The notes beneath the pieces are model-generated. The model made no database searches, had not been told where the DNA came from, and was given only the letters and a program-made list of their open reading frames with translations. The position numbers were made by a program, and so were the translations under genes. This document shows positions 1 to 64,000 of a stretch of 64,000 bases of DNA, piece after piece (position 1 is the stretch's first letter; every line of letters begins with the position of its first letter). Where the stretch lies: assembly GCA_963817895.1 (NCBI GenBank), contig CAWFQB010000004.1:864001-928000 (forward strand), in the 5' to 3' direction. Source of the DNA: an uncultured Chthonomonadaceae bacterium. GTDB lineage: Bacteria > Armatimonadota > Chthonomonadetes > Chthonomonadales > Chthonomonadaceae.

Positions 1-1396
1 GCCATTCCGCGCGGCAGCATCTATGACCGGGCGAATCGCATACTGGCAACATCGCGCCCGGAAGAGATCAAACAGATTGCGCCGGAACGGGCGGTTCGTC
101 TTGCGGACAGCCAGACGCGCCTGTACCCTTACGGCGCAGCATTGGCGCATCTTGTCGGGTACGTGGACGCCAATGTCGGCGGGCCATTCGGCATGATGGA
201 ACGCGGCTACAACAATGATTTGCGCGGGTATGTAAAATTTTCTGATCTGCTGCCGGATTATCGGAACCGCAACCTGCCGGGGTATCAGCCGCGCAACGGA
301 CACGACCTGCATCTTACCATAGACGCCAATTTGCAGCGGGACGCGCAGCAGATTCTAGCGAAAGCGGCGGGCAAGCAAATTGATAAAACTACGCATAAAC
401 CGAAAGACCGGGCGGCGTTTGTGCTGATGTCACCGGAAACGGGAGATGTGCTTGTCGCGGCCACCTACCCGACCTTTGACCCGAACGCGCTCACGCCCGA
501 ACTGTACCACAGCCTGATTCTTGGCCCGGACGCCGAGCAGGAACATCCGCTTATCAACCGGGCGATGAACGGCTGGTATCCGCCCGGTTCCACGATGAAA
601 GTGGCGACTGCCGCGTTTGCCATTGACACGCTGCCGAACGCATTAGAATATCGCGTTGCCTGTAACCGCGTATCGGACGTGATACGCTGGCAGGCGGGCG
701 GCAAAACATACGCGGTGCATGGCATCCACGATGATAAGGGCGACCCTGCGTTTTGGAACCATTGCGATGCCGAGGGGGTTTACGCAGTCCTCCAACATCT
801 ATTTCGCCACGCTGGCGTCAACGCTGAACTCTCAGGCATTTCACGGCACGCTGACGAACCGCATGGGTTTTCGCCACATCCCCAAACAGGCCGCGTTTGA
901 CGCCGACCTGCCGTATATCGGGTTCGGGCAGGGGCGGATGCAGGCGTCGCCGCTGGAAATGGCGCGGCTGGCTTCCGCCGTCGCCAACAACGGCGAAATG
1001 ATGGAGGCGCGAACCGTTTCCAGTCTGATTGATCCGGGCAAGGATGAGCGGGACAAAACGCGCAAAAAAGTGTTCGAGCCGAAACCGCTTGCGCAGTGCA
1101 TGAAGCGCGATACGGCGGAAACCCTGCGCGACCTGATGCACAGCGTCACTATCAGCGGCACGGCGGCAGGCGTGTTCAGCGATATACGCGTTCCGGTTGG
1201 CGGCAAGACAGGCACGGCGCAGAACGAGCAGTTCGACAAGGAGCCGCACTCGTGGTTCATCGGCTTTGCGCCCCTTGCGACGAAAACATTTCCGGTTGTG
1301 CCGAAGTACGCCTTTGCCTGCGTGGTGGAAAACGGCGGCTATGGGAAGCGCGTGGCGGGCCGCATTTGCGCTGATGTGCTGAAGAAGCTGTTTTAG
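1..1396 (+). CDS. Penicillin-binding protein, class B transpeptidase (5'-partial; one frameshift near 750)
   Basis: Frame 1 is open from base 1 (IPRGSIYDR). SxxK motif PGSTMK lies in the first ORF; SxN (QSSN) and KTG (GGKTGTAQ) lie in ORF 719..1396. Confidence 0.85.
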
Positions 1397-1405
1397 GGGA
1401 GAGTT

Positions 1406-1436
1406 TAGCCGCATATGAACGCGAATACACGCGAAT
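1406..1436. repeat. Dispersed 31-bp element of three 10-nt units (copy 1)
   Basis: TAGCCGCATATGAACGCGAATACACGCGAAT; near-identical copies at 44230-44260 and 49514-49544. Confidence 0.7.
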
Positions 1437-2239
1437 GGAAATACAAATATCAAGGCGTTCGTAAAATGGGCGTTCTGCTGTTGCTTATTGTTTTCTCTAA
1501 TGGCAAGCCTTATGCTAACGCGCAGCAAGGCAAGCCAACAGTAACACAGCCCTCGGTTGACTCGTGGACTGTTCCGGCGCAGTACCGGGGCAAGGCGATT
1601 AGCAGCGGCAGGCATGGTATTGCGATAAAGGCGGTTGCGCTGACGTTTGACGATGGGCCATCCGCAAATATCACGCCGCAAGTTCTGGCATTGCTGAAAC
1701 AGCATCATGCCCACGCGACGTTTTTTGTGATGGGGCAGAACGTGAAGCAGTATCCGCAACTGGTACGGCAGGCGGTTGTGGAAGGGCATGTAGTGGGTTG
1801 TCACACTTACACACACGCGATACGGCCTTCCCAATCAGTGGCGGAAAAAGAGATGCGGCAGACGCGGCAGTTAGTACGGCAGGTGATCGGGCGCGACCCG
1901 GTTTTGTTTCGCCCGCCGTATGGAGATGTGAAAAGCAACTATACCAGAATCGCGCGACAGGAAAAGGATGCCATTATCTTGTGGAGCGTGTCGGGCGCGG
2001 ATACCGCCACCCGCGATTACAAGGTTGTGCGCGACAATGTAACGGAAGGCATCAATTCCGGCGACATTGTACTGATGCACGACAGCAGCGGCAAAGCGCA
2101 CACTGCCAGAGCCTTACCCGAAATCCTCACCCGCCTCGAACAGCGCGGCTTCTCTTTCGTCACCATTCCTCAAATGCTTCAACTATCCGCACAAATTATT
2201 CGTTCTCAGAATTTCAGTGTGAAAAAGCAGGGTAGATAA
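1415..2239 (+). CDS. Secreted polysaccharide deacetylase (CE4/NodB family); true start may be ATG 1466
   Basis: Motifs ALTFDDGP, HTYTH, RPPYG and LMHD; N-terminal hydrophobic signal. Confidence 0.9.
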   Translation: MNANTREWKYKYQGVRKMGVLLLLIVFSNGKPYANAQQGKPTVTQPSVDSWTVPAQYRGKAISSGRHGIAIKAVALTFDDGPSANITPQVLALLKQHHAHATFFVMGQNVKQYPQLVRQAVVEGHVVGCHTYTHAIRPSQSVAEKEMRQTRQLVRQVIGRDPVLFRPPYGDVKSNYTRIARQEKDAIILWSVSGADTATRDYKVVRDNVTEGINSGDIVLMHDSSGKAHTARALPEILTRLEQRGFSFVTIPQMLQLSAQIIRSQNFSVKKQGR

Positions 2240-2245
2240 CCCTTG

Positions 2246-2587
2246 TCAAAGACCTTTGATACGGAAAAACGTTACGACGAAAAGCAAGAAGAATATTGCC
2301 AAAGCTGAAGTATATAGGTAAGCCACAAATCCGACTCCGAAATACTGAACGGTTAGTTTTGTCTTTGAAGTTTCAGGCAATTTGTCCAGTAGCTTATCTA
2401 AAACAAAAATCAAACATCAAACAATAAGAATGTTCTGTATGAGAATCCAAGCATTTGATGTAGAGCAATTTCGAAGCGTTACGTTTATCAAAGCCCAATA
2501 ATATCCCAACGCCAGAACGAAGCTGTACATCTGGATCAGACTTTGTCCAATATTCATAAAACCACGATGCCTAGATGTATAGGGCAT
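2246..2587 (-). pseudogene. Small AT-rich membrane protein interrupted by an in-frame TGA
   Basis: ATG 2587 with upstream GGAGAG/AGGA. After 56 codons there is a TGA (2417-2419), and the same frame continues with hydrophobic sequence (CLIFVLDKLL...FFLLFVVTFFRIKGL) to TGA 2246. Confidence 0.4.
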
Positions 2588-2738
2588 TTCCTGCTCTCCT
2601 GTGTGCCTGTGGGTATGCAAGCACTTACGATAACAGTGCTTTGATGGTTTCGCAGGACAAAGCCGTAGATGTGGCGAATCTACCTTCAATCGGTTTCAAA
2701 CATCAAAACCGCACAATGAAATAGACTGAGGCAAAACC

Positions 2739-4220
2739 ATGATCGAACAGGGTGGATACATCAAGGATATATTGAGCAGCGCGGCGGGGCAGACTGTCAC
2801 GGCACATGGTTGGGTGAAGACGCGGCGTGATCAGAAAGGCGTGTTTTTTGCCCAACTCAACGACGGCTCGTGCTTTGCGGACTTGCAGGTTGTCATTGAA
2901 GCGGGCGCGATTGGCGAGGACACGCTCAAAGATATCACGACGGGCGCGTGTCTGCGCGTGACCGGTGAACTGGTGGATAGTCCGGCGGCGGGGCAGAGCG
3001 TGGAGTTGAAGGCTAAAGAAGTCGAAATATACGGTGTTGCCGATCCGGGCGCGTATCCCCTGCAAAAGAAGGGGCATACGATGGAGTTTCTGCGCGACAT
3101 TGCGCACCTGCGTACCCGTTCCAACACATTCGGCGCGGTTTTCCGGGTTCGCAACGCGCTGGCGTGGGCTATCCACAGCTTTTTTCAGGAGCGTGGCTTT
3201 CTGTACGTGCATACGCCTATTATTACGGCGAGTGACGCGGAGGGCGCGGGCGCGATGTTTGGCGTCACCACGCTCGACCTGATGAACGTGCCGCGCATCA
3301 AGGCGGAAGCGAAAGCAGTGGGCGGGGAAGGCAGCACGGATGGTTCCGTTGCCAGTGGGGAAACCAAGCCGGACGCGAAACAGACGGCGCGCGTCAACTA
3401 CGAGTCGGACTTTTTCGGCAAACCGGCGTTTCTGACCGTGAGCGGGCAACTGGAAGCCGAGATTTTCGCGCTCAGTTTTTCCAATGTGTACACGTTCGGG
3501 CCGACGTTCCGGGCAGAAAACTCCAACACGCCGCGCCATCTGGCCGAGTTCTGGATGATCGAGCCGGAAATGGCGTTTTGCGATTTGCAGGGGAACATGC
3601 GGCTTGCCGAAAGTTTCCTGAAAAGCGTCATCAGCAAGGTGATGGATACCTGTCAGGCCGATCTGGAGTTTTTCAACAAGCGCATTGATAACACGGTTCT
3701 GGAAACGCTGGAACACGTCGTCACCAGCGATTTCGAGCATGTGACGTACACGGAAGCGATTCGTATTCTGGAACAGGCGCGGGATGGCGGGGCGGCGTTC
3801 GAGTTTCCGATTGGGTGGGGCGTGGATTTGCAAAGCGAACATGAGCGGTACCTGACCGAGCAGACGTTCAAGAAGCCCGTGATTGTGACGGACTACCCCA
3901 AAGAAATCAAAGCGTTTTACATGCGGGCCAACGACGATGATAAAACCGTTCGGGCAATGGACGTGCTGGCCCCGCGCATCGGCGAAATCATCGGCGGCAG
4001 TCAGCGCGAGGAACGCCATGACGTGCTGCTGGAAAAAATCCGTAAGCAGGAGTTGAACGAGGCCGCATACTGGTGGTATCTGGAACTGCGCAAATACGGC
4101 AGCGCGCCCCACGCCGGTTTCGGGTTGGGCTTTGAGCGCCTGATGCTGTACCTGACCGGCATGAAAAACATCCGCGACGTGATTCCCTTCCCGCGCACTC
4201 CCGGCAGCGCGGACTTCTAA
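2739..4220 (+). CDS. asnS: Asparagine--tRNA ligase
   Basis: OB-fold N-terminus, [44 protein letters not shown]. Confidence 0.97.
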
Positions 4221-4287
4221 AGTGTAGACGTTAAATTAACATGCGGGAATGTCCAACCCACGTCGTTGGCTGGCAGGAGTAATCAAG

Positions 4288-4584
4288 ATGAGCGCAACTC
4301 AGGTAGAAACAACCATAAATTTAACCGAGGAGGAAGCGGAAAAGCTGCACTGCTTTCAGAACACCGTAGATGTCAAGACGCAGCGGCGTTTTCGCGCATT
4401 GAGGCGGCATCTGGAGCAGGAACAGTTGACCCATGAGGAGCATCAGGAGTTGATGGAACTGACAAATACTTTGGAGGGCATCAATGTTGCGCGTCTGGAG
4501 TTTTTGGCGGAAGTCGGCAGCCGACGCGGACTTCCGCTTGCAGATGTAATGCGCCTACTGAGCATACATTCGTTGCTGTCATGA
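4288..4584 (+). CDS. Small helical protein translationally coupled to the HNH nuclease (putative antitoxin/partner)
   Basis: AGGAG RBS before ATG 4288; ATGA overlap with the HNH gene; LTHEEHQELMEL pattern of the kind seen in small genes upstream of such HNH genes. Confidence 0.6.
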   Translation: MSATQVETTINLTEEEAEKLHCFQNTVDVKTQRRFRALRRHLEQEQLTHEEHQELMELTNTLEGINVARLEFLAEVGSRRGLPLADVMRLLSIHSLLS

Positions 4585-5018
4585 GCGTAACGTATATTCC
4601 GGCGCGTCTGAGACGCCTTGTTGTCGCAAAAGCGCGAAATCGTTGCGAGTATTGTCTCAGCCCGGATGCGTATTCGACATTTCCCTTCCATGTTGACCAT
4701 ATCATTCCTGAAAACAGGGGTGGCAGCACAACAGAAGATAATCTTGCCTACTCCTGCGGCTGCAATAGTTTCAAAGGCCAGTTTACCGAGGGGCTGGATG
4801 CACAAACGGGCAGTGTAGCCCCTTTGTTTCACCCACGCCTTGACCATTGGCAGGATCACTTCGCATGGAGCGAAGATAATCTGGAGGTTGTCGGCCTGAC
4901 AGCGAAAGGGCGAGTTACAATTACGATGCTGCAAATGAACAGGCTTGGTCTTATTGGATTACGGCGTCTGCTTATAGTACAAGGAGAACACCCGCCGCAA
5001 GAGGAACAAAGACTTTGA
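4581..5018 (+). CDS. HNH endonuclease
   Basis: RCEYC, FHVDHIIP...GGST...NLAYSCGCN..KG and LFHPR...W..HF.W motifs. Confidence 0.9.
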   Translation: MSVTYIPARLRRLVVAKARNRCEYCLSPDAYSTFPFHVDHIIPENRGGSTTEDNLAYSCGCNSFKGQFTEGLDAQTGSVAPLFHPRLDHWQDHFAWSEDNLEVVGLTAKGRVTITMLQMNRLGLIGLRRLLIVQGEHPPQEEQRL

Positions 5019-5038
5019 TACCTATATAATCACGCCTG

Positions 5039-6127
5039 ATGAGCATGAAGAACATTCATGACGTGATCTCGGTTTCATGGACACATTGTAATGCCGACTT
5101 TCAAGCACGTTTAGGATTGAATGAAATTCAATCCTTGAGGGTTAGGTTCAAAATGCTAGAAGAATTGTTCCGAGCAGTTAAAGAGGACGCACCAGCCATT
5201 ATACGAAATCTGGTGGCGTCTGGACAAGTAGATATCAACGCAACTGACAAAGAAGGACGCGCTGCGCTTCTCTTTGCTGTCGGAGATCGCATTCGTACCC
5301 ACGAACGAGTATTGATCGCTCTGCTTGAATGTGGGGCAAATATCAATGCGGTAGATACCAAAGGGCGCACCGCGTTGATCATTGCTGCACAGCAAGGCCA
5401 TACCCAAGTAGTAAAGTGGTTATGGAATAGAGGCGGGACCGCCGAACCAACTCTGCTTAATGCCGCTTTGTTATCGGGGCCGCGTGAAGTACAGGCCTTG
5501 CTTGATGCAGGCAACGACGTAAACGCGAAGGATATTGACGGCAATACAGCATTGGTATGGGCTGCAAGGCGAGGCCGTGTTGAAACGGTACTAAAGTTGA
5601 TTATGGCAGGCGCAGACGTGAATGCCGCTGACAATGAGGGTTACACCGTTTTGATGCGAGCCGTAGAAAAAGGTCATGTTGATGTTATACGAATGTTGCT
5701 CGAAGCGGGTGCTAATCCCAATGCAACGCAAATTTCGTATGTTGTTGAGCATACGCCACTTAGCGGTGCTTGCAACGCTGAGATTATCAAACTCTTGATA
5801 GAGAAAGGAGCAAGCGTTAAAAATCCTAGCGCTGTGTCTAAATTGTCTGTAGCTGTGCAGATGAACCTAATTGATGAGGCCAAAGTTCTTCTTGATGCTG
5901 GCGTTGACTTGAACAACCAAGATCAATATCGAGAGGGATTTACTCCATTGATGGATGCAGTTTATCAAGGTGACGATGCGATGGTACGCTTGCTGTTGAG
6001 GTACAATCCCGATGTTGAAATACGAAACGCTAGCGCGGAAACAGTGTATGATTTAGCGTCAAGGACATGGAACCAAGCAATTAGAGAATTGTTCTTTGAA
6101 AAACAAAATCATGGGAGCGATCTTTGA
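5039..6127 (+). CDS. Ankyrin-repeat protein
   Basis: Repeated D..G.TAL..A...G...VV..LL..GA.VN units. Confidence 0.9.
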   Translation: MSMKNIHDVISVSWTHCNADFQARLGLNEIQSLRVRFKMLEELFRAVKEDAPAIIRNLVASGQVDINATDKEGRAALLFAVGDRIRTHERVLIALLECGANINAVDTKGRTALIIAAQQGHTQVVKWLWNRGGTAEPTLLNAALLSGPREVQALLDAGNDVNAKDIDGNTALVWAARRGRVETVLKLIMAGADVNAADNEGYTVLMRAVEKGHVDVIRMLLEAGANPNATQISYVVEHTPLSGACNAEIIKLLIEKGASVKNPSAVSKLSVAVQMNLIDEAKVLLDAGVDLNNQDQYREGFTPLMDAVYQGDDAMVRLLLRYNPDVEIRNASAETVYDLASRTWNQAIRELFFEKQNHGSDL

Positions 6128-7002
6128 TGACTAACTTGATGACGCAGACGCTTGATGATACGCACCCGAAAATCAAGAAGATGCTGATAGAGCGTCAGCA
6201 TAAAATGTCCGATGCCGAAAAATGGCAGCGCGTTACTGAATTGACACAGATGGTGGAGTTGATGGCGCGGGCGGATATTCGGGAGAAATACCCGGAGGCG
6301 ACAGAACGCGAGTGCCAATTGCGAGTTGCAGCCCGTCGTTTACCAGCAGATATAATGCGTAAAGCGTTTGGCTGTGACCATGCGAAAGGAAATTTGCTGA
6401 TGTTGCCGGAACCGATTGTAGCAACGAGTCTGGTGATTCGTGTGTTGGAACAGCAAGGGCTTGTATACTGGATTGGCGGATCAATGGCAAGTTCCAAGTA
6501 CGGCGACCAGCGTTCTACACAGGATGTGGATATTGTTGTCAAGATGCAAGCTGAAGATGTGCCAACGTTAGCAGAAGCTTGGCAGCAGCATTTTTATGTG
6601 GACGAGGAGTTGATGTACGATGCGATTAGACTTCAGAGTTCGTTCAACATTATTCATCTGGAAACGACATTCAAAGCAGATATATTTGTCGCTCGTTCAG
6701 ACGCATGGACCGAGGAAGAGGCTTCGCGACGCAGGTTGGTAGAGTTGATTTCTGGTCACGAGTCCACACTGTTTTATATTGCAAGCCCGGAAGACATGAT
6801 TTTACAAAAGCTGAATTGGTTTCGCATGACAAATGGTGTATCGGAGCGGCAGTGGCGTGACGTGCAGAAGATGCTTGAAATTCAATCGCAAAATCTTGAG
6901 TACGATTATCTACACTATTGGGCGGCGGAGTTGAATTTAACGCGATTGCTGGAGCAGGCTTTGAGCGCGGCAAACGCAGCCACATCAGAGTCGCTGTTTT
7001 GA
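6127..7002 (+). CDS. MenA1-like helical antitoxin domain in frame with a MenT1-like nucleotidyltransferase (possibly two genes joined by an indel)
   Basis: C-terminal GGS.A.S.YG..R.T.DVDIVV, KADIF, SPEDMILQKL, QWRD (pol-beta NTase fold). Internal AAGGA RBS and TGATG at 6398-6402. Confidence 0.7.
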   Translation: MTNLMTQTLDDTHPKIKKMLIERQHKMSDAEKWQRVTELTQMVELMARADIREKYPEATERECQLRVAARRLPADIMRKAFGCDHAKGNLLMLPEPIVATSLVIRVLEQQGLVYWIGGSMASSKYGDQRSTQDVDIVVKMQAEDVPTLAEAWQQHFYVDEELMYDAIRLQSSFNIIHLETTFKADIFVARSDAWTEEEASRRRLVELISGHESTLFYIASPEDMILQKLNWFRMTNGVSERQWRDVQKMLEIQSQNLEYDYLHYWAAELNLTRLLEQALSAANAATSESLF

Positions 7003-7015
7003 GTGAGGCGCATAG

Positions 7016-9146
7016 ATGAAAGCAATTTGTGGTTACATCGTTGTTTGTACTTTGTTTCTCGTGGCAACTATACAATCCTCATTGGCACGTCCTTTGATTG
7101 CTGTGTTTTATGTGGCAATGAATGGGCGAGATACGTGGTCGGGGAAACTGTCTGCGCCCAATAAAGCGGGTACGGACGGACCGTTCGCCACTTTGACGCG
7201 GGCGCAGCAGGAGGCGCGTAGCGCGAGGAGTGGAACGGAAAACTTCGGCTGCGCGCGTGTTTTTGTCCGGGGTGGCGCGTACTCGCAAACGCAGAGTTTC
7301 ACCTTGACGCAACAGGATAGCAGCCTGAGCAGTTCGCTTCCCACATTGTACGCCGCATATAAGGATGAGACGGTACGAATTATCGGCGGGCGGGATGTGA
7401 TGGGCTGGAAGCTGGTGACGGATGAGGCCGTGTTGAGCCGCATGGAACCGGAATGTCGCGGCAAGGTAATGCAGGCGGACTTGAAGACGCAGGGGATTAC
7501 CGACTACGGCGAGATTGCGCCCAATGGACAAACATTCGCGCCCGCGCTGCACGGCTTGGAAGTGTTCTTTCAATCCAAACCGATGCAGATTGCCCGCTGG
7601 CCGAACAAAGGCTGGTCGTTTATTGCCGACACGCCCAAAGGACAAAACGGCGGCATGTTCACGTATGACGCGGCGAAGACGAATGACCGTCCGGCAAGGT
7701 GGAAAAACGCGGAAGATGTGTGGCTACACGGCTACTGGTCGTTCGATTGGGCGGATTCGTACACCAAAATCAAGTCGGTTGATACTGCCGCTCACGCCAT
7801 TTATACGCAGGAACCGCACGGCGCATACGGATACACCAAAGGCAAGCGGTTTTACGCGCTGAACGTTCTGGAGGAGTTAGACTCGCCGGGCGAATGGTAT
7901 TTGGATCGCAAAGCGGGAATACTCTACTTCTGGCCGACCGCGCCGATTACGGATGCAGAGCGTGTTACGGTATCGCTGTTGGACGCGCCCTTGCTGCGAC
8001 TGGATGGGGCTTCCAACATCACCGTGCAGGGCTTTACGCTGGAAGACACGCGGGGAACGGCGGTTGAGATTACGGGCGGGGAACATAACCGGATTGCCGC
8101 CTGTACCATTCGCAATACCGGGTTGGTGGGCATCAGCATTGACGGAGGCAAAGACAACGGCGTGGATAGCAGCACCCTGTACGATACGGGGCAGGGCGGT
8201 ATCAAATTGAATGGCGGCGACCGCAAAACGCTTGTGGCGGCGGGCAATTTCGCGCATAACAACGAGATACGCGATTACAGCCGTTGGGTGCGCTGTTACC
8301 GACCTGCGGTAGAAGTGAACGGCGTCGGCAACCGCGTTTCTCACAATCTCATTTACAACGGCCCGCACAACGCCATTCAGTTGAGCGGGAATGAGCATGT
8401 TATCGAGTACAACGACGCGCATAACGTGTGCCGCGAAACGGGCGACGTAGGCGCGTTCTATATGGGGCGTGACTGGACGATGCGCGGCAATGTGATTCGC
8501 TACAACTTCTTCCACAATCTGGGAGGATCGAAATCCGAGTTCGGCGGCGAAGGGTTTTTCGACGCGATGGGCGTGTATCTGGACGACGCGGCCAGTGGCA
8601 CAACCGTTTTGGGGAACGTCTTTTACAAAGCGGGGCGAGGTGTTCTGCTCGGCGGCGGGCGCGACAACGCCATAGACAACAACCTTTTCATTGAGTGTTC
8701 GCCGTCCGTGCATGTGGATGCGCGGGGAATCGAGCTGGGCCAAAAAGTACATCGAACCGGGCGGCGAGTGGCAGATGCAGCAGAAGCTCGCGGCAGTGGA
8801 TTACCAGAAGCCACCGTACAATGCCCGTTATCCGAAACTGGCGACGATAATGGAAGACAATCCCTATCTTCCCATAGGGACAACCGTAACGCGCAACATA
8901 AGTATGGGAGGAAAATGGCTGGAATTGCAGGACGGGCTGAACGACAAAACCGTGAAGATGGCAGACAATGTGGTTGAGGCTAAGTTTATTCCTGATGCGT
9001 TAGGCAATGATCGGTCTCAACTGGAAAGTATTTTATCCCGGCAGTATGCAAGCCATCATATACCCCTGGCGCAGATGGGATTGATGGTAAACGCCTATCG
9101 CAAGCGCCTGTCTTCTCCGACGACAGGCAAGTTGGAAGGTCGTTGA
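7016..9146 (+). CDS. Secreted right-handed parallel beta-helix protein (putative carbohydrate-active); frameshift near 8730
   Basis: Signal peptide, FYVA..G.D...G.....PFATL.RA start motif, ELD.PGEWY, PbH1-type repeats; continues in ORF 8691..9146. Confidence 0.8.
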
Positions 9147-10243
9147 TGGTATCTAATGGCGTAGCACTGCAATGGGAAGGGAAGCGGGCGGCGAAACAGA
9201 TGGTTCCGCCGCCTGTTTTAGGTTGCGTGGAGGAGTATGGAGCGATTAGTGAGGATGGTTGGATAAATCGTCTGATAAAGGGCGATAATCTGAGCTGTAT
9301 GGCAGCGTTGCAGGCAGAATATGAGAATAAGTTCGCGCTAATCTATCTTGACCCTCCGTTTTGCACCGGTTCAGATTTTCACATGTCCTCAACAAAAAAA
9401 CAGGCGGGAAACAGAAAGGTTTTGAGTAGTGAATCTGCTGACGATGCAGCAGGACAGGGGGCAGTTCCCGCATATACGGATAAATGGAATGGCGATCTGG
9501 CAACGTACCTGCAATGGCTGTACGACCGGCTAGTATTATGCCGGAAACTTTTGGCGGAAGATGGCGTTTTATATCTGCACTTGAACTGGCAGGCGGCGCA
9601 TTACGCGAAACTGCTGCTGGATGAGGTTTTCGGAATGGAGCGGTTTCAAAATGAAATCGTCTGGTGTTACCGGGAAGCGATTAACTCCAAGAGACGCTGG
9701 AACCGCAAGCACGACAATATTTTGTTTTACAGCAAGGGCGAACGCTTTACGTTCAATTACCAGACGGCGCAACAGCCGTATGCCGAGTCGAACATCCGCA
9801 AGTACCGACACCGGGATGAAAAAGGCGCGTATCGCCTGATGGGCAGAGGGATTGTAAACAGTCCCTTACGTTGCAAGCGCGACCTGCCGCTGGAATACGA
9901 GACGCTGTACCCCGGATTGACGTACCGGCACTATTTAGGCGGTGGCACGTTGCCGGTTGACTACTGGATGATTGACATCGAGAATCAGGCAAGCGCGCGG
10001 AGGACAGGGTATCCTACACAGAAGCCGGAAGCTCTGCTGGAGCGCATTCTGCTGGCCTCTACAAACGAGGGTGATCTCATCGGCGATTTTTGTTGTGGAA
10101 GCGGAACTACGCTTGCGGTGGCGCAAAGGTTGGGGCGCAGATGGATCGGCTGCGATGTGGGCGATATGGCGCTGCAAACGACGCGCAAGCGCCTGCTGGA
10201 AGTTGGATCAGCCTTCTCACTGGAGATGGTAACAGAAGTATGA
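9146..10243 (+). CDS. Site-specific DNA methyltransferase (N6/N4, beta class), no adjacent restriction enzyme
   Basis: Motif IV YLDPPF precedes YPTQKPE and motif I DFCCGSGTT. Confidence 0.9.
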   Translation: MVSNGVALQWEGKRAAKQMVPPPVLGCVEEYGAISEDGWINRLIKGDNLSCMAALQAEYENKFALIYLDPPFCTGSDFHMSSTKKQAGNRKVLSSESADDAAGQGAVPAYTDKWNGDLATYLQWLYDRLVLCRKLLAEDGVLYLHLNWQAAHYAKLLLDEVFGMERFQNEIVWCYREAINSKRRWNRKHDNILFYSKGERFTFNYQTAQQPYAESNIRKYRHRDEKGAYRLMGRGIVNSPLRCKRDLPLEYETLYPGLTYRHYLGGGTLPVDYWMIDIENQASARRTGYPTQKPEALLERILLASTNEGDLIGDFCCGSGTTLAVAQRLGRRWIGCDVGDMALQTTRKRLLEVGSAFSLEMVTEV

Positions 10244-10305
10244 AACCACCTGGCGCGGTTGATTAAGCAGACAAAAAACGATTAATTCTTTTTTTAAGGC
10301 TGCTC

Positions 10306-10334
10306 TTGACAATTTGGAGGGGCGGGTGTATACT
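10306..10334 (+). promoter_or_regulatory. rrn P1 sigma70-type promoter
   Basis: TTGACA-17 nt-TATACT with upstream A/T tract. Confidence 0.85.
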
Positions 10335-10398
10335 ATCCTTGTCTTCAGAAATGTACAGTGACAACCTCAAACGTTGAGAAAAACTTGAAAAAGCGCTC

Positions 10399-10427
10399 TT
10401 GACAAATGCAGTGAAGTGGTGTACAAT
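10399..10427 (+). promoter_or_regulatory. rrn P2 sigma70-type promoter
   Basis: TTGACA-17 nt-TACAAT with upstream A tracts. Confidence 0.85.
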
Positions 10428-10968
10428 ACTAAGGCTTGAACGAAAGACGCCCCGGAAACAAACTCCGAAGTGCTGTGCCAGAGAGTTCTCCTCCCGACAC
10501 AACCCACAGTGATAGAAACATTAAAGTAGTCTGGAATGTTCAACGGCTGACGCTCTCAATGTTAGAACGTTAGCTTGCTGTTGATCCTTGAGAGTCGCGT
10601 GTGAAATTTTGAGTTTCGTATACACGTGCCATAAGTAACTTTACAAATGTGGAGAAATTCACTAAAGATGGGCCAGGTTTCTGCAAAGGCTGTTCGCAGC
10701 CGATGCAAAAATAATGTTCAACATCTGACTGCTTCGGCAGTCAGTTCGCATCAAGTTAAATTGATGGAGAGTTTGATCCTGGCTCAGGACGAACGCTTGC
10801 GGCGTGCCTAAGAAATGCAAGTCGAGCGGAAGCAGCAATGCTTTAGCGGCGAACGGTCGCGTAACACGTAAGCAACCTGCCCGAAAGACCGGGACAACAC
10901 TCCGAAAGGGGTGCTAATACCGGATGTGCCCACTCTCTTGCATGTGAGGGTGAGTAAAACGCGCAAAA

Positions 10969-11056
10969 AACAGATATTAGGTAGTAGATATTAGATATTA
11001 GGGAAAGCCCGGTTGGGTTCGCTCTAATATCTAATATCTAGTATCTCCTATCTGTT
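10969..11056 (+). repeat. Heptamer-repeat hairpin inserted in 16S helix 10 (V2)
   Basis: TAGATATTAGATATTAG pairs with CTAATATCTAATATCTA; outer AACAGATA pairs with TATCTGTT. Confidence 0.85.
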
Positions 11057-11320
11057 CCTGTGGCGGCTTTTGGAGGGGCTTGCGGCCTATCAGATAGTTG
11101 GTGGGGTAACGGCCTACCAAGTCATCGACGGGTAGCTGGTCTGAGAGGATGGTCAGCCGGACTGGGACTGAGATACGGCCCAGACTCCTACGGGGGGCAG
11201 CAATTAGGAATCTTGTACAATGGGGGCAACCCTGATACAGCGACGCCGCGTGAGGGAGGAAGGCCTTCGGGTTGTAAACCTCTTTTAACCGGGAAGAAAC
11301 AAATGACGGTACCGGTGGAA

Positions 11321-11366
<46 letters not shown>

Positions 11367-11596
11367 GGCGAGCGTTGTCCGAAGTTACTGGGCGTAAAGC
11401 GCGCGTAGGCGGGTTGGCAAGTCCGCTGTGAAAGCCCGGCGCTTAACGCCGGAGGGTCGGTGGATACTGCCAGTCTTGAAGGTGCCAGGGGAAGATGGAA
11501 TTACCAGTGTAGCGGTGAAATGCGTAGATATTGGTAGGAACACCAGTGGCGAAGGCGGTCTTCTGGAGCACTCTTGACGCTGAGGCGCGAAAGCTG

Positions 11597-11630
<34 letters not shown>

Positions 11631-11713
11631 CAGCCCTAAACGATGGATACTAGGTGTCGGGGGTATCGACCCCCCCGGTGCCGCCGCTAACGCAGTAAGT
11701 ATCCCGCCTGGGG

Positions 11714-11777
<64 letters not shown>

Positions 11778-11877
11778 TGTTTAATACGTCACTAACCGTA
11801 GAACCTTACCAGGGTTTGACATGTGAGGCACCGGCATGAAAGTGTCGTTCCTAGCAATAGGACCTCAACACAGGTGT

Positions 11878-11943
<66 letters not shown>

Positions 11944-12194
11944 TCCTATGTTGCCAGCGAGTGAAGTCGGGAACTCTTAGGAAACTGCCGGGGTAACTCG
12001 GAGGAAGGTGAGGATGACGTCAAGTCAGCATGGCCCTTACATCCTGGGCTACAAACATGCTACAATGGACGGTACACAAAGGGATCCGAGACCGCGAGGT
12101 GGAGGCAATCTCAAAAATCCGTTCTCAGTTCGGATCGCAGGCTGCAACTCGCCTGCGTGAAGCCGGAATCGCTAGTAACCGCAGATCAGATAAG

Positions 12195-12242
<48 letters not shown>

Positions 12243-12280
12243 CTTGAGTTGTCTGCACCCGAAGTCGGTGGGGTAACCCG

Positions 12281-12373
12281 CAACTGTAGGTTGTTAAGGT
12301 TTGCGGGTTGTAGGTGGTTAGGGAAGCGTTCCCTAAAAGCTTAGAACCTTAGAACCCTAATCCCCTAGAGTTG
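12281..12373 (+). repeat. Repeat-rich hairpin extending the tip of 16S helix 44 (V9)
   Basis: Replaces the usual short GCAA-type loop; CAACT/AGTTG closing pairs, TTAGGGAA/TTCCCTAA apex, TTAGAACC repeated. Confidence 0.8.
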
Positions 12374-12412
12374 GGGGAGCCAGCCGCCGAAGGTGTGGGG
12401 AGCGAGAGGGAC

Positions 12413-12467
<55 letters not shown>

Positions 12468-12695
12468 TGGACGCGGAAATTATGTGGGATGTTTGAGGCT
12501 TACGTTCTGCTCTTCGGAGTGGCAACGCTTGAACATGATCACCTTCCCTCCTAGGTCGGTACTTGGTCCCATCAAGTAAAGTTACGGTACGAATACGAAC
12601 CAGAACAACGCGCGCGACTCTGAAGGATGAACAGTAAACCTTTCAACGGCCCCGGCAACGGGGCTGTTGGATTGTGCAATCAAATATTGGCGTTC

Positions 12696-12769
12696 GGGCT
12701 TATAGCTCAGCTGGCTAGAGCGCACCCCTGATAAGGGTGAGGTCCTTGGTTCAAGTCCAAGTAGGCCCA
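12696..12769 (+). tRNA. tRNA-Ile (GAT)
   Basis: GGGCTTA/TAGGCCC acceptor stem, CACCC-CTGATAA-GGGTG anticodon arm, TTCAAGT T-loop; CCA not encoded. Confidence 0.95.
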
Positions 12770-12821
12770 TCCGTTGACGATTTGTAAGCGTCAATTGTGG
12801 ATAACTATGGTCTGATATTAA

Positions 12822-12893
12822 AGCGGCAGAGTGAAACGGTTTCACGTGAGGCTCATAACCTCAAAACAGTAGGTTCAACTCCTATCGCCGCAT
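12822..12893 (+). tRNA. Atypical tRNA with CAT anticodon (Met/fMet-like)
   Basis: Cloverleaf folded by eye: AGCGGCA/CGCCGCA acceptor, GTGA/TCAC D-stem, TGAGG-CTCATAA-CCTCA anticodon arm, GTAGG-TTCAACT-CCTAT T-arm. Confidence 0.8.
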
Positions 12894-12940
12894 TTTCGGG
12901 AACGTTTCCAGGCAGTACATTCGTATTGATCTGAGGAAAC

Positions 12941-13013
12941 GGGGGCTTAGCTCAGTTGGGAGAGCGCCTGCTTTGCAAGTAGGATGTCATCGGTTCGAGT
13001 CCGTTAGCCTCCA
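12941..13013 (+). tRNA. tRNA-Ala (TGC)
   Basis: GGGGGCT/AGCCTCC acceptor with G3:U70, CCTGC-TTTGCAA-GTAGG anticodon arm. Confidence 0.95.
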
Positions 13014-13047
13014 CCTAATACAGCCTGAAAAATCTTTATAATCAGCC

Positions 13048-13076
13048 TTGACATCGCGGCGAAGATGGTGTATATT
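13048..13076 (+). promoter_or_regulatory. Internal sigma70-type promoter in the ITS upstream of 23S
   Basis: TTGACA-17 nt-TATATT, with the same GGTG before the -10 box as P1 and P2. Confidence 0.7.
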
Positions 13077-13680
13077 ATTGAGCCGCTGATTTGCAGGATG
13101 GAAGTTGAGCTGAAAAGCTGAAACATACACTCCCAGGCAGTAAAGATTTAGCAGGCAACACAGAATTAGTTCGGACATGTTCCGAATTGATAAAGGCGCT
13201 TTTTGTTAAACAACAGGAAGCAACGCCTTTGAACCTTTACAACGGAATAGTGAAGTGTGTAGAGAGATGCAGGGGTAATGAGCATCTTGCGCTGATCTAC
13301 GATTTCAAGGCGTACACAGGTTGGTTCGGTCTTGTTCCTGCTTTAGCGGGGGGCAGGGTTGCGCATATCTTGTGGCGTCGGAGCGTTTAGCAGTGTGAGT
13401 GAAGATAGATGAATGTTGTATTGAGGTTGGAAGTGTTCGAGTGTTGTCTAAGGTGTTTAAGCGCGAGTTTGTAGGTGTAGCGCGTGTTTGCGGCAGCGGA
13501 CGCGCTGCGCAGTTCCTCTTGGTTCTCTCCTTCGGGTGTGGCATTGGGTTGCTTGTGTTGAAGGACTTTCTTGAAGGTTCTTTAGTGGAAGCGGCTTGCG
13601 CTGTGCTATGTTGGGGGAAGCGGGGTGGGCGGCGCGGCGGCGGAGTTGGTTGCAAGCGCGTTTGTTGTGAGTGGAAGAGT

Positions 13681-16661
<2,981 letters not shown>

Positions 16662-17142
16662 TCTTCTGTTCGCAAGAGACGCGGTTGTGGCCGGTTTGCC
16701 GCTGTGCCGTCCTCCCGGCTTTCCCACAAGCGTAAGCAGTGGAGACAAGCGCCTTTTCCGAACCAAGCGAAAGCAAGGGCGGGCAAGGTGGGAAGACGAC
16801 GCAAACAGCAGCAGAGCCGCAGGCGCAGACAGCGCGGACGAAACGAGCTTACAAGCGAGCGCAACACAGAACGTACAGACAACGCGCAGGAGCAATCCTG
16901 CACGAACACAGTACAACACAAACAACGTTCAGCTAAGGAACCAACGTCCCTTATTTGAACAACCCGCATCTTGCACACACTTCGGTTCTTCCAAGTCCCG
17001 CTTCACGGCGCGGCTTGGAAGAACGTTCCGTTGTAGAACCCTTTTCGCATGGTTGAATATTGCCCCTGTTGAGGCGTGTTCTCAAATGCGCAGTTTGCAT
17101 CCAGACTTGGCACTCTCCCGACTTGTGGGAGTGTGCGCCGGT

Positions 17143-17260
17143 TTCTGGTGGTCATAGCGTCGGCGTCCCACCCGTTCCCATCCCGAACACGGTCGTGAAA
17201 GCCGGCTGCGCCGACAATACTTGGGGGGAAACCTTCTGGGAAGATAGGTCGCCGCCAGAA
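17143..17260 (+). rRNA. rrf: 5S rRNA
   Basis: CCCATCCCGAACAC loop motif; TTCTGGTGG/CCGCCAGAA terminal helix. Confidence 0.95.
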
Positions 17261-17267
17261 TAATCAT

Positions 17268-17306
17268 AAAGAGCCAGATTTTCCACATGGAAAGTCTGGC
17301 TCTTTT
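17268..17306 (+). terminator. Intrinsic terminator of the rRNA operon
   Basis: AAAGAGCCAGATTTTCCA-CA-TGGAAAGTCTGGCTCTTTT hairpin ending in a T run. Confidence 0.85.
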
Positions 17307-17385
17307 GCGTTTCACCGTAATCTCACGCGCAGGGAAAACGGGTATAATACAGTTCCCTGCTGATTGGCAGCGGGGAACAAGCATT

Positions 17386-18158
17386 ATGAAAATCATCATT
17401 GTCATTCCCACCTATAATGAAGCGCAGAATGTGCCGCTGATCGCTCCCCTCATTGCTCAGGCGGTGCCGCAGGCGCATTTGCTGTTTGTAGACGATGCTT
17501 CCCCCGATGGAACCGCCGACATTGCGGAACGTTTGTTTGCCTCCGATCCGATTTACAGAAACTATCGCGTATTCCGACGTTCGGGAGAGCGCGGATTGGG
17601 AAGGGCGTATCGCGAGGCTTTCATCAAGGTTCTAGCTGAAGGTTACGACCGTATCATTCACATGGATGCCGACCTGTCTCACGATCCCGCCTATTTGCCT
17701 GCCATGCTTGCGGCCAGTCAGGATGCCGATCTGGTTATAGGTTCCCGCTACGCGCCCGAAGGGGGAGTGCGCAACTGGCCGCGTTACCGGGTTCTGATGT
17801 CGCGCTTTGCCAACCGTATGTACAGCGCATTGCGGGAATTCCCGTTGCGGATGCCACTTCAGGGTTCCGTTGTTGGACAAGCCGCGCTCTCGAAGCCGTC
17901 CACATGGAAACTTTCAAATCGGAAGGCTACTCGTTTCAGGTGGAAATGAGTTACCGGGCGAGCCGCGCGGGAATGAAAATTGTGGAAGTGCCGATAATCT
18001 TCACAGATAGGCAGTTCGGTCAATCCAAAATTTCCCGCAAAGTGCTGATTGAATCCGCAATCATCCCATGGAAACTCCGGGCGCAATCGTGGCACCCCTT
18101 GCCGAAACACAATGAGAAGTCACTGAACAACATAAGCAACACTAAGACTTCTGGATAA
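17386..18158 (+). CDS. Polyprenol-phosphate mannose synthase-like GT2 (frameshifts around 17820-17900)
   Basis: IPTYNEA.N, VDD.SPDGT, MDADLSHDP, DLVIGSRY, GYSFQVEM, EVPIIF.DR..G.SK. Confidence 0.85.
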
Positions 18159-18182
18159 GTTACCAGGAAGGAAGATACCATT

Positions 18183-19268
18183 ATGAATCGCATCTATAAC
18201 TTTAGCGCCGGACCGGCCATTTTCCCTTTGCAGGTTCTCGAAGAGGCCAGTCAGGGAATTCTGGAGATAAATAACTCCGGCATGTCCATCCTTGAAGTCA
18301 GTCACCGCGGCAAGGACTACGAAGCCGTGCATTATGACGCGATGCAGCGTCTGCTGCGCATCTTGGATCTGTCTGCCGATGAGTATACTGTAATGTTTCT
18401 CGGCGGCGGCGCAAGCACGCAATTCGCCATGCTGCCGATGAACTATCTGCGCCAGGGACAGACAGCCGATTATGTGAATACGGGCGAGTGGGGCACGAAG
18501 GCCATCAAAGAGGCGAAATGGTTCGGCACAGTTAATGTTGCCGCTTCATCTGAGGATGTCAAGTTTTCCGCCATTCCCAAACAACTGTCGCTCACGCCCG
18601 ACGCGCAGTACGTCCATATCACGACGAACAACACCATCGAGGGTACGGAGTGGAGCGCGATACCGGACACGAACGGCGTTCCTCTGGTGGCCGACATCTC
18701 TTCGGACATCATGGCGCGTAAACTGGATTACAGCAAGTTCGATCTGGTGTACGCGGGCGCGCAGAAGAACGCGGGTCCGGCGGGCGTAACGCTCGTTGTC
18801 GCGCGAAAAAGCTATCTGGAAACCGCGCAGGACGATGTTCCCGCCATCCTCTCCTACAAAACTCACGCCAAAGCCGATTCGCTGTACAATACGCCGCCCG
18901 TGTTCGCGATCTATGTGGTGGGATTGGTGCTGAAGTGGATTGAGGCGCAGGGTGGGTTGACAGCGGTGGAAGCCAATAACCGCGCCAAAGCTGCCTTAGT
19001 GTACGATGCGCTGGATGCCCATGCCAATGTTTATGACCCGGCTGTGACCGATAAAACCGACCGTTCGCTGATGAACGTCACCTTCCGGCTCAAGAACGCT
19101 GATCTGGACAAAGAGTTTCTGGCCGGGGCGCAGGCGCGACGGATGGATGGCCTGAAAGGACACCGTTCCGTCGGCGGCTTCCGCGCCTCCATTTACAACG
19201 CTTTCCCCAAAGAGGGCTGTCAGGCGCTTGCCGACTACCTGAACGAGTTCGCGGCGAAAAACGCCTGA
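18183..19268 (+). CDS. serC: Phosphoserine aminotransferase
   Basis: YNFSAGPA, SHRG, TNNTIEG, YAGAQKN.GPAG (PLP lysine), GHRSVGG.RASIYNA. Confidence 0.97.
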   Translation: MNRIYNFSAGPAIFPLQVLEEASQGILEINNSGMSILEVSHRGKDYEAVHYDAMQRLLRILDLSADEYTVMFLGGGASTQFAMLPMNYLRQGQTADYVNTGEWGTKAIKEAKWFGTVNVAASSEDVKFSAIPKQLSLTPDAQYVHITTNNTIEGTEWSAIPDTNGVPLVADISSDIMARKLDYSKFDLVYAGAQKNAGPAGVTLVVARKSYLETAQDDVPAILSYKTHAKADSLYNTPPVFAIYVVGLVLKWIEAQGGLTAVEANNRAKAALVYDALDAHANVYDPAVTDKTDRSLMNVTFRLKNADLDKEFLAGAQARRMDGLKGHRSVGGFRASIYNAFPKEGCQALADYLNEFAAKNA

Positions 19269-19286
19269 TGATTGAGGAGTAATACC

Positions 19287-19520
19287 ATGCTGACAGCAGT
19301 AGAAGGCGTGTACCGCAATGGCATAATAGAACTGCTTGAAAAAGTCAGTCTGCCGGAAGAAGCGCGAGTTGTCGTGACTGTGATGCCTCCTTCTCCCGGG
19401 TTGGTTGATTTACAGGCAAGAGGAATCACTCGCGAGGAGGCCGCGAAACTGCGCGGTCAGTTCGAGGCGTTTGCCGAAGATTGGGATCGTCCTGAAATGG
19501 ATGTTTACGATGCTCTGTAA
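19287..19520 (+). CDS. Antitoxin (AF2212/DUF104-like)
   Basis: MLTAVEGVYRNG..EL N-terminus, C-terminal W..PEMD.YD; GAGGAG RBS; overlaps the toxin start. Confidence 0.7.
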   Translation: MLTAVEGVYRNGIIELLEKVSLPEEARVVVTVMPPSPGLVDLQARGITREEAAKLRGQFEAFAEDWDRPEMDVYDAL

Positions 19521-19857
19521 ACGCGGTGATGTTGTTCTGGTTCTGTTTCCTGAGTCAATTTTGCAGTCAGCAAAACGTCGGCCTGTTCTTGTTGTTCAGG
19601 CCGACGATCTTGGTACAGGTTTAAGGCAAGCCGTAGTTGCCATGATCAGCAGCAATATGGCGCGTTTGGGGCATTGAAGCCGTGTGGGTATAGACATTTC
19701 CACACTAGAAGGCCAGCAAACCGGCCTGAAAACTGATTCCGTTATTATGACGGACAACGTTGCAACCATTCTCGAAACACGTTTTGAACGTAAGTTAGGG
19801 CAGTGGAACGACATGACAGCCGTAGATATTGCTTTGCGTCATACGTTGAAATTGTGA
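19510..19857 (+). pseudogene. PemK/MazF toxin with an in-frame nonsense codon (TGA 19675-19677)
   Basis: KRGDVVLV.FP...K.RP.LVVQ; after the TGA the frame continues SRV...TGLK.DSVIM.DN..TI to TGA 19857. Confidence 0.8.
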
Positions 19858-19939
19858 CAACGCGATTTCGGCAAAACGGTTAAAACTTTTTTGAGTTTCC
19901 TATACTCTATCTTGCTTCCCGCTTACAAGGAACTCCGGC

Positions 19940-21253
19940 ATGAATGATAAAACGAATACGCTGAAACGTACACATGTATTCGTCGGCGCTATCCTGATTC
20001 TGCTGGGCGTTTTTGTTTGCTGTAAATCCGGTTTGGGGATGGGATACGATCTGGCTCCGATTTACGTGATAAGTTTGGGGCTGATGCAGGGCAGGAACGC
20101 TTATGCCGTGGATGTTGAAACCGACCTCTTTGATCGCTACGTTCACGTTGGACACCGCGAGTTGGGCTATCCTCCCTCCTGCGCGTTTGTGATTGCGCCC
20201 CTGACGGCGGTTCCGTACGAAATTGCGCGGTTGTTGTGGTTGGGAATACTGATTGCCTGTATTGTGGGTGCGGCATGGGCCTTGATGAAAGCGTTCGCGC
20301 CCCAAAGCAGTCACGGTCAAATCCTGATTGCCTGCGGTCTAATGCTGCTTTGCGCGGGAACCCGCTGGTGCATGACTTTTTTGCAGGGCGCGCCCGTGAT
20401 ACTGCTGTGTCTGGGACTGTTTATACTCGCGTTGAAACAGCATAATGGACGCGCTATGTTCGCGCTGGCGTTTCTGGCAGTATGTTACAAACCTACGCTG
20501 GCATTGCCGTTCCTCATTTTACTGCTTGTACAGCGACAATTTAAGCTGCTGTTCGGCGTACTGGCGGCGGCTGCCCTCTTGAATATTATCGGGTTCGCGA
20601 GAATGGGGGGAATGGCGGCGTTGCAGGCGTATCGCGTCGGTATCGCGAACTTTGAATCGGTGGGAGGCAATTCCGCCAACCCATTTGCCGAAGGCGCAAT
20701 GTATCGTTGTGACTGGGTGCGGATGGGGTCTGCGCTCATGGGCAGTGACGCGATTGGCTATCAATTAGCCGCGTTGCTGACAGTGTTGACCCTGCTTTAT
20801 CTGGGCTACGCGGGATGGCGCGTCGAGAAAAATGGGCGAACGTTCGCAATGGCAAAGGCATTTCTCGCGCCCTCGGTCTGCCTGACGCTGCTATGGGTGT
20901 ATCATCAGCACTATGACATGCTGCTGCTTGTCGCGCCCTTCATGGCATATCTGTACAGCAGTGATCCGAACCGCAGTGACGCTGATTGGCGGAAACAGCC
21001 CGAAGTAGCCCTGTTTCTAGTCTGTACCCTCTTCTTCGTAGGATTGTACCCACTGGCGCAGGGCCGTCTCGTGTTGCTGCGAATTCTCGGACAGGACGGC
21101 GACATGCTGATGCGCTACGCGGTTCCTCTGCTGACATCCCTTCTGCTGATCGTTTCTTTATTCATTCTCGATGCTGAAATCAAACGTGATCGCGAGGTTC
21201 CGATTGCCGATGCGGATAACGCGAATGAGCCACCTATCGCCTTACCCGCGTAA
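19940..21253 (+). CDS. Polytopic GT-C glycosyltransferase (GT87/DUF2029-like)
   Basis: D in first loop, YPP motif, YKP, HQHYD; about 11 hydrophobic segments. Confidence 0.75.
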   Translation: MNDKTNTLKRTHVFVGAILILLGVFVCCKSGLGMGYDLAPIYVISLGLMQGRNAYAVDVETDLFDRYVHVGHRELGYPPSCAFVIAPLTAVPYEIARLLWLGILIACIVGAAWALMKAFAPQSSHGQILIACGLMLLCAGTRWCMTFLQGAPVILLCLGLFILALKQHNGRAMFALAFLAVCYKPTLALPFLILLLVQRQFKLLFGVLAAAALLNIIGFARMGGMAALQAYRVGIANFESVGGNSANPFAEGAMYRCDWVRMGSALMGSDAIGYQLAALLTVLTLLYLGYAGWRVEKNGRTFAMAKAFLAPSVCLTLLWVYHQHYDMLLLVAPFMAYLYSSDPNRSDADWRKQPEVALFLVCTLFFVGLYPLAQGRLVLLRILGQDGDMLMRYAVPLLTSLLLIVSLFILDAEIKRDREVPIADADNANEPPIALPA

Positions 21254-23073
21254 AATCATAGATGAGAAACGTCGTCGTTTGCGCAGTCGGCTGCATTTGA
21301 CGCAGGCAGGCGACAAGCGACTGCTTGGAATCATTGTAACCGCCGTAAACCTGCGTTGCGCTTGCCGCCAGGTACTTTCCCCGTAAAGTGGCTTGTACTT
21401 CCTGTACGTCGCGCGCCGTTAATGCCTCATGCGGTATGTCCGTGAAAATTGTATGCGCCGGATCGTAACCGAAATACCACAAACACAACGGTTTGTCAGT
21501 ATGCGCCCCCTGCCACTGCCGCAATTCCAACAATCCCTGTCCCCAATCGTAGTTTGAATCGCTGACAAGCAGATACCCCTTACGCGGATCGCCCCACAAA
21601 CCATTGGTATACGCCAATCCATTCGGCCACCATTGAACAGCCGCAAAGGTTGTCCATACAAGCCCCAAACATGCGACTAATAACGGCAACCGCTCTCGTA
21701 CACGCTGAAATAGTGTAGTTTTCCATGCGTGGTCTGCACCTTGCGCTTGCCGCATCTGGCTCCCCTCTCTTAGCGCGTTGCGCGGCAAGGAGAGGGATTG
21801 GGGGTGAGGTTCCTCCTCTTCCCTTGCCGCGCAGACAGCCGACGCCGACAACCCCACAATGCCCATGCAAATTGCCGGAAACAGAAAACGAACGCCGATT
21901 TGCACATGATAGGTAATACTGAGCGCAAACTGAATCAGGGCGCACAGACACGCCCAATTGAGCAGGTAGCGGCGGCGACAAACAGCAATCACAACAGGCA
22001 GCAACAGCAGGGGCAGGGACAATTTAACCGTCAGCAGTATCGGAAAGTACCACCACACATAATGCGGCCCGGAGTGTCCGAGCAGATACCAGCCCTGCCC
22101 GTGACTGTTATGCTGAATTTGCCGAACAACGCCGTCCGCCGCGTTCGCATATAATCGAAGGTGATCCGCCAGCCAGACGAAAACCGTTCTTTTAGCCCCT
22201 GTCGACAAAGAATGGGCGCGGCGAACCAGTCCCGCGTAAGGCAGCCAATCCGTGCCGCAATAAACAAACACAAGCAACGTCCCCACACCAACAATCCAAC
22301 TCATGTCTTTCCACAAAGTTGGGTGTTCGGTGTTGGAATTGTCGATTGCCGATTGAGGATTTTCGATTGAGGATTGAGTTCTCTCCTTTTCTCCTTTTCT
22401 CCTCTTCTCCTCTTCTTCCTCCTTTTCCTTTTTCCCTTTTCCCTTTTCCCTGTACTGGATTGCCAGCATACACAAAATGCCGAAGACGAGGCCGGAAGCT
22501 TTACACAAGACCAGCGCGGCGAACCAGAGGGTAGGTAAGGCGACCCGCCGCTTCCAATCCTTGCCGCGCCCGTCCTGAAAATGGTAGCAAAAGGCGAGCA
22601 GGCAGGCGGATACGGAAATATCGGTAGTGGCAAGCGTGGCGTGGGCAAGCAGATTGGGTTCGCAGGCAATCAGGCCGACCGCAAGCCGCCCCGCCCATGC
22701 GCCGCCCAATTTACGCCCGATGAGACGGGCATAAATCAGCAGCAGCCACCAGAAAACAAGGGTTCCCATTCGCGCCCAATGCAGCGGCGTCGCCAGATCG
22801 GTAAACGGATCGAACCGCGTATGGCTGAAGCGTTCCCATAAAAACAGCGGTAGCGTTTCCACATCAACGGGCAGGGGCATGGTTCCCAAAAGCAGACAGA
22901 CCCTGATGGCTAAAATCTCGCCAGCAATGCAGCCCCCGCTCCACATAAATCCACTCGTCAACAGTTCCGCTCAGATGCCGCGAAGCCGTCAGACACCAGA
23001 CGGTCGAAAAAAGGCCCCATGCGAAAAACCATAGCCAATCGCCCGTATTTTTGTATCTTTGCGTGATTTGCAT
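21234..23073 (-). CDS. ArnT/PMT-like GT-C glycosyltransferase (frameshift near 22900; two in-frame repeat insertions)
   Basis: T.DE.Y N-terminal motif, PNLLAH..LATTD, K.SG, GVRF, SDSN.DWGQ. Confidence 0.8.
21760..21809 (-). repeat. CCTCACC...CCCTCTCC-hairpin REP-like element inserted in frame in a CDS
   Basis: Core CCTCTCCTTGCCGCGCAACGCGCTA(A/G)GAGAGGGGAG is shared with the intergenic copy at 61925-61991. Confidence 0.75.
22320..22450 (-). repeat. Composite short-tandem-repeat insertion inside a CDS
   Basis: On the minus strand: GGGAAAA-type units, GGAGAAR-type units, AATCSNN heptamers, then AACACCS heptamers; translates as EKGKGKKEKEEEEEKRRKGEKERTQSSIENPQSAIDNSNTEHPT. Confidence 0.75.
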
Positions 23074-23512
23074 AATTGCGTATGAAGAAGGAATTGTTTA
23101 TACGAATGGAACACACCCTGAAAGCAAAGCGAACTATCTGCACTGTAATTCGCCACAGGGCAACGAAGTCCCTGCTGTGACAAAAATGAAGAATCCAGTG
23201 TCAGTAAATATGGGGAAGCCTCTTCAAACATCCATTACAGGCGATTATATGCTGGGATGGAAGCGTGTCAGGCAGTAAAAATCGCAAGTCTTGATTTTTG
23301 TGCGGCGTTGTGATAATATGAGGAGGAATTCCGCTCCCCTTTGGTGAACTATTGCATTATCATGCAAAAACGCGGCGTACCCCCTTGCCGTGACCTGAAC
23401 ACGAATAACATATAACCGTCGAAACGAAGAACAAAGACGTTCCGCTTCGCTCTGCGTTCGCTCGTTGCCCCGGAACCTTTGTAGAAATTATCCCCGGAAA
23501 GGGAAGTCGTCC

Positions 23513-26500
23513 ATGCCTTCTGGCAAGAGTTTTTATGCGCGTGTGTCTGCGAGTGTCCTTGTTGCCTCACGTCGCCTGCTTCTGCTGACCCTGTTGGTTA
23601 TGACTGTTTTCATCGTCAGCGGCGGGCGCGGAAGTTGTGCCGACGTACCCCCAAAGTTTCAGGAGGCGTATAAAAAGTTCAGCAGTCAGGTTTCCACCGC
23701 CAATTTGCGGTCTACGGTCAACGCGCTGTCCGGTTTCGGCTCCCGCATTGCCGGCTATCCCGGCGACAAACAGCGGCGGATTACGTTTCGCAGCAGTTGC
23801 AATCCCTCGGCCTGCAAAACTTCCAGACGGATACCTTCGCCGTCACCGTTCCTTACGACCTCAGCGTAGACAATCCGGCAGAGGGCGCATTTGCCCAAAT
23901 CGTGGAGGGAACAGGAACACCCAACACCCAACACCCAACACCCGACACCCCTCTCCGCATGTACCCGCTCTGGCCGAACCTTGTCCGCACTCCGACCCTG
24001 CCCGCCAATGGCCTGACAACCAAACTCATCTATGTCGGTGACGGCAAACTGCACAACTTCAACGGCAAGGATGTGGATGGCAGCGTTGTGATGGTGGATT
24101 TCAACTGCGCGGGGGAGTGGCTGAACGCGCCGCGATTGGGCGCGCGGGCCGTGATCTTTGTCGCGCCCAACAGCACCATGCGCGGCGAAGCGGAAGCCAA
24201 GTTCGTTTCGATCCCCATTGCAATACCCCGATTTTACATGACCAAGCAGGATGCCGCGCCTCTGCTTGCCGCCTGCGCGAGTGGTCAGCCCCCAACCGTG
24301 CGCCTGACCTGCAACATGCCGTGGAAAACGCGCTCCGCCCGCAACTTTGTGGGCGTGATACCCGGAACCGACCCCAAACTCAAAGACCAGATCATTGTCG
24401 TGCAGTCGTATTACGACTCGACAAGCGTTGTGCCGGCTCTGGCTCCCGGCGCGGATACGACGTGCGGGTTTGCCGCGATGTGCGAGATGATCCGCGCCTT
24501 CAAAGCCAATCCGCCCGCCCGCACCATGATGTTCGTGGCGACAAGCGCGCACTTTCAGGGACTTGCAGGGCATACGCGAGTACGTGGAAAAGCATATTGA
24601 CTCGTGGATGCCGTCCAGTTTCTTCAACCGCAAGGCCGAAACACCCCCGACCATTTACCTGTGGGCCGGGTTGGACATGACCAGCCAGACTCGCAGTTTC
24701 GGCATCTTTTATAAAGGATGGTTTTACGATTACCGCGAGGATATTCAGGGCCGGTTCAGCGACATTGCCCGCGTGTGTCGCGAAAACGCCGAAAAAGTGG
24801 GAACCACGCTCGGCTTCGATTCCAAACGCTATTTCAACGACGGCGTAAATCCGGTTGACGGCAAGAACTGGCGCAACTTCATTCCCGGCAAGCCCGCGTT
24901 CGACTCGGAAGCCGTCACGATGGCGGGCGGAAACGGCGTGACGTTTGCCAGCACGGATGACAGCCGCGCCCTTGTGGATACGCCCTTTGATACCGTAGAT
25001 AAAGTCAATATCGCCAATCTCGCGCAGCAGTGCCGTTTGCTCAACTGCTTGATGTGGCACATCGTCACGGATACGAACGCGCAGGGCGACATCAACGCGC
25101 AGCGGATGCCCATTACCGACCCATCCAAATGGTCGCGCATGGCGCTTCAGGGCGGTTTCGCCACCTTGCAAGGCCGCGTTCAGATGTTCAACCCCAAGAA
25201 ATCGTTCGTTGCCAACGCCGATCCAAAACTCGCCAACAGCCTTGTCGTCGTGCGTAACCGCAACAAGTCGTTTATGGGCGTTCGGGGCAACATGGTGCAG
25301 CGAACCCAATGGACGCTGCCCGACAGAATCGATTCCATACCACTCAACCCGGACGGTATGCCGTCCCGTACCAATGCGGACGGCGACGCGCTGGATCAGA
25401 AACAACAACCCGGTTCCCCCTTCCAACTTCTTCGCGTTTCACGGCGTCGCGCCCCTGACCGCTTACGGACAGAACAAGCCTGCCCGCTTAGGCGCGTACC
25501 ATCTGGATGACCGCGACAATATTCCCGACCAGACCGACCCGACCGGCAAGAAAACGCTCGTCAACAATCTGCGCGGCGAGATAGATTACGCGCCCGATTT
25601 AGGGACGCAGGGCGCGAAGTACATTCCGCTCGACGTGATGGTGACGACGGCTACCAAAGAAACGCCCGTTATCGTGTTCCGCTGCGTCCCGACCGCCATT
25701 TATGACCTTGTGGATCAGCAGTCGCTCCGCGCCCTGACTTCGGTTGACGTGTACGATGGCGAAAGCAACGGCGAACCGCGCATGTTCGGTTTTGCCATTG
25801 ACCCGCAGGACCCTTCGCTTGTCGGTTCGTATGTGGAAGACGTTGCCGTGCTGTTTTCGCAACCCGGCAGCCGCCTGAAAATCGCCATGAGCAGCGGACC
25901 GGGCGCGATACGCCTGCTCCTCGTCAACTCGCAGTACGACCCGTCCGACCCGTTCAACAAGCAGGGCAAATCGCCCAACCCGGATGGCATCGGCTACCTT
26001 GTCGCGGGCAACCCCAAAGACCAGCAGAACGCCGACCTGCTCGGCACGTCCGGCGATTTGAAGTACAACGAGGCGCAGGAGATTGCCCGTTCCGGCGCGA
26101 TTTACGATACGGCTCTGCACGTCGCCGAAGACATGTGGAAACTGGACGACGCCCGGATGCAGCGGCTGGCGAAGTACAAAATTCTGAACATGAACGGCAA
26201 GGAGGGCATCTCCGACCTGCACCGCAGCGCGATGAAGGCGATTGAGAACTCCTACAAAGCGCGTGACGCCAAAGATTGGGAACGCTTCGATTCCGAGTCC
26301 CGCGCCGCATGGGGCTACGAATCCCGCGCCTACCCGGACGTGCAGACAATGGCGCTGGATGTGGTCAAAGGCGTTATCTTCTACCTTGCCCTGCTGTTGC
26401 CGTTCGCGTATTTTATGGAACGCCTGCTGTTCGGCTTCTTCGACCTGAAGCGTCAATTAGGGGCTGCGTCGCTGATCTTTATCTTCATCTTCCTTGTGTT

Positions 26501-28443
26501 TTCGCAGATACACCCCGCGTTCGACATTCTGCAAAGCAGTCCGATGATCGTGCTGCTGGCCTTCATCATGCTGTCGCTGTCGTGCATCGTTATCGGCCTG
26601 ATTTCCGGTAAGTTTGAAGAGCAGTTGAAGCAGATGAACCAGAGTTCGGGCGGCGTTCACAAGGCCGACATCGGGCGCGTGTCCGTTGCGGTTGCGGCCT
26701 TTAACTTAGGCATCTCCAACATGCGGCGGCGCAAAGCCCGCACGTTCCTGACCTGCGCCACGCTCGTGCTGCTGACGTTCACAGTTCTGTCGTTTACGTC
26801 CGTCGTGCAATCGCTGCGCTTCAATCAGGTTCCCGCGCCCTCCGATCACGGCCCGCGCTACAACGGCATTATGATTCGCACCGCGCTGTGGGACCCCTTG
26901 CAGGAACCCGCGTACCGCCTGCTTGCCGACGAGTACGGACGCGACCACGCGGTTGCGCCCCGCGCATGGTTCTTCGGAACGCAAATGGGCGAGCAGTCGT
27001 TCCTCAACCTGAAACGCGCCGACAAATCCTACGACGCCAAAGCCCTGTGCGGCCTGTCCCCGGAAGAGGTGAAACTGACCCATCCCCAGGACGCGCTCGA
27101 ACCCGGCGGACGCTGGTTTATGCCCGGTGACACCTATGTTGTGATTCTCCCCGATACGATTGCCTCCGTCCTGCGCGTGGACAACAAGGACGTTGGCACG
27201 GCGAAAGTGACGTACAGCGGCGTGGAATACACGGTCATCGGGATTCTCAACTCGCAGAAACTCAAAGACCTTGCCGACCTTGACAATGAAATCATCACGC
27301 CCGTTGATTTCATCGCCATGAACAAGCAGAACCGGGGCGGCGGGGGCGGCGACACGGGTTTCAAAGAGTACACGCATCTGGAACCGGATCAGGTATTCTT
27401 TGTGCCGTACCAGACAGCGACAAATCTTGGCGGCGAACTGCGCTCCATCGCCATTGACTTCGGCAACCCAAAATCGGTATTGGAAGACCTGAAGCCCCTG
27501 ATGCACCGGCTTGGCCTGAACCTGTACGCGGGGCAGATTATCCAACCCGGAAATAGACGGGCCGACGCGGGGGCACATTGACCGCTTCTCGTCCATTGCG
27601 GCCACCAACTCGCACGGCATGGAACTGGTTTTCTTCCCGATTCTGATTGCCAGTATGATCGTTCTCAATACGATGCTCGGCTCCGTGTTCGAGCGCGTCA
27701 AGGAAATTCATATTTTCTCGTCCATCGGACTGGCCCCTTCGCACATCGGGATGTTGTTCATTGCCGAAGCGCTTGTGTATGCCATTCTCGGCTCCGTGCT
27801 TGGCTATCTGCTCGGCCAGTTCACCAGTAAAGTTCTCGTGTTCTTCGGCTGGCTGCCCGACCTGTACCTGAACTTTTCCAGCACGAGCGCGGTTATGACG
27901 ACGCTGATTGTGGTTGCGGTCGTGCTGTTGTCCACGCTTTACCCCGCCCGCAAAGCGGCGGAAGTGGCCTCTCCGACTTCGGACCGAACCTGGAAAGTGC
28001 CGGAACCGGACGGCGACCACTGGAAAGTTCCCCTGCCGTTCGCGGTTACAGGCGATCAGGCGGCGGGCATGAACAGCTTTTTGGGCGAGTGGTTCCGCGC
28101 CTATGAGGAATACAGCATCGGCGACTTTGTGACGCAGGGCGTTGTCAGTGAAACGTTCGACGCCGAGTACGGCATGGGATACCGCATCAAGAGCATGGCG
28201 TGGCTGGCTCCGTTCGATTTAGGCGTATCTCAGCGCGTGGCGATTGAAACTCTGCCCACGCCAACGACCGACGTATACGAAATTTTCCTGCTCATAGACC
28301 GCGAATCCGGCGACATCACCAATTGGAAGCGCGTCAACCGCCGCTTCTTGAACACCCTGCGCAAGCAGTTCCTGATCTGGCGCACACTAAAGCAATCCGA
28401 CCGTGACCGCTACGTTCATCAGGAAGAGACGACAGTGGCTTAA
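23513..28443 (+). CDS. Very large membrane protein: PA plus degenerate M28-like domain and FtsX/MacB-type permease segments (about 4 frameshifts)
   Basis: ORFs 23465, 23797, 24563, 25209 and 27619 join into about 1640 aa. GSRIAGYPG, NFVGVIPG, YYDS...APGAD; LGISNMRRRKART..T and VFERVKEIHIFSSIGL.P (FtsX) motifs. Confidence 0.75.
23916..23950 (+). repeat. In-frame (AACACCC)n heptamer array
   Basis: AACACCC x4 plus GACACCC; encodes TPNTQHPTPDTP. Confidence 0.8.
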
Positions 28444-28460
28444 AGGCTGCAATCCAATAG

Positions 28461-28509
28461 GCCGGGTATTGAAAATACCCGGCAGGAAAGCGCAAACGTC
28501 CTAGGGACG
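28461..28509. repeat. Two-hairpin REP-like element
   Basis: GCCGGGTATT-GAA-AATACCCGGC followed by CGTCC-TAG-GGACG; same layout as the elements at 33333-33512. Confidence 0.6.
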
Positions 28510-28667
28510 CGAATTCATGCTTATTGTGATAGGCTCTAAAAGGCCGCAACTCAATATTTCTCAGCAACCTACGCGCTGCTTCTCACGCCGCCTGCGTTGC
28601 GCAGGCCACTCAGAAGCGGACATCAACCCATAGTTTGATCGTGACGCGGGATGAGAAGGAGAACGAC

Positions 28668-29081
28668 ATGAACGATGGTGGAGGACTCATAGGAAGTTTG
28701 CTCGGTTTGGGCATCATTGGGGCGATACTTGCGGTTGTGTTGATAATTTTTGTGGGACTGGTCATTGTTTTCGGCCTCCCTCAGCATACCTGCGCTCAGA
28801 AGTTGGGCCATAGCAAACCCTGGATGGCTTTTCTGCCGATTGCGCATGTGGTTCAACTGTTTAATCTCGCGGATCTGTCCGGTTGGCTGGTACTGCTTGG
28901 CTTTGTACCCGTCATAGGATGGATAGCCATCGTGTTGCTTGCCATCTATTCATGGATGAAAATCGCGGAGAAAATAGGACATCCGGGTTGGCTGGCAATT
29001 CTGATGATAATACCAATACTTGGCATCGTCATTCCGTTCTATATCGCGTATGGCACTCCTACGGAAGCGCAGCGCTACTAA
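28668..29081 (+). CDS. Small membrane protein (DUF5684-like)
   Basis: AAGGAG RBS; duplicated K.GH..W.A..P pattern; four to five TM helices. Confidence 0.7.
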   Translation: MNDGGGLIGSLLGLGIIGAILAVVLIIFVGLVIVFGLPQHTCAQKLGHSKPWMAFLPIAHVVQLFNLADLSGWLVLLGFVPVIGWIAIVLLAIYSWMKIAEKIGHPGWLAILMIIPILGIVIPFYIAYGTPTEAQRY

Positions 29082-29135
29082 AGAGCGTTTTTCGCAACGC
29101 TGTTCGTGTGTTGAAAACACCCGGAGCCGCAATAT

Positions 29136-30290
29136 ATGAGTATTCTGTCACGTTCCTTGCTAATGTTATTCCTGCTGCCACTGCCGGCTATATCTCACGC
29201 CGACAAAGCGGGCGACGCGCTGCTGCAAAAGTGCTTTGAGGCGACAACCAACGCTTCCACACTGGAGGCCGCGTTTACGCATCAGCATAAGGAAAAGGGG
29301 CAGATGCAAACTCAAACCGGAACATTGCTGCTGCAAAAGCCCAATCGGGCGCATATTGTCGTCAACAGCCGCAAGGGGCAGGGCAGTAACATCGTTATCA
29401 ACTCGGACGGCAGCAAGTTCACCACATACACGTATGCGGACAACGCTTTCGCGCAGGAACCGTCCGACCCGAGCGGCGGCAATGTCGCCCGCAACAACAT
29501 CAACGAAACGAAAATTTTCTTTTTTCCCGATTACCTGAACCGCCTGCGCTCCATGGCAACGGGGGCGCGTATTACCGGGGCCGTATCCGTCGGCAACACG
29601 ACCTGTAAAACGCTGGAAATTGCTGGCCTGCCGCAAAAACTGAAATTGTACGTGGGCAGTGACGGCATTATTCGGGGTATGTTGGTGGAAGGCGCGGATT
29701 TCCGCGATGAAACGCATCTGACGGACGTGAAAATCGGCGCAAGTTTAACGCAAACCGCCTTCAACTGGAAACCGCCCAAAGGCGCGAAAACAGTAGCGCA
29801 GGTCGCGGCCAGCGAAGCCGCGCAGGAACAGGCGGCGGCGCAGGGAAGGCAAGCCGTATCCCTCCTGCCTGTCGGCAAAACCGCGCCGGACTTTACGCTT
29901 CCTCTGGCAACGGGCGGCACGCTGACGCTTTCACAGGAACTGAAGAAGAACAAAGTAACCCTTGTCAACTTCTGGGCATTGTTTTGCGGGCCATGCCGCG
30001 AAGAGTTGCCCCACTTGAGCAAAATGGCGGCGCAGTACCACAGTCAGGGGTTCAATGTCGTATCCGTCAATACGGCGGGAGACACGCCACAGGCGATCAC
30101 CAAAATGTTCGGGGAAAAGCAGATCAATCTGCGCTCCCTCATAGACAAAGGCAGCGTATCGGGAAAGTACGGCATTCAGGCCATCCCGACCAACTACGTG
30201 CTGGACCCGAACGGCAAAATTTTAGCGACGTTTGAAGGTTTTGATGAGAACGGTATTCGGCAGGCGCTGGCAAAGGCCGGAATAAAGTAG
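29136..30290 (+). CDS. Secreted LolA-like domain fused to a TlpA/redoxin domain
   Basis: Signal peptide; G.LLLQKPN, NSDGSK..TY, F.WKPPKGA; APDFTL, NFWALFCGPC, IPTNYVLD. Confidence 0.85.
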   Translation: MSILSRSLLMLFLLPLPAISHADKAGDALLQKCFEATTNASTLEAAFTHQHKEKGQMQTQTGTLLLQKPNRAHIVVNSRKGQGSNIVINSDGSKFTTYTYADNAFAQEPSDPSGGNVARNNINETKIFFFPDYLNRLRSMATGARITGAVSVGNTTCKTLEIAGLPQKLKLYVGSDGIIRGMLVEGADFRDETHLTDVKIGASLTQTAFNWKPPKGAKTVAQVAASEAAQEQAAAQGRQAVSLLPVGKTAPDFTLPLATGGTLTLSQELKKNKVTLVNFWALFCGPCREELPHLSKMAAQYHSQGFNVVSVNTAGDTPQAITKMFGEKQINLRSLIDKGSVSGKYGIQAIPTNYVLDPNGKILATFEGFDENGIRQALAKAGIK

Positions 30291-30397
30291 GGAGTGGGGA
30301 GTGGGGAGTAGGGGAGCCTTGTTTGCGGATTGCGTTGTAGCAAAACCCGCAAAACTTTGTGTCAAGGCTACTCTCTACCCCCTACTTCCTACTCCCC
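30287..30397. repeat. Intergenic heptamer-repeat hairpin (GGGAGTR / CTACTCC)
   Basis: G-rich left arm containing the upstream TAG stop; C-rich right arm just before the next start. Confidence 0.85.
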
Positions 30398-30400
30398 GGA

Positions 30401-32464
30401 ATGGAGCAGGGAGTGGCGGAAGGAAGTGAGATTGCGCAAATACGCCAGCAGGTAGAAGCCGAAACCCGCGAGGAGGGCGATACCGGGCAGACGATGCAGT
30501 TCGAGGAGGGCTTCAGTGGCAAAACCGTCATTGGCGCGCTCTTCGTGGCGTTCATCATGTTGCCGGGCGCGTTGTACCTGGGACTGGTGGCGGGGCAGGG
30601 GCTTGGTCCCGCTGCGGAGTGGGTCACGATAGTTCTGTTTGCCGAAATCATGCGGCGGTCGTTTTTGCCGCTGAAACGGCAGGAAATCTATCTGCTCTAC
30701 TACATCGCGGCGGGCCTGACCGGGCTGGAAGCCAGCAAGGGTATTTCGGGCGGGCCGTTCGGCTCCCTGATCTGGAACCAATACTTTGTTACGTCGCCAC
30801 AGGCGGGGCTTGTCGCCAGAGACATCCCGCACTGGGTCGTTCCGCCTGCCACGTCTATCGCGCTACAGCAGCGCACGTTTCTGCACGGCGACTGGTTCTG
30901 GCCCATCATGCTTCTTCTTTTAGGAGAGGTATTGGGACGGTTGAACTGGATGAGTTCCGGTTACTTTTTGTTTCGCGTCACCTCCGACATTGAGAAACTT
31001 CCGTTTCCCATGGCCCCGGTTGCGGCTTCGGGCGCGACGGCCCTTGCGGAAGCGGCCAGTAAGGAAGAGTCGTGGCGCTGGCGCGTGTTCTCCATCGGCA
31101 GCGTTATCGGCCTGATCTTCGGCTTTTTCTACATTGCTATCCCCGTTTTTACGGGCGTCGTGTTCAACAAAGCCTTTACCCTGATTCCGATTCCGTTCTT
31201 CGATCTGACCACGAATACGGAGAGCATCCTTCCGGGCGCGGTTGTGGGCATATCTGGCGACTTGACCAAAGTGCTGACGGGCTTCATCATTCCGTACCAC
31301 ATCGTTCAGGGTTCGCTGATAGGTTCCATTCTGTGTAAAATCGTCCTCGCGCCGTTCCTGCAAAAAGCGGGCGCGTTCGGCACGTCCGAATCCAACGGCT
31401 GGACTCCGGGCATGGACGCCCTGTACACGCAGCAGGCCACCAATATTAAGTTCTGGTTGTCGGTCGGTATCGGCTTGCAGGTCGCCATTGCGATAATCGG
31501 CTTTTACAGCGTGTTCCAGTCCATCGGCGCGTTACGGCGCGAAGCGCGGGATCGGGGCCTGATGCTGAAAGTGCCAAAAGGACGCGGCGATGTGAAATTG
31601 GGTATTCCGCTCGTCATCTGGCTGTCCATCACGATTTTTTACATCGGACTGTGCAAGGTGATGCTCAACATACAGGGCGCGGCGCATCCGGGTGAAAACC
31701 ATAACTTCCCGCTGTGGATACTGATCTTCTATGGCCTGATTTGGTCGCCCGTGAACAGCTACGTATCGGCTCGTATGATCGGTCTGACGGGTTCGGGCGT
31801 GTCGTTCCCGTACCTCAAGGAAGTCTCGATTATGAAATCGGGCTACCAGTACGTGGACATATGGTACGTCCCAATTCCTCTCAACGATTACGGTGCGTTC
31901 GCGCAGCGTTTCCGCGAATTTGAACTGACGGGAACCAAGTTCGGCAGCATCGTCAAAGCTGAATTCTTGATGTTCTTCGTGATCACGGGAGCCAGTTTCG
32001 TGTTCTGGGCGTTCTTCTGGCATTCCAGCCAGATACCCTCCTCGCAGCACCCTTACGCCGCGAAGTTCTGGCCCATCAGCGCGACATTCCAGGCGCTCTG
32101 GAATACGGTCAACAAGCAGCAGGGCGGCATTACGTGGGTCAAGGAGGCCATCAACTTCAACCGTGTGGCGGGCGGCGTGGTTGCTGGATTAGGCGTATAC
32201 GCCGTGTTCAGTTTCTTCAAGTGGCCGGTATTATTGTTCTACGGCTTCATCGGGGGCACGGGAGCCTTGCCGCATGACGTGATTCCGACCTTCATCGGCG
32301 CATGGCTCGGACGCAAGTACTTCTCGAAACGCTTCGGACTGGATAACTGGCGCATGTACACGCCGGTATTGCTGGCTGGTTTCGCCTGCGGCACGGGCCT
32401 GATTGCGATGGCGTCCATTGCGCTTGCCCTGATCGCTAAATCCGTCAACTATCTGCCGTTCTAA
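30401..32464 (+). CDS. OPT-like (oligopeptide transporter superfamily) polytopic membrane protein
   Basis: FEEGF...T.IGA.F, WVT..LF.E, DIEKLPFPMA motifs; about 14-16 TM segments; start ATG 30401 or GTG 30413. Confidence 0.7.
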   Translation: MEQGVAEGSEIAQIRQQVEAETREEGDTGQTMQFEEGFSGKTVIGALFVAFIMLPGALYLGLVAGQGLGPAAEWVTIVLFAEIMRRSFLPLKRQEIYLLYYIAAGLTGLEASKGISGGPFGSLIWNQYFVTSPQAGLVARDIPHWVVPPATSIALQQRTFLHGDWFWPIMLLLLGEVLGRLNWMSSGYFLFRVTSDIEKLPFPMAPVAASGATALAEAASKEESWRWRVFSIGSVIGLIFGFFYIAIPVFTGVVFNKAFTLIPIPFFDLTTNTESILPGAVVGISGDLTKVLTGFIIPYHIVQGSLIGSILCKIVLAPFLQKAGAFGTSESNGWTPGMDALYTQQATNIKFWLSVGIGLQVAIAIIGFYSVFQSIGALRREARDRGLMLKVPKGRGDVKLGIPLVIWLSITIFYIGLCKVMLNIQGAAHPGENHNFPLWILIFYGLIWSPVNSYVSARMIGLTGSGVSFPYLKEVSIMKSGYQYVDIWYVPIPLNDYGAFAQRFREFELTGTKFGSIVKAEFLMFFVITGASFVFWAFFWHSSQIPSSQHPYAAKFWPISATFQALWNTVNKQQGGITWVKEAINFNRVAGGVVAGLGVYAVFSFFKWPVLLFYGFIGGTGALPHDVIPTFIGAWLGRKYFSKRFGLDNWRMYTPVLLAGFACGTGLIAMASIALALIAKSVNYLPF

Positions 32465-32489
32465 CTGGTGTCCGTGCTTTGTAAGAAAT

Positions 32490-33322
32490 ATGGCTGCTAC
32501 ATACATCAATCTTGCTGCTGGCGTATTAATAGGCATTGCCCTGCTTCTATTCGTCGTTGGGTTTACCATTGGGAGGAGCGCAGCATCAAAGGGTGACGCG
32601 GTTGTCACTATACTGGCTGTTTTGATATTGTGTGGATTGGTTTTTGGGTTGTTCAAACTGCCCGTAAGCGGGCCGCTGATTATCCGGCTGATCCTGGCAT
32701 TGATTGTAGAAACTGAAGGCGCGCTGATAGCCGGGTTTTTGTCAGGCGCGTACTTGCGCCGCCAGAACCTCCCTTATGCCAAGAAGATGCTGTGTATGCT
32801 GGGTATACCAGTTATGCTTGCTGTCGGCTACCAGATCTCTTAATTTGAAAGCCGTAGCAGAAACTCTGGAAACAGCAGGCGTTCTCAAACCGCGTGACGA
32901 TTACAAGCCGGAAACCAACAAAACCTGCCCGGAAAACCTGAAAGGCCTGTACTACGCCTTTGCGCAGTATGCGGAACTCAACGACTCGCTGCCGCCCGCC
33001 GACAAGTGGGAAGAAAACACGGATTTCACGTCGCGGGTTCCGCAGGATGCGTGGCTGCATTGCCCGGTTGTCTCTAATGGACACGATGACAAATTCGGCT
33101 ACGCATACAACGCCGCGCTTAGCGGCAAAAAGCTCAACTTGAACGGCAAGCCGTTGAATACATTCCCGAATGCCGCCAAAACGCCGCTGTTATACGAACT
33201 CGACAAATCTGAACAAGAACGCGCAGGATGGGGTCGCCAGTCTGCCTAAACCGGGACGACACGGCGGACGCAATAACATTCTGTATTTGGATGGACACGT
33301 AGAGGCCGTCGCGCCGAAGTGA
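32490..33322 (+). CDS. Membrane-anchored protein with a C-terminal H-X9-DG motif (frameshifted twice)
   Basis: Four N-terminal TM helices; C..NLK.L..A..QY, LHCP, GYAYN; tail RHGGRNNILYLDGHV before TGA 33320-33322. Confidence 0.65.
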
Positions 33323-33332
33323 TACAATTATT

Positions 33333-33512
33333 GACCGGCTTATGAAAAGCCGGTTGGAATGGCCTGCGGCCAGTTGTCCTGCGGACAATTCCTATGTACG
33401 AGTTCGACTACGCCGAATAAAATTTTAGATTGAAGCACAACACTATGGGCGCGGACTCGTCCGCAGGACGACCGGCGGAACGCCAAAGGAACCGGCTTTT
33501 TATAAGCCGGTT
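33333..33512. repeat. Inverted pair of two-hairpin REP-like elements
   Basis: ACCGGCTTATGAAAAGCCGGTT...TTGTCCTGCGGACAA on the left is mirrored by TCGTCCGCAGGACGA...AACCGGCTTTTTATAAGCCGGTT on the right. Confidence 0.7.
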
Positions 33513-33528
33513 CAAGCGCAAAATAAAT

Positions 33529-34642
33529 ATGCCTTCTGAACTGCAAACAAAACCGAACAAAGTTGCCGCGCCGCGCCGTAAAAACAGCGAAACGGAAGAA
33601 TCCACACAGCCAACCTCCATTGGCTGGCAGGGGATTCGCTTTGTGCTGCCGCCCGATTGGAATCTGACCGGATTTTCGATGGATCGCGAAAACGGCTACC
33701 TGCGCGTGGACGCCCCCGGCAACTCGACGCTGACGGTTCAGGTGCGCTGGCTCAATGCTTCCAACCCGGATCAGAACAACACCATAACAGCCTACACGAT
33801 CATCGCGCCGTTTGTCCGGCACTGGCTGAAGCGTTCCGCCCCCATCGGCCCGACCTCAAAACTGAACTTGAGCGGCAATCTGGAGCGCATCCTTAAAGAG
33901 ACGGAAAAGCAGGCCAAAAAAGCCAAAGCCACCTTTGACAGCACAATCAAGCCGGAGAAAACCGAAGGCAAGGACGGCGAACGGTCAGCGATACATTTCT
34001 CATGGACGGGCGAGGGACGGGCGCAGGGCAAAATCTGGCACTGCAAAACGTGTGACCGCGTGGTGGTGGCGCAGGTTATCGGCATGGCGAAAGACCAGAG
34101 CGCGATAGCCAATATCGCGTCGCGTCTGTTCGCCACGTTTCAAGACCATGCCATAGACGGCTATGACCGTTGGGCGTTGTACGACCTGCAAATGGACGTG
34201 CCGGAGCGATTTCCGATTGCAGGAGCAAAAACTGCTGTCCGGGCATCTGCATCTGGAATGGGCGCGGGGTGGGGAACGGATCGTGCTGGATCGCTGGGGA
34301 CTGGCGAACATGCTGCTGAAAAAATTTTCGCTTGGCGACTGGTTCCGCAACAACGCCCTGGTTTCCGTGCAAAGCCCTGACGCGCGACGACGCGCATACC
34401 GTTCATGGTCACGAAAGCCTGCGCTATTTAGGCGGATTGCCGCTGATGAGCAAACTGCAAGCCCTGCGCGACTCGCAAAGTGTCTCTGAAGCGTTTCCCG
34501 ACGCGCTACGAGGGCGGCATCTGGAACTGCGCCGACTTCCAACAAAATCTACGCCGTGCAGATGCTGCATCAAAAGCAGACGGTTGGACTGTGGGAAGAT
34601 ATTGTCAGTCGCTGCGTTTGCCACCGTCCGAACAAACAATAA
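33529..34642 (+). CDS. Hypothetical protein with an internal duplicated domain (several frameshifts)
   Basis: GWQGIRFVLP.DW...WHCKTCDR...FQDH and WALYDL..DVP...WNC..SNKIY...CVCH halves, reconstructed across frames. Confidence 0.55.
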
Positions 34643-34700
34643 TCAGAGCCACAAGATGAGATTGTGTCCAACATTGAACAGGAAAGTTTGACAACGTAAC

Positions 34701-35160
34701 ATGATCGCGCCGCTGAAAACAAAACTCTATTATGGCCTGGGCAAGTACCTGCCGTTTCTGAAACTCCGCCCGCCGGAAGTGGATCGAGCGGCAACCCTGC
34801 GTCTGCGTCCCCTGCGCCATCCAACCCTCACTTCCGAAAAGCGTGAGAGTGGCGAAACGATACTGATCGTGCCGCAAAATGATGAGGTAAGCCGCATTAC
34901 GCGAACGATGGCGCGTTGGCTGCGCGTGCCCACCGAGCGCAAAGTGGAACTGGATGAGGTGGGCGGCTTTGTGTGGGAATTGTGCGACGGCAGCCACACC
35001 ATTGAATCCGTCGTGCAGAAAACAAGCCGGCACTATAAGATGAACCGCCGCGAAGCGGAAGTATCCGTCACCATGTTCCTGCAAATGCTGCACGAGCGCA
35101 AGTTCATCGGCTTTTACAAAAAAGAAAAAGCGGACAAAGAAAATCGCAAAGAGAATAGTT
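34701..35160 (+). CDS. PqqD family (RiPP recognition element-like) protein; 3' end uncertain
   Basis: ELDEVG.FVWELCDG..TIE.VV...EAEVSV..FL..L..R.FI signature. Confidence 0.8.
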
Positions 35161-35174
35161 CGTCGGAGATAACC

Positions 35175-35833
35175 ATGAGCGTCGAAACCATATCCCATAC
35201 GCCACCACATCGCCTGTCAGCGTGCCGCAAAAGCAGATCACGCTGCCGTTCAGCCGCGCCTGGCAGATCAGCATGAAAAGCATCAAAATACGCTTTGCGC
35301 GTTCGCTGATTACCGCCGGGGGCATTTTGCTCGGTATCGCGTTTTTCAGTTCGGTGCGTACCGGGATGCTGTTCACCATGGCCCCCACAAGCAATGACCC
35401 GGACGCAATTGCCGAAGTGGTTGCTGCGGGACACCGGCAATCGTGGCTGGCGATTATGGCCCTGCTCGTGTGCTTTGTCGGCATTATGAACTCCATGCTG
35501 ATGTCGGTTACGGAGCGCTACAAAGAGATCGGCACGATGAAGTGTCTGGGCGCATTAGACCGCTTCATTGTCACGCTGTTCTTCATCGAAGCGGGCTTGA
35601 TGGGCGTGATCGCTTCCGCCGCAGGCTGGTTCCTGGGCTGGTTTATCATCACGCTGGTACATGTGGTTTCCAGCGGGGTGGGTACTCTGGACGGCGCGTT
35701 CTGGTACGGTACGCTGCTGCAAATGCTGCAATCGCTGGGCATCGGACTGGGCATCACGCTGATTGCCGCCATTCCCCCCGCCGTTCAAGCCGCCAAAATG
35801 CCGCCCGCTGCCGCCTTGCGCAGTACGATATAG
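35175..35833 (+). CDS. Small FtsX-like ABC permease (probable frameshift before 35222)
   Basis: GGAG RBS plus ATG 35175; GIMNSMLMSVTERYKEIGTMKCLGA, PA..AAKM.P..ALR. Confidence 0.85.
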
Positions 35834-35908
35834 GGAACAGGGAGTAGGTTGTAGGGAGTAGTTGCAAACCAAGTCTTTCCTACTCCCTACAACCTACTCC
35901 CTACTCCC
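35831..35908. repeat. Intergenic heptamer-repeat hairpin
   Basis: AGGGAGTAGGTTGTAGGGAGTAG is perfectly complementary to CTACTCCCTACAACCTACTCCCT. Confidence 0.9.
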
Positions 35909-35921
35909 GAAAGGACCTGAC

Positions 35922-36692
35922 ATGGTAACAATGGAACGCGTGACGCGCGTTGAATATGTGGTGCGAACCAAAGGGCTGGTAAAGATATTCAAGATGGGCG
36001 ACGAGGTGCTGCGCGCGCTGAACGGCGTTGATCTCGATATTCGCAAGGGCGAGTACCTGTCCATTATGGGGCCGTCCGGGTCGGGCAAGTCCACGCTGTT
36101 CAATGCGATTGGCGGACTGGATCGGCCTGATGAGGGTTCCGTTTTTATTGACGATGTGGATATGGCGCAACTCAGCGCGAGCGAACTGGCCTATCTGCGC
36201 TGTCACAAGATCGGCTACATCTTCCAGACATTCAACCTGCTGCCCGCAATGACCGCGCTGGAAAACGTCACGCTTCCGACGATTTTCGCCGGCATGTCTA
36301 CGGACGAGGGTATTGAGCGCGGCATCGAAATTCTGAACAAAGTGGGGCTTGGACACCGTCTTCATCATCGTCCGACACAGCTTTCGGGCGGACAGCAGCA
36401 GCGCGTCGCCATTGCCCGCGCCCTCGCCAACCGCCCCGCCATTGTCCTTGCCGACGAACCGACCGGCAACCTCGACTTGAAAACGGGCGAAGAGATCATT
36501 GCCCTGCTGCGCGAACTGAACCGCAACGAGGGCGTAACGATTATTTCGGCCACGCACGATTACAAAATGGTGGAAGTGTCGGATCGCGTTGTCTGGATTC
36601 GCGACGGCAAAATCGCCAAAATCGAAGAGCGCGCCGACATCAAAATCAGCGTCGGCGCGATACAGGATGCTGAAGGGCATGATGAAAAGTAG
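35922..36692 (+). CDS. ABC transporter ATP-binding protein (LolD/MacB type)
   Basis: [37 protein letters not shown]. Confidence 0.95.
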
Positions 36693-36709
36693 AATTGGAG
36701 TTTCTTAAT

Positions 36710-38000
36710 ATGGCGAGTTTGCGGGGAACGGGGTTGGGTACGGGAATTGCGCTTGGCACGGCGGCGATTGTGCGTCTGCGCAACGGTTTTCCCGTGCCGC
36801 CCGCCATTCCGCCCCGGATTATGGAGCAGCTTGCCAAACGGCGCGGGGACGAAACGCCGGATATAGTCCTTGTGGCGGACGATTACGCGACGGCAGTTGG
36901 CATTGCCGCCTCGGTGCGGTGGGGGAATGTGGTCGCGATTGTCGCGGCGGGAAGCGCGGGAACGCCCCTGAACGATCTGCCTACGGTTGCCGGAATTGCG
37001 GGCCTGTTGGAAGCAGTTCAGGAGGATACGCTCATTATTGTGGATGCCGGACGGGGCGTAGTGGTGGCGGACCCCGGACGGCACAGCCCTCGCGCAGTAC
37101 CAGAACATGCGGAACAATCTGGCCCCGAAAAAGCGACTGTATCTGGATGAGGGGCATCTGATCGCGCATACGCTGGACGGACGCGCCATACAGGTATTCG
37201 CGCAGGTGACGAGTTCGGAGGCTCTGGAAACGGCGCAGGCGAATGGCGCGGACGCGCTGTACGTGCCGTTTGGTTCGCCCCTGTTGCCTGCGGATGGCGA
37301 TGAAGATACACAGCGAAACGCGCTGATGAATTTGATACAGCAGGCGGGCGGCAAGCCCCTGTTGCTGGCGGATGACTACGCTTTGTCGGCGAATTTGCTG
37401 CTGGAAGCGGCTGTGAAAGCCGACCTGACGATTGCCTGCCCGCTGATGCCGCATCTGGAAGCGCTAGGCGTGGGCGAGTTCGGGCAGGAATTGAACGAAG
37501 CCCGCGCCGACTGCCTTGCCAATGATATGATATGTGACGTGCCGCGACTGGCGGTTCACCTGCCGCTGGAGTTCGATCTTCTCCCCCTCGACGACCCGGA
37601 AGCGGCGACGTTTTTCATGGATCGGCTGGCGTATAACGGCGCGATGCGCGTTCTGGTCAGCCTTGAATACGCCAGTATGGAAATCCCGTTGCTGTCGTTT
37701 CTGGAAGCCATGATACGGGCGGGCAATTCGGCCATGCTGCCTGTTTACGTGGCTTCGTGGCTGGCAAATTTCGGGTTTGCAGAGGGCGAGCTGTTGGATG
37801 ATAGCAACAAAATGGCTTTGGAGCAGCTTATTGGAGCGGGAAGCGCGGCCTTAATCGTGCCGCCCGCCGATGTAGCCACTGTCAAAACCGCGATTCAGGA
37901 ACTGAACTATTGGGAGTGCCGGGATGCGCTGAACAAACAATTGGGGATAAGCGCTGAGACAAACAGAGGCGATTTACTGGATGAAGAGGAATTCGCGTGA
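36710..38000 (+). CDS. Degenerate PEP-utilising enzyme (PTS enzyme I-like), frameshift near 37080
   Basis: LRG.G.G.GIALG N-terminus, LVADD, P.V.G....IIVDA..G.V...P swivel remnant, T.DG..I.V.A and GAD TIM-barrel start, LIG.G...L.V.P.....VK..I..L C-terminus. Confidence 0.65.
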
Positions 38001-39016
38001 CGAAAACCGTTGTACTTGTGCTGCTTGCGCCCGATGATGCCGACGCGCAAACGTTCCGGCAGGCGATGGACGCGGACGAGAATTTGCGCGACCAGATCGA
38101 ATTGCGGTTCAGCCGGAGTGAGGATGCCGACTCGCAGTTGGCGGATGCGGACATAGCCGTATGCGGCAACCTGTCGCCGGAGCAATTGGAACGCGCCGAA
38201 AATTTGAAATGGATCGCCTTCTGGAGCGCGGGCATGGACGGCAAATACACGCCGCAACTGGCCGCCCGCAACCTGATCCTGACAAACGCGAGCGGCGTAC
38301 ACGGCCCCAACATCGCCGAACACGTCATGATGTTCATGCTGATGTTCACCCGCAACGAGCCGTTCTATTTTCGCAGGCAATTGGAGGGCGAGTGGAAGCG
38401 CGACAACTGGGGGCAGGAAAAGTGGAACCGACAGCCCCGCCGCAGCGCAGCCGAGGAATTGACCGGGCAGACACTGGGCATTGTGGGATTAGGACGTATT
38501 GGCGAATCTCTTGCCGTTCGCGCCAAAGCCTTTGATATGCGCGTCATCGCCACCAAGCGCAATCCGAACGAACGCTATGACGCGCAGGTGCCTGTGGATG
38601 CCGTATATGGAATGGACGACCTGCCGCGCCTGCTGTCCGAATCCGACCATATCTGCGTTACCATCCCGCACACGCCCCAAACCCACCATTTCATCAGCGC
38701 GGAGATGCTGGCGCATTGCAAGCCATCCGCGTATATCTACAACATCGGCAGGGGCAGCACCATAGATGAGGCCGCATTAGCAGCCGCGCTGGAGCAGGGC
38801 AAACTTGCGGGCGCGGGATTGGATGTGTTCGAGACGGAACCGCTTCCTGCCGAAAGCCCACTGTGGAAGATGGACAACGTAATCCTCACGCCCCACGTAT
38901 CCGGCATCACGCCCTTCTACTTCAAACGTTTTGCTGAACTTTTCCTCGCAAACTTGCGCCAATTTCTCTCCAGCGAACCTTTGCAAAATGTTTTCGATCC
39001 CATAAAAGGCTACTAA
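37997..39016 (+). CDS. D-2-hydroxyacid dehydrogenase
   Basis: GIVGLGRIG, NIGRG, LDVFE.EPLP, LTPHVSG. Confidence 0.92.
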   Translation: MTKTVVLVLLAPDDADAQTFRQAMDADENLRDQIELRFSRSEDADSQLADADIAVCGNLSPEQLERAENLKWIAFWSAGMDGKYTPQLAARNLILTNASGVHGPNIAEHVMMFMLMFTRNEPFYFRRQLEGEWKRDNWGQEKWNRQPRRSAAEELTGQTLGIVGLGRIGESLAVRAKAFDMRVIATKRNPNERYDAQVPVDAVYGMDDLPRLLSESDHICVTIPHTPQTHHFISAEMLAHCKPSAYIYNIGRGSTIDEAALAAALEQGKLAGAGLDVFETEPLPAESPLWKMDNVILTPHVSGITPFYFKRFAELFLANLRQFLSSEPLQNVFDPIKGY

Positions 39017-39049
39017 ATCCAATCAGCCCATTTTGTCGTTACAGAATTA

Positions 39050-39093
39050 GCCCCTCTCCCATGCTTTTTTGGGAGAGGGGTTGGGGTGAGGGC
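39050..39093. repeat. CCCCTCTCCC/GGGAGAGGGG REP-like hairpin with GGGTGAGGG tail
   Basis: GCCCCTCTCCCA-TGCTTTT-TGGGAGAGGGGTTGGGGTGAGGGC. Confidence 0.7.
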
Positions 39094-39108
39094 AAATTGA
39101 CGTGAACA

Positions 39109-39127
39109 TGCTATACTGTTTGTCATG
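39109..39127 (+). promoter_or_regulatory. Extended -10 promoter 7 nt before ATG (leaderless-type)
   Basis: TG-C-TATACT-GTTTGTC-ATG; no SD sequence. Confidence 0.55.
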
Positions 39128-40127
39128 GATGAACGAGAATTCACTCGGCGCAAACGGGAAGGGTGGGAGCAGCTTGCCGCCCTTGTGGAAAAGGCCAACA
39201 GCAAGAGCGGCGTCAAAGCCTTGAGTCGGGAGGAACTGCTCGCGCTTGGCCCTTTATATCGGCGCGCGTGTTCCGATCTGGCCTACGCCCGCGTACACGC
39301 CGTCAGCGCAGACCTTGTCGCCCAACTGAACGGGCTTGTCGGGCAGACACACGCTTTACTGTATGAGGCCGAACATACGGGCCGCGCGTTGCGCTCGGTT
39401 GTGGATTTTTACCTGTACGATTTCCCCGCGCTGCTGCAAAAACACATCCGCTATTTTCTCGCTGCGTTTGGCCTGACTGTTATCGGAGCGTTTTACGCCT
39501 ACTGGTTTGTGCAAACCCATCCCGCGCAGGAGGAGGTTTTCATTCCTCCGCAGTTCAAGAAATCGTTTGACATCTGGAAAAAAGGCGGCGGCGCGTCCGC
39601 GTCCAGCACGGAGTTTTCCGGCGCGTTGTTCGCCAACAATCAGCGTGTCGGCCTGATCGCTTACGCGACGGGCGTGGTTGCGGGCGTACCAACTTGTTAC
39701 ATGCTGTTTGAAAACGGGGCCACGTCTGGGCGCGTTATCCGCTGTGGTCACGCAGTCGCATCAACACGCGAATTTATGGCCCGGTATTCTGCCGCACGGC
39801 ATTGCCGAACTGACGGCAATTTTCATCTGTGGCGGGGCGGGTATGTTGCTTGGCGGTTCGCTGCTGTTGCCCGGTCGCTATCGCCGTTCCGAGTCGTTCC
39901 GTAAAGCAGGGTTGGAGTCTATCTATCTGGTGCTTGGCACGATTCCGTTGTTTGTATTCGCGGGCATTGTGGAGGGCATGTTCTCGCATCTTGGCTTGCC
40001 GGGTTGGGTGCGACTCGCCTTTGCCGGCATGAACGGCGTCCTCTGGTACACATATCTGTTTCTGCCGCGCCGCAAGCCGGAAGAAGCCGCCGTTCCCAAT
40101 ATTACGCGGAACTTGACTGCCGCGTAG
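39125..40127 (+). CDS. Stage II sporulation protein M family membrane protein (frameshift near 39725)
   Basis: F...R...W..L, LYR....DLAYAR, NN..V, ILPHG..EL.AI, LF..AG.VEG. Confidence 0.85.
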
Positions 40128-40142
40128 CGCGTAAGTTCAGAA

Positions 40143-40252
40143 GTCAGGTTGTTAGGTTGTTAGTCGTCAGGCACTCGGCTTATCGCATAAACACACGTTG
40201 GTCTTTTGTATTGTCCTAACAACCTAACAACCTGACAACCTAACAACCTAAC
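40143..40252. repeat. Intergenic octamer-repeat hairpin (GTTAGGTT / AACCTAAC)
   Basis: GTYAGGTT units on the left; five CCTRACAA-type units on the right. Confidence 0.85.
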
Positions 40253-40267
40253 CCCCGGAGCTTTTGC

Positions 40268-42252
40268 ATGTCCCAATCCGAACCGGATGGCTGTCCGCGC
40301 GATACGCTTGCGCAACTGCGCCAACAATATCCTGACGCCCCCTTTCTGGCGTTGGGGCAAACCGTTTTTTGGGACGAGCCGGTCAAGGCCGCGTTGCGGA
40401 AGCTGCTGGATGACAATCATCTCGGCGGGCACATGGTGTTGGGCGTTCACGATACGGATTATTTCGCCAAAGCGCACTTGCCCCATGCCCGGCAGGGACG
40501 TTTCGCGCTCATGCCCCATAACGACGGCAGCACCAAATCGCTGTGGTCGGCGGCAGGCGAAATCTCTACCCTGTTCGGCAGCGAAACGTTTCCCACGCGG
40601 CAGGATTACGTGCGCTGCGGCGTCGCGTTTCGCAAGCTGGCGCGCGCGCATCCCGGACGGGCCGCAGGCGTTTCTGGACGCAATGACCGAAGCGTGGGGC
40701 TGGCGCGGACTGGTGTATACCGGTTCGCGTGACCTGATTGTGCATTATCTGCCTCTGCGGGAGGTCGGCGACGGCCTGCTGGAAATGCTGAAGTGGGGAT
40801 TTGAGAACGCGCTGGCGCAGGTTGTTCCCGGCTGCTGTCAGGACGAGGCGAAAAACGTTACGGAAACCATTGCTCGGCTGGTGTCAGCAGTTCCGCGCAG
40901 GCGCAACCCGGAGAAAACCCTTTCCGACCTGTTCCAGTATTTGCTGCCTCTGTTTTATACCATGCTGCTCGGCGCGGACCCGCAAAATATCAGCGTGGAT
41001 TGCACCACGAACCTGCTGCGCCTGACCCCGCAAACCGCGCATCTGCCCCGCTTCCGCTTTGTAGATTTGTTTCTGAACCCCGCAACCCGCGAACATCGCG
41101 CTTCACGCCTATAATACCGCGCTGGCCGGTTCAGAAATTTATACGCTTGACCGCTTTGGCGCGGGCGCATTGCCATTCGATGTGATTTTGCCGGAACGCG
41201 GGCGGGGAACCCTGCGCGTGACGCCGCGCGTGTTGTTCGTGGAAACACGCCAACCCGTCGCCATCGGCCTGAAAAAGCCGGTCGAATCCGTACAGGAATT
41301 GGCAGAAATCCTGAACCGCAAATTGGGCGATCAGGTAACGCTTGTCGGTAAAGCCGTATCCCTCGTTTCCATGCTGGCGCAGGAATTTATCTTTGTTTTT
41401 AGCGAAGAGGGTTCCCTGTACGTGCGCCGAACCCGGCAGATGAACGACATGCTGGCCGCGCAGGGCATCTCATTGGACATGCGCCCTATACTGCGGATGC
41501 GCTATCATACGTGGGACGCGCTTGCTGTGGGCAAATCCACGCTAACTCCCACGCCGCACCTTGCCGCCACATTTGGACAGCCGACAATTACGACCCCGGA
41601 GTTCGCGTCACAATGGAAGCAGGTAGTTCAGGAGCAGCGGCAATTATGTGAGCAGATCGCGCTGGTACATAAGCCCTCAGAACTGCTGCAATTTCTACAG
41701 GCGCGGAGTGGGGGAGAAGATTGGGAAGAGCAGGCGCGCGTTTATTCGCAGGCCCGACAACTCCTCTGCGAATATCGGGAACAGACGGCCGCCATTCAGC
41801 AGCAGGTTGACGCGCTGTACGCCACGCGAAAACAACTAAAACAACGCAGCCGGGACACGCAGCAGGCGCAGGGCGAACATTTTCGGAGCGTAACCGAATG
41901 GACGCCCGATGAGATTGCCCGCCGCGCCGCCTACGAGGGTGAAACCAGAGACTTGATGCTTCAAAAGCGCGTCGTATGCAGCGAAATCAATAGCCTGAAA
42001 CAGCGCCGCTACTCCATTGAGCGCGGCCCGGACGTTGAACAGACGCGCGAAAGATTGGCGCAGATCGAAACGCGAGCGGAAATGGCCCGCCTGCAACTGG
42101 TACGCAACGCCCTGCTCACCACTGAGGGCCTGACCCATACCAATCATCGTCCGTCCGTCTGGTGGCTGCCCATTCTCGACCCATCCGGCGACTGGTTCCG
42201 CCGCCTCGCCGATACGGCGGAAGTGTATACGGAGCCGTTGCTGTCACAGTAG
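40268..42252 (+). CDS. Conserved-looking hypothetical protein with C-terminal coiled coil (frameshifted)
   Basis: ORFs 40268, 40287 and 41170 join; motifs [35 protein letters not shown]. Confidence 0.6.
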
Positions 42253-42337
42253 GGAGTAGGTTGTAGGGGTAGGAAAAGCAATGTTCAACTTGTGAATTGC
42301 CCTACTCCCTACGCCCTGCGCCCTACTCCCTACTCCC
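42250..42337. repeat. Intergenic heptamer-repeat hairpin
   Basis: TAGGGAGTAGGTTGTAGGGGTAGG ... CCTACTCCCTACGCCCTGCGCCCTACTCCCTACTCCC; spans exactly from the TAG stop to the ATG. Confidence 0.85.
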
Positions 42338-44211
42338 ATGATTTCTCTACCCGACCATATTCCAGATTTACGCCGCTTGTACGGGTTCCGCGCCGTGATT
42401 GTGCTGCTGTTGAGCATGATTGGGCTGCGGCTATGGTACCTGCAGCTGGTGAAGAACGCGGAACTGGCGGAACTGTCGCAGACGCAGAGCGTGAAAGCTG
42501 ATCCGCCGGGTGGCGCCGCGCGGCGTGATTATGGATTCAAAGGGCGAGATTCTGGCGACAAGCCGCGCCAAGTTCGTCGTTTCGCTTTCCCCCGATGACG
42601 CGAAAAAACACCCGGAAACGCTGACGCGACTGGCTCTGCTGCTTGGCGCGAATGAGGATGACCTGCGCGACAAGGTTCTGCCCACGCGCATTGGCCCGAA
42701 CGGAAAAAAGATCGCGTTGCGGGGCAAGCCGTTCGACCCTGTTCCGCTGGATCGGGATGTCAGTATCAAAGTATTGTCGCAAATTGAGGAGCAGCGTCTG
42801 GATTTACCGGGCGTGATTGTCAGCCGCGACCCGGTGCGTTATTATAAAGATAATATGACGTGCGCCCATCTGCTTGGCGATACCGGCCTGATTAATGAAG
42901 AGCAGATGCGCAATCCAAAATACGCCAGTTATCATGGCGGCGATTACGTGGGGCGCGACGGACTGGAAGCGCATTACGAGCAGGAATTGCGCGGGGAGGA
43001 TGGTGGCGAGAATGTGACCGTAGACGCGCGGGGCCGGACGCTGCGCCGCGTATCGGAGAATACAGCCCCGCGCGGGGCATGGGCTGAAACTGGCGCTGGA
43101 TTTGAGTTTGCAGAAAGCGGCCTACAATCTGCTCAAGGAGCAGTTTGATGGCAAAAACCGGCGTAATCCCGGTTCGCATACAGGCGCGATTGTGGCTCTT
43201 GATCCCGCAAACGGCGAAGTGCTGGCGCTGGTCAGTATGCCCTCCTACGATCTGAACACGTTTGGGGAGAAATACGACGCGCTGAATGGCGATAAAACAA
43301 TGCCGCTGTTCAATCGGGCGACAAGCGCCGCGCTGCCATGCGGTTCGCCATTCAAATTGATTACGGCTGCGGCAGGATTGGAAATCGGGCAAAGCGAGTC
43401 AGTACACGACCTATTTTTGTCCCGGCTACAAGCGAATTGGCAACCGCATTTTCCATTGTGACGAGGTGCATCGCAATACGGCCTTTGAAAAAGCCATTGG
43501 CGCGTCGTGCAATGTGTATTTTTATACTGTCGGGCGAAGATGTGGGGCCGGACGCGCTGGCGGAATGGGCAAAGCGATTCGGATTGGGCAAAACGACGGG
43601 CATTGATCTGCCTTCTGGCAGGCCCGGTTTCATACCCACGCCTGCGTGGAAGCGCAAAGTTGCCAGCGACCCGGCCAATAAAATCTGGTATCCCGGCGAA
43701 ACAGCCAACATGTCCATCGGGCAGGGGGATTTGCAGGTAACGCCCATTCAACTGGCGAACTATACGGCAGCCCTTGCCAATGGCGGCACACTCTGGCGTC
43801 CGCATCTGGTACGCGCCATTGTGGATACGTCCGGGCCGAAGCCGACGGTCACGCAAACAATTGCCCCCGAAGCGCGGGGCGAATTGGGCTTGAAGCCCGA
43901 AAACTTGAACCTGATTGTGGCGGGGATGCGCAAAACTATGCAAAAGGGCGGCACGGCGTTCGCGTCCGCTATTCCCGGTTTGGACATCGCGGGCAAAACC
44001 GGCACGGTGGAAATTAAAAAGCAGCGTAATTCCGTGTTCGTGTGCTTTGCCGGCCTGCCCGGAGCAAAAGCCGAGTATCGCGCTTGCGGTTCTCGTCGAG
44101 GGCGGCGGCTACGGTTCCGAAACCGCCGCGCCCATCGCCCGCCGCCTGCTGGCGCAATATTTCCATATTCCCATCAGTCCCGTAGAAACCGTCGGCAACG
44201 CGCGGGATTAA
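42338..44211 (+). CDS. mrdA: Penicillin-binding protein 2 (several frameshifts)
   Basis: RLWYLQ, APRG.I.D..G, G..GLE..YE..LRG.DG, GSPFK (SxxK), W.PGET...SIGQG, IAGKTGT. Confidence 0.88.
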
Positions 44212-44229
44212 ACCGCTGAACTGAGAAAA

Positions 44230-44260
44230 CAGCCGCGAATGAACGCGAATGAACGCGAAT
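44230..44260. repeat. Dispersed 31-bp element of three 10-nt units (copy 2)
   Basis: CAGCCGCGAATGAACGCGAATGAACGCGAAT. Confidence 0.7.
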
Positions 44261-44274
44261 AGGATCATGTTCTG

Positions 44275-45507
44275 ATGTTGCAAAATAAGCCTGTTGTGGA
44301 AGAGAATGAACAGCAAGTTGTGTCACGGCGCGGCTTTGTCGCAGGTGTTGCGGCGGCAGTCACATTGCCCCTGTTGACGCAAACGGAAGCGGGCGCGCAA
44401 ACCCCCGTATTACAGCCGGATCGAACCATACGGCCTGCGCCTGCCCAAACCGCCGCCAAACTGATTACCCGGCAGCGGGAACCGGAAAATCTGGAATTCA
44501 ACTTTGCCACGCTGGATAATTTTCTCACGCCCAACGACCGCTTTTACGTGCGCAGCCACTTTGCCACGCCCAATCTTGACGCCGATAAATGGCAGTTGCG
44601 GATAGAGGGAGCCGTAGAGCGTCCGTTTACCATTTCTTACGCTGAATTGCGGCAGATGCCGTCGCGTAAATTACAAACCACGCTGGAGTGCGCCGGGAAC
44701 GGACGGGTTGCGCTGGTTCCTCCTGCAAACGGCGTTCAATGGGATTTGGGCGGGGTCAGCACGGCGGAATGGACGGGCGTGCCGCTGTCTACGCTGCTGG
44801 CGCGGGCCGGTATTCGCCCCGAAGCCGTAGACGTGGTTCTAGAGGGAGCGGATACAGGAGAAATCAAAACTACGCCCCGACCGGCGGGAGCGATCCACTA
44901 TGCCCGCAGCCTGCCATTGGAACGGGCGCGGCAACAGGACGTGATTTTAGCGACAAAAATGAACGGCAGCGATCTGCCGATTTCGCACGGTTTTCCTGTT
45001 CGCGCTATTGTGCCGGGTTGGTACGGCATGGCGTCCGTGAAGTGGCTGACGCGCATTTTGGTGCTGCCGCAAGCGTTTCAGGGCTATTTCCAGACCATTG
45101 ATTACGCGATATGGGAGCGGCAAGAAGGGGTTGCGCGGCGTGTTCCCATAACCAGTATGCAGGTGAAAGCGAGTATTGCGCGTCCCTCTTTCCGGGAAAT
45201 GGTTCGCGCCGGGAGCGCGTATCGTATTTACGGCGCGGCATGGGCGGGTGACAGCGCGGTGACAAAGGTGGAGATCAGCGTGAACGGCGGCCAATCGTGG
45301 CAGCCCGCCCGCCTGAACAATCTGCCGGTTCCTTACACATGGCGCTTCTGGGAGTACGAATGGCGTGTCCCCATGCAGGCAGGACGCTACGCGATTATGG
45401 CGCGGGCAACGGACGCGAAGGGCAACACACAGCCCATGCAGCGCGACGCCGACCGCGAAAACTACATGATCAACCATGTTGTACCGGTGGAAGTGGAAGT
45501 CAGTTGA
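44275..45507 (+). CDS. Tat-exported sulfite oxidase family molybdoenzyme
   Basis: SRRGFV Tat motif, FYVRSH, LECAGN, HGFPVR.IVPGWYG..SVKWL, ARATD..G. Confidence 0.92.
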   Translation: MLQNKPVVEENEQQVVSRRGFVAGVAAAVTLPLLTQTEAGAQTPVLQPDRTIRPAPAQTAAKLITRQREPENLEFNFATLDNFLTPNDRFYVRSHFATPNLDADKWQLRIEGAVERPFTISYAELRQMPSRKLQTTLECAGNGRVALVPPANGVQWDLGGVSTAEWTGVPLSTLLARAGIRPEAVDVVLEGADTGEIKTTPRPAGAIHYARSLPLERARQQDVILATKMNGSDLPISHGFPVRAIVPGWYGMASVKWLTRILVLPQAFQGYFQTIDYAIWERQEGVARRVPITSMQVKASIARPSFREMVRAGSAYRIYGAAWAGDSAVTKVEISVNGGQSWQPARLNNLPVPYTWRFWEYEWRVPMQAGRYAIMARATDAKGNTQPMQRDADRENYMINHVVPVEVEVS

Positions 45508-45582
45508 GATAGGAGATACAAGATACGAGATACGAGTAGCCCAGACTTGTATCTCGTATCTTGTATCTCCTATCTCCTATCT
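45506..45582. repeat. Intergenic heptamer-repeat hairpin (GAGATAS / STATCTC)
   Basis: GAGATAGGAGATACAAGATACGAGATACGAG pairs with CTTGTATCTCGTATCTTGTATCTCCTATCTC. Confidence 0.9.
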
Positions 45583-45586
45583 AATC

Positions 45587-46879
45587 ATGACCCTGAACAT
45601 ACAGCAAAACGGAATAGTGTTTCGGCAGGAGGACGGGAATGTGACCATTCATCGTCCCGGCAAGAGCGGCAACGGCGGCGTGGAAATCGAGGTTGGCGAG
45701 GAGCTTGCTGAAGCATGGCGGCTGGCGACGGGCGATGTTGTGGAGGGCGTGACGGAAGCCTTTGACAATGTGCAGGCCGTTTCGGAGGCCAGCCCGGAGT
45801 GGTACGAACAGTACGATTTTCAGGATGAGGAGCAGCGCGACGAACCCAACTATGCGCGGGGCGGTTCGGTTCCCGCATGGCTCATAGAACACGTCCTGCC
45901 AAGCGAGCGGCTTGTATCCATTATCCGCGTCAACGGCCTTGAACAGGAGGACGCCGACGAACGCCCGTTTCCGCGCAAGCGTAACAACGCCGAGCGGAGT
46001 TCGCCGGAGCGTCGTCTTTCCCTCGCGGTTCGTTCCTCCGATACGACGGGCAGGATGCTGGATTTTGCCGCCACACTGGGCGCGGGCTGTGTCGGCATCA
46101 TACATGGCCCTCATGCCAGTGGCCTGACTCGCACTCTGGAATCTGTTGTTGCGGGCGTAAGCGTGAACGCCCCGGATGTAGTTGTCCTCGTGCTGCTGTT
46201 GCGGGCGCGAGGCGAAGAGATGACGGAGTGGCGGCGCAAGTTTCCCAACGCCGATGTCGTGGTGTGTTCCTCGTCCTCATCTCCATCCGTAAGCGCGGCA
46301 GAGCGGACGGTGCGGCTGGCCGATATGACGCTGGCCTGTGCGCAGCGGCAAACGGAATTGGGGCGGCACGTCCTGTTGGCGGTTGACTCGCTCACGGGCT
46401 TGTGGGGCGCGATGCTGGAAGCGGAACACGCGGATACGCAGCGCGAAGCGGACCTGTCGAATGCCCGCTACCGAATGCGCGAATGGGTACAGAAGGCGGG
46501 CAATTTCGGCGGGCCGGGGCTGCTCGGCTCGGCTTTGGGCGGCTCGCTGACGCTGGCAGGAACGATGTGGCAGCAGCCCGTAGACGCGGAAGCGGAAGAG
46601 GAACGCGACATTCACCCGCATTTGCGCCTGATGGAGCATCTCCTGCACGAAACCAACTGGCGCGTTCCGCTGTCCCCGGTATTGATGCGCGAACGGCTGT
46701 TTCCCGCCATTGACACGGCGCGTTGCCTGTCACAACCGGAAGAAAAACTGCTGCCGCCCGACGAATACGAGAAACTGCTGGCGGCGCGGGCAAAACTTGT
46801 TCGACTGGACTTGCTTGCTCGCCATAATGCGCTTCTGGATACGCTCGAACTCGACCCAGGACAACAGCCAACTGGTTGA
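45587..46879 (+). CDS. Divergent paralogue of transcription termination factor Rho, predicted inactive
   Basis: Colinear with Rho: L.TGD.V.G, R.LD..A.LG.G, ELG..V.L..DS.T, GSLT..GT, R.FPAID; catalytic residues are replaced. Confidence 0.8.
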   Translation: MTLNIQQNGIVFRQEDGNVTIHRPGKSGNGGVEIEVGEELAEAWRLATGDVVEGVTEAFDNVQAVSEASPEWYEQYDFQDEEQRDEPNYARGGSVPAWLIEHVLPSERLVSIIRVNGLEQEDADERPFPRKRNNAERSSPERRLSLAVRSSDTTGRMLDFAATLGAGCVGIIHGPHASGLTRTLESVVAGVSVNAPDVVVLVLLLRARGEEMTEWRRKFPNADVVVCSSSSSPSVSAAERTVRLADMTLACAQRQTELGRHVLLAVDSLTGLWGAMLEAEHADTQREADLSNARYRMREWVQKAGNFGGPGLLGSALGGSLTLAGTMWQQPVDAEAEEERDIHPHLRLMEHLLHETNWRVPLSPVLMRERLFPAIDTARCLSQPEEKLLPPDEYEKLLAARAKLVRLDLLARHNALLDTLELDPGQQPTG

Positions 46880-46902
46880 TGTCTTATAGAGGGAGAGGAC
46901 AC

Positions 46903-47292
46903 ATGCGTAACCTGTCTGTCTGGTGGTCAACACGAAAACCCCGGCATTTATCAACGCCTGCGGCTCTCTTAATTCTATTCGTCTGTGTGCCTGTAGTGTT
47001 CTATCCGATTGTAGCGCTTCAAAGTTACTTGTATGCGCGCGAACACACGCACAAATGGCACGAGGCAAGTTTGTTAAGCGCGGAAAAGCAATACTATACA
47101 GCGCATGGCGTTTTTGTATTTGGTACGGATGCGGAACTGCTTCCGCTCATGACAAGCAGCATGACGGAAAACCCCGGCATTTGTCCACGCGGCGGCCATC
47201 ATTCTGTGATAAAATATAGCACGGGTGAAATACGAGTTCGGTGCAGTTTGAAGGAGGGGCGAGGTTCCGTCCTGAAGCCGCCGGGCAAGTGA
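46903..47292 (+). CDS. Small pilin/pseudopilin-like membrane-anchored protein
   Basis: One TM helix, A..QY...HG.F, CP.GG.....CS disulfide-loop-like C-terminus. Confidence 0.55.
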   Translation: MRNLSVWWSTRKPRHLSTPAALLILFVCVPVVFYPIVALQSYLYAREHTHKWHEASLLSAEKQYYTAHGVFVFGTDAELLPLMTSSMTENPGICPRGGHHSVIKYSTGEIRVRCSLKEGRGSVLKPPGK

Positions 47293-47333
47293 TTTTCCGA
47301 AAGCAAACGGATTGGAGTAGTAATACAGGATTC

Positions 47334-47735
47334 ATGGCAGCAAGAAAGAAGTATGGACGTATTCGCAATGCGCGGCAGAACGCCGCGCCGTTTCGCGCGC
47401 TGCTGTTGGTCGTGGCGCTGGGCGCGATTATGAGAATATCGCTTGCCGGCAGCGTCCATGACATGCAGCGAATGTCCTGCGATGGAATGCGCTACTATCT
47501 GGCGGGCGCGGAACAGACCTATCAGCGCAGGAACGGCCACTTTATTGTGGGGGGCGAGGACGCTTTGCAGGAACTGGTAAACGCCCACGCGATGCGGGCT
47601 TTGCCGCAGTGTAAAGCGGGCGGGCATTATGAGGCGGTTGCCAACGCCGACGGTTCCATCACCATCCATTGCAGCCTGCCCGAACACGACAAAGATCATG
47701 GCGTCACCCGTTCCGTCTGGCGTCACAGGCATTAG
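47334..47735 (+). CDS. Small pilin/pseudopilin-like protein (paralogue of the upstream gene)
   Basis: One TM helix, C......L..AEQ.Y...NG.F, P.C.AGG.Y.......CS..EH. Confidence 0.6.
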   Translation: MAARKKYGRIRNARQNAAPFRALLLVVALGAIMRISLAGSVHDMQRMSCDGMRYYLAGAEQTYQRRNGHFIVGGEDALQELVNAHAMRALPQCKAGGHYEAVANADGSITIHCSLPEHDKDHGVTRSVWRHRH

Positions 47736-47818
47736 AGGCATTGGGCATCAGGTATTAGTAAAGAAGACACAAGCCCGATACCGAACACCGAACACCGAAC
47801 ACCGAATACCAAACACCT
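47727..47818. repeat. Heptamer-repeat region (RGGYATY left arm, CCGAACA right arm)
   Basis: CCGATA-CCGAACA x3-CCGAATA-CCAAACA directly upstream of recN. Confidence 0.8.
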
Positions 47819-47826
47819 GAAACCTT

Positions 47827-49526
47827 ATGTTACGTACGCTTTCCGTCCGAAATTTTGCCATCATTGACCGGCTTGATCTGGAATTCAGCGCGGGCTTTAA
47901 CGTGCTGACCGGCGAAACCGGGGCGGGCAAATCCATTCTCATGGACGCGCTGAACCTGATTTTAGGGGCGCGGCGCCGGGGCTGAAATGGTGCGCGGCGG
48001 CGCGGACCGGGCTACGATTGACGCCGTGTTCGATGTGCCTCCCGATTCGCATTTGCTGGGTATCATCGAGCGCATGGGCTATGAACTGGAAGACGACCAG
48101 TTGTTTCTGGCGCGTGAAGTATCCGCAGCCGGAAAGTCTACGTGCCGTATTGCGGGACGCCCCGCAACGGTATCGCAGTTGAAAGAGTTGGGCGACTGGC
48201 TGGTAGACCTGCACGGACAGCACGAGCATCAATCCCTGCTGGCGGTAGCGCGGCATCTGGATATGCTGGACGATTGGGGCGGCAAGCCCATTGCCGGACT
48301 GCGCGGACAGGTGGCGGAAGCGTATCAGGCCGTACAGAAATTGCGGCGGGAAAAGGAAGAGTTGGAACGCGACGCGAGGGAACGCGCCCATCTGCTCGAC
48401 CTGTACCAGTTTCAGGTGAAAGAGATAACGGAGGCCAAACTCGCGCCGGGTGAAGATGAAGAACTGGCAACCGAATACAAGCGCGTCGCCAATGCGCAAA
48501 AACTGGCCGAGTTCGGCGGGGGCGGCGGCGGAAGCCCTGACGGGCGGCGACAAGGGCGGCGGAGTGCTGGAAGCGCTTTCCCTTGCCCTGCGAACGCTGG
48601 AAGAGGCCGCGAGTTTGGATGACGCGCTAACTCCTGCATTAGAAGTCGTCCGGTCCGCAACATACGAACTGACCGAAACCGAGCGCGATTTAATCCGCTA
48701 TCAGGATACCGTTGAGTTCAACCCGGAGCGGCTGGAACAGATCGAGGAACGTCTGGAACTGCTGCGCAACCTGAAGCGCAAATACGGCGACAGCATTGAA
48801 GAGATTGTACAGTACGGGAAAGATACCGCCGCGAAACTGGATACGCTGACCAATTCCGAGGAGCGCGGGGCGCAACTGGACGCGGAAATCAAGAAGGGCA
48901 GCAAGAGACTGCGCGAATTGTGCGCCCAACTCAGCGACCTGCGCTGCAAAGCCGCGTTGGAGTTCCAAACCATCACGCTGACGGAATTGCGCGATCTGGC
49001 AATGGAAAAAACACGCTTTGAAGTGCACATCGCGCAGGGCGAACCGACCGCGAAAGGCGCGGACAAGGTAGAGTTTCTGATCGCCACCAATCCCGGCGAA
49101 CCTCTGCGTTCCCTTGCTAAAGTGGCGTCGGGCGGCGAAATTTCCCGCGTGATGCTTGCCATCAAGTCGGCGCTTGCGCGACAGGAACCCCTTCCGACAA
49201 TGGTTTTTGATGAGATAGATGTGGGCGTGGGCGGGCGCACGGCAAGCAAAATCGCGGAAAAACTGGCAACTCTGGCCCAAAACGCGCAGGTATTGTGCAT
49301 CACCCACCTTGCGCAGCTTGCCAGTAAGGGACAGCGGCATCTGTACATTGAAAAGAACGTGACAGGCGACCGCACCAATGTCACCGTCGTTCCCCTAACT
49401 CCCGAACAGCGCGTCACGGAAGTAGCTCGCATGATCGGCGGCGAAGGCATCACGGACGCCGTACTCCAACACGCCCGCGAAATGCTCACCACGTCAGTAG
49501 AAAAAGCAAAGACTAGCCGCAAATAA
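47827..49526 (+). CDS. recN: DNA repair protein RecN (two frameshifts)
   Basis: [34 protein letters not shown]...L.K.ASGGE.SR, FDEID.GVGG, ITHL.Q.A. Confidence 0.95.
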
Positions 49527-49544
49527 ACGCGAATACACGCAAAT
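49514..49544. repeat. Dispersed 31-bp element of three 10-nt units (copy 3; contains the recN stop)
   Basis: TAGCCGCAAATAAACGCGAATACACGCAAAT. Confidence 0.7.
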
Positions 49545-49567
49545 AGGTCAAAAGGAAATCCGATTCC

Positions 49568-49852
49568 ATGCGCGGCGAATATAAAACTCCCGGCGGAAAA
49601 CTAGTGATTGTAGATTTTTCAGTCGCTCATGGCACGCTTAATAATGTGCAGGTGAGCGGCGATTTCTTTTTATATCCTGAAGATGCGCTGCCGCAAATTA
49701 CGGCCTCGTTGGAAGGCTTGCCAATGGATGCGGACAGGGACGCGATTGCCGAACGGATTACGAACGCGCTTGCGCCGGATGTGGTTATGTTGGGATTTTC
49801 GCCACACGCGATTGCATGTGCCGTAAGAAACGCATTGGAGGAGCAGCCATGA
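49568..49852 (+). CDS. Lipoate-protein ligase accessory (C-terminal/LplB-like) domain protein
   Basis: K.PGGKLV, V.VSGDFF..PE; ATGA overlap with the next gene. Confidence 0.85.
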   Translation: MRGEYKTPGGKLVIVDFSVAHGTLNNVQVSGDFFLYPEDALPQITASLEGLPMDADRDAIAERITNALAPDVVMLGFSPHAIACAVRNALEEQP

Positions 49853-50724
49853 GTAACGATGCGCTGAACGGTAACGCGCAAGGGGAAGGAATTCTGGCAG
49901 AGCCGGTATACGCGCCCGTACCCGCGCCCGGCGTGGTGGATGTTAGCCCCATGCTGGAACGCTGGAAAGGGGCCGGGTGGCAATTGCTGTCGGAAACGCC
50001 GCTTAGTCCCGCGATGAATGTGGCATTGGATGAGGTTTTGTTGGGACAGGTACAGCACGGCGAACGTTTGCCGACCCTGCGGTTTTGGGGTTGGGGCGGG
50101 CAGGCGGTCATTTTAGGCTCGTTTCAATCCGTCCGCAATGAGGTAGACGAACAGGCCGCGCGGGAAATGGACATTCAAATTGTGCGGCGGATGAGCGGCG
50201 GCGGGGCCATGTTGGTACAGCCCGGTTTAACCATCACCTACTCGCTTTACATTCCCGAAAGTCTGCTGCAAGGCGTTTCCATTGCCGATTCGTATGCGGT
50301 TTGCGATCAGTGGGCCGTACAGGCGTTTCTGAACGCGGGCATAAACGCATGGTACGCGCCCCTCAACGACATTACGAGCGCGGAGGGCAAAATCGGCGGC
50401 GCGGCGCAGGCGCGGCGTCCCGGCGCAATTTTGCACCACACGACGATTGCTTACGAAATGAATCCCGATGAGATGCTGCGGGTTCTGCGTATCGGACGCG
50501 CCAAACTCAGCGACAAGGGCATTGCAAGCGCGGCCAAGCGTGTCAGCCCTCTTCGCCGCCAAACCGGTCTGCCCCGCGAACAGCTTGTAGAGCGTCTTAT
50601 CAATGGTTTCCGCAACTCCTTTGGCCTGACCCAATCCGCCTTGACCGCTGAAGATATTCTCGCAGGGGAACAACTGGTGCAATCCAAATACGGCACGGAC
50701 GATTGGACGCATAGCCTGCCATAA
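49849..50724 (+). CDS. Lipoate-protein ligase catalytic subunit
   Basis: N.ALDE, VRR.SGGGA, NDI....KIGG.AQ. Confidence 0.9.
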   Translation: MSNDALNGNAQGEGILAEPVYAPVPAPGVVDVSPMLERWKGAGWQLLSETPLSPAMNVALDEVLLGQVQHGERLPTLRFWGWGGQAVILGSFQSVRNEVDEQAAREMDIQIVRRMSGGGAMLVQPGLTITYSLYIPESLLQGVSIADSYAVCDQWAVQAFLNAGINAWYAPLNDITSAEGKIGGAAQARRPGAILHHTTIAYEMNPDEMLRVLRIGRAKLSDKGIASAAKRVSPLRRQTGLPREQLVERLINGFRNSFGLTQSALTAEDILAGEQLVQSKYGTDDWTHSLP

Positions 50725-50734
50725 AGCTGAACAT

Positions 50735-52216
50735 TTATCTCATCAAAGCAAGCAGACGTTGATAAGCGGTTTCCCACTGTTCCGCGTTTGCCGTTGGGGT
50801 GTAGGTGTCCAACGTGAAGGAGTTGCGGACGATTTGCCGCGCTTGTTCCAGATCGCTCAACAGGCCGACGCCAATGGCCTGCATCAGCACATTGCCGACG
50901 GCGGTTGCCTCAACCGGGCCGGCGATCACGGTTCGGCGCGTGGCGTCGGCTGTGAGTTGACAGAGGAGTTTGTTCTGCGTCCCGCCGCCAACGATGTGAA
51001 TGGTGTCAATGGCGCGTCCGCGTACCTGTTCCAGTCCCTCAATCACATACCGATACTTCAGCGCAAGGCTTTCCAGACAGCAGCGGATGATCGCGCCCTC
51101 GTCCTGCGGCGCGGTTTGCCCGGTTCGTTGGCAGAACTCTTGTATCTCCCTGACCATATCTTCGGGCGCGAGAAACGCGGGATCATCGGGGTCAATCAAC
51201 ACGCCGAAGCCCGGAGCCTGTTCCGCAAGCGTTGTCAGCCCCGCGTAACTGTGTTCGTGTCCGCCACGCGCTAACGACCGGCGGCACTCCTGCGCCAGCC
51301 ACAGCCCCATGACGTTTTTCAACACGCGAACCGTGTTACACGCGCCCCCCTCATTGGTGAAATTGAATTTTGCGGTTGTGTCGGAAATCAGCGGAACGGG
51401 CGATTCGATTCCAACCAGTGACCACGTTCCGCTGCTGATATAGGCGTAATCCGATGTGGACGCGGGAACGGCGACAACCGCGCTGCCAGTATCGTGTGTT
51501 GCCGGCGCGATCACTTGCAGGCCGATTGCGCCCACCTCTTCCCCAATGTCGCGCCGTAATCCGCCGAGAAGCGTTCCCGCAGGCGCGATGTCGGTGAAAA
51601 TAGCGCGGGGCAACCCGAACGTTTCTATCAGGTCATCCGCCCAGGCGTGATTGTTTGGATCGGCTAATTGCGTGGACGTGGCGTTACTCCATTCCGTGAC
51701 CTTTACGCCCGTCAGCCAGAAATTCAGCAGGTCGGGCATCATCAGCAGGGTATGAGCGTTTGCCAGCAGGGGCGAATTGGCCTGTTGCATGGACAGCAGT
51801 TGGTACAGCGTATTGAACTGTAAGAACTGAATGCCCGTGCGCTCGTAGATCGCGTTTCGCGGCACGGTTTGAAACGCCCGCTCCATCACGCCGTCATTGG
51901 CATGGTCTCGATAATGGCGCGGATTGCCTAAGAGAATGTCGTCCTTGCCAAGCAGCCCGAAATCTACTGCCCACGTATCAATGCCCATGCCCTTGAAATC
52001 GTTGCCGCAGGTTTGAACGGCCATGCCCATTCCCTGCTTGATTTCAGCAAACAATCGCAGCGCGTCCCAATACAGGGTGTCTAAAACTCGCGTTCCCCCG
52101 GTGGCAAAGCGATGCGCGTCCTGTAAACGCAGCTTCTCGCCATCGAAAAATCCCGTTACGGCCCGCCCGCTCTCCGCGCCCAGATCAAACGCCAGAAATT
52201 TCGCCTCCGCCGCCAT
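50735..52216 (-). CDS. rhaB: Rhamnulokinase (FGGY family)
   Basis: LAFDLGAESGR, GIDTW.VDF, TGIQF..FNT.YQL, HDT.SAV, SSGTWSL.G, NEGG, GPVEATA.GN. Confidence 0.88.
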   Translation of the reverse strand: MAAEAKFLAFDLGAESGRAVTGFFDGEKLRLQDAHRFATGGTRVLDTLYWDALRLFAEIKQGMGMAVQTCGNDFKGMGIDTWAVDFGLLGKDDILLGNPRHYRDHANDGVMERAFQTVPRNAIYERTGIQFLQFNTLYQLLSMQQANSPLLANAHTLLMMPDLLNFWLTGVKVTEWSNATSTQLADPNNHAWADDLIETFGLPRAIFTDIAPAGTLLGGLRRDIGEEVGAIGLQVIAPATHDTGSAVVAVPASTSDYAYISSGTWSLVGIESPVPLISDTTAKFNFTNEGGACNTVRVLKNVMGLWLAQECRRSLARGGHEHSYAGLTTLAEQAPGFGVLIDPDDPAFLAPEDMVREIQEFCQRTGQTAPQDEGAIIRCCLESLALKYRYVIEGLEQVRGRAIDTIHIVGGGTQNKLLCQLTADATRRTVIAGPVEATAVGNVLMQAIGVGLLSDLEQARQIVRNSFTLDTYTPTANAEQWETAYQRLLALMR

Positions 52217-52231
52217 TGTCGCCTCCAGAAA

Positions 52232-52274
52232 AAGGATGAAGGATGAAGGATAAATCATCCTCCTTTGTATCCTT
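52232..52274. repeat. Short (AAGGATG)n heptamer array with a degenerate complementary arm
   Basis: AAGGATG AAGGATG AAGGATA followed by TCATCC...TATCCTT. Confidence 0.6.
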
Positions 52275-52423
52275 ACAGTTCGCGGTAAACGAAAGAAATC
52301 CTGCTTTTCTGCGGAAAGAATACGATGCAAGCAAGCGAACAGGAAATTTAGGGATGCAATTTTGTGTTGCTGTACGCTGTCAACAGAAGTGGGAAATTGC
52401 CTTGACAGGAGAAGGAGGAGAGA

Positions 52424-53554
52424 ATGACAGCAGAACCTTTAGACATACAAACAGAGAGACAAATGGAGATACAAGCCTATCTGCGCGGAAGCGGTATGCT
52501 GGAAGAACTGGCGCGCGATTTGGCAATTCGCCATACCCGGCATCCTGAGTACCTCAATCTGATACTGTTCAAGTACGACCAGATCAACAGCCCGATGGAC
52601 AACGCGCTCGTGCAGGAGTGTCGGGGTTTGATTCTGAATGAAACAGCAAACTGGCGCGTTGTCGCCCGCGCTTACAGCAAATTTTTCAACTATGGCGAAC
52701 CGAACGCGCCCGCGATAGAGTGGGCAACCGCCCGCGTTCAGGAGAAGGTAGACGGTACGCTATGCATCTTCTACCATTATAATAATCTGTGGCACGTCGC
52801 CACAACGGGAACGCCGGATGCTGGCGGCAGAGTGCATAACGGCGAACGCATTTTCCGCGACCTGATCTGGGAAACGGCGCGAAATTATCAACTGGAACTC
52901 CTTTCGTCCGCGCACTGCTATCTATTTGAACTGACAAGCCCCTACAACCGCGTTGTTGTGCCGCATGAGCAGTCGAGTCTCACATTGTTGGGGATACGGC
53001 AAACGGACAATGGTGACTGGATTGCATTGGAACAGGCGTCTCAATACGTGAGCGGTTCTGTTCCGGTTGTGCGGGAGTTCGCCTTTGATTCTCTGGCGGC
53101 TCTGTTTGCGTCTCTGGAAAACATCAATCCTCTGGAACAGGAGGGCTATGTGGTTGTGGATGGCGCAGACAATCGTATCAAAGTGAAACATCCACGCTAC
53201 GTTGCCCTGCATCTGCTCAAAGAATCGTTCAATGTCCGGGCTTACATTGAGGTATTGCGGGCAGGCGAAACGCCCGAATTGCTCACTTACTTTCCCGAAA
53301 TCGGCGCGGAATACGCCCCCATTCGCGCGGCTTACGAATCGCTGGCGGAAGAGATTGACAGCGATTATGCTCGCCTACAGCCTCTTTCCACTCAGAAAGA
53401 GTTCGCGCAATCCGCGCTTAAAACACGCTGTTCCGCCGCCCTGTTTGCAATCCGCGCGGGCGATTGCCGCGATGCGCGCGACTATCTGAGCCGCCGCGCT
53501 TCCGTTGTATCTGTCATGCGCCTGCTTGGATTGAAGGAGGAACCGCAGACTTAG
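52424..53554 (+). CDS. T4 Rnl1-family ATP-dependent RNA ligase
   Basis: ECRGLIL, KFFN..E, motif I EKVDGT, FEL.SP.N..VV, EGYVV, R.KVK...Y. Confidence 0.85.
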   Translation: MTAEPLDIQTERQMEIQAYLRGSGMLEELARDLAIRHTRHPEYLNLILFKYDQINSPMDNALVQECRGLILNETANWRVVARAYSKFFNYGEPNAPAIEWATARVQEKVDGTLCIFYHYNNLWHVATTGTPDAGGRVHNGERIFRDLIWETARNYQLELLSSAHCYLFELTSPYNRVVVPHEQSSLTLLGIRQTDNGDWIALEQASQYVSGSVPVVREFAFDSLAALFASLENINPLEQEGYVVVDGADNRIKVKHPRYVALHLLKESFNVRAYIEVLRAGETPELLTYFPEIGAEYAPIRAAYESLAEEIDSDYARLQPLSTQKEFAQSALKTRCSAALFAIRAGDCRDARDYLSRRASVVSVMRLLGLKEEPQT

Positions 53555-53611
53555 AAATGTGAGCAAGCGGATTCAAGAGAGCAAGCATACTCTCGGCATG
53601 GTATTTGCCCC

Positions 53612-53650
53612 TTGACGGAACGCCCCGAAAATTGTATACTCGTTTGCATG
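53612..53650 (+). promoter_or_regulatory. mutS promoter, leaderless-type
   Basis: TTGACG-17 nt-TATACT-7 nt-ATG; no SD sequence. Confidence 0.65.
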
Positions 53651-56494
53651 TCAGACACCATTTCAAACACCGATACGAACAACAATTCAATCGCAAACAG
53701 TGAAACCGTTGTGCCTGTGGAAAGCAACGGTTCCGAGTCTTCCGATACGGCTGCGCCCGTCGTCGCTGCCCCTGCTGTTAATGCCGCGCCGGGAGTGACG
53801 CCGCCCAAACGTCCGCCGCCCGTATCCGTTCCCAAAGATTATGAGGGCAGCACGCCGCTGATGAAGCAGTATTTCGCAACGTGTCAGGAGCATCCGGGCA
53901 TTATTCTGCTGATGCGCGTGGGGGACTTCTATGAGGCGTATGGCGACGCGGCGGAGATCATTGCGCGTGACCTGAACATTACCTTGACCGGGCGCGAGGA
54001 TGGGGGCGTTCGCGTTCCGATGGCGGGCGTTCCGCACCATGCGACAGAACGCTATGTTGCCCGCCTGATTCACAAGGGGCGGCGAATCGCCATCATGGAT
54101 CAGGTGGAAGACCCCAAATACGCCAAAGGATTGGTGAAGCGCAAAGTGACCCGCGTCGTCACGCCCGGAACCATCCTCGAAGACAACATGCTCGACGCCA
54201 AAAGCAACAACTACCTTGTCGCTGCGGTTGTCGGCGACCCGGTTGCGGGTATCGGCATTGTGGACGTTTCGACGGGCGAGTTCCTGACAACCGAAATGAC
54301 GGGTGACAGGCGCGTGGAATCCCTGCTGGATGAGATCATGCGGCTGGAACCGGCGGAAATTCTCGTTTCGCCGGATGCAGACCCAAATCTTGTGGAGGAA
54401 ATCCGCGCCTCGTGTTCGGGAACGGTGACGGTAGTTGAAAAGGAGGAGGGCAGGGCAAGGCGAGACAGAGAAGACAGCCGGGGTATGCTGCTGCGGCATT
54501 TTCAAACCCAATCTCTGCGCGGGTTCGGCTGCGAAGAGTACACATCGGGGCTGGACGCCTGCGCCCTCGTCCTCCGCTATTTGCAGGATACGCAGGTGAA
54601 CGCCCTGCCGCATATTCGCAGTCTCAGCACCTACTCCGCCCGCGAGTTTATGATGCTGGACAGCCCGGCGCGGCGGCATCTGGAACTGACACAGGCGATG
54701 GGCGAGGGCGGCAGGCAGCGTACCCTCCTTGCCAGTCTGGATGAAACCTTAACGCCCATGGGCGGGCGATTGCTGCGCCGGTGGCTGGAAGAGCCGTTGC
54801 TGGACGTAGCCCATATCAATCGTCGTTTGGATGCCGTTGAGGAATTATCGCGGGACGTGATTCGCCGGGGCGATGTGCGAGATTTGTTGCGCGGCATGGG
54901 CGACATCGAACGGCTTGTCAGCCGTTGCGCGGCGGGCATGGCGAACGGGCGCGATTTGATCGCCCTGAAAAACGCCCTGCTGCGCCTGCCCGATCTGGCC
55001 GACTTGCTGGAAGGTATCCAATCGGAAAAACTAAATGAACTGGCGCATCGTCTTTCCTGCCCGCCGGATGTAGCGCAGCACATTGCTGATGCTATCACCG
55101 ATGATCCGCCTGCCGGACTGCGCGATGGCGGCCTGATACGACAGGGCTATAATGCGGTACTGGACAAAATACAAGAGGGAAGCGCAAACGCCAAAACGTT
55201 TATCGCAAATCTGGAAACCTCCGAGCGACAGCGAACGGGCATCAATAGCCTCAAAGTCGGTTACAATGCCGTATTCGGCTATTACATCGAAGTTACAAAA
55301 ACCCATCTGAGCAAAGTGCCGCCCAACTATACGCGCAAGCAGACTATTTCTACCGGCGAACGCTATATTACGGAAGAATTGATAAATCAGGCGAAAATCG
55401 TATCCGACGCAGCAGAACAGGCTGTTAGAACTGGAATACGAACTGTTTTTGGGCGTTCGGGAGCGGGTTGCCGAATCCGCTGTGGAAGTGCTTGCCGTTG
55501 CCCGCGCCGTTGCCGAGTTGGATGTGTTCGCCGGGTTTGCCGAAACCGCCGTTCGCCACCACTACGCGCGCCCGGTTGTGGACGATGAAGACCGGATCGA
55601 AATTTGCGGCGGGCGGCATCCCGTGATTGAGCGTATCGGCAGCATTTTGGGCATCGGCGGCGAGTACATTCCCAACGACTGCAAGCTGGACGCGGACTGC
55701 CGCATGGCGATCATCACCGGGCCGAACATGAGCGGCAAATCCTCGTATCTGCGCCAAACCGCCCTGATCGTGCTGCTGGCGCAAATCGGCTGTTTCGTGC
55801 CTGCCGATACCGCCACTATCGGCGTGGTAGACCGCATTTTTACCCGCGTGGGGGCGCACGACGAACTGGCGAGCGGGCAGTCTACGTTCATGGTGGAAAT
55901 GAACGAAACGGCCAGTATTCTCAACAACGCCACGCCACGCAGCCTGGTCGTATCTGGATGAAATCGGGCGGGGAACCAGCACATATGACGGCCTTTCCAT
56001 CGCGTGGGCGGTTGCGGAACACCTGACGCGCATCGGCTGCAAAACCCTGTTCGCCACGCACTACCACCATCTCAACGAACTGGCAAAGCATTTCCCGACC
56101 GTGCAAAACTACCGTGTTGCCGTTAAGGAGCAGGGCGACAGTATCATCTGGCTGCGCAAACTGGTTCCGGGCGGCACGGATCGGAGTTACGGCATACAGG
56201 TGGCGCGTATGGCGGGCGTCCCGCAGGAAGTGGTAGAACGCGCCAAAGAGGTGCTGAAAGGATTGGAGCGGGGCAGCGCGGGCGCAACCCGCGACATCAT
56301 CGGGCAAACGGATGAAAACGGAACCGGCGTCGCGCCCCGCAAGCAGAAAATACAAATGACGCTTATTCGAGGCCGAAAAACACCCCGTTCTGGAAGAACT
56401 GGAAACACTCGACGTAACTTCCCTGACGCCCGTAGAAGCCCTGATGAAACTCGACGAACTCAAACGCCGCCTCGTCCGCCAATCCAAAACATAG
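53648..56494 (+). CDS. mutS: DNA mismatch repair protein MutS (about three frameshifts)
   Basis: [53 protein letters not shown]. Confidence 0.95.
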
Positions 56495-56539
56495 TAGGGG
56501 AAACTTTAGTAACAAAACCACAGCGGAGGAAAAAGCGTT

Positions 56540-56929
56540 TTGTCTACATGGCAGGAGTTGAGTTCGGATTGTCTTCGATCTGCAAAAGTGCTGCACGACA
56601 ACGGCTTGCTGCGACGAAGCATCAGCAGCGCGTACTATGCGGCCTACTGCGCCGTTACCAGTCATCTTGTCGCGCATGGCGTTGATTTTGCGCATGGCTG
56701 GAACAATCCAGCGCATGAACAGTTGCCGAATTTGGTGCTGAACAACACAACTTTGCCGCGTAACACGCGGTATCAGATTAACAAAGCCATTCGTCGCCTG
56801 CGTATGGCGCGAGAAGATGCAGATTATAGACCCGCAGTAGTTATTGATCCTAAACGAGCGCTTGATTGCCTGCACGACGCGGGAGATGTGCTGCAACTTA
56901 TGGAGGTAAACGTAGATGGAACTGAATAA
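56540..56929 (+). CDS. HEPN domain protein
   Basis: GGAGG RBS with TTG start; [14 protein letters not shown] and R..ADY motifs. Confidence 0.8.
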
Positions 56930-57182
56930 ACAGAGTGTCGCGCAAAAAGTGCGCGAGTACCTGCAAAACAATCATCCCGGCGGCGTAACGCTGGAAGTGG
57001 TTGAAAACGACATTCATCAGGTGGATTACTGGTGGCGCGTTCCCGTGCGTCCGAGCGCATGGCCTCTAAAGCGGTATGAATACTACGAAGCGCTGGCCGA
57101 CATTGAAAGCGATATTCAGGAAAAGGAACACCTAAATATCCTGATTGCGACCGGGGAACCTTTGGAGACGGAAGCGGCTTGA
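56916..57182 (+). CDS. Small acidic hypothetical protein (putative HEPN partner 1)
   Basis: GGAGG RBS; overlaps the HEPN gene end; paralogous to the next gene. Confidence 0.65.
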   Translation: MELNKQSVAQKVREYLQNNHPGGVTLEVVENDIHQVDYWWRVPVRPSAWPLKRYEYYEALADIESDIQEKEHLNILIATGEPLETEAA

Positions 57183-57184
57183 CG

Positions 57185-57517
57185 ATGAATACGTTATCGC
57201 GCCTTGAACTAAATGCGCAAATTGCCGTGCAGAAGGCGCGTAATTTGCTGCCGACTGAGGCCGTTGGCGGCGTAATGCTGACCATTTTGGAAGAGGACGT
57301 TTACTCGCAACATGATTTCTGGCACATTCCCGTTCGACCTGGCGCCGACCCTTGCAGTTTGTCCGAATTGCTTGAAACACTTGCCCAAATCGAAACCACG
57401 TTGCAACTGGATTACGGTTTAAACGTCATGATTAATCTTGGCGACCCGGAACCGGAGGAAAGCGGCGCAGAGGTTGAGGAGAAGCAAAGCGGATTAGCGT
57501 CAACTATTGCCGCCTGA
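57185..57517 (+). CDS. Small acidic hypothetical protein (putative HEPN partner 2)
   Basis: Shares QK.R..L....GGV.L...E.D......W..PVRP...E.LA.IE...Q....LN..I..G.P with the upstream gene. Confidence 0.65.
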   Translation: MNTLSRLELNAQIAVQKARNLLPTEAVGGVMLTILEEDVYSQHDFWHIPVRPGADPCSLSELLETLAQIETTLQLDYGLNVMINLGDPEPEESGAEVEEKQSGLASTIAA

Positions 57518-57549
57518 TAGTTACAGTGCCAGTTCAGGAGGCTTTCGCG

Positions 57550-58392
57550 ATGTCCTACAAACCGCTTCATGACATACTCTCCGCTCTGGATGCGCAGCAG
57601 CGCGAAGAACTATCTGCGCTCGACGGGCAGGTGGATGCCGCTGAGTTGGTGCGGGCGCGAGAGGCCAAAAAGCGTCTCTATACCGCGTCGGTGTTCTTTA
57701 TCGAGCGCAGTTGGGAGGTTCTCGCCCCACAACTGGAAGAGTTTTCGCTGGAAGCGAAATCAGGTAAAACGCCTGAAGAACTTCGCGCGTATCTGGAAGC
57801 GTTACGGAGGCGACAGCCTGCCTATGCGTGGGGCTGGATACGCGCCCGTATGGATGCCTGGCTGATGAGGCGTCTTGAAATCTGTGTGCCTGCTTTGCTG
57901 CGGCAATACCCGAAGCAGGCGGTTGCCTACGGGGACTGTTTTAGTAAAGTGGACCACTACTGGTTTCGGCAAACGCCGTTGCTTCATCTCAAAGCCGGTT
58001 ATCATACCGGCTTGAGCGCAGCCTGTAAGTGGTACGGCTCTGCTTTTGAACTGATGCCGCATACGTCCACTACCGGTACGCTTGCTACGCGCGAATTCCC
58101 ACGGTATCTGCGCCGATTTACCTCATTCTCCCTGACAATGCTGACACGAACCGATGGGTATCTATGGGACTCGGCCAACGCGGAACCGCTGGAAGCCGTT
58201 CTTGAGGGCGAAACACTAAAAATAGCCCCTAAAGCGGTAAAGGTATGGCGTCTCGAAAGCGCCCCCGATTATGGGCTGCGGCTTGGCTGTCCAGCATTGG
58301 GCGCGCGTAGCGAAGCGGGACAGCCTGCGTTTCAGGGCCTCATCGCGTGGGTTGAGCAGGTCTTTGCTCGTTATCTTCTTGAGCGGCAATGA
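57550..58392 (+). CDS. Hypothetical protein
   Basis: AGGAGG RBS before ATG 57550; long uninterrupted ORF; C-terminal LGCPA; no family recognised. Confidence 0.55.
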   Translation: MSYKPLHDILSALDAQQREELSALDGQVDAAELVRAREAKKRLYTASVFFIERSWEVLAPQLEEFSLEAKSGKTPEELRAYLEALRRRQPAYAWGWIRARMDAWLMRRLEICVPALLRQYPKQAVAYGDCFSKVDHYWFRQTPLLHLKAGYHTGLSAACKWYGSAFELMPHTSTTGTLATREFPRYLRRFTSFSLTMLTRTDGYLWDSANAEPLEAVLEGETLKIAPKAVKVWRLESAPDYGLRLGCPALGARSEAGQPAFQGLIAWVEQVFARYLLERQ

Positions 58393-58418
58393 ATCCCACA
58401 TCCTGAGCGAAATAAACT

Positions 58419-58874
58419 CTATTGTTCCTGTAGCGAAGAGACTTTTCCGCCTTTGCCCTCCACCTCGTTCTGGATAGACTGCAAGGCAGTTTGCAGTTCC
58501 TCGTTGATAACAGCGTCCCGATCGCCGCTTTTTTCCAGATTGGCGCTGATGTCGGGCGGGGGCGCGAAGGAGAGATGCACGGTCACTTTCGATTGTCCAT
58601 CCTCCGCATCCACAACCTGCATCCAGCCGGAATAGGCGTGTTCGCCATCCGAACCCCATTCCAGACGCAGCGCGGCGTGATCGGCGTGTAAATGTCCATC
58701 CGAATCGTAGTGGTGGCCTTTGGCATCGCCCTCCATGTGAACGCGTTCGCCCTCCTGCGGTTCGGCGCGTTGCACGGTAGGCAGGTATTTGGGCATATTT
58801 CGCGCGTCGGCAATAAAGTCGAACACAACATCCGGCGCGGCTTGTACGGTCAGACTCTGCTCGTATTCAGGCAC
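58419..58874 (-). CDS. SRPBCC (START-like) family protein
   Basis: V.A.PD.VF.F..D..N.PKY.P, Y.G...V, VTVHL; AGGAG RBS before GTG. Confidence 0.8.
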   Translation of the reverse strand: MPEYEQSLTVQAAPDVVFDFIADARNMPKYLPTVQRAEPQEGERVHMEGDAKGHHYDSDGHLHADHAALRLEWGSDGEHAYSGWMQVVDAEDGQSKVTVHLSFAPPPDISANLEKSGDRDAVINEELQTALQSIQNEVEGKGGKVSSLQEQ

Positions 58875-58965
58875 AATGGTTCTCCTATCATCTGAGGATT
58901 TAATCTCCTGATACGCGAAATCTCCGTTTTGTTCCGCATTGGGAAGCGCACAGCGCGGAAACATG

Positions 58966-59002
58966 AAAAAGCCTGTGTCTGTCATTTCAACAGACACAGG
59001 CT
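58966..59002 (-). terminator. Intrinsic terminator
   Basis: 13-bp stem AGCCTGTGTCTGT/ACAGACACAGGCT followed by a T run on the minus strand. Confidence 0.75.
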
Positions 59003-59033
59003 ATTTCTTGCGGATAGGGTATTCGCCCGAAAA

Positions 59034-59379
59034 CTACTGCGCGCCACCGGGACGCTTGCGGGCTTCGATGGAATCCAGCAGGGCCACCATGTCGCTCAGG
59101 GTTTTGTTGGCATGGTCAATGTTGGCCTGAACCGCAGCGGTGTTGTTTCCCGGCGCGGGGGCCATGTTGTTGTTCATCATTGGATTCGCGCGCTTCCATC
59201 TTCGCTTCTTTTTTCTCCATCTTGCGCTCGGCCTTGCGCTCCTTGCGCTCAGGCTTGGACATCGCCTTTTTCTCCTGCTTGGAGGGCTTGGGCGTGTTGT
59301 TCTGCGCGCAAACGGGCGCGACAACCGAGACGGCCAGCAGACCCATCAGGGCGAAAGCGAAGGGACGTTGAATGGTCAT
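59034..59379 (-). CDS. Small secreted Lys/Glu-rich protein (probable frameshift near 59185)
   Basis: AGGAG RBS, signal peptide (APVCA-Q), charged helical region. Confidence 0.55.
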
Positions 59380-59467
59380 GTTCGTACTCCTATTGGTAAA
59401 ATATGTGTATCGGGAAAAGACAAACGTACAGGTTGTATTATAGTGTATCCCACGCTCGGAAGTCAAT

Positions 59468-59544
59468 AGGGGGTGAAGGTATAAGGGGTAAGTGGTAAAG
59501 GATAAGACAAAGCCCAACACCAAACACCGAACACCGAACACCGA
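59468..59544. repeat. Two adjacent non-complementary heptamer arrays
   Basis: GGTAAG-type units followed by CCGAACA-type units. Confidence 0.7.
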
Positions 59545-59546
59545 TG

Positions 59547-61496
59547 CTACTCCACTATCAGCCCTTCTTGATACGCGTAAATCAGTCGTTCCAACTGCGT
59601 GATTGCGCTGCGCAGGCGTTGCCCCTCTTCGGTATCGCTGACGCGGCGAACTTCAGGGTACTCGCGCAACGTGGTTATTTTGGGGATCATGTCCGCGCCA
59701 CCCGTAATAGCCGCTTCTACGGAATCGAAGTGGGAATGTTCCGCCAGCAAAATACGATCCGCGTCTAAAATCAGCGTGTAGCCGCGATCTCCAAATGCTT
59801 CCGAGAACGCGCCATCAATGGTCACGGCGTTGCCGCCCCGCTTTACTGGCTGTTCCCCTTCGGCGATTTTAACCGGCACATGTCCGTTGACAATCAGACC
59901 GTTTGGTTCACGCCGAACTCGCGCAGGATTTTGCGGCAGAAATCGGCGTCATGAATCAACTCGAAGTAGGGATTCTTGACCTCTTGATGCGTGGCCTTGT
60001 CTGCGACAAAGTAGGTTTCAAAGGTCGCCATTTTGTCCTTGCCAAACAGGGGCGACAGCGGCCCGGCCCATAGATACCAGAGCCAGTCGGCGTCCGCATC
60101 CCGGTTGTCGGCTCCCTTGCGAAAGGCGCGGCGTATGAGGGAGGCCAGCGCGTCGAACAGGGCTTTGCCGCTGCGTTCCACGCCATCCACGTTGAGCGAC
60201 AGATAATCGCTGTTTTCATCGCAGGGGACGCAGGCGTGAAAAATCAGAACATCGTCGCGCTTCTGCCACATTGCGCCGTGATTGACGACCCATCGCATCT
60301 GTTCCCACAGCGTTTGACTGGCGACAAACGACTGCTGCAATCGCTTCATGCAGGCGTCCTCTTCGGGCGAACAGGGCATACGGGTCAGCGGGATCAACGG
60401 TGGGGAAATAGGTATCCAGAAGCGGGTAGGTTTGCCCGTCAATCTCGACCGTTCCCGCCGCGCTATCTATGCGGTGCAGCAGGTTGCGGTGTTCCCAGTT
60501 CCATCCGGGATGCTTGCGGCTGCTGCTGCCCTCCAGTTTGAAGTTGAGAATGGCGGCGGCTTTTTGCATCCGCGCCATCGTCAGGTCGTCGCGCAGGCCG
60601 GAACTTTTGGCGTGAAAGCGTTCGGCGGGATCGTTGCCGTACACAGTTCGCGCCAGATGTTCCAGCGGCTCGATGAGGATGCCGTATCCCTCTTCCAACT
60701 GCTCCAATCGCTGATAGCGCAGGGACAGGCGCAGCACGGTGGCAATCGCCGTCGGTTCTCCCAAGCACGCGCCCATCCAGGAAGTATCGTGATTGCCCCA
60801 CGTAATGGCCACATTGGGTTGGCGCATCAGGTAGTCAATCACTTTGTCAATGCGTTCGCCTCGATCTCCCATGTCGCCGGCAACAAAGATTTCGCCGATG
60901 CTGAGATTACGCGCAAGCCGACTCGCCGCCCGCACAACGTCAAAAATCGCGCCCCCCTCCACGAAAACGCGGATGATGGTCTGAATATACTCCGCGCCGC
61001 GTTCCCATACAGGCATGTCGAACAGTTCCTCAAACAACTCTTTATACGCGATGGGAAAGAGCGCGTGAACGCGATGGCGGCGATACGCGGTTGCGAGACG
61101 GCGAATGAGCTGAAATTGCATTCGCAATACTTCCCACGCCCATTGCGCCTGCGCGTCGGGCGTAGACAGTCGGGCGCGAAGAACCTGCGTAGCCTCATGC
61201 GGATAATAGAGGATGGCGAGGAACGCGGTCATATTGTCCGTTGACAATTGACTGCCGAAAAGTTCCTCCACGAGCGGGCGCAGTTTGCCGGAAGCGTTGT
61301 TGATGACGTGCCGCAACTTCTTGTAGTCGCCGTGAATGTCGCTGATGACATGTACTGCGGGTTTTGGCAGCGTCAGGCCGGCTTTGCAGGCGGCAATCTC
61401 ACTCTGCGCGGAGGCCACATTCGGGTATCGAATCGCCAATGCCTGTAAAGCCGCCAATTCCTGCGCCGAGATTTCCTGCTCCAGATCGTGGGTCAT
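59547..61496 (-). CDS. fbp: Fructose-1,6-bisphosphatase class III (two frameshifts)
   Basis: L.LPK...H.ISD.HG, NNASG, GD..DRG, WGNHD..WMGA, WYLW.G..SPLFGKD.M.TFE, NGHVPVK, IDG.FS.A. Confidence 0.9.
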
Positions 61497-61614
61497 ATTC
61501 GCGCTCCTTCTGAAAGTGATGTACAAGATTGGACGCGCTAAATCCTGCCGACTGATAAACATTTACGCCAATACAGGCCCCTGTTCAGAAGGAACGTACC
61601 CGGTTTCGACAACT

Positions 61615-61877
61615 TTATCCGGGACCGTAAAAGGCGGCATTGATTTCGATGAACTTCTGCCAGACGCGCGGCACGTCGCTTTCCTGATAGATCGCATCCA
61701 CCGGACATTCCGACTCGCACAATCCGCAGTCTATGCAGTGTTCGGGATTGATAAACAGCATGTCATAACGCTGTCCCTCCTTTTCCACAATCCCCTCGTG
61801 AATGCAGTCCATCGGACAAATCGTAACGCAGGATTGTCTTTCACGCCCATGCACGGTTCGGTAATCACATAAGTCAT
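61615..61877 (-). CDS. Ferredoxin (dicluster Fe-S), one frameshift
   Basis: MTYVITEPC..VKD, C...CP.DCI, CIDCGLCE.ECPV.AI. Confidence 0.9.
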
Positions 61878-61924
61878 TGTGTTCTTTCTCCCTGTAGCCC
61901 TCACCTCCACTTGGTTTGAATACA

Positions 61925-61991
61925 CCTCACCGGGCGTCCACTTGTGGACACGGCCCCTCTCCTTGCCGCGCAACGCGCTAGGAGAGGGGAG
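61925..61991 (+). repeat. CCTCACC...CCCTCTCC-hairpin REP-like element
   Basis: Same core as 21760-21809, plus an internal GTCCAC/GTGGAC hairpin. Confidence 0.75.
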
Positions 61992-62149
61992 GCGCGTTCA
62001 TTCGGGACGGTGGAAGTTCATAGTTCCATTTCCGAGTTTTGGAAAAGGGGTAGCTGTTTCTATCGGACACAGTGTACGGCAGAAAGAAAGCTGGAAACAA
62101 TGACTTATATCACGGCGAAAATAAGGTTGAACGCGGTATTCTGATAGGC

Positions 62150-62881
62150 ATGGAACCTTCTATTTTGTCTACAATTTCTCAAAATGCCGGATTTGGTCGC
62201 CGTCGCGCCGCGCTACGGCGGGTCCAGTTTTTGAAAACGCTGCCGGACGATGCGCTTGACGAACTCGCCTGCGCAGGGGTAGAACGCCGTTTAAGTCGGG
62301 GTGAACTGCTGTTTGCCGAACATGACCGCTGTTTGGGGCTGATTGTGGTACTCGCGGGCGCAATCAAGGTTTATAAATTAGATACGCGGGGGCGCGAACT
62401 GACGCTGGACAGCGAACTGCCGGGTGAAAGCGTCTTTGAATTGCCGCTTTTCGATGGCGGCAACTATCCCGCCAGCGCGGAAGCCTCACAGGATGGAACT
62501 GTTGTTTATATTGTTCGCCGGGAACGGTTCGGGCAGTTTGTCGCTACTAATCCGCAGATCGCCGCCCTTGCCCTGCGCGCGCTTGCCGTACGGACGCGCA
62601 AATTAATTCAGATGGTGGAAGCCCATTCGCTTCATTCCGTGCGGGCGCGACTGGCTGCGTACCTGCTGCAAACGGCAGGGGAACGCGCCCGATTTACTCT
62701 CCCCGAAACCAATGAGGCCATTGGCAGCCGTATCGGAACTGTGCGGGAAGTAATCTCTCGAACGTTGCACAGTTTCAAGGATGCGGGCCTGCTTCGCCTC
62801 TGCGGGCGAGAAGTCATCCTTTGCGAACCCAACGCGCTCAAACGTATAGCAGGAATTGAAGCCATTGAAGCGGAATACTAA
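62150..62881 (+). CDS. Crp/Fnr family transcriptional regulator
   Basis: cNMP-binding fold (GE.LF, G.IKV, E..LFDG..YPASA) and HTH IG..IGTVRE.ISR.L. Confidence 0.92.
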   Translation: MEPSILSTISQNAGFGRRRAALRRVQFLKTLPDDALDELACAGVERRLSRGELLFAEHDRCLGLIVVLAGAIKVYKLDTRGRELTLDSELPGESVFELPLFDGGNYPASAEASQDGTVVYIVRRERFGQFVATNPQIAALALRALAVRTRKLIQMVEAHSLHSVRARLAAYLLQTAGERARFTLPETNEAIGSRIGTVREVISRTLHSFKDAGLLRLCGREVILCEPNALKRIAGIEAIEAEY

Positions 62882-63067
62882 ACAACCTGCGAACGTAGGC
62901 AGAAGCATCTTTGATTTACAACGAAATGAATTTCTTTGCTATGGGGCGTACCGCCCAATGTCCGCCTGCGTGGACACATTTGCTCTGTATGGCGACTCCG
63001 CTGTCGAAGATGCTTGAACGTTTAAGCAGAGATTAGCCTGTGTTCAAAGCGCAACGCCACCAATTTA

Positions 63068-63113
63068 GCCTTCTACCAGAATGGGAGAAGGTGGCCGGAG
63101 GCCGGATGAGGGC
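63068..63113. repeat. RIME/CIR-like palindromic element
   Basis: CCTTCTACC...GGGAGAAGG-TGGCCGGAGGCCGGATGAGGG. Confidence 0.6.
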
Positions 63114-63119
63114 GCAGAG

Positions 63120-63545
63120 TTGACAACCCAAACCAGATTGCCGGTAACAAGAGGAATTGGGCTGCTGTCGACGGTCGCGCTGGTAATTAGCGCGTTTCTA
63201 TCCGGCAAGCATAGCGCGGGGCCGGGATGCGTGTTCCGCCGCGCCTTCCACATTCCCTGTCCCGGCTGCGGCCTGACGCGCAGCTTCGCCGCCCTCTGGC
63301 ACGGCAACTTATCCGCCTCGTTTCACTTTCACCCACTGGGTTTGCCGTTGTTCGCGCTGATGGCAATGGGCGCAGGCGTGTGGCTGTTCCGTAATGCTAC
63401 GCCCGGTATGCGGCGAGTCGCAGAACAATGGGAAAATGAAATGGTTCAGCCGCGTGTTTGGATGACGCTGCTGGCGATCTGGTTGGGGGTATGGGTAGCG
63501 CGATTGGTATGGGCAAAAGCGGGCAATGGCGGGTACTGGTGGTGA
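63120..63545 (+). CDS. DUF2752 family membrane protein (start uncertain)
   Basis: C.F......CPGCGLTRS..AL.HG....S...HP.G motif. Confidence 0.85.
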   Translation: MTTQTRLPVTRGIGLLSTVALVISAFLSGKHSAGPGCVFRRAFHIPCPGCGLTRSFAALWHGNLSASFHFHPLGLPLFALMAMGAGVWLFRNATPGMRRVAEQWENEMVQPRVWMTLLAIWLGVWVARLVWAKAGNGGYWW

Positions 63546-64000
63546 CATTGGCGGCGAATGTGAAGACACGATACAGCAGGGCAGCGCGAACGCGCAGAAG
63601 GATAGGGCTTGTCGGCGCGGCCTGCCTGTCGGCATTGTCGGGCTGTCACCGTTCGGCAACCAGTGTCGCGCCCCTTTCCGCAAAAACTGCCGCGCCCGTA
63701 TTCGCGCCTGCCCAGCCGACTATCACACAGGAACCGCTTCCGTTGGAACATCGAACGCGCGAACAGCGCGAGTCGGGCCTTTTCGCTTCCATGCGCAAGC
63801 GCGTGTGGGGAAGGCGGGCGTCCCTGCCCGACATACGCCGGATAGCAACTGACGTGTACCCGTTGATTGGCGAGGCCGCGCGGCAGCCACAGGTCACGCC
63901 CTATCTGCAATCTCTTGCGAATGACAACGGCCTGACGCTGGAACAGGCGCGCGAAAAGTGGATTTCCATTGAGGAGGCCGACCTGCTGCTGGAAGCGGGC
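63526..64000 (+). CDS. 3'-partial membrane-anchored protein, frameshifted; function uncertain
   Basis: Basic N-terminus and hydrophobic stretch; the last frame reads ...IEEADLLLEAG and runs off the window end. Confidence 0.35.

Follow-up and report, generated by a model that had tools for sequence, protein, structure and literature searches.

The locus examined here raises the question of whether an open reading frame (ORF) that resembles the transcription termination factor Rho, and that seems to have lost the residues with which Rho hydrolyzes ATP and binds RNA, encodes a selected protein and, if so, of what kind. The window, the whole stretch of DNA that was analysed, comprises 64,000 nucleotides from an uncultured Chthonomonadaceae bacterium and carries 430 codons without a stop at positions 45587 to 46879 of the plus strand (P0001; 430 aa as assembled). 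The first-pass annotation had read this ORF as a full-length, catalytically dead Rho paralogue. A profile-to-profile comparison of 81 members of the paralogue family with 73 intact Rhos bore out the likeness. The alignment ran from residue 8 to the end (probability 100; E value of 1.8e-40), interrupted by a gap of roughly 45 columns where an acidic insert lies, and the motifs DGNVTIH, GPHASGLT, LLLRARGEE, DSLT, GSLT, RLFPAID, and CLSQPEE fell where they had been placed by eye. Rho models did match the ORF in HMM searches, although at 75 to 91 bits, far under their cut-offs: the score against TIGR00767 was 89.2 bits (cut-off, 509.45), below the range of functional Rho, and that against NF041509 (paralog_Rho2) was 75.5 bits (cut-off, 628). 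The only Pfam match was the ATP-synthase nucleotide-binding domain, and all 11 sequence matches in the PDB were Rho.

An AlphaFold2 model of the protein (mean pLDDT, 91.4) superposed on residues 51 to 416 of Rho, with a best Z score of 40.5 and an rmsd of 2.4 over 349 residues. The best 23 structure matches were all Rho (Z scores of 34 to 40.5), other ATPases reached at most 26.5, and Foldseek was consistent with the Rho fold. The protein has both the OB fold and the RecA-type ATPase fold of Rho. It is not full length, however, since the N-terminal helical bundle is missing: the model starts at Rho residue 51, none of the 81 members matched the Rho_N domain, and fewer than 10 residues lie ahead of position 1 in 96 of the 102 full-length members. 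The paralogue is not the only rho of its genome. A canonical rho, for which the first reading had suggested looking, is present on another contig (C14); it scored 615 bits, above the cut-off, has intact motifs, and encodes a Rho that is 27% identical to the paralogue. The genome also has nusG, and Rof was not found in this 81%-complete assembly.

A protein search returned 143 matches. The best 120 of them were 45 to 92% identical to the query, and wherever an organism was named it belonged to the Chthonomonadaceae or Chthonomonadales. The database labels among the matches listed were "transcription termination factor Rho" or "hypothetical," so that the family has been hidden by misannotation. 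Scanning species genomes turned up 32 loci, of which 31 came from Chthonomonas, Chthonomonadaceae, or Chthonomonadales and one from an "Armatimonadota bacterium." Strong matches (E < 1e-60) were present in 31 of 61 Chthonomonadales genomes, none with internal stops; by family, the carriers were 21 of 36, 9 of 22, and 0 of 2 genomes, plus the genome studied here. Of 45 well-completed genomes of the order, 24 yielded no paralogue. Outside the order it occurred in 0 of 267 other Armatimonadota genomes (phylum sample of 301; five candidates scored per genome), because an intact short Rho was the only match there at 1e-40. When 1.84 billion representatives were searched with a profile, 16 clusters of the family came back, several of them fragments, at 166 to 690 bits; Rho-type proteins followed, starting at 159 bits and running downward. 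None of 53 viral pattern matches was confirmed as a copy, and no fusion was found among 8000 candidates of 892 to 2545 aa, which is weak evidence, lengths of 754 to 891 aa having been left out.

To measure selection, dN/dS was calculated by the Nei-Gojobori method. In the four closest pairs, three of them from one genus, the paralogue had values of 0.12 to 0.15, versus 0.012 to 0.022 for rho in the same pairs. Values for distant pairs (up to 0.67 among the 279 of 435 pairs for which pS was < 0.7) were left aside because they are likely inflated through synonymous saturation. Across 22 genomes having both genes, paralogue and rho distances were correlated (Spearman coefficient, 0.73), and both trees divided two families alike. 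The paralogue does have orthologues, and they evolve under purifying selection, not the neutral decay that the first-pass annotation had offered as a refutation. These comparisons indicate a gene that is inherited vertically, lost repeatedly, and not decaying, and the members form a discrete, selected Chthonomonadales family. ORFs within 6 kb were clustered across 33 loci, and no neighbour recurred in more than six; the mrdA/recN context seen in the window is confined to the genus and one further locus, and linkage to rho was not observed. Median genome size was 5.7 Mb for 21 carriers and 4.1 Mb for 24 noncarriers, related genomes not being independent in this comparison. In three genomes of the order that were at least 90% complete (G018, at 99%, G027, and G050), neither a canonical rho nor the paralogue was found, possibly owing to loss of rho or to assembly gaps.

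Next, residues were counted over 121 paralogue sequences (totals of 118 to 121 per column), with 109 intact Rhos as the comparison set. The Escherichia coli Rho positions R269, K336, and Met341 are those that we assume to correspond. The numbers K184, E211, R212, R366, P180, L320, F355, K326, and Y80 follow passages of 10.1101/069773, 10.1101/2021.06.25.449899, PMC12360218, and PMC1950744. The ATP site proved to be altered throughout the family. In the P-loop (GxHxxGLTR; 46106 to 46132, plus strand), G174 occurs in 119 of 119 members and H176 in 118 of 119, with T/S181 retained; the Walker A Lys position holds Leu in 112, Met in 5, Val in 1, and Arg in 1 of 119, and Lys in none. In the segment RARGEExTxWR (46202 to 46234, plus strand), the position of the catalytic Glu is occupied by Ala (87), Pro (26), Ser (5), or Thr (2) in 120 members and never by Glu, an Asp of Rho has become Arg (R206, 112/120), and W215 is new. 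The Arg valve residue R208 is found in 120 of 120 members, together with E210, E211, and T213. Walker B (DSLT; 46385 to 46396, plus strand) has D267 in 121 of 121, the next Arg of Rho being replaced by Gly or Ala. The family thus has the Walker B Asp and the Arg valve of Rho and lacks its Walker A Lys and catalytic Glu, as well as the R269 and K336 equivalents, all four of which every one of the 109 intact Rhos has. At the Arg-finger region (RCLSQPEE; 46721 to 46744, plus strand), position 383 is Gln in 46 and Arg in 42 of 119 members. The loss of the Arg finger first noticed is therefore true of the window protein, which has Q383, and is not a family-wide property.

The RNA-binding surfaces were changed as well. 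The OB fold (aa 8 to 125; 45608 to 45961, plus strand) retains its GxVxxxxDG and LxxGDxVxG framework, with the RNP1 Phe pair and the Tyr80 equivalent turned into small or acidic residues; the family has neither the primary RNA-site aromatics nor the Q- and R-loop secondary site of Rho. The acidic insert reported earlier in this domain, roughly 45 aa long, is indeed there, at residues 59 to 105 (45761 to 45901, plus strand), where the model has low confidence (pLDDT, about 60 to 73), and it turned out to vary within the family. Since it is shorter than 25 residues in 16 of the 102 full-length members, it is not essential, and we ruled it out as the key functional part; the motif [DE][QE]xD[EQD]P is found in 49 of the 102. 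Between the domains, a rebuilt connector (RPxPRxRxxxERxxP; 45962 to 46006, plus strand) stands in place of FxxLTPxxP of Rho, and its residues R126, P127, R132, E136, and R137 are invariant or nearly so. The rebuilt Q-loop (WxxMLExExADxQxxADxxxAR; 46403 to 46468, plus strand) is acidic, with a median net charge of -4 (range, -6 to -1) versus +2 in Rho over spans of different lengths. It is followed by a conserved Gly-rich insert (GxFxGxGxLGxxLGG; 46499 to 46543, plus strand) ahead of GSLT and then by W328 (120/121), at the position of Rho Leu320, and an extended acidic R-loop (DxEAEEExxxHPHLR; 46568 to 46627, plus strand), whose median net charge is -5 versus -2 in Rho, again over spans differing in length. 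Both loops were modelled as ordered (pLDDT, 88 to 95).

Residues that the family retains are G179, T/S181, D267, R208, E210, E211, T213, R254, E257, E350, and R370, along with GGSLT, the R-x-F/Y-P motif, and the adenine-stacking aromatic (Tyr in 67 and Phe in 50 of 118). Of the 283 anchored columns, 40 reach an identity of 90% or more in paralogues and in Rho alike, many of them on the nucleotide face, and 115 positions are at least 90% conserved within the paralogue family. Gained and almost invariant are G174, H176 (at the P180 position), R206, W215, W273, W328, W358, and HP-HLR; R182 (101/119) and R206 are new conserved basic residues, the latter absent from the two most divergent members, which otherwise keep the family motifs. 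The C-terminal helices are retained, with R401 and L404 conserved, and are otherwise among the most variable parts. The loss of RNA-binding and ATPase residues described for the single ORF thus extends, for the Walker A Lys, the catalytic Glu, and the primary-site aromatics, to the whole family. The most conserved new features, the acidic Q- and R-loops together with the invariant replacements in the catalytic pocket, had escaped that description. With such losses under selection, the pseudoenzyme reading is well supported: the protein is predicted to be dead as an ATPase and is very probably a selected, noncatalytic derivative of Rho.

What could such a protein do? Rho is regarded as a homohexamer. 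Our preferred reading, which we put forward tentatively, is that the paralogue serves as a pseudo-subunit, docking on canonical Rho and damping termination; a noncatalytic subunit is likely because the residues of the ATP motor and the RNA grip are lost and acidic loops stand in their place. The protein would neither hydrolyze ATP nor bind RNA in the manner of Rho. Its valve helix (R208, E210, E211, and T213), R254/E257, E350, R370, and the P-loop backbone, all retained, would allow it to pack on a subunit of Rho, perhaps while holding a nucleotide that is not turned over. The acidic loops would point toward the central channel, repelling RNA or mimicking it, and the bicyclomycin pocket, by which ring closure is controlled, would be filled by H176, L180, and W328. 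A single such subunit could keep the ring open or interrupt the ATPase cycle, so that its expression would lower Rho-dependent termination. The nucleotide face is the most faithfully kept part of the paralogue, which supports docking; the residues that we assign to interfaces are presumably placed as in the structure of Rho.

Several published observations bear on this proposal. According to 10.1101/069773 and 10.1101/2021.06.25.449899, P180, K184, E211, and L320 of Rho lie along a pocket that governs the closing of the ring, this pocket collapses as the ring closes, and at Leu320 even Met slows the motor. All four residues are replaced in the paralogue. Ring closure needs RNA to engage the Q- and R-loops, as described in PMC12360218 and PMC1950744. 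Hetero-hexamers have been raised as a possibility for second Rho copies (PMC11347177). ADP and (p)ppGpp are bound in the nucleotide site of Rho (PMC11829017), so a nucleotide-sensing role is possible whether the paralogue joins the Rho ring or assembles with itself. In Clostridioides difficile, defective alleles of rho behave as dominant negatives (PMC7446863); these would be near-identical subunits, unlike the paralogue at 27% identity, which limits the precedent. Other results speak against docking. Twelve columns are fixed differently in paralogues and Rho, and 77 columns conserved in Rho are relaxed, including those of the connector and finger face, as would be expected had the paralogue left the Rho interface; the invariant changes on both subunit faces would suit a self-assembling protein equally well. 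The gene is unlinked to rho, and the congruence of the two trees reflects only vertical descent. All 21 carriers that were at least 90% complete also had rho above the cut-off, a co-occurrence that is uninformative because 52 of the 61 genomes of the order have it. Carried further, and rather less probably, the Chthonomonadales Rho ring might be a regulated hetero-oligomer with a noncatalytic subunit derived from Rho itself, whose loops mimic RNA and whose Trp/His pocket imitates bicyclomycin.

A possible, though doubtful, alternative is that the protein forms a homo-oligomer independently of Rho, with coevolved faces, and binds some new ligand (a metal, for example, or a basic protein or signalling nucleotide) through its acidic channel loops and a putative His cluster (H176, H343, H345, and H351). 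The new invariant residues in the pocket and on both faces (ER137 of the connector, W215, and W358) point this way, as do the ordered loops, the extent of conservation within the family, and its very long stem branch. However, no gene for a ligand or partner was seen, with the neighbourhood not conserved across the 33 loci, and the valve helix, identical to that of Rho, fits either model. Improbable is a third explanation, in which the paralogue acts outside the ring as an acidic decoy for Rho partners, either the NusG C-terminal domain or RNA polymerase. NusG and omega bind the C-terminal helices of Rho, according to 10.1101/2022.08.29.505764. These helices are kept in the paralogue along with R401 and L404, the family has a median pI of 4.9, and nusG is at hand, but conservation is strongest in the pocket and the channel loops, not in the helices. 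Still more improbable is a rewired, active NTPase with R182, R206, or H176 standing in for the Walker A Lys, the base being some other acid. The Gly pattern of the P-loop, T181, D267, R208, E211, the adenine-stacking aromatic, and the conserved R182 and R206 would be consistent with it; against it are the four losses from the ATP site, an Arg finger missing in 77 of 119 members, the Trp at the Leu320 position, and the absence of R206 from the two members that diverge most. Almost nothing remains in favour of the reading that the gene is a duplicate in decay or an artefact of assembly: dN/dS is about 10-fold above that of rho, the gene was not found in more than half of the well-completed genomes of the order, and its tail is frameshifted, but 31 stop-free genome matches, purifying selection, and family motifs that stay invariant despite the wide range of identities refute it, and frameshifts also affect the housekeeping neighbours.

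The paralogue was then compared with known systems. Its OB and RecA domains superpose on those of canonical Rho (TIGR00767, PRK09376; PDB entries 3ICE, 5JJL, and 8HSJ), and the Walker B Asp and Arg valve are shared; it differs in lacking the helical bundle, the Walker A Lys, the catalytic Glu, and the primary-site aromatics and in having longer, acidic Q- and R-loops. Like the Group B/Type 4 short Rho (NF041509), it is a second copy without the N-terminal domain; unlike it, it has lost the catalytic and bicyclomycin-pocket residues, which the short second Rhos of Moreira et al. 2024 (PMC11347177) retain. The supplement of that study describes Rho-like proteins of Rubrobacteria and Thermoleophilia as degenerate Rho descendants, in which, as in the paralogue, the catalytic Glu is missing; the name Chthonomonas was not found there. 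Rof, Psu, and YihE bind Rho at or across its subunits and thereby keep it open or inactive (PMC12360218). A job of this kind is also proposed for the paralogue, although these inhibitors have unrelated folds and bind externally, whereas the paralogue is a Rho homologue. The noncatalytic alpha subunit of F1-ATPase, a paralogous subunit within this ATPase superfamily, has likewise lost the catalytic Glu; it retains the Walker A Lys and supplies the Arg finger in every case. The paralogue, in contrast, has no Walker A Lys, and its Arg finger is optional.

Full-text searches covering few subscription papers found no account of the family, which is apparently an undescribed variant of Rho. Second Rho copies so far described keep their catalytic residues; here, a selected paralogue found across an order has its motor and RNA-binding elements swapped for new invariant residues, which suggests a nonmotor use of the Rho fold. 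Co-assembly with Rho would add a new control of termination and would put the proposed hetero-hexamer within reach of a test with two purified proteins. As a hetero-oligomer, it would constitute an endogenous Rho inhibitor made from the fold of Rho and a natural probe of the number of active subunits required. If it does not co-assemble, it would represent a new acidic-pore oligomer. The family occurs in a single order, itself known chiefly through metagenomes, and its function is inferred only.

As to origin, a quick tree of 67 rows put the paralogue among short Rhos (SH-aLRT, 95) on a very long branch, and an AU test found grouping with the order's own rho to be as likely (p-AU, 0.554). Among 231 intact Rhos, the best BLAST match was a short Armatimonadota-type Rho for 84 of 107 members, a Trp at the Met341 position is common to the paralogue and 25 of 27 such Rhos, and the nearest language-model clusters were Rhos of 361 to 395 aa. 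HMM scores failed to separate short from full-length Rho as the source. With the AU test undecided and the HMM scores uninformative, descent from group B, an idea formed by eye, is not claimed. A tie between the paralogue and the Walker A variant AQPK of canonical Rho was ruled out, the variant being present also in two genomes without the paralogue (G005 and G022). In Armatimonadota from outside the Chthonomonadales (L050, L153, L175 to L178, and L180 to L184), intact short second Rhos come in two or more kinds, of which one has GTGNW and another has APPRSGKT and GTGNC. Six divergent Rho-like proteins (P0333, P0330, P0335, P0365, P0312, and P0334) keep the Walker A Lys and do not fit the DERPEE pattern, P0333 also having degenerate Q-loop and finger regions; they possibly represent further paralogue families.

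The frame described earlier as uninterrupted has no stop across its 430 codons, yet its last 10 codons or so are out of frame. A one-base shift in the tail (46846 to 46889, plus strand) gives a family-like end, ...DNSQLVDVL, with a stop at 46887 to 46889; this end resembles those of the close relatives P0002, P0004, and P0393, and the window carries one base more here than L051. At 39125 to 44219 and 47987 to 49526, mrdA/pbp2, recN, and two other genes are broken across frames in the window and whole in the relatives L051, L052, and L068. Frequent single-base assembly errors are likely in this contig, and because housekeeping genes such as recN and mrdA are split in the same manner, the tail frameshift is likely assembly noise.

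Directly 5' of the paralogue start lies a palindromic element (45506 to 45576) made of GAGATAC/GAGATAG heptamers and their reverse complements, which had 508 short BLAST matches in the genome; L051 has another heptamer repeat at the same site. Since the element is abundant genome-wide and absent from the two closest genomes, it does not belong to the conserved unit. No clear ribosome-binding site was seen ahead of the ATG, and a promoter scan of the 5' region gave no signal above chance. The gene upstream (44275 to 45507) encodes a Tat-type molybdoprotein of the sulfite oxidase family and is not conserved beside the paralogue. Downstream, two small ORFs (46903 to 47292 and 47241 to 47735) carry a CxxGGH motif as well as a hydrophobic helix at the N terminus and look pilin-like by eye; neither had a Pfam or NCBIfam match above the cut-off. 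A short motif starting GAAAACCCCGGCATTT occurs at 46934 and 47168, and in L051 it immediately follows the stop. Farther on, shortly before mutS, an ORF at 52424 to 53554 resembles by eye a T4-type RNA ligase, with an EKVDG motif.
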